Assembly: GCA_041742355.1 (NCBI GenBank)
Contig: JBGSIV010000253.1
Span: 1-29,898 of the forward strand
Origin: Candidatus Zixiibacteriota bacterium
GTDB lineage: Bacteria > Zixibacteria > MSB-5A5 > GN15 > FEB-12
Direction: 5' to 3'
Length of the DNA: 29,898 bases
In this document: one piece after another, positions 1 through 29,898 of the stretch
Layout: each line of letters starts with the position of its first letter
Position numbering within the stretch: position 1 is the first letter of the stretch
Notes under the pieces: generated by a model
Told to the model about the DNA's origin: nothing
Database searches by the model: none
The model's input: only the letters and a program-made list of their open reading frames with translations
Made by a program: the position numbers and the translations under genes

Positions 1-516
1 AGCTATCGGGCGGCGCTCGACCGCGACTTCGCCGGCCAAAGCCAGGCGGCCCGCGTGTTCATCTGGACGAAGACCCTGGGCGTGATCGCCGAGCACCCGC
101 TCTTCGGGGTGGGGCAGGGAAACTTCCCCGAAGCCTACCGCGAACAGAATGATCCGGCAAGAGGTGAAAATCGGTCGTGGCCGCATGCGCATAACGACGT
201 GCTGAATATTGCCGCACTCTCGGGTATTCCCGGCGCACTCATATACATGGCCATGTGGGTGCTGGTCGCACTCCGCTTCTTTCGAGGGTGGAAAGGACTC
301 CGGCCCGGTTCGACCGGGCGGGCGCTGGTCGGGGCGGCAATGGCCGGGTCGCTCATGTTCGCCCTTTGTTCCGTCACCGAAGCGGCCTTCGCCGATGAAG
401 AGGTGCGGCAGTTCCTCATGTTCGTCTGGGGAGCGGGCCTCTCGGCCACACTGGCAACCCCGGGAGATAATGCCGTACGCGAAAACACGTTGGATGAGCA
501 GGGCGTGGTATGCTGA
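1..516 (+). CDS. O-antigen ligase family protein (Wzy_C/WaaL-like), 5'-truncated by window edge
   Basis: Frame is open from base 1 (SYRAALDRDF...ARVFIW). Contains R-x-x-x-W, HPLFGVGQGNF and HAHNDVLNIAALSGIPG motifs typical of O-antigen ligases, followed by TM helices. Confidence 0.85.
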   Translation, partial: SYRAALDRDFAGQSQAARVFIWTKTLGVIAEHPLFGVGQGNFPEAYREQNDPARGENRSWPHAHNDVLNIAALSGIPGALIYMAMWVLVALRFFRGWKGLRPGSTGRALVGAAMAGSLMFALCSVTEAAFADEEVRQFLMFVWGAGLSATLATPGDNAVRENTLDEQGVVC

Positions 517-2261
517 GCGACAGGACGCCGCGGCTCGTGCCGATCTTTTTCGGCCTCTTGGCGCTCGTAACCCTCCTGCTGTCGGTGCAACTGCCCTTTC
601 TCTACTATTCCGATGACATCGTCTTTCATGCCGCCAAGATCATGGCGGCGCGGGACGGCGACTTCTTCACCGATCCGGTAACCGGGTTCAAGACAATCTA
701 CCCTCCGTTCTACCACATGATCGCCGGAGGGATGGCCGGGTTGTTCGACTTGAGCAGTTTCCAGACCAGCCGCCTCATACAGGTATTCCAGGTTCTCGGG
801 CTCTTCCTCGCCGGGTTCTTCTTCTTCGGCCGGTTCCTCCGATCGCGCGATCAGACCGCAACCGCCGGGCTGCTGCTGATTCTTCTCCTCTATGCGCCTA
901 CCGGGAGGTACTGGCTCCTGGCCAACCCCTTCACCTTTTCGTTCCCGCTGGTACTGACCGGGATGGCCCTGCTGATCGACTGGCGCCGGCGAGGAGCGTT
1001 AGGGCGCGGGTTGGCTGGCGCGCTCCTCTGCGGGATCGGGATCAGCATCTGGTGGTGGAACATGATCCCCGTGATCGGGATGGCAGCCGGGCTCCTGGTT
1101 CTTCCGCGGGCCCAATCGGGCCGCAGCCGGCAGCGCACGGAAGCACTGCTGATCGGCGGAGTTTTAGCCGTGGCGCTCGCAGCGAATCTCTGGCCGCTCT
1201 GGTCGGTGCGCGAAATCCTCCCCGACTACCGCGGTTTCTCCCGCCACGCAGGTTACGTCGCCCAGCACGACCTCCTCAGGAGCCTCGGAGAGTGGGCTGG
1301 CGGCTTCCTCCTTAAAGGAAACGCCCAATTCTTCAAGTACCTCTACCCCGAGGCGTGGTCATCACCCAACAGGCTTGTGGTGATTTACGGCCTGTTCGCC
1401 TCCGTGTACTACTACCTGCTGGTACTGCCGATCAACGGCCTTCTCCTCGTCACCTCCGTTCGGGAAGGTCTCCGGAGAGCCCGTGCCGGCCTCCGGGACG
1501 AGTCGTTCGCAATGCTAGTCGCCGCCTCTGTCACGTTCCTCCTGTCACTCGCGACGCTGTTCCAAACGAACAGCTCGATCACCCGGCGCGTGCAGTTTTA
1601 CTGCTACCTGTTCCTGGTGCCGGCATTCCTGATCTTCTGGTGGGATCGCCTGCACCTGGATCGCAATGCAATACGACGGTGGTCGCTGGCGGTGGTCTGC
1701 GGGGGAGCGATGCTGTACAGCGTCGTGTACCGTTTTGACCTCACCCTGACCGACCCGATCTCCCCCGCGACAGCGGAAGTTGCCGCGTTCGTGAAAGCGC
1801 TGCCCGGCCATGCCGATCGGCGGATATTTGTCACCCAGTACGACAACCATCGTCTTCTCCGGACCGCCCGCTACCGCAGTTTCCTGCTCCGTGGCAACCC
1901 GACCTACTTCCAGCAGGATAAGGTGCGGGCCGATTCGATCGAAACAGCGTACACCCGGATTATCGAAGGTGGCCCGGCGGCCGAGGATCAGCTGCGGGAA
2001 TTTGGAACGGAGTTCGCCATTGTCGGTAAGACCTCCGCAGGGATCAGCCCGGTGATGAACCAGGAGGGATCGGATCCGGCGCGGGAGCACGTGACCGCGT
2101 ACTTCCGCCGGTACGCCGAACCGGTGCTGGAAAACGCCGAATGGGTGGTGTTTCGCCTCGAGTATCCGTTCCGGGACCACTCGGGCGAGCCCGAGGGTCC
2201 GGTCGCCGCAAGCGGCGGCACAAAACAACTTGACAGGTATGCAGCCTCAGGGCTTTATTGA
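510..2261 (+). CDS. Polytopic membrane protein, possibly GT-C-fold glycosyltransferase-like
   Basis: 583 aa with about 10-12 hydrophobic segments. Acidic YSDD pair after the first TM helix, then YPPFYH, and a soluble C-terminal domain. Overlaps the ligase stop. Function is inferred only. Confidence 0.55.
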   Translation: MLSDRTPRLVPIFFGLLALVTLLLSVQLPFLYYSDDIVFHAAKIMAARDGDFFTDPVTGFKTIYPPFYHMIAGGMAGLFDLSSFQTSRLIQVFQVLGLFLAGFFFFGRFLRSRDQTATAGLLLILLLYAPTGRYWLLANPFTFSFPLVLTGMALLIDWRRRGALGRGLAGALLCGIGISIWWWNMIPVIGMAAGLLVLPRAQSGRSRQRTEALLIGGVLAVALAANLWPLWSVREILPDYRGFSRHAGYVAQHDLLRSLGEWAGGFLLKGNAQFFKYLYPEAWSSPNRLVVIYGLFASVYYYLLVLPINGLLLVTSVREGLRRARAGLRDESFAMLVAASVTFLLSLATLFQTNSSITRRVQFYCYLFLVPAFLIFWWDRLHLDRNAIRRWSLAVVCGGAMLYSVVYRFDLTLTDPISPATAEVAAFVKALPGHADRRIFVTQYDNHRLLRTARYRSFLLRGNPTYFQQDKVRADSIETAYTRIIEGGPAAEDQLREFGTEFAIVGKTSAGISPVMNQEGSDPAREHVTAYFRRYAEPVLENAEWVVFRLEYPFRDHSGEPEGPVAASGGTKQLDRYAASGLY

Positions 2262-2280
2262 GGCCGGACAGGAAAAAACT

Positions 2281-2538
2281 ATGGCAATCAAGCAAACCAA
2301 ATCGTCGCCGGCGGCAAACGAAATGCGCTGGCCTTTCGGCAAACGAAACTACATCTTCATGGCGATCGCCCTGGTCGTGATCATTCTCGGCTACGTATCG
2401 CTCGGCATGGGATCGATCACCCTCGCGCCGCTCCTGCTGGTGATCGGCTACTGCGTGCTCATCCCGGTTGCCCTGATTCTCAAGGATCCCTCCCGCGAGA
2501 GCACCGGCCAGCCGACCGACGATTCCGCTGTCCAGTAG
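2281..2538 (+). CDS. DUF3098-family small membrane protein
   Basis: ATG at 2281 follows a purine-rich RBS. FGKRNYIFMAIALVVIILGY...SITLAPLLLVIGY matches the DUF3098 pattern. Confidence 0.8.
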   Translation: MAIKQTKSSPAANEMRWPFGKRNYIFMAIALVVIILGYVSLGMGSITLAPLLLVIGYCVLIPVALILKDPSRESTGQPTDDSAVQ

Positions 2539-2563
2539 GCCAGGTTACCCCCTCTAAAGCCGC

Positions 2564-2601
2564 CGTTCCACCCGACCGATAGATAGAAGGGTGGAACGTT
2601 T
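2564..2601 (+). terminator. Possible weak terminator hairpin
   Basis: CGTTCCACCC (2564-2573) pairs with GGGTGGAACG (2589-2598), 15-nt loop, short TTT tail. Confidence 0.35.
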
Positions 2602-2691
2602 GATCATCGGTCACCGTTTCAGTACGAAACGACTCCCCGACATGCACACCCAGGTATCTGACGTCATTTTCACGAAACGGAGCAGTAACCT

Positions 2692-4311
2692 ATGGTAGTG
2701 AAGCGGCTGATCAGCTCATACGGCATCGAGAATCACGGGTTGGTAAACTTGCGCAAGGTGCACTGGAACCACAACACCCCGATGCTCTATGAGGAAGCGA
2801 TACGCAATGGCGAGGGGTACCTCGCGCACCTCGGCCCGCTAGTAGTGCGAACCGGGATCCATACGGGTCGAGCAGCCAAAGACAAATTCATCGTCAAGGA
2901 AGCGGAAACGCAGGAGCAGATCTGGTGGGGGCCGGTGAACAAGCCCTTCGATCCCGCCAAGTTCGAGTTCATGTTCCGTCGGCTCCAGGCTTACCTGCAG
3001 GGGCGCGACCTGTATGTCCAGGACTGCTTCGCCGGGCACGACAAGCGCTACCGGCTGCCGATTCGCGTAATCACCGAAATGGCGTGGCACAGCATGTTCG
3101 CCCGCAACATGTTCATTCAGGCCGAGCCCGATGAACTGGTCGAACACGTGCCAGAGTTCACGGTGGTGCAGGTGCCGAATTTCCAGGCCATTCCGGAGAT
3201 CGACGGGACGCAGTCGGAGACCTTCATCCTGCTCTCCCCGACCCGCAAAATGGTCCTGATCGGCGGCACGGCCTATGCCGGGGAAATCAAGAAATCTGTC
3301 TTCTCGGTCATGAATTTCCTCCTGCCCGGTCGCGGCGTGCTGCCGATGCATTGCTCCGCGAACAAGGGTCCGCAAGGGGATGTGGCACTCTTTTTCGGCC
3401 TGTCCGGCACCGGCAAAACCACTCTCTCGGCCGACCCGGAGCGAACACTCATCGGCGACGACGAACACGGCTGGAGCGACCAGGGGATATTCAACTTCGA
3501 AGGGGGCTGCTACGCCAAGGTGATCAACCTGTCGCTCGAATCCGAGCCGGAGATTTACGAGACGACCCGGCAGTTCGGGACAATCCTCGAGAATGTCGGG
3601 ATTGACCCGGTCACGCGCCGGCTCGACCTGAATAACGCCTCCCTGACCGAGAACACGCGTGCGGCTTATCCCATTACGCACATCCCGAATGCCGATCCGG
3701 ATGGCACCGGCGGCCATCCCGACCATATTATCTTTCTGGCGGCAGACGCCTTCGGCGTGATGCCGCCCATCTCGCGTCTGACGCCGGAGCAGGCGATGTA
3801 CCACTTCATCTCAGGATACACAGCCAAAGTCGCCGGGACTGAGCGGGGCGTGACCGAACCGAAGGCCACCTTTTCGGCCTGTTTCGGAGCCCCCTTCATG
3901 ATGCTGCACCCGTCGGTCTACGCCAAGCTGCTGGCCGAGCGGATTCGCACGCACCACACGAAGATCTGGCTGGTCAATACCGGCTGGACCGGCGGGCCGT
4001 ACGGCACGGGTGAACGGATGAAGATCAGATACACGCGGGCGATGCTCAACGCCGCGATTGCGGGCAAGCTTGACCGGGTCGAGTACGAGGAAGATCCGGT
4101 GTTCGGAGTGCAGGTGCCGCGCAGCGTGCCGAATGTACCCGGCGAAGTGCTCACGCCGCGCAACACCTGGCGGGACAAGGATGCCTATGACAACCAGGCG
4201 GATCGCCTGGTGGAGATGTTCCACGAGAACTTCCACCAGTACGGCAGTTATGTCGATCAGCGGGTGATCGATGCCGGGCCGCGCCGCCGGACGCGCACAC
4301 GCACGACGTAG
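2692..4311 (+). CDS. pckA: Phosphoenolpyruvate carboxykinase (ATP)
   Basis: [15 protein letters not shown]-loop [46 protein letters not shown]. Confidence 0.97.
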
Positions 4312-4421
4312 CCGCTGACACGGATCCAATGAATGCAGAGCGGCAGTCCAGTGGTCTGGGCTGCCGCTGTTGTTTTGCCTGAATGGGAACAGAGCGGGGC
4401 AGCCAAGCCCCGGAGCAACGG

Positions 4422-5306
4422 TCAGGAGTCCGTCTCGATCGTGCGCAGGAAGCTGATCAGGTTGGTGTCGCTGCCCGTGAGACCGAGCTTGCGGCGGATT
4501 ATTTTTCGGTGGACAGAGACAGTCTGCGGGCTGATCGCCAGAACGGTGGCGATCTCCTTGGTCGAGTAGCCGTTCTTGATCATGTGGCAAATCTCGACCT
4601 CGCGCGGCGACAAGCCGGTCATCCGGCGTTCTAGCGAACCGATGAAGGGGGCGGCGATTTCATCGAGCGTTTCCTCCAGCCGCCGCGTCAGGAGCCGGGT
4701 ATCCTCGTCGGTCATAGTCTGGAGCCGGCGGACTACCGGGAGGGCAACCCGTTCGATATTTCGGCGAATTTCGGCCGTGACCATACGCCGTTGGTTCTGC
4801 AATTCGTGCAGAAGTTCCTGGAGCGCGGCTTCTTTCTGGCCGACCGCATGGCGGAGAATCCTGACTTTCTCTTTCAGAATTTCTACTGAATCATCTCCGA
4901 CCGACTTGCGCTCGATACTGCGCACGGTGATGTCCCGCAGCTCGCTGCCACTGTCGTGCCGGGCGCTGGCACTGCCGATAATGTGGATGCTCTCCCCCGA
5001 CTTGCATCGAAAGGCGTATGAGAAAACGCCGAGGAGGTGTTGGCGGATCCACTCGCGCAGTTCGATATGGCTGTCGTCGGCGGCGAAGTCAAGCACCGAG
5101 CGACCGACCATTTCCTCGGGTTCATAGCCAAGCAGTAGCCGCAACGATTCGTCAATAGCGACGATGTTGTCGCCGTTGAGTACGAGCGCGCACGGCTGAT
5201 TCCGGTTTTCGAACGAGTCGAAACCGGGCGGGTTGTCCGAATACTCCAAAATCAGTGCCCCTACATTCAGTGTTGTCCATCGGGAGCGTCGCGACTGCCG
5301 ACTCAC
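4422..5306 (-). CDS. PAS domain + LuxR-type HTH transcriptional regulator (start uncertain)
   Basis: PAS-like LLGYEPEEMVGRSVLDF...FRCKSGE, a coiled coil, then LSPREVEICHMIKNGYSTKEIATVLAISPQTVSVHRKIIRRKLGL. Confidence 0.9.
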   Translation of the reverse strand: MSRQSRRSRWTTLNVGALILEYSDNPPGFDSFENRNQPCALVLNGDNIVAIDESLRLLLGYEPEEMVGRSVLDFAADDSHIELREWIRQHLLGVFSYAFRCKSGESIHIIGSASARHDSGSELRDITVRSIERKSVGDDSVEILKEKVRILRHAVGQKEAALQELLHELQNQRRMVTAEIRRNIERVALPVVRRLQTMTDEDTRLLTRRLEETLDEIAAPFIGSLERRMTGLSPREVEICHMIKNGYSTKEIATVLAISPQTVSVHRKIIRRKLGLTGSDTNLISFLRTIETDS

Positions 5307-5520
5307 ACAGGCAAATCATGTCGCGCGAGGCACTACCTCAGGTGCTGGCGAAGAAACCGGCGATAGCCCCAATCCGGAGTGCCCGCACCCCCATGCGGGC
5401 GGAAACTTTGGGACCGGTTTCGTTCAAAACTTTCCCTCGTTATACACCGCGCTGTTTCCACACGCAGTCCCGGGGAAATCGAAAACACAGTATTCAGTTC
5501 AACAACGGTAATTACAATCA

Positions 5521-5573
5521 GGAAAGAGCGGCTATATATCGGGTATACATCGTACCCGACACAGAGCCGCTCT
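5521..5573 (-). terminator. Long hairpin downstream of the minus-strand operon, probable terminator or processing site
   Basis: Minus strand reads AGAGCGGCT-CTGTG-TCGGGTA-loop7-TACCCGA-TATAT-AGCCGCTCT-TTCC, about 36 bp after the stop at 5609. Confidence 0.55.
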
Positions 5574-5608
5574 CATATGTTTCACGCCACTGGCCCGGGC
5601 AGAACCGA

Positions 5609-8110
5609 TCAGTCGGTCTGCCACTGCTCGACCAGCGTGCGGTAGCGGTCAGCCAAAGCGGCAGTTGCCGTCTTCGAGCGGGTTTCGGCCATGATATTGA
5701 ATGAAGCCGTCTCGCGGTCCGGCATGAGCAACACCCAGCCGCCACTTTCCCGAATTCGAACACCGTCGACAAGCTGACGCTCTTTGTCCTGCGAGTTAAC
5801 GATCAGGTGGCGCATGACTGTTCCCTTTTTTGACCATGGGCACGGGACCGACAGAGACTCGCGTTCGAGGTCTGAGAATTTGCGGCGCAGTTCGCTGAAC
5901 CGGCTCCTGGTTTTGGCCATCATTTCCAGGATTTTGCAGGCGGCGTACATGGCGTCGGCCCCGCTCTGGAAGCCGGGGAAAATGAACCCGCCGCGGGTGC
6001 CGCCGACAAAATCGACTTCGCCGCGGCGCATGACGTCCATCATGGCGAGGTGGTCGTTGGCGACGCGGACAACTTCCACGCCGTATTCGCGGGCGACATC
6101 CTCAACCCCCATTGAGGCAGCCACCGGGACGGCGATGCGCTTGACGCCGTCAAGGCGGAGGTACAACTCGAGCACCACCAGCAGGAGCTGCTGGGTGTCG
6201 ACCGGCTGGCCGCGGTTGTCCACAACCGTCAGTTTCTCGGCAGCCGGGTTCAGCAGGAAGCCGATGTCGGCTTTGAGCGAGGTGACGATCGCCGACATCT
6301 GCACCATCGCCTGAGCCATCTCCTCGGGCGATGTGGAGAATTTGCGCGGGTTGAGATTGGCGTTTAATTCGACCGCGGAAATGCCCAGCTCCGAGAAGAG
6401 AGTCGGGAAAATCTGGCTGGAGGAACCGTTGGAGTGGTCGATGACGATCTTGAAGCCGGCTTTGCGGATGAGATCGATATCGAGTGACCGGACGAAATCC
6501 CGGCGATAGTTTTCCAGCACATGCTGCGGCGTATCGAGATGACCGATATCGTCGAGGGTGGCCCGTTCGAAGTCTTCGCCAAAGTACATCCGTTCGATCT
6601 TCTTGAGCTTGCTCGTCGGCATGTCCACCCCGGTGCCATCGAAAAAGATGCAATCGATCTGGCGGAAATCCAGCGGCGAGTGGCGCACGTAGATGCCGGC
6701 GGCGTAGTTGCCGCGGGTCAGTCCGTAGCGAACGACCGGGATCGGCAGGGTCTCCAGATCGGCGACATTGACGCCGGAGGCAAGGAAACCGGAGATCAGG
6801 CCGCGCTTGATGAGGCGCGAGCCATCGGACGCATCGCGGCTGGTGACAACCGACGAACCGCGGCCGAGCAGAGCGCCGAAAGCGGCGCCGACCTTGACAG
6901 CCATCTCGGGCGTGATTTCGGTCAGGGCCAGACCGGTGATCTTCGAGTTGGTGAACAGCTCGCGGTTCCAACGATCCCCCCAGACGATGGAAGACGAGAC
7001 GATAGCCCCGGGGTCGACCATCTTGCCCGGCCATATCTTGCAGTTGGCCTTGACCGTGGCGCCGTCGCCGATCACGGTGTCGTCGGAAACGATCACGTCG
7101 GCCATGAGCTGGACATTGCGCCCGAGGCGGGCGGAGTTGCAGATCACGCTTTCGGCGACAGTGCTCTCGGCGCCGATGATGCAGTCCGACCAGACGACCG
7201 TGTCACTGAGCTCGGCTCCCGCCCCGATGCGGGTCCGATCGCCGATGCAGCAATCGTGAAGGCGGGCGCCGGCCTCGATTTGCACGCCATCGCCGAGCAC
7301 AACGCGACCGGTGAACTTGACCCCCTCGGCGATGAGGACATGCTGTCCAAGCCGCAACTCCCCGTGGTCAATCGGCCTCTCCTGCATCTTGAGATCCAGC
7401 TCGAGGACTCTGTCGAAGTAGTCCGCATGAGCGCGGCGGTACTCGCCGACATTCCCGACATCTTTCCAGTAGCCCTGCATAATCTTCCCATAGAGCCCCA
7501 TCTGGCGCGACAGCATCAGCGGAAAGAGATTCTGCGAGAAATCGAAATTGGTCCGCGGCGGAATCATCTCGATGGCCGATGGTTCGAGAATGTAAATGCC
7601 GGTATTGATTGTGTCGGAGAAGGCTTCACCCCACGAGGGTTTTTCGAGGAAGCGCACAATCTGGCCGTCATCGTCAGTAATGACGATTCCGTAGGCGAGC
7701 GGATTTTCCATGCGGGTGAGCAGAATGGTCGCGTCGGCCTTCTTCGCGGCATGCCAGGAGATAGCCTCGGACAAATCAAAATCGGAGAGGACGTCGCCCG
7801 AGATCACGAGGATCGGTTCGGTGGCGTTGGAAAGGGCATAGCGAACTGCGCCGGCAGTGCCGTAGTCATCGTCCGGCTGCATGTAGTCCATGGTGATGCC
7901 GAAGCCGGAGCCGTCCTTAAAGTGGTCGCGGATCTTCTCCGGCTGGAAATACAGCAGCGACGTGACGTCGGTGATACCGTGCTTGACCAGCAGGGAGACC
8001 ACGTGCTCCATCATGGGGAGGTTGCAGATGGGCACCATGGGCTTGGGAATATTGATCGTGAGCGGGCGCAACCTGGTGCCGAATCCGCCTGCCATTACAA
8101 TCGCCTTCAT
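5609..8110 (-). CDS. Sugar-1-phosphate nucleotidyltransferase (mannose-1-P guanylyltransferase-like) + hexapeptide beta-helix + phosphohexomutase-like domain
   Basis: MKAIVMAGGFGTRLRPLT..PKPMVP, GTAGAV, SGDV, FLEKP, INTGIY, YWKDVG. LbH repeats follow, then a PGM/PMM-like fold (ITPEMAVKVGAAFG...VDGVRI...GWVLLMPD). Confidence 0.9.
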   Translation of the reverse strand: MKAIVMAGGFGTRLRPLTINIPKPMVPICNLPMMEHVVSLLVKHGITDVTSLLYFQPEKIRDHFKDGSGFGITMDYMQPDDDYGTAGAVRYALSNATEPILVISGDVLSDFDLSEAISWHAAKKADATILLTRMENPLAYGIVITDDDGQIVRFLEKPSWGEAFSDTINTGIYILEPSAIEMIPPRTNFDFSQNLFPLMLSRQMGLYGKIMQGYWKDVGNVGEYRRAHADYFDRVLELDLKMQERPIDHGELRLGQHVLIAEGVKFTGRVVLGDGVQIEAGARLHDCCIGDRTRIGAGAELSDTVVWSDCIIGAESTVAESVICNSARLGRNVQLMADVIVSDDTVIGDGATVKANCKIWPGKMVDPGAIVSSSIVWGDRWNRELFTNSKITGLALTEITPEMAVKVGAAFGALLGRGSSVVTSRDASDGSRLIKRGLISGFLASGVNVADLETLPIPVVRYGLTRGNYAAGIYVRHSPLDFRQIDCIFFDGTGVDMPTSKLKKIERMYFGEDFERATLDDIGHLDTPQHVLENYRRDFVRSLDIDLIRKAGFKIVIDHSNGSSSQIFPTLFSELGISAVELNANLNPRKFSTSPEEMAQAMVQMSAIVTSLKADIGFLLNPAAEKLTVVDNRGQPVDTQQLLLVVLELYLRLDGVKRIAVPVAASMGVEDVAREYGVEVVRVANDHLAMMDVMRRGEVDFVGGTRGGFIFPGFQSGADAMYAACKILEMMAKTRSRFSELRRKFSDLERESLSVPCPWSKKGTVMRHLIVNSQDKERQLVDGVRIRESGGWVLLMPDRETASFNIMAETRSKTATAALADRYRTLVEQWQTD

Positions 8111-8129
8111 TCCTTAACTCCAACTCTAC

Positions 8130-8810
8130 CTATCGGTTATTGGCTTCGGCGAGGACGCCGAGCTCTTCCAGCGTGCGGGCAACATCGAAGAAATCAGCAA
8201 AGCTTGTGCACGCAATATTGTGCATGTGGCAGTAGCGTTCAAGGTCTTTTTTGGCAAAAAGGACATCCGCCTCGGGAGCCGCGCAAGCGTCCGAGAGGCC
8301 ATCCCCGACAAAGACAATCCGGGTTGGCCCTTCCTGCCTGTCGCGGTACTCACGGATGCGCTCCCCCTTGCAACTGCCGCACCGGGTACAATGGCTGTTC
8401 GTATGCGGGAATTCGATGTGGATGTAGGAGCCATTGAAATATCCGTGGTTGGTAATCAGCGGCAGGTGCGCCAGCCGAAAGCGCTCCAGCAGATGATTGA
8501 TATACAAATCAAGCCCATCGGACACGATGAACAGCTCGAGGTGCTGCGCACGGCAGCGCTCCGCGAACGCCGGAAAACCCGGGTCGAGGTCGAAATCCCT
8601 GAGGAATTCGAGGAGGTCGGCTTCGGTGCAGGGAGCCATGGCCGCCTCGCGCACGAGAATCTCGCGGCTGGACATGCGGCCGGCCTTCCAGTCAGGCAGG
8701 AGCTCGCGCGTACGTCCGCCAGAGAAGTGCTTGAACAGGTTGTAACCAACATCGCGGCGGGCAATGGTACCGTCGAAGTCGCAGAAGACAGCGGTGTGGA
8801 GCTTGGTCAT
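8130..8810 (-). CDS. HAD-IB phosphatase, MtnX-like
   Basis: Motif I DFDGT, motif II VSDG, CxxCGSCK, motif IV GDGLSD..A..AD.LFAK. Confidence 0.85.
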   Translation of the reverse strand: MTKLHTAVFCDFDGTIARRDVGYNLFKHFSGGRTRELLPDWKAGRMSSREILVREAAMAPCTEADLLEFLRDFDLDPGFPAFAERCRAQHLELFIVSDGLDLYINHLLERFRLAHLPLITNHGYFNGSYIHIEFPHTNSHCTRCGSCKGERIREYRDRQEGPTRIVFVGDGLSDACAAPEADVLFAKKDLERYCHMHNIACTSFADFFDVARTLEELGVLAEANNR

Positions 8811-9100
8811 CCCGAAAAATACATCCTCAGGAGAATGGTGGACAGCAGAATCGTCAGAAGCATGTACGAGAGCAGCCAGTACCGGTAGAGCCGGGCCATG
8901 CGAAACAGCTCGGCAATGGTGACGGTGATGACGGCAACAAGGAGCAAAATGGCGAAGGTCCCGCCCGTGGCGGCAATCCCGGCATAACGGTGCCCAGCGG
9001 CGTAAAAAGCCGTGGCCAGGCCGAAAAGGGCCACGAAAAGCAGCCAGAAGATGCGCTGCAGCGTGACAATCGTTCCATAGCGGAAGTAGTGTTCCCTCAC
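8807..9100 (-). CDS. Small 3-TM membrane protein
   Basis: 97 aa with three hydrophobic helices. 4-bp overlaps with both neighbours suggest translational coupling. Confidence 0.7.
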   Translation of the reverse strand: MREHYFRYGTIVTLQRIFWLLFVALFGLATAFYAAGHRYAGIAATGGTFAILLLVAVITVTIAELFRMARLYRYWLLSYMLLTILLSTILLRMYFSG

Positions 9101-9867
9101 AGCAAGTTCTCCAGCATGCCGGCGGCGAGACGCCAGGCCAGGTACAGCATCACCACAAAGAACAGGACGCGTATGACAACCGGTTTGGCCATGGTTCCCA
9201 GAAAGCCGCCGAGGCGCCCCCCGACGAGGATGCCGAAGATAACCGGGGCGGCGATCGCAAGCGAGACATCGCCGCGAAGCAGATAAACGGCGGATGCGGC
9301 CGCGGCGGAGAAGACCACAATGAAGGCACTGGTGCCCCGGGCGGTAGCCAGCGGGCAGCCGACGACGAGGTAGATCAGGGGAAGAAGCATCACGCCCCCC
9401 CCGACCCCGATCAACCCGGAAAGGGTACCGATGAAGAAGGCGAGGACATTGACAATCCCCATGTAGTGACGCCGGTTGTCGACGAAAACCAAACCGCTAG
9501 CATCCTGGCGGCCCTTCAGGAGCGTGAACGCCGTGTAGATGAGCAGGCCGGTCAGCAGCATCCGCACCAGTTCCTCGGAGACGACCAGGCTGAGCGTGCT
9601 GCCGGTGATGTTACCCATGACCATGAAGATGGCCAGAATGACGGTGAGTTCGAAATCGACCATGCCGCGGCGCAGATACTCGGTGGACGAAGAGAGCGCG
9701 TTGACCACCACCGCGAGGACCGAAACGGGCACGGCGGTCTTGACCTCAACGCCGAGGATGATCGTCAGAAACGGCACAATCACCTCTCCCCCGCCAAGGC
9801 CGAGGTAACCGCCGAGCAGGCCGGCGGACATACCGCAGATAACATACCAGACGATTTCCGGCGTCAT
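9097..9867 (-). CDS. TauE/SafE (TSUP) family membrane transporter
   Basis: Duplicated motifs GYLGLGGGEVIVP and GLIGVGGGVMLLP, ARGTS, about 8 TM helices. Confidence 0.9.
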   Translation of the reverse strand: MTPEIVWYVICGMSAGLLGGYLGLGGGEVIVPFLTIILGVEVKTAVPVSVLAVVVNALSSSTEYLRRGMVDFELTVILAIFMVMGNITGSTLSLVVSEELVRMLLTGLLIYTAFTLLKGRQDASGLVFVDNRRHYMGIVNVLAFFIGTLSGLIGVGGGVMLLPLIYLVVGCPLATARGTSAFIVVFSAAAASAVYLLRGDVSLAIAAPVIFGILVGGRLGGFLGTMAKPVVIRVLFFVVMLYLAWRLAAGMLENLL

Positions 9868-11438
9868 GACCGCCGTCTGAGAAGCAGTTCTTCGGCAAAG
9901 CGGATGTCACCGCGGTTGGGGAGGAGGACGTCCTGGTAGGTGCGGGTCGTCCCATACTCACGTTCGTATGCGATCTGGCGCAGGCGCAGGGCGATATAGT
10001 CGGCGTGGTCGAAGAGGAGACGGCGATCCTCCGCCTGTGAGCGTTGAAGCAGGCGGTCGGCCAGTTGCAGGATTCGGGGCGGAGCCTCCTCCAGGCGGGC
10101 CATGTAGACCAAATCCTCGGCCGCTTCGGTCGTCGGTGTGCTGTACACAAATCCGCTGGTGGTGATGTGGTGGGCGAACGAACTGAGAATCGGACCGTAG
10201 TTGCAAAGGTCGTCCTCGCCGAGGATATCCTCCATGTAGCGGTACGCGAACTCCTGTAGGAGGAGCGAGTTCTCCAGCGAGCGTACGAACGGGTCGAGCT
10301 CGGGATAGGCGTAGTAGTGGTCGGGCACCAGACCGTCGCCGGTGTCGACCAGCGTGGAGTCAAAACGATTCAGGTAGACACCGTTGTCGAAGTAGTAGCG
10401 CGAGACCGTCAGGCGCATGCCATCGCCATCGGGAAAGCCGAAGAATCCCTGGACCAACCCCTTGCCGAAAGTCGTGTCGCCGACGAGAAACGCGCGGCCG
10501 GCCTGCTGCAGCGCGCCGGCAACGATCTCGGCGGCCGAGGCGGAACCGCGGTTGACAATTATGGCAATCGGCAGACCGCCGGTCAGATCCCGGTGCATCG
10601 AACGGTGCGTTTCTTCATTCCAGCGGGAGCGGCCGTCGGTGCCGACAATGAACTGTCCGGCATCAAGAAAGATGTTGGCCGCCCGGTAGGCCTCGGCAAA
10701 AAGCCCGCCCGGATTGCCGCGCAGATCGAGGATCACCCCGACCGCTTCTTTCCCGAGAACGTTCTGTAATGAATCCACCGCGGATCGGATATCATCGGCC
10801 GTACCGGCGTCGAAATCGAGCACCCGGATGTACATGACGTCGTTGGCGGTAAACCCGGCAAACGGGACATGCACCAACGGGACCCGTTCGCGCATTAGGG
10901 CGACCATCGTGGTGTCGCCGGTGAGGGGCCGGAAGACGCGAACATTCGTGGTCGTGCCCGGTTCGCCGCGCAGATAGCGGCTGGCCTCGCCGGGGCCGAG
11001 CTTCGCGAAAGACACCGAATCGGTGCCGATGAGGATATCACCGGTGAGCAACCCGACTTTGCCGGCCGGGCCGCCCTCACGGACCGACATGATCTGCAGG
11101 CCATCCTCGTGCGGGATGATGGTGACACCGATCCCGCCATAGCCGCCGCTCATCTCCTCGCGCATCTGGTCAAACTCCTGGCGGTCGACATAGCCGGAAA
11201 AGCGGTCGAGCAGACTGAACATGCTGTCGCGGGCCGTCTGGATCATGCGCTCGCCGTTGACCGGATCGACCGCGTACTCCTCGATCGCGTGAGCCGCCAC
11301 AATCAGGCGGGAGGCGGCCCGGATGCCGGGATCGGAGAGCACGTAGATTCCCATACCGCCGGTCACGCCGATAACGAGGACGATCATGAGCAGGGAGACG
11401 AGCAGGTCGATGCGATTAAGCGGGACGTCGCGATTCAT
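9864..11438 (-). CDS. S41 family C-terminal processing peptidase (CtpA/Prc-like) with PDZ domain
   Basis: N-terminal TM anchor, PDZ GYGGIGV, ILDLRGNPGG, catalytic SASAAE and TFGKGLVQ. Confidence 0.92.
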   Translation of the reverse strand: MNRDVPLNRIDLLVSLLMIVLVIGVTGGMGIYVLSDPGIRAASRLIVAAHAIEEYAVDPVNGERMIQTARDSMFSLLDRFSGYVDRQEFDQMREEMSGGYGGIGVTIIPHEDGLQIMSVREGGPAGKVGLLTGDILIGTDSVSFAKLGPGEASRYLRGEPGTTTNVRVFRPLTGDTTMVALMRERVPLVHVPFAGFTANDVMYIRVLDFDAGTADDIRSAVDSLQNVLGKEAVGVILDLRGNPGGLFAEAYRAANIFLDAGQFIVGTDGRSRWNEETHRSMHRDLTGGLPIAIIVNRGSASAAEIVAGALQQAGRAFLVGDTTFGKGLVQGFFGFPDGDGMRLTVSRYYFDNGVYLNRFDSTLVDTGDGLVPDHYYAYPELDPFVRSLENSLLLQEFAYRYMEDILGEDDLCNYGPILSSFAHHITTSGFVYSTPTTEAAEDLVYMARLEEAPPRILQLADRLLQRSQAEDRRLLFDHADYIALRLRQIAYEREYGTTRTYQDVLLPNRGDIRFAEELLLRRRS

Positions 11439-12063
11439 GGCCCCTCAACTTTCGAGTCAGGTACTTCTTCAGATCCTCGAATACGGCCTCGGCCGGCCGG
11501 GAAGCATCAATGACTTTTACACGGCGGCGCTCTTTGCGTGCGATTTCCAGGAAACCCCGCCGGACCCGTTCAAAGAAAGCCTTCGATTGAGCCTCCAGGC
11601 GATCCGCATCCCCTTTGCGGCGGGTGACGGCCGTACGGACATCGAGGTCGAAGACAAAGGTCAAATCGGGTCGCACGGTACCGACCGCGACCCGGTGCAA
11701 ACCGCGAACCATGGTGATATCCAGGCGCCGGCCGAATCCCTGGTAGGCGGTGGTGCTGTCGTAGAATCGATCGCACAGGACAATCTGCCCCCGGGCGAGG
11801 AGCGGTGCGATCTGGCGTTCGGTCAGATCGGCCCGGGCAGCCTCGTACAGGAGCAGCTCGGTGCGGTCGGTGATTTCCAGCTTTCGGTCAAGGAGAATGC
11901 TCCGGATGCGTTCGGCAACCTCGGTAGAACCCGGTTCGCGCAGCAGGGTGACCTCTAAGCCCTGAGCAGTCAGGTACTTGAAGGTCAGCATGGCCTGGGT
12001 GGTCTTGCCGCAACCGTCGATGCCTTCAAATGTCAGGAACAGCCCTTTTCGGGATTTGTGCAT
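11416..12063 (-). CDS. tmk: Thymidylate kinase
   Basis: FEGIDGCGKTTQ, LREPG, LCDRFYDSTTAYQG, PDLTFVFD. ATG at 12063 has a GGAG RBS. Confidence 0.95.
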   Translation of the reverse strand: MHKSRKGLFLTFEGIDGCGKTTQAMLTFKYLTAQGLEVTLLREPGSTEVAERIRSILLDRKLEITDRTELLLYEAARADLTERQIAPLLARGQIVLCDRFYDSTTAYQGFGRRLDITMVRGLHRVAVGTVRPDLTFVFDLDVRTAVTRRKGDADRLEAQSKAFFERVRRGFLEIARKERRRVKVIDASRPAEAVFEDLKKYLTRKLRGHESRRPA

Positions 12064-12083
12064 AGTTTCTCCGCTTGTGGCAC

Positions 12084-12117
12084 AAAAAAACAACCGGCGG
12101 TGATTGTCACCGCCGGT
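12084..12117 (-). terminator. Intrinsic terminator after ino1
   Basis: Perfect 11-bp inverted repeat ACCGGCGGTGA (12093-12103) / TCACCGCCGGT (12107-12117), followed on the minus strand by TGTTTTTTT. Confidence 0.8.
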
Positions 12118-12146
12118 ATGGTAGCCAAATCAGAGATAACGGGAAA

Positions 12147-13364
12147 CTACTTTTTCTTGCGCACGACCCGCTTGGAAGACGCAGTGCCAGTGGTTTTCCG
12201 TCCTGCCGCCTTGGTCCCGGTCGCCGGGCGGGCGGACTTACGTCCCTTCGCGGCAGCGCGTACCGTCTGGCGACCGACGCTCTTGAACTTCCAGCCGTAC
12301 TCGGTAATAAACTGCTCGACCATCTGCCGGGCCACATCATCCGGATACTGCACGGGAGGGGACTTCTTGAAGTAGGCCGACGGTGCGATGAGCGCGCCTG
12401 AGAGGCCGTTGTCCAGCGCCAGCTTGCAGCAGCGGAGGGCGTCGATCACGACTCCGGCCGAATTCGGGCTGTCCCAGACCTCCAGTTTCATTTCGGCGTT
12501 GAGCGGGACATTGCCGAAGGTCGTGCCTTCCATGCGAATGTACGCCCACTTGCGATCGTCCAGCCACTCCACGTAATCGGACGGGCCGACGTGCACATTC
12601 TTCGGGGCCAGCTCGTAGTCGAGCATGCTGGTAACGGCGCAGGTCTTGGAGATCTTCTTCGACTGCAGGCGGGAACGCTCAAGCATGTTGAGGAAGTCGG
12701 TGTTGCCGCCGACATTGAGCTGGCTGGTGCGTTCGAGCTTAACGCCGCGATCCATGAACAGGCGGGTCATGACGCGGTGAACGATAGTTGCGCCAACCTG
12801 TGACTTGATGTCATCGCCGATGACCGGCAGCCCCTTCTCCTTGAACCGCTTCTGCCAGTACTGCTCCTTGGCGATGAAGACCGGAATGCAGTTCACGAAA
12901 CCGCAACCGGCGTCGAGTACCTGCTCGACATACCACTTCGTGGCTTCCTCCGAACCCACCGGCAGGTAGTTGATGACGACGTCGGTCTTCGTGTCCTTGA
13001 GGAGCTTCACGATGTCAACCGTGTCACCCGGGGCCTTCTCGATAATCTGCGAGAGATAGAAACCGAGACCGTCATGCGTCATGCCGCGCTGGACGGTGAT
13101 GCCGGCCTTCGGAACCTTGCAGAAGGTGTACGTGTTGTTCGGCTTGGTGTAGATCGCTTCCGACAAATCCTTGCCGACTTTGTTCTTGTCGATGTCGATG
13201 GCAGCGGAGAACTCGATGTCGCTGATGTGGTAGCCGCCGAGGTTGACGTGCATGAGGCCGGGGATCTTGTCGGTCTCCTTGGCCTTCTTGTAGAACTCGA
13301 CGCCCTGCACCAGCGAGGAGGCGCAGTTACCGACGCCGATAATCGCAACTCTGATTTTGCCCAT
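12147..13364 (-). CDS. ino1: Myo-inositol-1-phosphate synthase (short actinobacterial/archaeal type) with basic C-terminal tail
   Basis: [71 protein letters not shown]. Confidence 0.95.
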
Positions 13365-13414
13365 ACATAATTCCCTTTATTTCACAGGACCTACGGTTTG
13401 TTCGCTCTGTCGAA

Positions 13415-13444
13415 AATATAGAAGCAGCGACCGGCGGGTGTCAA
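13415..13444 (-). promoter_or_regulatory. Putative sigma70 promoter for ino1
   Basis: Minus strand TTGACA (13444-13439) - N18 - TATATT (13420-13415). Confidence 0.5.
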
Positions 13445-13450
13445 ATGCAA

Positions 13451-13479
13451 TTGACTCCGACGATGATCTTATATATCAT
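13451..13479 (+). promoter_or_regulatory. Putative sigma70 promoter for tetR
   Basis: TTGACT (13451-13456) - N17 - TATCAT (13474-13479). Confidence 0.6.
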
Positions 13480-13492
13480 TAGTATATGATCT

Positions 13493-13508
13493 ATGACTAT
13501 ATAGTCAT
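13493..13508. promoter_or_regulatory. Perfect 16-bp palindrome, likely TetR operator
   Basis: ATGACTATATAGTCAT lies between the tetR promoter and its GAGGAG RBS. Confidence 0.7.
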
Positions 13509-13523
13509 CCTCGAGGAGCGGCT

Positions 13524-14201
13524 GTGACAGACCGTCCCGCACGCCGCCGCGACGAACTCGACGAAAACGTCGTCCTCGCACTGGTGCGCAACGAGGTAGC
13601 TACCGATACCTTCCGGCGGCTGCCGTCGGCGAAGAAGGCGCGGGTGTACCAGGTGGCGCTCCAGTTGTTCGGCGAGTACGGCTACGACGGCCTCGCGATC
13701 GACCAGTTGTGCCGGGAGGCGGGAATCAGCAAAGGGTCATTCTTCCAGTATTTTCCCAGCAAGAGCCACCTGCTGGAGTTCTGCGTGGTCCTGTTCGACC
13801 ACTACCTGGCCGCGTGGACGGTCGAGATTCGCGCCAATGACACCGCGGTCCTCGCGCGGGAGCGGCTCCTGCACCTCTACCGTTCGATTGCGCTCAATTC
13901 CCGGTTGTTTCCGGCCGAGGAAAAGTTCTACCTGTTCGTCACGCGGGCGCTGAACCACTCGGCGGTGGCGCTGGAGGGAGTGGATATCGAGCGGCACTTC
14001 GAGGGGTACGTCACGGAGATCATCAGTCGCGGGGAGCAGACGGGCGAGATCCGGGGGGATTTCGACCCCCGGCTGACCGGGCATCTGGTGGCGCTGATCA
14101 TCGAGGCCCTGGTGGAACGAACATTCGAGGGAAAGGGACTCTCACGACACGAAGCAGAACGCTACCTGATTTCCTTCTTGTTCGACGGAATCAAGGCCTA
14201 G
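13524..14201 (+). CDS. TetR/AcrR family transcriptional regulator
   Basis: TFRRLPSAKKARVYQVALQLFGEYGYDGLAIDQLCREAGISKGSFFQYFPSK HTH. GTG start with GAGGAG RBS. Confidence 0.92.
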   Translation: MTDRPARRRDELDENVVLALVRNEVATDTFRRLPSAKKARVYQVALQLFGEYGYDGLAIDQLCREAGISKGSFFQYFPSKSHLLEFCVVLFDHYLAAWTVEIRANDTAVLARERLLHLYRSIALNSRLFPAEEKFYLFVTRALNHSAVALEGVDIERHFEGYVTEIISRGEQTGEIRGDFDPRLTGHLVALIIEALVERTFEGKGLSRHEAERYLISFLFDGIKA

Positions 14202-14542
14202 TAGAGTCGCCCGCCGGTCTCCGCTTCATCGGCCGGGCGGACGATTGCGATGCCGTCGCCGTCAGCCCTCGGCACTCCTAACACGAGAACCTCCGACATG
14301 AACCCGGCGATATTGCGCGGAGGGAAGTTCACGACTGCAAGGCACTGCTTGTTGAGCAGTTCCTCGGGGGGGTAATTGTTCTTGAACTGTGCGGATGACT
14401 GCTTGATGCCGATCTCGGGGCCGAAGTCGATTCTGAGCTTGTAAGAGGGATTGCGGGCGCGGTCGAAGTCGGTGACCTCGATAATGCGCCCGACTCGGAT
14501 ATCGACCTTGGCGAAATCGTCGTAGGAAATGGAATCGGCCAC
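14198..14542 (-). CDS. csaA: CsaA/Trbp111-type tRNA-binding, export-related chaperone
   Basis: ISYDDFAKVDIRVGRI, YKLRIDFGPEIGIKQSSAQ, AVVNFPPRNIAGFMSEVLVLG. GTG at 14542 is preceded by GAGAGG. Confidence 0.88.
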   Translation of the reverse strand: MADSISYDDFAKVDIRVGRIIEVTDFDRARNPSYKLRIDFGPEIGIKQSSAQFKNNYPPEELLNKQCLAVVNFPPRNIAGFMSEVLVLGVPRADGDGIAIVRPADEAETGGRLY

Positions 14543-14599
14543 GGAGACCTCTCGTCCGCAGAAAGTCGTCAGGCCGCAAACGGCCCGATCCACTGGATA

Positions 14600-15535
14600 C
14601 TACACGTTTACCGCCACCCGGACCTTGTAGCCGGTCATCGCCAGCAGCTCCGCCTGACGGGTGCGAATCATCTGCTCGGTCATGACAAAATCCGGGCCGG
14701 TGTTCTCGATCATGATCGACGAGGTACACGACGCATAGCAGCCGGCTTGGCGGAGGTCCTTCGTGCGAAGATACTCAAACGTGAACCCGGCCATGTAAGT
14801 ATCCCCCGCGCCGGTCGAGTCAAGCAGGCTGATGTTCGTGTACGGGGGGATGTCGATGAAATTCTTGCCATCGTAGATCACCGAGCCAAGCTCGGCCAGG
14901 GTCACGATTACGATCTTCGGCCCGGCGGCGTGGATCATTCGAGCGGCCTTGTACGGATCCTCGCGGCAGTCGACCCCGGTGAGAACTTTGGCCTCGAGCT
15001 CGTTCGGCTTGACGACATCGAAGAGCGCCAGCGTCTCCCAGATACCCGGCACCTGTTCATGGTAGATACGCCCGGTTGCGTCGGCGCCGCGAATCAATCC
15101 CTGCGGGTCGCAGAAGAAGAAACCGTCGAAGTGCTCGCGGACCTTGCGGATACCTCCGAAAGTGACTTCGCCGAGGATCGGGCCGACGAGCACCGCCTTC
15201 GCATCGGCGAACCAGGTCGGGTTGATCGGGAATATCTCGGCGGCGCGGCCGAGCAGGTCGAGCGTCCGATTGCCGAAGTCATCGTAGTAGTCAAGGGCAA
15301 ATCCGCCGGTCTCGTTCGAGGGGATAATCACATGGTCGATGCCATTGCGGGCCAGGTCGGTGATGAACTGGTCTTTGAAATCGGGCCCGACCGCCCCGAC
15401 CAGGCGCACCTTCTCCCCCATCTTGGAGAGCGCCAGCGCGGCGTTGGTCGAACAGCCGGAGAGCACGCGGCCGGCCGGCTTCACTTTCTTCGTCGTAATG
15501 AGATCGTAGACGGGGTTGCCCAAGGCGGTAATCAC
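14600..15535 (-). CDS. PfkB/ribokinase-family kinase, candidate myo-inositol kinase
   Basis: PNELEA and anion-hole motif DSTGAGD. DPQGLIR resembles the D-x-Q-[GA]-x-x-R segment of characterised ribokinase-family myo-inositol kinases. Inositol gene context. Confidence 0.85.
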   Translation of the reverse strand: MITALGNPVYDLITTKKVKPAGRVLSGCSTNAALALSKMGEKVRLVGAVGPDFKDQFITDLARNGIDHVIIPSNETGGFALDYYDDFGNRTLDLLGRAAEIFPINPTWFADAKAVLVGPILGEVTFGGIRKVREHFDGFFFCDPQGLIRGADATGRIYHEQVPGIWETLALFDVVKPNELEAKVLTGVDCREDPYKAARMIHAAGPKIVIVTLAELGSVIYDGKNFIDIPPYTNISLLDSTGAGDTYMAGFTFEYLRTKDLRQAGCYASCTSSIMIENTGPDFVMTEQMIRTRQAELLAMTGYKVRVAVNV

Positions 15536-15570
15536 GGGGAGTCCTTTCCGACAGGCGGGTCGCGGCGCGG

Positions 15571-16254
15571 TTACACCTCGCGCCGATCACCGAGCACTTT
15601 GTACGTATAGATGAGCCGCTGAATGGCCGTTATGAACGAAGTGACGCCAACCACGATCAGGGCCAGTTCAAGCCAGCCGCTGCGCGGAAATGCACCGACC
15701 GGGAAGAAATATTCAAGCAGCGAACCGGCGATAATAAGCATGAATTTTTCCAGCCGCCCCATGATGCCGACCGCACAGTTCTCGATCTTGCCCATCGATT
15801 CCGCAGCGGCGCGGGTATACGAGGCGATAATCATGCCGAACAGGGCGAACAACCCCCAGCCCGGATGGACGCGGCCCGAAAGGGTGATGCCGGCGAGCAC
15901 GAAAAACTCGCCGTAGCGATCGGAAACATGATCGAGAATGCCGCCGAAAACCGTGCCCATATTGCCGGCGCGGGCGGTCGAACCATCAAGCATGTCCGTA
16001 AACGAGGTCACGATCATCCAGAAGACTCCCCAGAGCCACTGGCCATCCCAGAAGAAAATGCCGGAGATGACCGCGCAGATGAGGCTCACCGCCGTGATGT
16101 AATTGGGGCGGAATCCCATGCGGACACAGATCTTCCCGAGGAAGAGCGATGACTCTTCGTAGAATTGCCGCTTACGCTGATTGATCCCTGGCTCCGCCAT
16201 GTAATCCCTTAATCGCTCGTGAAATCTGGCGCTAATATACAGATTTTTGGACAC
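15571..16254 (-). CDS. CDP-alcohol phosphatidyltransferase, PIP/AIP-synthase-like
   Basis: Signature DMLDGSTARAGNMGTVFGGILDHVSD, plus PNYIT, SYTRAAAES and GIMGRLEK. Confidence 0.9.
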   Translation of the reverse strand: MSKNLYISARFHERLRDYMAEPGINQRKRQFYEESSLFLGKICVRMGFRPNYITAVSLICAVISGIFFWDGQWLWGVFWMIVTSFTDMLDGSTARAGNMGTVFGGILDHVSDRYGEFFVLAGITLSGRVHPGWGLFALFGMIIASYTRAAAESMGKIENCAVGIMGRLEKFMLIIAGSLLEYFFPVGAFPRSGWLELALIVVGVTSFITAIQRLIYTYKVLGDRREV

Positions 16255-16509
16255 AGGTCAACGATGGTGATGACGGATTTTGCGGACAGGCTGTGGGTCC
16301 GTGGCGACCGCTGTTTGATGATAGTTGGTTGCCACACAAGTGGATATGGCGACGATTTCGTCGCAGGGCCACCAGCCGTTGAAATCATCGCGGAGAACCC
16401 CCGAAAATGTTTGGCCGAACGCGAAGAAGCCTGTTAGCTTTAAGCCGGAGTCGAAAACGCTCTTGCAGCGGAGTATCGAAAGGTCAGACCGGTGTGTGAA
16501 CGCGGTTCT

Positions 16510-19074
16510 GTGAATTGGATTGTTCTTTCGGGTGTGTTGCTTCTGCTGGTGAGCCTGTGGTGTGAGTCGGCCGAAGCCCGCATGAAGTTACGCGAGAGCG
16601 ACGGGCGCGGGCAGAACTACCCAATGGCCACCGCGCGCCCGGCCCACATGCTCGCCGCCCACCGCATCGGCCGTATTGAGCTGGCCGTTACCAACAACGG
16701 AACCTTCGGCGTGGAGTACACCCCCGCGTCGCGCAGCGATTACTTCACCGGCGATCCCGTCTCTCTGTCCTGTCAGTACCCGAAGGGTTCGGGCGTGACC
16801 TACCTGTTCGGCGCCGCTTTCTGGATCGGCGCGGTGGCCGGCCGCGATACTCTCGTTTCGGTCGGCGCGGACGGCTGGCAGACGGTGAACGAGATGTTTC
16901 CCGATGACGAACCTTTCGGACAGATGCAGTACCGTTCGATCAAGGACCCCAATGGTCCGTACGCCGATGAAGCGGTGTCGGAGGAGGACTACATCTCGGT
17001 GTACACCGACACGTTCCCCGGGCTGGTCGACAACGATTTCTTCGGCCGCCTCCACAAACCACTGAATATCGAAGTCCGCGAGGCATCGTACGCCTGGTCC
17101 TACGCCTATGCCGAGGACTTCGTCCTCTTCGACTACCGGATCAGGAATATCGGCAGCCAGCCGCTCCACAAGGTCTACATGGGAATATACGTCGACGACG
17201 AGATCTGCTACGACTGCATGGGAGGCACCAGCGGATACACCGACGACCACAGCGGGTTTCTGCGCACGTATGCCAACCAGTATGGGGCGTGCCAGTTCGA
17301 GGATACCGTGTTCATCGCCTGGCAGGCCGACAACGACGGCGACGCCGATGTGGTGTACTCCGACGGGCGAACCCATCCGACACCCGATGCGGTCGCTACA
17401 CGCATTGTGCGGACCCCCGCCGAGACTCTCGATGTGAGCTTCAACTGGTGGATCGGCAACGGCGACCCGCAACTCGATTTCGGACCGAGAGAACTGCCGT
17501 TCAAGGGGCAATGGGCCGAACCGTTTCGCGATTTCGGCACCGGCGGCCTGGGAACGCCGGAGGGGGATGTGAATAAGTACTATATCCTGCGCAACCGCGA
17601 GTTTGATTACGATCAGATCTTCACCGCCGACATCTCCCCCAATGATACGCTCTGGTTGTATCCGAACCAGGATCTCGCCGCCGATTTTGCCGATGGCTAC
17701 GATACCCGTTACCTGCTGTCGTTCGGGCCGTTTGAGATCGTGCCGGGACAGTCGCTGCCCATCTCCTTCGCCTACCTGGCCGGGCAGAATATCCACCGGG
17801 ATCCCGCCAACGGCGCCAATCTCCCCGATCGTCCGGATCTGTACTACCGCAACCTCGACTTTACCGACCTGTCGCTCAATGCCATGTGGGCCTCGTGGGT
17901 GTACGATAATCCGGGGGTGGATTCCGACGGCGACGGGTACTTCGGAAAGCACCACCTCTGCTCCACCCTGACCCAGCAGGGAGCGCTCAAGGTGGATACG
18001 TTCTGGTACGAGGGGGACGGCATTCCGGATTTCCGCGGCGCCGCTCCTCCCCCGCCCCCCGACTTCCGCCTGGAGTCGCCGTCGGAAGGAACGATCGTGA
18101 TCCGCTTCAACGGCTTGCGCAGCGAAACCACCCGGGACAATTTCTCCCGGTTGCAGGACTTCGAAGGGTACCGTGTCTACCTCGGGCGCGACAACAGGGA
18201 GGAAAGCTTCAGTCTCATCGCGTCGTACGATCGGGAGAACTTCAACAAGTACGTGTGGAACGAGGCGACCGACGACTGGGAGCTGAACGATCCCCCCTTC
18301 ACGCTACCGGAGCTTCGCTGCCTCTACGCCGATTCCTGCGGCGATAATTCCTTTGACCCGCTCTTCTACACACGCTCCCGGCGATTCCAGCATCCCGATT
18401 TCGCCGACTCGCAGTTCTTCTTCGTGCGCCAGGACTTCAATGCCGTCGGGACAGGAGCCGGTGCTATCGAAAAGACCTACCCCGACCAGCCATTCCCTTC
18501 GCACCTCGACCCCGATTCGGCCCGCCCCGATGAGCTGACCCCGCTGGGACATTTGAAGTACTTCGAGTACCAATACACTGCGGAAAACCTGCTGCCGACC
18601 GTGCCGTACTGGGTCAATGTGACCGCCTTCGATTTCGGTTCGCCGGAGTCGGGCCTGGCCTCGCTGGAGACATCGGTGACCGATGGTGCGAAGTCGATCT
18701 ATACAATTCTCGGAAATCCAGCCCAGGGGGATCCCGGCAAGATCACCGTGTACCCGAACCCGTACCGGGCCGATGCCGGGTACAGGGATCTCGGTTTCGA
18801 GGGACGACAGGATGTTGTCCGCCCCGATAACCGCGTGCGCGCGGTGCATTTCGCCAATCTGCCGCCGAAATGTACGATCCGGATATTCACACTCGACGGC
18901 GATCTGGTGCGGGAGATTGTGCACGACGGAGTGCAAGGATCGAGTTCTGCGTCGCACGATGAATGGGATCTGATTACGCGGAACACCCAGCGGGTCGCCA
19001 CCGGGCTGTACTACTGGACGGTTGAAGACGCCGCCGGAAACGTGCAGACAGGCAGGCTGGCAATCATCATGTGA
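16510..19074 (+). CDS. Large secreted protein with FN3-like region and C-terminal sorting-type Ig domain
   Basis: Signal peptide MNWIVLSGVLLLLVSLWCESAEA from GTG 16510 (alternative start 16492). DxDxDG-type Ca-binding motifs, DFEGYRVY. C-terminus VYPNPY...FANLPPKCTIRIFTLDGDLVREI...WDL...ATGLYYW. Confidence 0.8.
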   Translation: MNWIVLSGVLLLLVSLWCESAEARMKLRESDGRGQNYPMATARPAHMLAAHRIGRIELAVTNNGTFGVEYTPASRSDYFTGDPVSLSCQYPKGSGVTYLFGAAFWIGAVAGRDTLVSVGADGWQTVNEMFPDDEPFGQMQYRSIKDPNGPYADEAVSEEDYISVYTDTFPGLVDNDFFGRLHKPLNIEVREASYAWSYAYAEDFVLFDYRIRNIGSQPLHKVYMGIYVDDEICYDCMGGTSGYTDDHSGFLRTYANQYGACQFEDTVFIAWQADNDGDADVVYSDGRTHPTPDAVATRIVRTPAETLDVSFNWWIGNGDPQLDFGPRELPFKGQWAEPFRDFGTGGLGTPEGDVNKYYILRNREFDYDQIFTADISPNDTLWLYPNQDLAADFADGYDTRYLLSFGPFEIVPGQSLPISFAYLAGQNIHRDPANGANLPDRPDLYYRNLDFTDLSLNAMWASWVYDNPGVDSDGDGYFGKHHLCSTLTQQGALKVDTFWYEGDGIPDFRGAAPPPPPDFRLESPSEGTIVIRFNGLRSETTRDNFSRLQDFEGYRVYLGRDNREESFSLIASYDRENFNKYVWNEATDDWELNDPPFTLPELRCLYADSCGDNSFDPLFYTRSRRFQHPDFADSQFFFVRQDFNAVGTGAGAIEKTYPDQPFPSHLDPDSARPDELTPLGHLKYFEYQYTAENLLPTVPYWVNVTAFDFGSPESGLASLETSVTDGAKSIYTILGNPAQGDPGKITVYPNPYRADAGYRDLGFEGRQDVVRPDNRVRAVHFANLPPKCTIRIFTLDGDLVREIVHDGVQGSSSASHDEWDLITRNTQRVATGLYYWTVEDAAGNVQTGRLAIIM

Positions 19075-19125
19075 CCTGCACATCTCCGATGTGCGGGGCA
19101 CGGCCCAAAATCGGACCTGCCATGC

Positions 19126-20403
19126 TCACGGGCAGCTCAGGCCGATACCACCCCGGAACAACAGGTCCACCACCCGAACCACATCGACAACAGAAATTCT
19201 GCCGTCGTAGTTGAGATCCATCTCAGTGAGGCACAGCGGCGGGTTTCCACCTTTGAACAGGTAGTTCACGAAACCCGTTAGGTCGGTGACACTCAGGCCG
19301 CCGTCGTGATAGAAATCCCCCATTACGCGGCAACACGCACACCCCTCGGAGAAAGCGCCGATGAGCTGGCTGCACGGACTGCTTTCGGGAGAACAGGGGG
19401 ACGAATCGCTTAACCCGTAGTTGCCCGAGCTGGCGTTGCAGAACTTCGGGTCAAGCTCGATGTTGCCGGTGGTATCGATGGCTTCGGCCGAGAAGGAGAA
19501 ATTCCCACCGGCGTTCTGGTGGAGATCATTGCACGTGACCACATGCCCAAAGGGCGAAGAGCACGACAGACCACGGCCCTGATTACCGGCGAATATGTTG
19601 CGGGAAATCGTGATCGTATCATCCGCAAGCGCCGTACTGAAACCGGCCTTAGCCCAATCCCAGGTCGAAGTCATACCGGTGCCGTTGCCAACAAACGTGC
19701 AGTTTTCGACGAGAAACCTCGTGGCACTCATCATGGGCATGTAGAAGACCCCTGAACCGGCGTTGCCGGTGAACAAGGTCCTCGTAACAGCGCCGTCGGA
19801 GTACCAGTGCACGTCCACCCCATGAAGGCCACTATTGGAGACGACGCAGGAATCAACAGCGAGGCAGGGGCCCGCGCAGTAGACGCCACGGGAGGTGTTG
19901 CTGTCTATGACGCAGGCGACGATGAACAGCGTGTCGGCGGCGGAATTTCCTCCCATCGCGTAGATCCCGGTGCCGTGGTTGCCGATGACACGGCAGTTGC
20001 GAACGGTAGGTGCTACTCCGTTGAACCAAAGCATCCCGTTGTCGTAGTACGGGGCAGTAGCATAACCATGGGTAAAGGTGAGTCCATCGATGAGAACGCT
20101 GTTCCCCTCGGTGCCATGCAGGTAGATAGCGAGGTGCGGCTCGGCCTCGGATCCCCCAAGGTCGAGAATTGTCACGTAAGGTCCGCTCGACCCGACCAGT
20201 GACACGGTTTTGCCAAGGAAATCCAAATCGCGGTTGCCATCGCCGGTGTAGGTTCCAGGCGCAACCAGAACCGTGTCGCCGTCCGACGCGGCGTTTATCC
20301 CCGCTTGAATGGTGGGTTGATCACCCGGGACGTTAATGGTGGCGGCTGACGACGTCAGCGTGAGCAGAGAGACTGCGGCGGCACACAGGCACAAGCTCTT
20401 CAT
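19126..20403 (-). CDS. Secreted right-handed beta-helix protein with C-terminal dockerin-like domain
   Basis: ATG 20403 with AGGAG RBS and a signal peptide. ATINVPGDQPTIQAGINAASDGDTVLVAPGTY, beta-helix repeats (NCTFVGN), DPKFC...SPC, then CCRVMGD.YHDG..SVTDL...YLF.GG..P...EMDLNYDG.ISVVD. Confidence 0.85.
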   Translation of the reverse strand: MKSLCLCAAAVSLLTLTSSAATINVPGDQPTIQAGINAASDGDTVLVAPGTYTGDGNRDLDFLGKTVSLVGSSGPYVTILDLGGSEAEPHLAIYLHGTEGNSVLIDGLTFTHGYATAPYYDNGMLWFNGVAPTVRNCRVIGNHGTGIYAMGGNSAADTLFIVACVIDSNTSRGVYCAGPCLAVDSCVVSNSGLHGVDVHWYSDGAVTRTLFTGNAGSGVFYMPMMSATRFLVENCTFVGNGTGMTSTWDWAKAGFSTALADDTITISRNIFAGNQGRGLSCSSPFGHVVTCNDLHQNAGGNFSFSAEAIDTTGNIELDPKFCNASSGNYGLSDSSPCSPESSPCSQLIGAFSEGCACCRVMGDFYHDGGLSVTDLTGFVNYLFKGGNPPLCLTEMDLNYDGRISVVDVVRVVDLLFRGGIGLSCP

Positions 20404-20476
20404 ACAGCACTCCTGTCCGGATTGACCAGGGAAACACCTAGTCAAAGATGTACTAGAACGACCGTTCTGTCAATGA

Positions 20477-22606
<2,130 letters not shown>

Positions 22607-22610
<4 letters not shown>

Positions 22611-22879
22611 TCACCGCGACGGCGACCATTGTCAACAAGCTGGGCCTGCATGCGCGGCCGTCGGCAATGCTGGTGACGACAGCGGCGCGGTTTGCTTCCG
22701 AGGTGTGGTTCACGAAGGAATCGCTGCGGGTGAACGGGAAGTCGATCATGGGAGTGATGATGCTGGCCGCCGAGAAAGGCGCGCAGCTGCTTGTCGAGGT
22801 CGATGGCCCCGACGAAACCGAAGCGCTGCAAGCGATTCTGAAGGTTATCGAGACGGGGTTCGGGGAACGGCTCGACTGA
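22607..22879 (+). CDS. ptsH: Phosphocarrier protein HPr
   Basis: GLHARP (His15) and NGKSIMGVMML (Ser46). ATGA overlap with dprA. Confidence 0.95.
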
Positions 22880-22887
22880 TATTCCGC

Positions 22888-22917
22888 TTGCCTTTGTTTT
22901 AGGATCCCCCCTATACT
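22888..22917 (+). promoter_or_regulatory. Possible internal promoter for ptsI
   Basis: TTGCCT (22888-22893) - N18 - TATACT (22912-22917). Confidence 0.4.
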
Positions 22918-22951
22918 TGATGGTTGTCTCGGAAAGGGGACGTATTTCGGC

Positions 22952-24691
22952 ATGTCTGACAGAGAGCAGATCATAAGCGGAGTGTCAATCTCCAGCGGAA
23001 TCGTCCTCGGTACGACCCGGGTGGTCATGCCCGGAGATGTCCAGGTGTCCGAAGAACCGGTGCCGGCATCACGCGTGCCGGGGGAAATCGAGGCCCTGGA
23101 GAAGGCCGTTGAGGAGACACTGGCGGAGCTGCGCGAGGTTCACCAGGCGGCTATCCGCAAGATGGGCGGCCCGGTCGCGAAGATTTTCGATGCACAGCTG
23201 CTGATCGCCGGGGACCGTGAGTTCCTCAAAACGGTCAAGGCGGAAATCGAGCGCCGCCGCATGAATGCCGGATTCGTCTACCACGCGATGGTGCAGAAAG
23301 CGGTTGTGCCGCTGAAGCGGTCGCCCGAGCGGTATATGCGCCAGACGGCGCAGGATATCGAGTCGGTGGCCGCCAAGGTGCTGGTGCGGTTGTCGGGCGG
23401 ATCGGATCTGTCGAAGCGCCTGCCCCCGAACACGGTGGTGGTCGGCAAGACCTTCTCGCCGAATGATATTCTCGCCTACCGCGAGCGCAAGGCAATCGGG
23501 TTCATCGTGAGCGAAGGGGGCACCGAGTCCCACATGGCGCTCATCGCCCGGTCGCTCATGCTGCCGGTGATTCTCTCCGAGGATGCCTGGCGGTTGGTGT
23601 CCAACAACGTTCCGGTCATTGTCGATGGTGTCGCCGGGCACGTGATCGTGAATCCGTCGGAGTCGACCTGGGGCGAGTATCAGCGCCGCAAGCGGCGGCT
23701 CGGCCCGCCGCTGGTGACGCGGATCAAGAAGTTGACCAAGATTCCGCCGGTGACGGCAGACGGCGTGCCGGTGCATATCGGCGCCAATCTGACGCTGCCG
23801 GGGCCGGCCGATGAGATCCTGGCGCAGCAGCACATCGGAGTCGGGTTATACCGGACGGAGTTCCTGTACCTGGCGAACTCGGCCTTTCCGGACGAGGAAG
23901 TCCAGTACGAGCACTACCGCCGGATCGCGGAGACGTTCGGCGATTCGCCGGTGGTGCTGCGCACGTTCGACCTCGGCGGGGACAAGCTGTCCAACGGGGA
24001 TGATTTCCCGGCGGAGGACAATCCGGCGCTCGGCCTGCGCGGGATGCGGGCGATGCTGGAGATGCGGGACGTGTTCCGCACCCAGGTGCGGGCGATCCTG
24101 CGGGCATCGGCCCACGGCAATGTGCGGATGCTGCTGCCCATGATCACCGACATTTCCGAGGTGGAGCGGGCCAAGAAGATAATCTCGCAGGAGAAGCTGA
24201 AGCTCCGGCAGGAGAAGAAGAAGTTTGCGGAGGATATGCAGGTCGGAATCATGATCGAGGTGCCCTCGGCGGCGATGACGGCGGAGACGCTGACGCGCCG
24301 GGTGGATTTCGTGTCGATCGGGACGAACGACCTGACGCAGTACACGCTGGCGGCGGACCGTATGAACAGCCACGTGGCGCACCTGTATAATGCCTTGCAC
24401 CCGGCGGTGCTCAATCTCGTGTATAAGACGGTGCGAGCGTGCCAGGGGAACAACGTTCCGGTCACCGTCTGCGGGGAGCTGGCCGGGCAGCGCCTGGCGG
24501 TCCCCCTGTTGATCGGGATGGGCGTTGACATGCTTTCGATGGCCCCGGCCCGCATTGTCGACGTCTGCCGGTTCATCAAAAAGATCGACTCCACCCTGGT
24601 GCGACATCTGGTCGGACCGGTCATAGCGAGCGGAACGGTGCAGGCGGTGGTGGATCGTCTGCGTGATTATAGAGAAGCGTTAGAGAAGTAG
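22952..24691 (+). CDS. ptsI: PEP-protein phosphotransferase, PTS enzyme I
   Basis: Phospho-His motif SHMALIARSL, GLYRTEF, RTFDLGGDK, NPALGLRG, MIEVP, SIGTNDLTQY, VCGE. Confidence 0.95.
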   Translation: MSDREQIISGVSISSGIVLGTTRVVMPGDVQVSEEPVPASRVPGEIEALEKAVEETLAELREVHQAAIRKMGGPVAKIFDAQLLIAGDREFLKTVKAEIERRRMNAGFVYHAMVQKAVVPLKRSPERYMRQTAQDIESVAAKVLVRLSGGSDLSKRLPPNTVVVGKTFSPNDILAYRERKAIGFIVSEGGTESHMALIARSLMLPVILSEDAWRLVSNNVPVIVDGVAGHVIVNPSESTWGEYQRRKRRLGPPLVTRIKKLTKIPPVTADGVPVHIGANLTLPGPADEILAQQHIGVGLYRTEFLYLANSAFPDEEVQYEHYRRIAETFGDSPVVLRTFDLGGDKLSNGDDFPAEDNPALGLRGMRAMLEMRDVFRTQVRAILRASAHGNVRMLLPMITDISEVERAKKIISQEKLKLRQEKKKFAEDMQVGIMIEVPSAAMTAETLTRRVDFVSIGTNDLTQYTLAADRMNSHVAHLYNALHPAVLNLVYKTVRACQGNNVPVTVCGELAGQRLAVPLLIGMGVDMLSMAPARIVDVCRFIKKIDSTLVRHLVGPVIASGTVQAVVDRLRDYREALEK

Positions 24692-24723
24692 GACAACACT
24701 ATAGCTCGAGAGGACAGCTAACC

Positions 24724-25800
24724 GTGAATATCCTTGATGATATAGAACAGATACGAGCCCATGACCCGGAGAACATGTACAACCGGGTGTTCGATTTTCC
24801 GGAACAGCTGACCGAGGCGATGAAGATCGGCAAGGCCTGGAAGTTCGACCCGAACGCCTTCTCGGGCATCAAGAACATCGTGACGGTCGGCATGGGCGGG
24901 TCGGGAATCGGCGGGGCACTCATGCGCAGCTATATGCGCACGAAGCTGCTCGTGCCGGTCGAGATCTGCCGGACCTACACGCTGCCGGAGTATGTCGACG
25001 ACGAGACGCTGGTGATCGTGTCCTCCTACAGCGGCAACACCGAGGAGACACTCGCTGCGGCCGACGATGCGATCGGGCGCAAGGCGATGATCGCGGCGAT
25101 CGGGACGGGCGGGTTCCTCGAAGAGCTGAGCCGCCTCAACGACATCCCGCTGGCCAAGGTGCCGACGGGCCTTCAGCCGCGCGCGGCGCTGGGCTACCTG
25201 TTCGTGCTCACGATGATCTTCCTGGAGCACATCGGGCAGAACAAGGGGTACTCCAAGGAAATGGAGAAGGTGATCCTCGGCCTGCAGAAGCACCGTGAGA
25301 AGTACATCGAGGACAACTCGACCACGATCAACCCGGCCAAGAACCTGGCGCAGAAGCTGGCGAAGAAGATGGTCGTGATCTACAGCGGACCGACGCTGAC
25401 CGATGCGGTCGCCGACCGCTGGAAGAGCCAGTTCTGCGAGAACGCCAAGACGCTGGCGTGGGCCAACCAGTTCCCGGAGTTCAACCACAACGAGCTGGTC
25501 GGCTGGTCGGAGTCGGTGGAGGAGCACAAGGACCACCTCGCGGTCGTGATCCTGCGCGACCTCGGCGACCACCCGCAGGTGCGCCAGCGGATGAATATCG
25601 TGGGCGAAGTGATCAAGTCGCGCGGGGTGGACGTGACCGACGTGCACACGCGGGGCGAGACACCGCTGGAGCGGATGCTGTCCCTGGTGCAGTTCGGGGA
25701 CTTTGTGTCCTACTACCTCGCGATCCTGAACGACGTGGATCCGACACCGGTGAAGGTGATCGAGACGTTGAAGCGGGCGCTGGCGGAAGCGAAGAAATAG
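24724..25800 (+). CDS. Bifunctional phosphoglucose/phosphomannose isomerase (SIS-domain PGI/PMI)
   Basis: GMGGSGIGG, SSYSGNTEET, QPRAALGY, RWKSQFCENAK, FPEFNHNE, GDFVSYYLA, DPTPV..I..LK. Confidence 0.93.
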   Translation: MNILDDIEQIRAHDPENMYNRVFDFPEQLTEAMKIGKAWKFDPNAFSGIKNIVTVGMGGSGIGGALMRSYMRTKLLVPVEICRTYTLPEYVDDETLVIVSSYSGNTEETLAAADDAIGRKAMIAAIGTGGFLEELSRLNDIPLAKVPTGLQPRAALGYLFVLTMIFLEHIGQNKGYSKEMEKVILGLQKHREKYIEDNSTTINPAKNLAQKLAKKMVVIYSGPTLTDAVADRWKSQFCENAKTLAWANQFPEFNHNELVGWSESVEEHKDHLAVVILRDLGDHPQVRQRMNIVGEVIKSRGVDVTDVHTRGETPLERMLSLVQFGDFVSYYLAILNDVDPTPVKVIETLKRALAEAKK

Positions 25801-25825
25801 GACACGGCAACTCTGGTTTATGCTG

Positions 25826-25856
25826 GCGGGGCTGTTGATGGCCCCGCTTTTCTTTT
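25826..25856 (+). terminator. Intrinsic terminator after PGI/PMI
   Basis: GCGGGGC (25826-25832) / GCCCCGC (25841-25847), followed by TTTTCTTTT. Confidence 0.8.
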
Positions 25857-25888
25857 GGGTTCGTTTGGTGGCCGCAGGGTCACACGCT

Positions 25889-25916
25889 CCGGGGCGGAGG
25901 CAAGCCCCGCCCCTAC
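25889..25916 (-). repeat. GTAG-type REP hairpin
   Basis: Minus strand GTAGGGGCGGGGCTTGCCTCCGCCCCGG. Confidence 0.75.
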
Positions 25917-26141
25917 GCGGGGGAAAGGGCATTGGGTTCGTTTGAGCGCAGCGCGGCCGATGTGGACCTCGGCCGCGCACATGTGCGGCCGCGTACATTC
26001 GCATTTGGATTGGGTTTGTTTGCGCATTTCCATCATTCCTGGTTTACCCTTGTCGTCACCCTTCGACTCCGCTCACAGGCAGCGGCCTGGTTGGGTGACG
26101 GGGGGAGTGGGTTTGTTTGCGCGATGTCGGACTCTCCACGA

Positions 26142-26183
26142 TGTCGGGTTTCTCGGGGCTTCGCCCCTCGGAACCCGACCTAC
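26142..26183 (-). repeat. GTAG-type REP hairpin (long type, copy 1)
   Basis: Minus strand GTAGGTCGGGTTCCGAGGGGCGAAGCCCCGAGAAACCCGACA. Confidence 0.8.
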
Positions 26184-26246
26184 GTCTGGAGTCCGGACCG
26201 GCGGATTGGGTTCGTTTCTGCGTGTGCTCTCTATTCGTTCCTTCTC

Positions 26247-26273
26247 TGTCAGGCTCCAAGGAGCCTGACCTAC
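26247..26273 (-). repeat. GTAG-type REP hairpin (short type, copy 1)
   Basis: Minus strand GTAGGTCAGGCTCCTTGGAGCCTGACA, a perfect 10-bp stem with a TT loop. Confidence 0.8.
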
Positions 26274-26311
26274 GGGTTGGGTTTGTTTCCGCAGTTCCAA
26301 GGTGGTTGCCA

Positions 26312-26353
26312 TGTCGGGTTTCTCGGCGCGTCGCGCCTCGGAACCCGACCTAC
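26312..26353 (-). repeat. GTAG-type REP hairpin (long type, copy 2)
   Basis: Minus strand GTAGGTCGGGTTCCGAGGCGCGACGCGCCGAGAAACCCGACA, 3 differences from copy 1. Confidence 0.8.
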
Positions 26354-26449
26354 GATTGGGTTCGTTTGCGCGGTTTCGGCAGGTGTGGACATCTGCCATT
26401 CACCTAGTGGGTTTGTCTGCGCCGTTTCTCGTTTCTTTGTTCTTCTCGC

Positions 26450-26476
26450 CGTCAGGCCGCAAGCGGCCTGGCCTAC
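26450..26476 (-). repeat. GTAG-type REP hairpin (short type, copy 2)
   Basis: Minus strand GTAGGCCAGGCCGCTTGCGGCCTGACG. Confidence 0.75.
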
Positions 26477-26643
26477 ATCTCCCTATGAATTGGGTTCGTT
26501 TGGTAGTCCCGGCATACGGTAGAGTCAGGCTTGACTGGACCCCGGGCCAAGCCCGGGGTGACAGAAAGGGGAATTGGGTTCGTTTGCGCAGTTTCCCCTG
26601 TGTGTTCATAGCTCCCCGCTGTCTTTCCATGCATGCCTCACAG

Positions 26644-26758
26644 TCCCCTTGCCGACACATTGCCTCTCCCCTTGCCGACACATCGCCTCTCCCCTTGCCG
26701 ACACATTGCCTCTCCCCTTGCCGGCACACAGCCTCTCCCCTTGCCGACACATTGCCTC
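26644..26758. repeat. Tandem repeat, 5 x 23 bp
   Basis: TCCCCTTGCCGACACATTGCCTC at 26644, 26667, 26690, 26713 and 26736. Copies 1, 3 and 5 are identical, copy 2 has 1 change and copy 4 has 3. Confidence 0.95.
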
Positions 26759-27224
26759 ATAGCTTCCGTACACTCTGTCTTATACTTACTGTGGACCATG
26801 GGGCAATCTCCATCAGTTTGCCGGTGATTTTGCGGAAAGGGCTTTGGCCTGCAACAGGGTCGGATTTGGCGACAGATTTCGGGAGGGAAAGGACAACCGC
26901 GACAGTGAGTAGTTCGGATGATTCGGAAATGGAGCCTCTCCGGTCGTTGACGAGGCGGTTTCGGCGAGTTCCATAATGAACCGGAGAAACAGGGACAAAC
27001 GCCCCTTTTTTTGTGCAAGTTTAATCATTGCTGAGGGTTAAGAGTCAGATGCGAACTTCCGAAAGGTAGAGTACCGGCTCTGCCTTTGGAATTTATGTTG
27101 AAGGCGGAGCAGCATTCCCCCTCCTTGAAGGCCGGGCAGGTCTTTGCCGCAAGGGGTTCTTCGAGGCGGGGGCGCCACACTGGCAACAAGATGGTGCAAC
27201 TTGGACATAAACAGGAGTAGTTTC

Positions 27225-29375
27225 ATGAAGCATTGCAAATGGAATGGCATACGCACTGGAATCGGCATGCTGGTCGTTTTCGGTGTGCTGGGGATGCTGT
27301 TGCTGGCGGCAAGTCCGTCGCGGGCGTCGGTCAGCTGGATCGACTTCGCTGTCAACGGCGACACGACGGCGACAAGCATGGTGCAGGGGGATGAGTTGTC
27401 GTGGGGAAGCGATTGCGCGGTCGGGGCGTCGATGTTTTGGGAGATCTGGTACGACGTGGATATGAGCGGCGATATCGATGAGTTGATCGACGCATCGATA
27501 GTGGGCTTCCAGGTTGCGGACGGCGACACGAATTCGGACGGCCCGCCGCCCGATATCGATCCGGTGCCCGATGGGATTTACTGGTCGGCGCCGATGATGC
27601 TGGGAATTCCGGCGGGCGACTATGTTTTCCGGGTGACTGATCTGAGCGATGCTTCGCAATCGTGGCAGACGGTGACGGTGACGGCGCTTCCATCGCCGCC
27701 AAACACCTTTGTCGGCCGGATCGTGCTGCCTGAGACGGAGCCGCCGGATGCGGCGCTGGCGTACCTCTGGGTTGAGGCCGCGTATGACTACGGCGCTCAG
27801 ATGTGGGCGGCGTTTACGGATGATTCCGGGAAGTTCGAGATCAATGTGAGTAATTCCGGCACGGGGCTGATGTTCGATATCGAAACGCCGGATGTTTCGG
27901 GGTTCACGACGCCGGCCCAGAAGCAGTTTGAAGCGAACGGGGTGGTAGATGTCGGGGACTTCATCTACGAGGTTCCGTCGGACAGCGTCTACGGCACGGT
28001 GACCGACGACAACGGCGACCCAATTCCGTATTGCTACGTGTACGCGTACGTGGAGGGGGGCGGCCAGAACAAGGACGTGGAAGCATCGGATGGTGAGTAT
28101 GTCATGTATTTCACTCCGTCGGAAGCCGGCACATGGCAGCTGGGCGTGAGCACAGACATGCTGATTCCGAACTATGTGGTACCGCAGGGGGTCGAGATAA
28201 CGGTTGGCGGCGGGACAGGGATCGAGCAGAATCTTGTGTGCCCGATAGCGGACCAGGAGATCTACGTGCTGGTTACCGAGAACGGGGGGAATCCCGAGCA
28301 CAGCTACCTGTTCGATGCCAACTGCCCGGCAAGCGGATATTTCACGCGCACGGTCACGGACACGGGCAGCGCCAACGTGGGAGTACTCCATACTTCGTCG
28401 GCGTGCGGCAGCGGCTGGTGGGTCAACGTACAGACATGGGATTCCGCTTACCAGATTCCCCCCGGGTATTTCGTCGAGGATCCGCCGTCAGGGTTGTACT
28501 ATGCCGGTGACACGGTGTACCTGAATTTCATTGAAGGCGCAACTGTGCGGGACACGATCAAGGTGGATCCGGGGGATTCGATTCCCTATATGAGTTCAGT
28601 CTGGATTAACCTCAGTCAGGGCGGGTACGTGCCCTACTACGGCCATCCGGACGAGTCCGGTGTGTATCAGATCACGGCTGCGGTTGGAACCTACACGCTG
28701 ACGGCATCGGCGAATGGGTACTATTCGGTACCGACGTATCGTCAGTTAACGCTGGCGGCCGATACGACCGGCAATTTGGGGTTCACGTTGAACCGCGCCC
28801 ACTGCCGCATCAGCGGCCAATTGCAGGGGGTGCCGCTGCCGTTGTCGGGGCATATCTACGTGGTGGTGGCGAGCACGACGATCGCGCTGGCGGCAACCGT
28901 GGACACGATGACCGGGACTTTCGGAGTCGATGTGTTCGACGCCAACTGGACGCTGACGCCGCCGAGCATCGACGGGTACAGCCTGCCGGACACGATGCAG
29001 TTCGCGATCGGGGAGATCCCGGACACGTCGAGGACGGCGAATTTCTCTTATTCGCCGGTACTGGATGTCGACGGCGACGGGCCGGAGGGTCTGCCGGGAG
29101 ATTTCCGGCTGAACCAGAATCGGCCGAACCCGTTCAATCCGACGACCCTGATCGAGTACGATGTGCCACGCAGCGCACCGGTAACGGTGGCGGTGTACAA
29201 CCTCCTGGGCCAGCATGTGAAGACGCTAGTCGATGAGGTGAAGGGGGCCGGGACGCACACGGTCGAGTGGAATGGGACGGATGGCTCGGGGCATGCGGTG
29301 GCGAGCGGGATTTATTTGTACCGCTTAAATGCAGACGGATTCACGCAGACGAAGAAGATGCTGCTGATGAAGTAG
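27225..29375 (+). CDS. Secreted multi-beta-sandwich protein (carboxypeptidase-regulatory-like repeats) with C-terminal FlgD-Ig/T9SS type A-like domain
   Basis: ATG 27225 with AGGAG RBS and a signal peptide ending ASPSRA. Repeats such as VYGTVTDDNGDPIP and GTYTLTASANGY. C-terminus LPGDFRLNQNRPNPFNPTT.I.Y....YNLLGQ.VKTL...WNGTD..G..VASGIYLYRL...TKKMLLMK. Confidence 0.88.
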   Translation: MKHCKWNGIRTGIGMLVVFGVLGMLLLAASPSRASVSWIDFAVNGDTTATSMVQGDELSWGSDCAVGASMFWEIWYDVDMSGDIDELIDASIVGFQVADGDTNSDGPPPDIDPVPDGIYWSAPMMLGIPAGDYVFRVTDLSDASQSWQTVTVTALPSPPNTFVGRIVLPETEPPDAALAYLWVEAAYDYGAQMWAAFTDDSGKFEINVSNSGTGLMFDIETPDVSGFTTPAQKQFEANGVVDVGDFIYEVPSDSVYGTVTDDNGDPIPYCYVYAYVEGGGQNKDVEASDGEYVMYFTPSEAGTWQLGVSTDMLIPNYVVPQGVEITVGGGTGIEQNLVCPIADQEIYVLVTENGGNPEHSYLFDANCPASGYFTRTVTDTGSANVGVLHTSSACGSGWWVNVQTWDSAYQIPPGYFVEDPPSGLYYAGDTVYLNFIEGATVRDTIKVDPGDSIPYMSSVWINLSQGGYVPYYGHPDESGVYQITAAVGTYTLTASANGYYSVPTYRQLTLAADTTGNLGFTLNRAHCRISGQLQGVPLPLSGHIYVVVASTTIALAATVDTMTGTFGVDVFDANWTLTPPSIDGYSLPDTMQFAIGEIPDTSRTANFSYSPVLDVDGDGPEGLPGDFRLNQNRPNPFNPTTLIEYDVPRSAPVTVAVYNLLGQHVKTLVDEVKGAGTHTVEWNGTDGSGHAVASGIYLYRLNADGFTQTKKMLLMK

Positions 29376-29402
29376 GACCGCAGTGCATGTGAATTCTCTT
29401 AT

Positions 29403-29436
29403 GGGGAGAGGCCGGTTGGCCTCTCCCCTTTTCTTT
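29403..29436 (+). terminator. Intrinsic terminator
   Basis: GGGGAGAGGCC (29403-29413) / GGCCTCTCCCC (29418-29428), then TTTTCTTT. Confidence 0.85.
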
Positions 29437-29463
29437 GTATATTGGGGGAGAACAGGAGGATGA

Positions 29464-29676
29464 ATGGTAACAGCGGAAACGAAAGTTGACGAAATGGTGG
29501 AGGCGTGGCCGGAGACGGTGTCGTTCCTGCTTCGTCGGGGGTTGCCGTGTGTGGTGTGCGGGGAACCGTTCTGGGGAAGGCTGCGGGAGTTGTGTGAGCA
29601 GAAGGGGTGGGGGGAGGAGAAGATAGCGGAGTTGGTGCGGGAGTTTAATGAGGAGGTGTCGGGCGGGGGCGTGTGA
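29464..29676 (+). CDS. DUF1858-family small protein (CxxC)
   Basis: VTAETKVDEMVEAWPETVSFLLRRGLPCVVCGEPFWG.L.E...KG. AGGAGG RBS. Confidence 0.8.
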   Translation: MVTAETKVDEMVEAWPETVSFLLRRGLPCVVCGEPFWGRLRELCEQKGWGEEKIAELVREFNEEVSGGGV

Positions 29677-29707
29677 GACCACGACCAGGAGGCACGAAGC
29701 AATGGAG

Positions 29708-29776
29708 CCGGGGCGGAGACAAGCCCGTGTGTACGAATTTGAGAGTTATCTGTACTCCGTAGGGGGCGGCCTTGCG
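29708..29776. repeat. Degenerate REP plus a GTAG REP half interrupted by an IS
   Basis: CCGGGGCGGAGACAAGCCC (29708-29726) is nearly identical to 25889-25907. GTAGGGGGCGGCCTTGCG (29759-29776) lacks its right arm. Confidence 0.55.
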
Positions 29777-29898
29777 TGTACGGTGTCAAGACATAGTATA
29801 CACTGTGTGTCAGGACATGGTATACATCCTTGGTTGATCAGCCGGGACCAAGAGGGTCACCGACCGGTGGGTCGTCAAGTCGATCTCACGGACGTACA
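29777..29898 (-). mobile_element. Right end of an IS481-family insertion sequence (partial)
   Basis: Terminal TGTAC at 29777. Two 19-bp direct repeats at a 24-bp period: TGTCAAGACATAGTATACA (29784-29802) and TGTCAGGACATGGTATACA (29808-29826). Transposase-like C-terminus on the minus strand. Confidence 0.7.
29810..29896 (-). CDS. C-terminal fragment of a probable IS481-family transposase
   Basis: Minus frame YVREIDLTTHRSVTLLVPADQPRMYTMS* ends inside the terminal repeat, as expected for this family. Only 28 aa are visible. Confidence 0.55.
   Translation of the reverse strand, partial: YVREIDLTTHRSVTLLVPADQPRMYTMS

Follow-up and report, generated by a model that had tools for sequence, protein, structure and literature searches.

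What does a bacterium do with a PfkB-family kinase encoded beside a CDP-alcohol phosphotransferase and close to ino1? We examined this arrangement in a window of 29,898 nucleotides, the whole stretch of DNA analysed (contig JBGSIV010000253.1, assembly GCA_041742355.1), from a Candidatus Zixiibacteriota bacterium. The gene order described in an earlier note on this DNA holds: all three genes share the minus strand and span 4.1 kb (Table 1), and the transferase gene ends (15571) 35 bp upstream of the kinase start (15535). The peptide segments quoted there are likewise present in the translations, namely PSNETGGFALDYYDDFGNRTLDLLGRA, LVGPILGEV and DPQGLIR in the kinase, and SYTRAAAES and GIMGRLE in the transferase. 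The ino1 product scores above the cut-off of Pfam PF01658 and matches M. tuberculosis Ino1 over its full length (E 1e-145).

Table 1. Features of the putative inositol-lipid locus, numbered as in the window.
Feature	Position	Strand	Remarks
CDP-alcohol phosphotransferase, PIP/archaetidylinositol-phosphate-synthase-like, variant pocket	15571..16200	-	209 aa; LDHxxDR, SYTRAAAE, GRLEK
PfkB/ribokinase-family kinase, predicted ATP-dependent myo-inositol 3-kinase	14600..15535	-	311 aa; PF00294
ino1, myo-inositol-3-phosphate synthase, actinobacterial/archaeal type	12147..13364	-	Lys-rich C-terminal tail
csaA-like tRNA-binding/chaperone gene	14198..14542	-	inferred start, GTG 14542
TetR-family regulator gene	13524..14201	+	divergent from ino1; stands between it and the transferase-kinase pair
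Perfect 16-bp palindrome, 5' of tetR	13493..13508	.	likely tetR operator (predicted)
Sigma-70-like promoter site, 5' of the transferase-kinase pair	16234..16261	-	consensus match only
Sigma-70-like promoter site, 5' of ino1	13415..13444	-	consensus match 11/12
Terminator-like hairpin, 3' of ino1	12093..12117	-	

For the transferase ATG 16200 is the most likely start, a call that agrees with the 209 residues of the database product (P0297), while GTG 16254 is disfavoured because the promoter-like site at 16261-16234 overlaps it. A single operon including ino1 was ruled out for this genome: csaA and the opposite-strand tetR intervene and ino1 has promoter-like and terminator-like sites of its own, so that the kinase-transferase pair and ino1 would likely form two transcription units. 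CsaA is likely a bystander co-transcribed with the kinase, which it adjoins in 5 of 41 clustered loci. The pattern TGAC-N6-GTCA was present at five of six tetR loci, and the sixth carried one mismatch.

The kinase had been likened by eye to the 3-kinase TK2285 of Thermococcus kodakarensis (3W4S/4XF7, EC 2.7.1.64), and residue-level alignment supports the likeness. Kinase D11, G27, Q145, R149 and D245 align with TK2285 D12, G26, Q136, R140 and D219, all five of the inositol-contacting residues (roles given in PMC5931981), and none of them varies in any of 34 close relatives. L81, L92 and I120 align with L77, L87 and V112 of TK2285 and with N78, S89 and L116 of TM0415, the PPi-dependent myo-inositol 1-kinase of Thermotoga maritima (5YSP). 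The Leu/Leu/Ile pocket, which is tied to phosphorylation of the 3-OH, is present in the kinase, with Ile for Val as a conservative change. According to its PDB title, entry 7E4L shows that N78L/S89L turns the 1-kinase TM0415 into a 3-kinase, and 7E4L was the top match of both broad family profiles. A Leu/Leu homolog yielded three inositol phosphates, and a different true acceptor was suggested for it (Nagata 2018).

The kinase and TK2285 also have in common the ribokinase fold and an ATP-type donor motif, DSTGAGD in the kinase. They differ in that the two are about 22% identical, TK2285 has 273 residues against 311 and is archaeal rather than bacterial, and our kinase is coupled to a lipid transferase, for which we found no described counterpart in TK2285. 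PPi-dependence was rejected on the PPi signature (K171, F221, R229, R232, M266), of which the kinase retains one residue in five, the Lys (K176). This Lys and the D, Q and R acceptor residues are shared with TM0415, which has Asn/Ser in place of Leu/Leu and sits in a catabolic cluster (PMC5931981).

In fold comparison TM0415 ranked first (Z 34.3, rmsd 2.3, 275 aligned; Foldseek ranks 1-7), and TK2285 (Z 31.9) was level with ribokinases (Z 32.5), which lie less than 2 Z units below the top match. A sequence search of the PDB placed the nucleoside kinase 3KD6 first (E 3e-19), and the N-terminal half of the kinase did not single out inositol kinases there (3KD6 first, 7E4L fifth). These results could point to a common nucleoside or sugar kinase that stands here by accident, but we consider that very improbable. 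The 3KD6-like proteins have DTMN where DxQGxxR stands and form a separate clade (support 100), and in a tree of uncharacterised proteins, with neither TK2285 nor plant MIK among its rows, our kinase grouped with DxQGxxR proteins apart from nucleoside-kinase-like rows (SH-aLRT 100). Moreover, across 80 PfkB loci a CDP-alcohol transferase lay nearby in 5 of 11 with DxQGxxR and in none of the 69 others, and the adjacency of the pair persists across inter-phylum transfer and a swap of gene order. Structure prediction of a complex of the transferase dimer with the kinase (score 0.01, mark 0.32) speaks neither way.

The transferase carries the complete DxxDGxxAR...GxxxDxxxD signature of class I CDP-alcohol phosphotransferases, plus P(D/N)xx(T/S), and keeps equivalents of Mt R94, S132, Y133, R152 and R195, with Arg replacing Mt K135. 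With AIP synthase (NF040950) and actinobacterial PgsA1 (5D92, 6H59, 6WM5) it has in common this signature, most of the inositol-phosphate pocket and a six-helix fold with a juxtamembrane helix; it differs from them in R155 -> K, R137 -> A, A90 -> H and P153 -> L (Mt numbering). The Arg at Mt R155 (Rs R153) has been termed 'absolutely conserved' in PIP synthases, but this position was Lys in 30 of 30 aligned transferase rows. The same Lys is found in further AIP-synthase-like proteins of Thermoproteota that have no kinase beside them, and His or Arg at position 90 occurs almost exclusively in kinase-linked transferases. The best HMM was that of AIP synthase, yet the protein misses the curated cut-offs for AIP synthase (133/180 bits, NF040950) and PIP synthase (91/170, NF045883), as well as NF052561 (67/350); an archaeal member of the variant clade fell just short of the first (178.9/180). 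Fold comparison gave Z 19.7-20.9 for PIPS and 13.5 for PgsA, with DIPP synthase and Af2299 close behind PIPS (Z 19.3-19.4), and bears out the resemblance to PIP/AIP synthases (Z 20-21) proposed earlier. Given R155 -> K and the sub-threshold scores, we liken the predicted enzyme to this group without classing it as a member; it belongs to a variant lineage shared with Thermoproteota archaea and is not a mycobacterial-type PIP synthase.

Three further class I transferases are encoded in this genome, PgsA, PssA and a Cls/PgsA-like protein, which leaves the variant transferase as the sole candidate consumer of the Ino1 product. The loss of R155, the clustering of archaeal G3P transferases with AIP synthases (PMC9385802, a review) and an equal doubt raised for haloarchaea (PMC8305020) would fit a glycerol-phosphate (PGP/AGP-type) synthase, with the kinase belonging to a separate inositol route. 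We regard this as quite unlikely, however, since a true PgsA adjoins PgpA in this genome, the variant occupies the canonical PIP synthase's position beside ino1 in relatives, and Ino1, present in 147 of 151 phylum genomes, would be left without a found consumer.

IPCT gave no match in this genome (93.8% complete), where the same query found the control enzyme (E 1e-49); the earlier note had taken the lack of a visible IPCT to favour a lipid product, and the whole-genome search agrees. A soluble di-myo-inositol phosphate-type solute is accordingly the least probable product considered, even though the transferase fold comes close to that of DIPP synthase (Z 19.4), some relatives carry IPCT/DIPPS, and at one Thermoplasmata locus ino1 is separated from a fused IPCT/DIPPS by a DxQG kinase; the DIPPS rows form a clade of their own in the transferase tree (support 100), with a different motif. 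An archaeal ether backbone (archaetidylinositol) was also rejected, on a search that covered GGGP synthase (PcrB family) among the ether-lipid enzymes: it had 0 matches in this genome and was matched in control genomes, so the donor would be CDP-DAG. The mycothiol route was rejected as well, as no MshA scored above the cut-off in 21 of 21 genomes and the best MshA-like match (290/462 bits) belongs to a heptose cluster, where it forms a fusion with GmhA.

The kinase and the variant transferase have one and the same distribution, an identical set of 117 out of 151 phylum genomes. In 110 of these 117 they lie within 1 kb on the same strand, a linkage far beyond chance and a positive outcome of the neighbourhood check proposed at the outset. 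Among the remaining 34 genomes, 29 have a distant transferase, with canonical PIP-synthase motifs wherever read, and the kinase was not found in them. In five kinase-less relatives the reading covered the eight best PfkB loci, of which seven lacked DxQGxxR and one gave no result. Transferase, kinase and ino1 were contiguous at 9 of the 22 kinase-bearing loci for which long flanks were read. A small number of genomes from Anaerolineae, Myxococcota and Thermoproteota hold the pair as well, and in 32 of 73 Thermoproteota genomes the kinase family lies at most 5.5 kb from an AIP-synthase-like gene. A genome-collection scan for the kinase, a sample and not a census, returned mostly other PfkB kinases among the matches listed. 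One premise of the earlier note needs qualifying: prokaryotic phosphatidylinositol synthesis had been described as known in few bacterial groups, but a PIP-synthase-like match was present in 22 of 50 assorted genomes, and ino1 and PIP-synthase-like genes are widespread in bacteria, not rare.

Prokaryotic PIP and AIP synthases accept inositol in phosphorylated form only, so that reuse of free inositol needs a kinase, and freed inositol would otherwise be lost. We think it probable that the pair serves to make phosphatidylinositol, and that the kinase returns free inositol to this synthesis. The kinase would likely convert free myo-inositol and ATP to inositol-3-phosphate, and the membrane transferase would likely attach this product, or the inositol-3-phosphate made by Ino1, to CDP-diacylglycerol; the resulting phosphatidylinositol phosphate would then be dephosphorylated to phosphatidylinositol. 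Free inositol could come from the genome's inositol monophosphatase and from lipid turnover, and the cassette occupies the slot that a canonical PIP synthase otherwise has within the Zixibacteria ino1 block. Phosphatidylinositol synthesis with a kinase-based salvage route survives in its core as a candidate function, judged from sequence, and passes the two clustering checks named in the earlier note, the kinase standing apart from nucleoside kinases and the transferase from PgsA. Salvage from outside is a less certain part: no inositol transporter linked to the pair was found, and a transporter search that covered sugar porters gave no convincing one, the best partial match having E 4e-12. 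Recycling within the cell would be no less likely than uptake.

Simple recycling leaves the constant pairing of kinase and variant unexplained, because the kinase is dispensed with in 29 relatives that have ino1 plus a transferase of canonical type. The pair might instead make a different inositol lipid, from another isomer, another cyclitol or an inositol derivative, to which His90, Ala137 and Lys155 of the pocket would be tuned. The coupling is strict (117/117), His or Arg at position 90 is nearly confined to kinase-linked transferases, two Myxococcota carry the pair besides a separate ino1-linked transferase, and homolog No. 49 of Nagata 2018 offers a precedent. Nevertheless we judge this unlikely, given that Lys155 also marks ordinary Thermoproteota AIP-synthase-like proteins, the variant is the sole class I transferase of one genome, and the kinase pocket agrees with that of TK2285.

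According to a 2015 paper, no inositol kinase candidate was identifiable in mycobacteria or Tannerella (PMC4587543), and PPi-dependent enzymes are the only bacterial inositol kinases that we met in the literature (PMC5931981). The kinase of this locus is a candidate for a bacterial myo-inositol 3-kinase that uses ATP and is coupled to lipid synthesis, and as a soluble protein it should be easy to express. The AIP-synthase-like neighbour in many Thermoproteota also hints at what the TK2285-like family may do in the cell. The mycobacterial gap is not solved by it, as the kinase family was not found in 251 Actinomycetota (two matches, neither with the motif). Inositol lipids, and perhaps sphingolipids, are predicted for the uncultured sediment phylum studied here, which bears on the interpretation of sediment PI lipids. 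We found no literature on the kinase-transferase pair or on Zixibacteria inositol lipids, in a search whose coverage left out most subscription papers.

Co-occurrence and both gene trees, which place the pair with the same archaeal genomes, show that kinase and variant transferase travel as a two-gene cassette. In quick trees, the transferase sides with Thermoproteota rows and not with its own phylum's canonical-type synthase (p-AU 6e-5), and bacterial monophyly of the transferases was not rejected (AU test p=0.083). A Thermoproteota origin of the cassette is probable, favoured though not proven; if true, a head-group enzyme crossed the archaeal/bacterial lipid divide and ousted the native one. 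On an unrooted host tree (ino1+tmk+S41), cassette versus canonical state takes two changes, which is compatible with either direction of change inside the phylum.

A bolder proposal, which we rate as unlikely, is that the Thermoproteota cassette entered bacteria, replaced the native PIP synthase more than once and uses bacterial CDP-DAG. On this view recycling would not be the whole reason for the pairing: kinase and rearranged transferase pocket would produce a phosphoinositide phosphorylated at another position, or drive a cycle of inositol exchange, and would thereby supply inositol phosphoceramide by way of the PAP2_3 protein next door and an SPT-like/acyltransferase pair present throughout the phylum. 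A PAP2_3-family gene stands beside the inositol genes in many relatives. Two of five PAP2_3 proteins weakly match, and barely fit, the PI-dihydroceramide synthase (BT_1522 type) model (19-22/480 bits, E 1e-4 to 7e-4), this genome's protein does not match it, and a PDB profile search with the PAP2_3 protein gave LpxE as the sole, weak match. The SPT-like gene of this genome has SPT as its best model (545/640 bits), ahead of the Kbl/BioF models. Bacteroides thetaiotaomicron BT_1522-1526 (PMC9246714) resembles our locus in Ino1 and a PIP-type synthase, and PgpA and an SPT-like gene are present in this genome; its five named genes include no inositol kinase, in contrast to the locus described here. 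At 6 of the 22 loci lgt, considered as a functional partner, adjoins the pair; in this genome it lies on a separate contig.

Orthologues of the PfkB-family kinase (E 3e-57 or better; next match 1e-19) and of the variant CDP-alcohol phosphotransferase paired with it (E 1e-58 or better; next match 5e-26) occurred in an identical set of 117 of the 151 genomes searched in the phylum, and ino1 was present in 147, counts that take in related genomes and are not independent of each other. In 103 of the 117 the transferase lay no more than 300 bp upstream of the kinase, in the same orientation; the count rose to 110 within 1 kb and to 114 within 3.5 kb, and in the remaining three the genes were 14 kb apart (one genome) or on different contigs (two). 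Among the 34 kinase-less genomes, 29 carried a distant transferase (27-37% identity) and two had none at E 1e-8. In G051, G088 and G083 (93-97% complete), ino1, kinase and transferase were all unmatched, reflecting either joint loss or an assembly gap. In all 15 kinase-less loci read, a canonical transferase, with PIP-synthase motifs, immediately preceded ino1, and each of 14 distinct canonical sequences had a Ser after the third Asp and an Arg at 155. The two types share one gene block, rsmI - PAP2_3 - (lgt) - transferase - (kinase) - ino1 - tmk - S41; in the genomes read, the kinase always accompanied the variant and never the canonical type, and the unrooted host tree required at least two switches between these states. 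Extra transferase matches were found in 8/117 genomes; of three read, two were fused IPCT/DIPPS, the soluble di-myo-inositol phosphate route, and one was divergent. A separate fused IPCT/DIPP synthase was also seen in some Zixibacteria (L066, L067).

The motifs quoted in the earlier note were all present. Ranking PDB entries by plain sequence placed the nucleoside kinase 3KD6 first (E 3e-19), variants of the PPi-dependent myo-inositol 1-kinase TM0415 of Thermotoga maritima fourth and fifth, and the myo-inositol 3-kinase TK2285 of Thermococcus kodakarensis 21st. The acceptor site is more telling: where 3KD6 has DTMN, the Zixibacteria kinase has DPQG. In a profile alignment displaying TK2285, the inositol contacts described for that enzyme, D12, G26, Q136, R140 and D219 (Nagata 2018, PMC5931981), corresponded to D11, G27, Q145, R149 and D245, and its pocket residues L77, L87 and V112, which are N78, S89 and L116 in the 1-kinase TM0415 (PMC5931981), to L81, L92 and I120; the five contacts, L81 and L92 were unchanged in 34/34 close relatives. 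According to its PDB title, 7E4L, the top match of both broad kinase-family profiles, is a TM0415 made into a 3-kinase by N78L/S89L. The kinase model (pLDDT 91.7) had TM0415 as its best fold match (Z 34.3, rmsd 2.3, 275 aligned), followed by ribokinases (Z 32.5 and 32.3), TK2285 (31.9) and 3KD6 (30.6), and Foldseek ranks 1-7 were TM0415 chains. Only one of five PPi-signature residues, the Lys, was kept, and therefore ATP is the likely phosphoryl donor. The product described for TK2285, Ins(3)P, is also that of Ino1 (PMC6900528), and one archaeal protein of the subfamily is automatically annotated as '1D-myo-inositol 3-kinase'. As a caveat on specificity, a Leu/Leu/Ser homolog is described as yielding three isomers (Nagata 2018, PMC5931981). 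A sister group of DxQGxxR kinases (P0151, P0166, P0189, P0205, P0223, P0246, L098) has Asn/Gln replacing Leu/Leu and an ATP-type motif, and may phosphorylate a different position.

The transferase carries a complete CDP-AP signature. Compared with the residue roles described for PIP synthases (PMC4634129, PMC6506517), alignments indicated that equivalents of M. tuberculosis R94, S132, Y133, R152 and R195 are retained, and that K135 is replaced by Arg, R155 by Lys, R137 by Ala, A90 by His and P153 by Leu. Its HMM scores were highest for AIP synthase (133 bits; cut-off 180), followed by PIP synthase (91/170) and PgsA (35). The model (pLDDT 89.9) ranked PIP synthases first by fold (Z 20.9-19.7), then DIPPS/Af2299 (19.4), PgsA (13.5) and PSS (12.2). 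We predict from sequence and model that it works like a PIP synthase; we do not class it as a member, because two defining tests failed. The other class I transferases of the genome are PgsA (by PgpA), PssA (by Psd) and a Cls/PgsA-like protein. As for rival routes, the earlier note saw no inositol-phosphate cytidylyltransferase, and our search of the genome (93.8% complete) likewise returned no match for IPCT, GGGP synthase or true MshA.

Named near homologs of both proteins were mainly from Zixibacteria. Elsewhere, the pair was adjacent in 2/201 Anaerolineae (in reversed order, with a third genome having the kinase alone), 2/151 Myxococcota and 3/201 Thermoproteota (with the kinase apart from the transferase in a fourth), and ino1 lay elsewhere in the genome in all five non-Zixibacteria pair-bearing genomes tested. 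In G513, labelled Ca. Nezhaarchaeales, the variant is the sole class I transferase and sits in a proS-rps26e neighbourhood common to other Thermoproteota. In the wider kinase family of Thermoproteota, DxQGxxR was present in 30/30 best loci, and the gene lay within 5.5 kb of an AIP-synthase-like gene in 32/73 genomes (the best 84 of 129 matched, minus 11 without a listed transferase); as a control, a transferase was nearby in 5/11 DxQGxxR loci versus 0/69 other PfkB loci. In Thermoplasmatota the kinase matched in 1/121, between ino1 and IPCT/DIPPS, and both matches among 251 Actinomycetota lacked DxQGxxR.

In a 102-row quick tree, bacterial variant transferases (99) were sister to archaeal variants (93), nested in a Thermoproteota clade (97) within a mostly archaeal clade (98) outside which the canonical bacterial rows fell; the corresponding supports in a 54-row tree were 85-94. 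A single clade of all Zixibacteria transferases was rejected (p-AU 6e-5), and one of all bacterial rows was not (p-AU 0.083). In the kinase tree, the archaeal genomes that carry the variant transferase again grouped with the bacteria (99), whose kinases formed one group (96) with Anaerolineae and Myxococcota among Zixibacteria. Both trees, built of uncharacterised rows only, thus make cross-domain sharing of the pair well supported; as the direction, archaea to bacteria is favoured by just the transferase tree and gene context. Work by Morii in 2014 reportedly found that PIP and AIP synthases can use each other's lipid donor. Each enzyme type is already known, and ino1 together with a PIP-synthase-like gene is common (further related literature includes PMC4587543, PMC9385802, PMC8305020, PMC8024741 and PMC6431249). 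As far as our literature search reaches, a probable ATP-dependent bacterial inositol 3-kinase within a lipid cassette, an archaeal link between its family and AIP synthase, and the exchange of two unrelated transferase lineages at one site are new.

Promoter-like sites precede the transferase and, separately, ino1 (6 seen versus 1.4 expected), and two transcription units are therefore likely. The palindrome lies past the -10-like box of tetR itself, so autoregulation of tetR is likely, and TetR control of ino1 is possible.

Features of the inositol locus and of other regions of the genome
Feature	Position	Strand	Remarks
CDP-alcohol phosphotransferase	16200-15571	minus	
PfkB kinase	15535-14600	minus	starts 35 bp after transferase
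csaA		minus	after kinase
tetR (TetR regulator)	13524-14201	plus	divergent from ino1, between csaA and ino1
TGAC-N6-GTCA palindrome	13493-13508		just upstream of tetR; conserved across 6 loci, with a mismatch in one of them
ino1	13364-12147	minus	then tmk, then S41 peptidase
Ino1 C-terminal tail	12147-12300		Lys/Arg-rich; outside part aligned to M. tuberculosis Ino1
860-aa secreted-looking protein	16492-19074		without Pfam match; weak T9SS-like C-terminus; ~10 long paralogues in genome
HAD-IB phosphatase and fused GDP-mannose pyrophosphorylase/phosphomannomutase	5609-8810		kept downstream of ino1 block in many relatives; may be linked to mannosylated inositol lipids
PAP2_3-family membrane protein	G000:C198:17066-17983 (L075)		between rsmI and lgt
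SPT-like gene, then 375-aa GNAT-like gene	G000:C303:4334-6584 (L352)		
MshA-like GT4 domain fused to GmhA	G000:C306:5312-7807 (L372)		adjoins SDR and GmhB; no similar score among 20 relatives searched

Our analysis established gene content, residues, coupling and the lack of matches for rival routes. In the pathway we propose, Ino1 would produce Ins(3)P, the transferase would form PIP from CDP-DAG, and the phosphate would be removed by PgpA, for which BT_1525 of the Bacteroides thetaiotaomicron inositol-lipid cluster is a described precedent (PMC9246714), or by the PAP2_3 protein. The kinase would turn free inositol, from the monophosphatase or lipid turnover, back to Ins(3)P; uptake of inositol from outside is unsupported. 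Also in the genome are a CdsA-like motif as well as inositol monophosphatase and GDPD-like genes.

Inositol ceramide is a possible end product. An SPT-like gene (545/640 bits) was followed by a GNAT-like gene in 5/5 genomes, and the latter was found in 149/151 phylum genomes, which suggests ceramide synthesis across the phylum. The bacterial ceramide synthase bCerS is GNAT-like. It has been termed an acyltransferase (PMC11087976), and one study recorded SPT-like genes in 38 phyla, with Zixibacteria unnamed in its main text (PMC11334938). The PAP2_3 protein, a weak match to PI-DHC synthase, is a candidate PIP phosphatase or inositol-ceramide synthase; its gene adjoins the inositol transferase in 14/37 relatives' loci, and ino1 plus PIP synthase in two actinobacterial loci. 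Divergent from the GNAT-like gene lies an NAD-dependent epimerase-family gene in G085 and an ORF of equal size in G037.

Follow-up and report, generated by a model that had tools for sequence, protein, structure and literature searches.

A 13-bp motif alternating with REP hairpins in a Zixibacteria genome: probably a gene-less copy of a small, apparently undescribed insertion element

The stretch of DNA analyzed here (the window) comprises 29,898 nucleotides of a contig from a Candidatus Zixiibacteriota bacterium (source genome G000). Within it, a host phosphoglucose/phosphomannose isomerase gene with SIS and bact-PGI_C domains (24724..25800, plus strand) is followed by an intrinsic-terminator-like hairpin (25825..25848, plus strand); a hairpin of this kind is also found 3′ of the orthologous isomerase gene in two congeners, G059 and G043. 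An array at 25854..26585, to which the isomerase gene is a convergent neighbor, has this gene and its terminator (24724-25848) on one side and a gene for a secreted protein on the other. An earlier note on this DNA had described ten co-oriented copies of a motif here, at spacings of 77, 78, 97, 99, 71, 79, 51, 83 and 84 bp. Our search for TGGGTTYGTYT recovered all ten, starting on the plus strand at 25856, 25933, 26011, 26108, 26207, 26278, 26357, 26408, 26491 and 26575, and the recomputed spacings were identical. Allowing one mismatch, no eleventh copy was found anywhere in the window; in 100 shuffles of the window the mean number of matches was 1.48 and the maximum six, ten never being reached (0/100). 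The three ORFs crossing the array gave no match to Pfam, and positions 25000-27500 gave none to Rfam. Two other ORFs of the window, of 860 aa (16492-19074, plus strand) and 583 aa (510-2261, plus strand), are also without a Pfam match.

The array reads along the minus strand, as do all the features that follow. It is preceded at 26778..26834 by a sequence that also stands upstream of both STGP genes of the genome (STGP being a label coined here for an unannotated family, described below). We refer to this sequence as the left end, or leader; its core, CAAACTGATGGAGATTG, lies at 26820-26804. By eye the left end looks promoter-like, and a strict sigma-70 scan found no site in it. Five tandem copies of a 23-bp repeat (26644..26758) separate it from the first motif and occupy the place of the gene in gene-bearing copies; diverged relatives of this tandem repeat come after other copies of the left end. 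Motif copy 1 (AAACGAACCCAAT, 26573..26585) is the closest to the left end, and the junction would lie directly after its last base. The same motif search placed copies 2 to 10 at 26489..26501, 26406..26418 (a degenerate copy), 26355..26367, 26276..26288, 26205..26217, 26106..26118, 26009..26021, 25931..25943 and 25854..25866. The tenth, presumably the right end of the element, abuts the host terminator, which forms part of the insertion flank and lies outside the element.

The nine hairpins between the motifs are those that the earlier note had listed: five of the GTAG type, two of the GTCCACA type and two of the GTCACCC type, all on the minus strand. Unit 1 (26539..26563) holds a hairpin of the GTCACCCCGG (GTCACCC) type which, with its tail, is similar to the 5′ flank of a GIY-YIG gene on contig C113. 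The GTAG REPs are found in units 2 (GTAGGCCAGGCCGC type, 26450..26476, with 13 similar units in other arrays), 4 (GTAGGTCGGGTT type, 26312..26353), 5 (GTAGGTCAGGCTCC type, 26247..26273), 6 (26142..26183, of a family shared with unit 4) and 9 (GTAGGGGCGGGGC type, 25889..25916, the whole unit being 95% identical to one on contig C179). GTCCACA hairpins occupy units 3 (26378..26397), whose family also flanks a Y1 transposase locus (L005), and 8 (25951..25978), while unit 7 (26054..26100) holds a CGTC/GTCACCC-type hairpin. In two units the GTAG starts 1-2 nt after the 13-mer.

The exact motif occurs 148 times in the 4.37-Mb genome, compared to 3.4 times expected from a fifth-order Markov model. 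A weight matrix yielded 187 copies in 63 clusters, none of mixed orientation (0/63) and 40 with at least two copies. The window array is one of 40 in the genome, and the motif recurs in other phyla. The unit hairpins belong to about a dozen families, which are the genome's ordinary REP-type repeats; the GTAG and CGTC types are those of PMC3733652 and PMC6006769. REPs near motifs are nearly all co-oriented (53:0 and 30:0 in two examples), and in most families a large minority of copies lies within 300 nt of a motif, a zone that makes up 1.1% of the genome. Two families flank Y1 transposase genes (L001 and L005), and most copies lie far from any motif. The genome has five Y1 and four GIY-YIG matches; as seen in unit 1, the 5′ flank of one GIY-YIG gene is similar to a REP family together with its tail, and the motif was not found in the flanks of the five Y1 loci. 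Co-oriented clusters of mixed REP families also occur without any motif (C100:2373, C121:28400-29100 and C228:2100-3200 of G000). On contigs C3, C55, C158, C179 and C224 of this genome, a word that ends in ACTTA(C) comes within ~40 nt after some of the last motifs; it is seen past the motif in other genomes too and may be an additional right-end feature.

The earlier note had considered an undescribed system that captures or catalogues REP ends. Its first half, an undescribed modular system, holds up; the dedicated catalogue is not supported. A fixed site that takes up end sequences from other selfish DNA (REP-RAYT, REP-GIY-YIG) and so serves as memory or decoy would agree with the share and common orientation of the REPs close to motifs, with the unit type that includes the natural flank of a GIY-YIG gene, and with the presence, inside copies of the element in other phyla, of short repeats native to the respective genomes. 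We nevertheless consider it very unlikely. The REP families lie mostly far from the motif, hairpin-free units are common in arrays elsewhere and no effector gene is linked. Motif decay along the arrays was looked for and showed no polarity. Neither are hairpins enriched past the junction in gene-bearing copies, where structured DNA follows the motif in 6/36 cases vs. 8/36 controls, a result on which we also dropped hairpin-directed targeting beyond the motif.

A peptide-pattern search found two STGP genes in the source genome, on contigs C113 and C185, and both run straight into motif arrays, with AAACGAACCCAA as the motif on the coding strand. The family signature is NAxxSTGPxTxxGK..NAxKHG..E..WRxxR..E..RYE, and its profile matched 34,934 clusters (50% identity) at E<=1e-10. 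No significant match to Pfam, NCBIfam (cut-off E<=0.001 for both) or PHROGs was obtained for the two STGP proteins and 95 family members, nor did a sequence search of the PDB give one; ESM Atlas matches were to unnamed and SEC-C-bearing clusters only. The predicted structure is all-helical, with no sheet (pLDDT 84); Foldseek returned no match at E<=0.001 and another fold comparison only generic helical-hairpin matches. In 140 representatives, an Asn, a His, two Arg and a Glu are conserved at 98-100%, and a Tyr at 91% (His in 7%). The gene can be multi-copy, with about 10 loci in each of two genomes. One match was found in plasmid records and none in 50,697 phage records; among loci with an STGP gene on viral contigs (n=14), the motif lies 78-79 nt upstream of the STGP codons in L065, L066 and L068. 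A conserved partner gene was considered and dropped: of 100 naively called ORFs in the flanks, 85 were searched, and no neighbor turned up repeatedly. The NEPN/KRTQ peptide repeats mentioned in the earlier note are real: motif-derived peptides were found in 28/120 family proteins, vs. 0.9 expected from shuffled tails.

The helical-hairpin architecture of the predicted structure is compatible with a non-catalytic STGP, a small-terminase-like DNA-binding oligomer that would mark the motif while RAYT or GIY-YIG nucleases, or host repair, cut and join in trans; the arrays would remain derivatives of the element. Two of the 95 members match phrog_9231, 'terminase small subunit', weakly (E 0.0018), weak Foldseek rows point to the G20c small terminase (E 1.2-1.3), the motif is found in either orientation (see below), and the Y1 (five) and GIY-YIG (four) matches lie in the same genome. 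The terminase matches are, however, below any useful threshold, and no terminase, large or small, and no integrase recurs among the 85 flanking ORFs. The lack of matches in phage records and the hairpin-free units of arrays elsewhere also speak against this reading, and the many invariant polar residues would suggest catalysis. We regard a purely binding role as unlikely.

Within the phylum, the motif lies downstream of the gene on the coding strand in 37 of the 42 STGP loci whose gene our script located, compared to 1, 1 and 3 at control positions, and four of the five misses have a degenerate motif copy at the downstream position. We also counted all of 79 loci from Planctomycetota, Acidobacteriota, Alphaproteobacteria and other phyla: the motif was downstream on the same strand in 38, downstream and inverted in 15, upstream and inverted in 4, and upstream on the same strand in none. 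Copies of the gene were compared for their boundaries, in a set that left out some loci missed by the script's anchors. Among related copies at different sites, L016, L018, L043 and L046 (89-92% identity) have homology that starts 75-120 nt upstream of the STGP codons and ends at motif position +13/14; it also ends at +13/14 in L082 and L083. Several other pairs remain homologous for a further 30-110 nt beyond the motif, and the copies of one genome for ~500 nt.

The loci in which the motif and its extension stand inverted just past the gene (L118, L126, L131, L141, L142, L117, L127, L140, L154, L093, L099, L100 and L122) are alphaproteobacterial, planctomycete and acidobacterial; the Bradyrhizobium-type genes among them are short, at about 116-128 aa, and perhaps preceded by a second ORF. 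The copies of a ~2.2-kb version in one planctomycete genome (L107, L115, L124, L128, L132, L133, L135) hold 2-3 internal motifs at 42-nt distances and end sharply on the right about 500 nt later, in flanks that differ among the copies. In one Phycisphaerales genome, the tails of eleven copies (L080-L102) contain short repeats native to that genome (AATCTGAAAT-like and CTCCGCGCCTCTGCGGTG-like), among which the motif recurs; these repeats may be linked to four-helix-bundle and GxxExxY genes.

The left end that precedes both STGP genes is also found 130-570 nt upstream of 26/40 arrays, or of 24/32 if only arrays with full flanks are counted, and always in a single orientation, the other three configurations being absent. 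It has 51 matches in the genome vs. 0 in the reversed genome. On contig C111 the left end is followed by the first codons of a truncated STGP gene, then by REPs and an array, and in other genomes their own left end precedes the arrays likewise. The gene has the motif at its 3′ end, and its left end also heads the arrays. For ten copies of the left end there is no motif within 1.2 kb, and some copies lead other genes. Left ends at C27:933, C65:3364, C216:20483 and C252:754 of G000 (minus strand) have neither motif nor REP, and an apparent antisense 3′ end of a host gene lies close behind; those at C111:2708, C120:1134 and C282:269 lead small unrelated ORFs. Target-site duplication was dropped as a feature, since in 26 elements, whose left boundary is uncertain, the mean shared word was 4.7 vs. 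4.6 after permutation (p=0.25). The left-end consensus and the motif bear no resemblance by eye that would make them terminal inverted repeats. A replication-strand bias was likewise discarded (17/33 by contig GC skew, a weak proxy), and an assembly artefact was rejected because the units differ from one another and other genomes have the same architecture.

At the motif end, the neighboring host gene is convergent in 26/33 cases (p=0.001, with naive gene calls). This bias, the strict polarity from left end to array and the breakpoint fixed after the motif (see below) are all compatible with a non-coding RNA, for which the left end would be a promoter and the array transcript would be cut at the motif into 50-100 nt RNAs, each with a hairpin, an A-rich linker and the motif. 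Such RNAs would have STGP as their RNA-binding partner and could, for instance, reach into the convergent genes as antisense RNAs. We find this quite unlikely, given the lack of an Rfam match and of a strict sigma-70 site, the widely varying unit lengths, the unstructured units found elsewhere and the wholly different arrays of congeners at the same site. An inverted motif, moreover, could not serve equally as an RNA signal.

To locate where units are exchanged, we compared the DNA on either side of pairs of motifs: 242 pairs had only upstream DNA in common, 86 only downstream DNA and 28 both. The upstream-only pairs are alike through position +12 and at background by +14, while in the downstream-only pairs identity climbs from +13; for array motifs the identity switch falls in the unconstrained zone between +12 and +14. 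The next neighbor was conserved in 4/70 comparisons of similar units, none of 124 units has an exact duplicate, and 7/9 units of the window have relatives of at least 70% identity in other arrays. In genome G147, two motif-bounded units form a near-identical tandem duplication, and in the arrays of other genomes many units are free of hairpins. Units do turn over at the motif: they recur across arrays and are reassorted, with a breakpoint at motif position 12-13, just after the motif. Two further ideas were abandoned. One was capture of unique host DNA as unit tails (9/162 tails match motif-distant DNA, and these, among the matches listed, look like REP hairpins), and the other retro-copying, as RVT_1 was not found in the 93.8% complete genome.

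The arrays might also have grown neutrally, by slippage and homologous recombination, with the motif as the mere conserved end of an old element. That the units are 70-95% diverged with no exact duplicates, and that tandem duplications are present, would be in keeping with such growth. Thirteen bases are short for host recombination, however, and neutral growth sits poorly with the sharp breakpoint at +12/+13, with a motif that is conserved while adjacent tails drift, and with a motif variant that follows the resident gene. We hold it to be highly improbable.

The STGP gene was detected in 22 of the 24 genomes with at least two exact 13-mers vs. 30 of 126 others, and within the order alone in 22 of 24 motif-bearing genomes vs. 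26 of 59 others. It should be noted that related genomes are not independent in either comparison, that two of the 22 gene matches are N-terminal only and that the exact 13-mer pattern misses variants. Two genomes, G049 and G095, have 5-8 motifs with no gene detected. Among congeners, the number and the variant of the motif follow the gene: in this comparison G000 has 144 motifs and two genes, most of the 39 motifs of G043 are of the variant found beside the STGP gene of that genome, and G059 has one motif and no gene. The site behind the orthologous isomerase gene is empty in G059 and holds a different two-unit array, with its own left end, in G043. These congeners yielded no exact empty-site junction because they are too diverged; a comparison in Bradyrhizobium found the element missing upstream of an orthologous gene in most relatives, again with no exact junction.

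We propose that the array is a non-autonomous copy of an undescribed small insertion element, and that STGP cuts and rejoins DNA just after the motif; we judge this to be probable. The feature is real, larger than first reported and apparently undescribed. What had been missed earlier is that the motif probably serves as the end site of an element with a gene of its own, from which the array derives as a non-autonomous form. The element would consist of the left end, the STGP gene and the right-end motif AAACGAACCCAAT. The STGP protein would nick and rejoin DNA directly after the motif, and motif-ended segments would be copied, duplicated and reinserted beside other copies of the motif, so that any segment between two direct motifs could act as a cassette. 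The reaction would be a nick-and-join without target duplication. The REP hairpins would be passengers: in a genome rich in REPs they would enter the element, and motif-bounded units would then take them along.

Catalysis by the STGP protein itself is suggested by its residue conservation, with a candidate active site in the Tyr of RYE, which is nearly invariant, and in the invariant His, Arg and Glu residues. There is perhaps an even chance that STGP represents a new class of ~170 aa, all-helical nicking-joining enzymes that recognize a 13-bp site. They would mobilize their own gene and, across the chromosome, assemble and rearrange arrays of DNA units bounded by the site, in a manner resembling integrons with unrelated chemistry. 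Several observations count against the proposed element. No known catalytic fold was found in STGP, whose predicted structure is all-helical, and the downstream inverted motif in 15/79 loci does not fit a strictly polar end. The carry-over past the motif, the motifs of G049 and G095 without a gene, the left ends without motifs and the REP mosaics without motifs also weigh against it.

A family of ~35,000 clusters without Pfam, NCBIfam, PHROG or PDB assignment is now linked to one particular DNA site with a prediction of where it is cut, which turns the function of a 'hypothetical protein' into a question for one experiment. If our reading is true, STGP would be among the largest unannotated bacterial families. 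As the catalyst, it would be one of the smallest transposases or recombinases, with no relation to the classes known so far, and would also account for a widespread kind of polar, mosaic intergenic DNA and for the NEPN/QTNP tails of many hypothetical ORFs; as a binding factor only, it would define a new variant of IS/REP-type selfish DNA.

A literature search, with most subscription papers outside its reach, found no description of the element. It works partly as an IS with its MITEs, partly as a REPtron with its REPs and partly as integron cassettes; for each of REP/BIME, CRISPR, integrons, TIGR, HUH and DDE elements, one or more of the defining features that we tested are missing. The earlier exclusion of CRISPR, integrons and BIMEs is supported. 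By the generally known features of insertion sequences with their non-autonomous MITEs, and of IS91-type one-ended transposition, it resembles an IS in its compact order of left end, gene and right end, in its multi-copy stand-alone gene, and in its internally deleted copies, absence of target duplication and variable flanking carry-over. Unlike an IS, it has its right end reiterated up to ten times with exchangeable units, and the site is inverted in some subfamilies; STGP is also without an HUH, DDE or DEDD match. Whereas HUH elements (IS200/IS605, IS91/Helitron) have the H-U-H, STGP has an invariant His and a conserved Tyr but no H-U-H and no sheet, and in contrast to DDE insertion sequences and MITEs there is no target-site duplication signal (26 elements, p=0.25). 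For serine and tyrosine recombinases there was no Pfam or NCBIfam match at E<=0.001 and no clear fold match, with residues 1-64 barely covered, and for small terminases there were weak matches only.

In integrons, attC sites with paired R''/R' boxes delimit gene cassettes, and CALINs lack IntI by definition. The element is alike in outline, with direct repeats of one site delimiting reassorted units, but its 13-mer has no attC structure (GTTRRRY occurs only twice in the array and 0 times on the element strand), its units are non-coding and 40-200 nt long, and it forms dozens of dispersed arrays. Nothing exceeded the TIGR02249 cut-off for IntI in the incomplete (93.8%) genome. CRISPR arrays have repeats of 25-36 nt and unique spacers of about the same length, whereas the repeat here is 13 nt long and the spacers (38-86 nt) come from recurring families; cas1 was not found in the 93.8% complete genome. 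TIGR-Tas systems are described in PMC12045711 as having two alternating repeats of 8-12 nt and spacers of 9-12 nt. They share short repeats with variable spacers beside a small protein gene, but the array has a single repeat, a spacing of 51-99 nt and spacers of 38-86 nt; STGP gave a generic coiled-coil match to TasH (Z 7.5, 69 residues, 4% identity).

With the REPtrons of REP/BIME/RAYT systems (PMC6006769, PMC3733652), the element has in common a single small gene and a short repeat cognate to it, copies of which spread through the intergenic DNA of the genome. A hairpin of 20-40 nt with a GTAG-type 5′ tag is found in 5/9 of the unit hairpins, but not in the 13-mer itself. The cognate site is instead a non-palindromic 13-mer in direct copies rather than inverted dimers, the REPs near motifs lack the inverted-pair arrangement of BIMEs (53:0 and 30:0 co-oriented), and STGP has no Y1_Tnp match (Pfam, 95 members, E<=0.001) and an all-helical predicted structure. 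Nor are the ends hairpins with guide tetranucleotides, as in the IS200/IS605 elements described in PMC6006769. REPtrons, according to PMC6006769 and PMC3733652, do not transpose as a unit. Here the arrays share the gene's left end, and it is apparently the element as a whole that moves. Kinship to IS110 was dropped after hhalign gave a probability of 0.15% between STGP and one IS110-like protein of the source genome. At L001, a gene at 60-1166 that, to judge from its sequence, encodes an IS110-like transposase lies directly beside the Y1 transposase gene (1330-1872), which is flanked by CCACAGC-type REPs.
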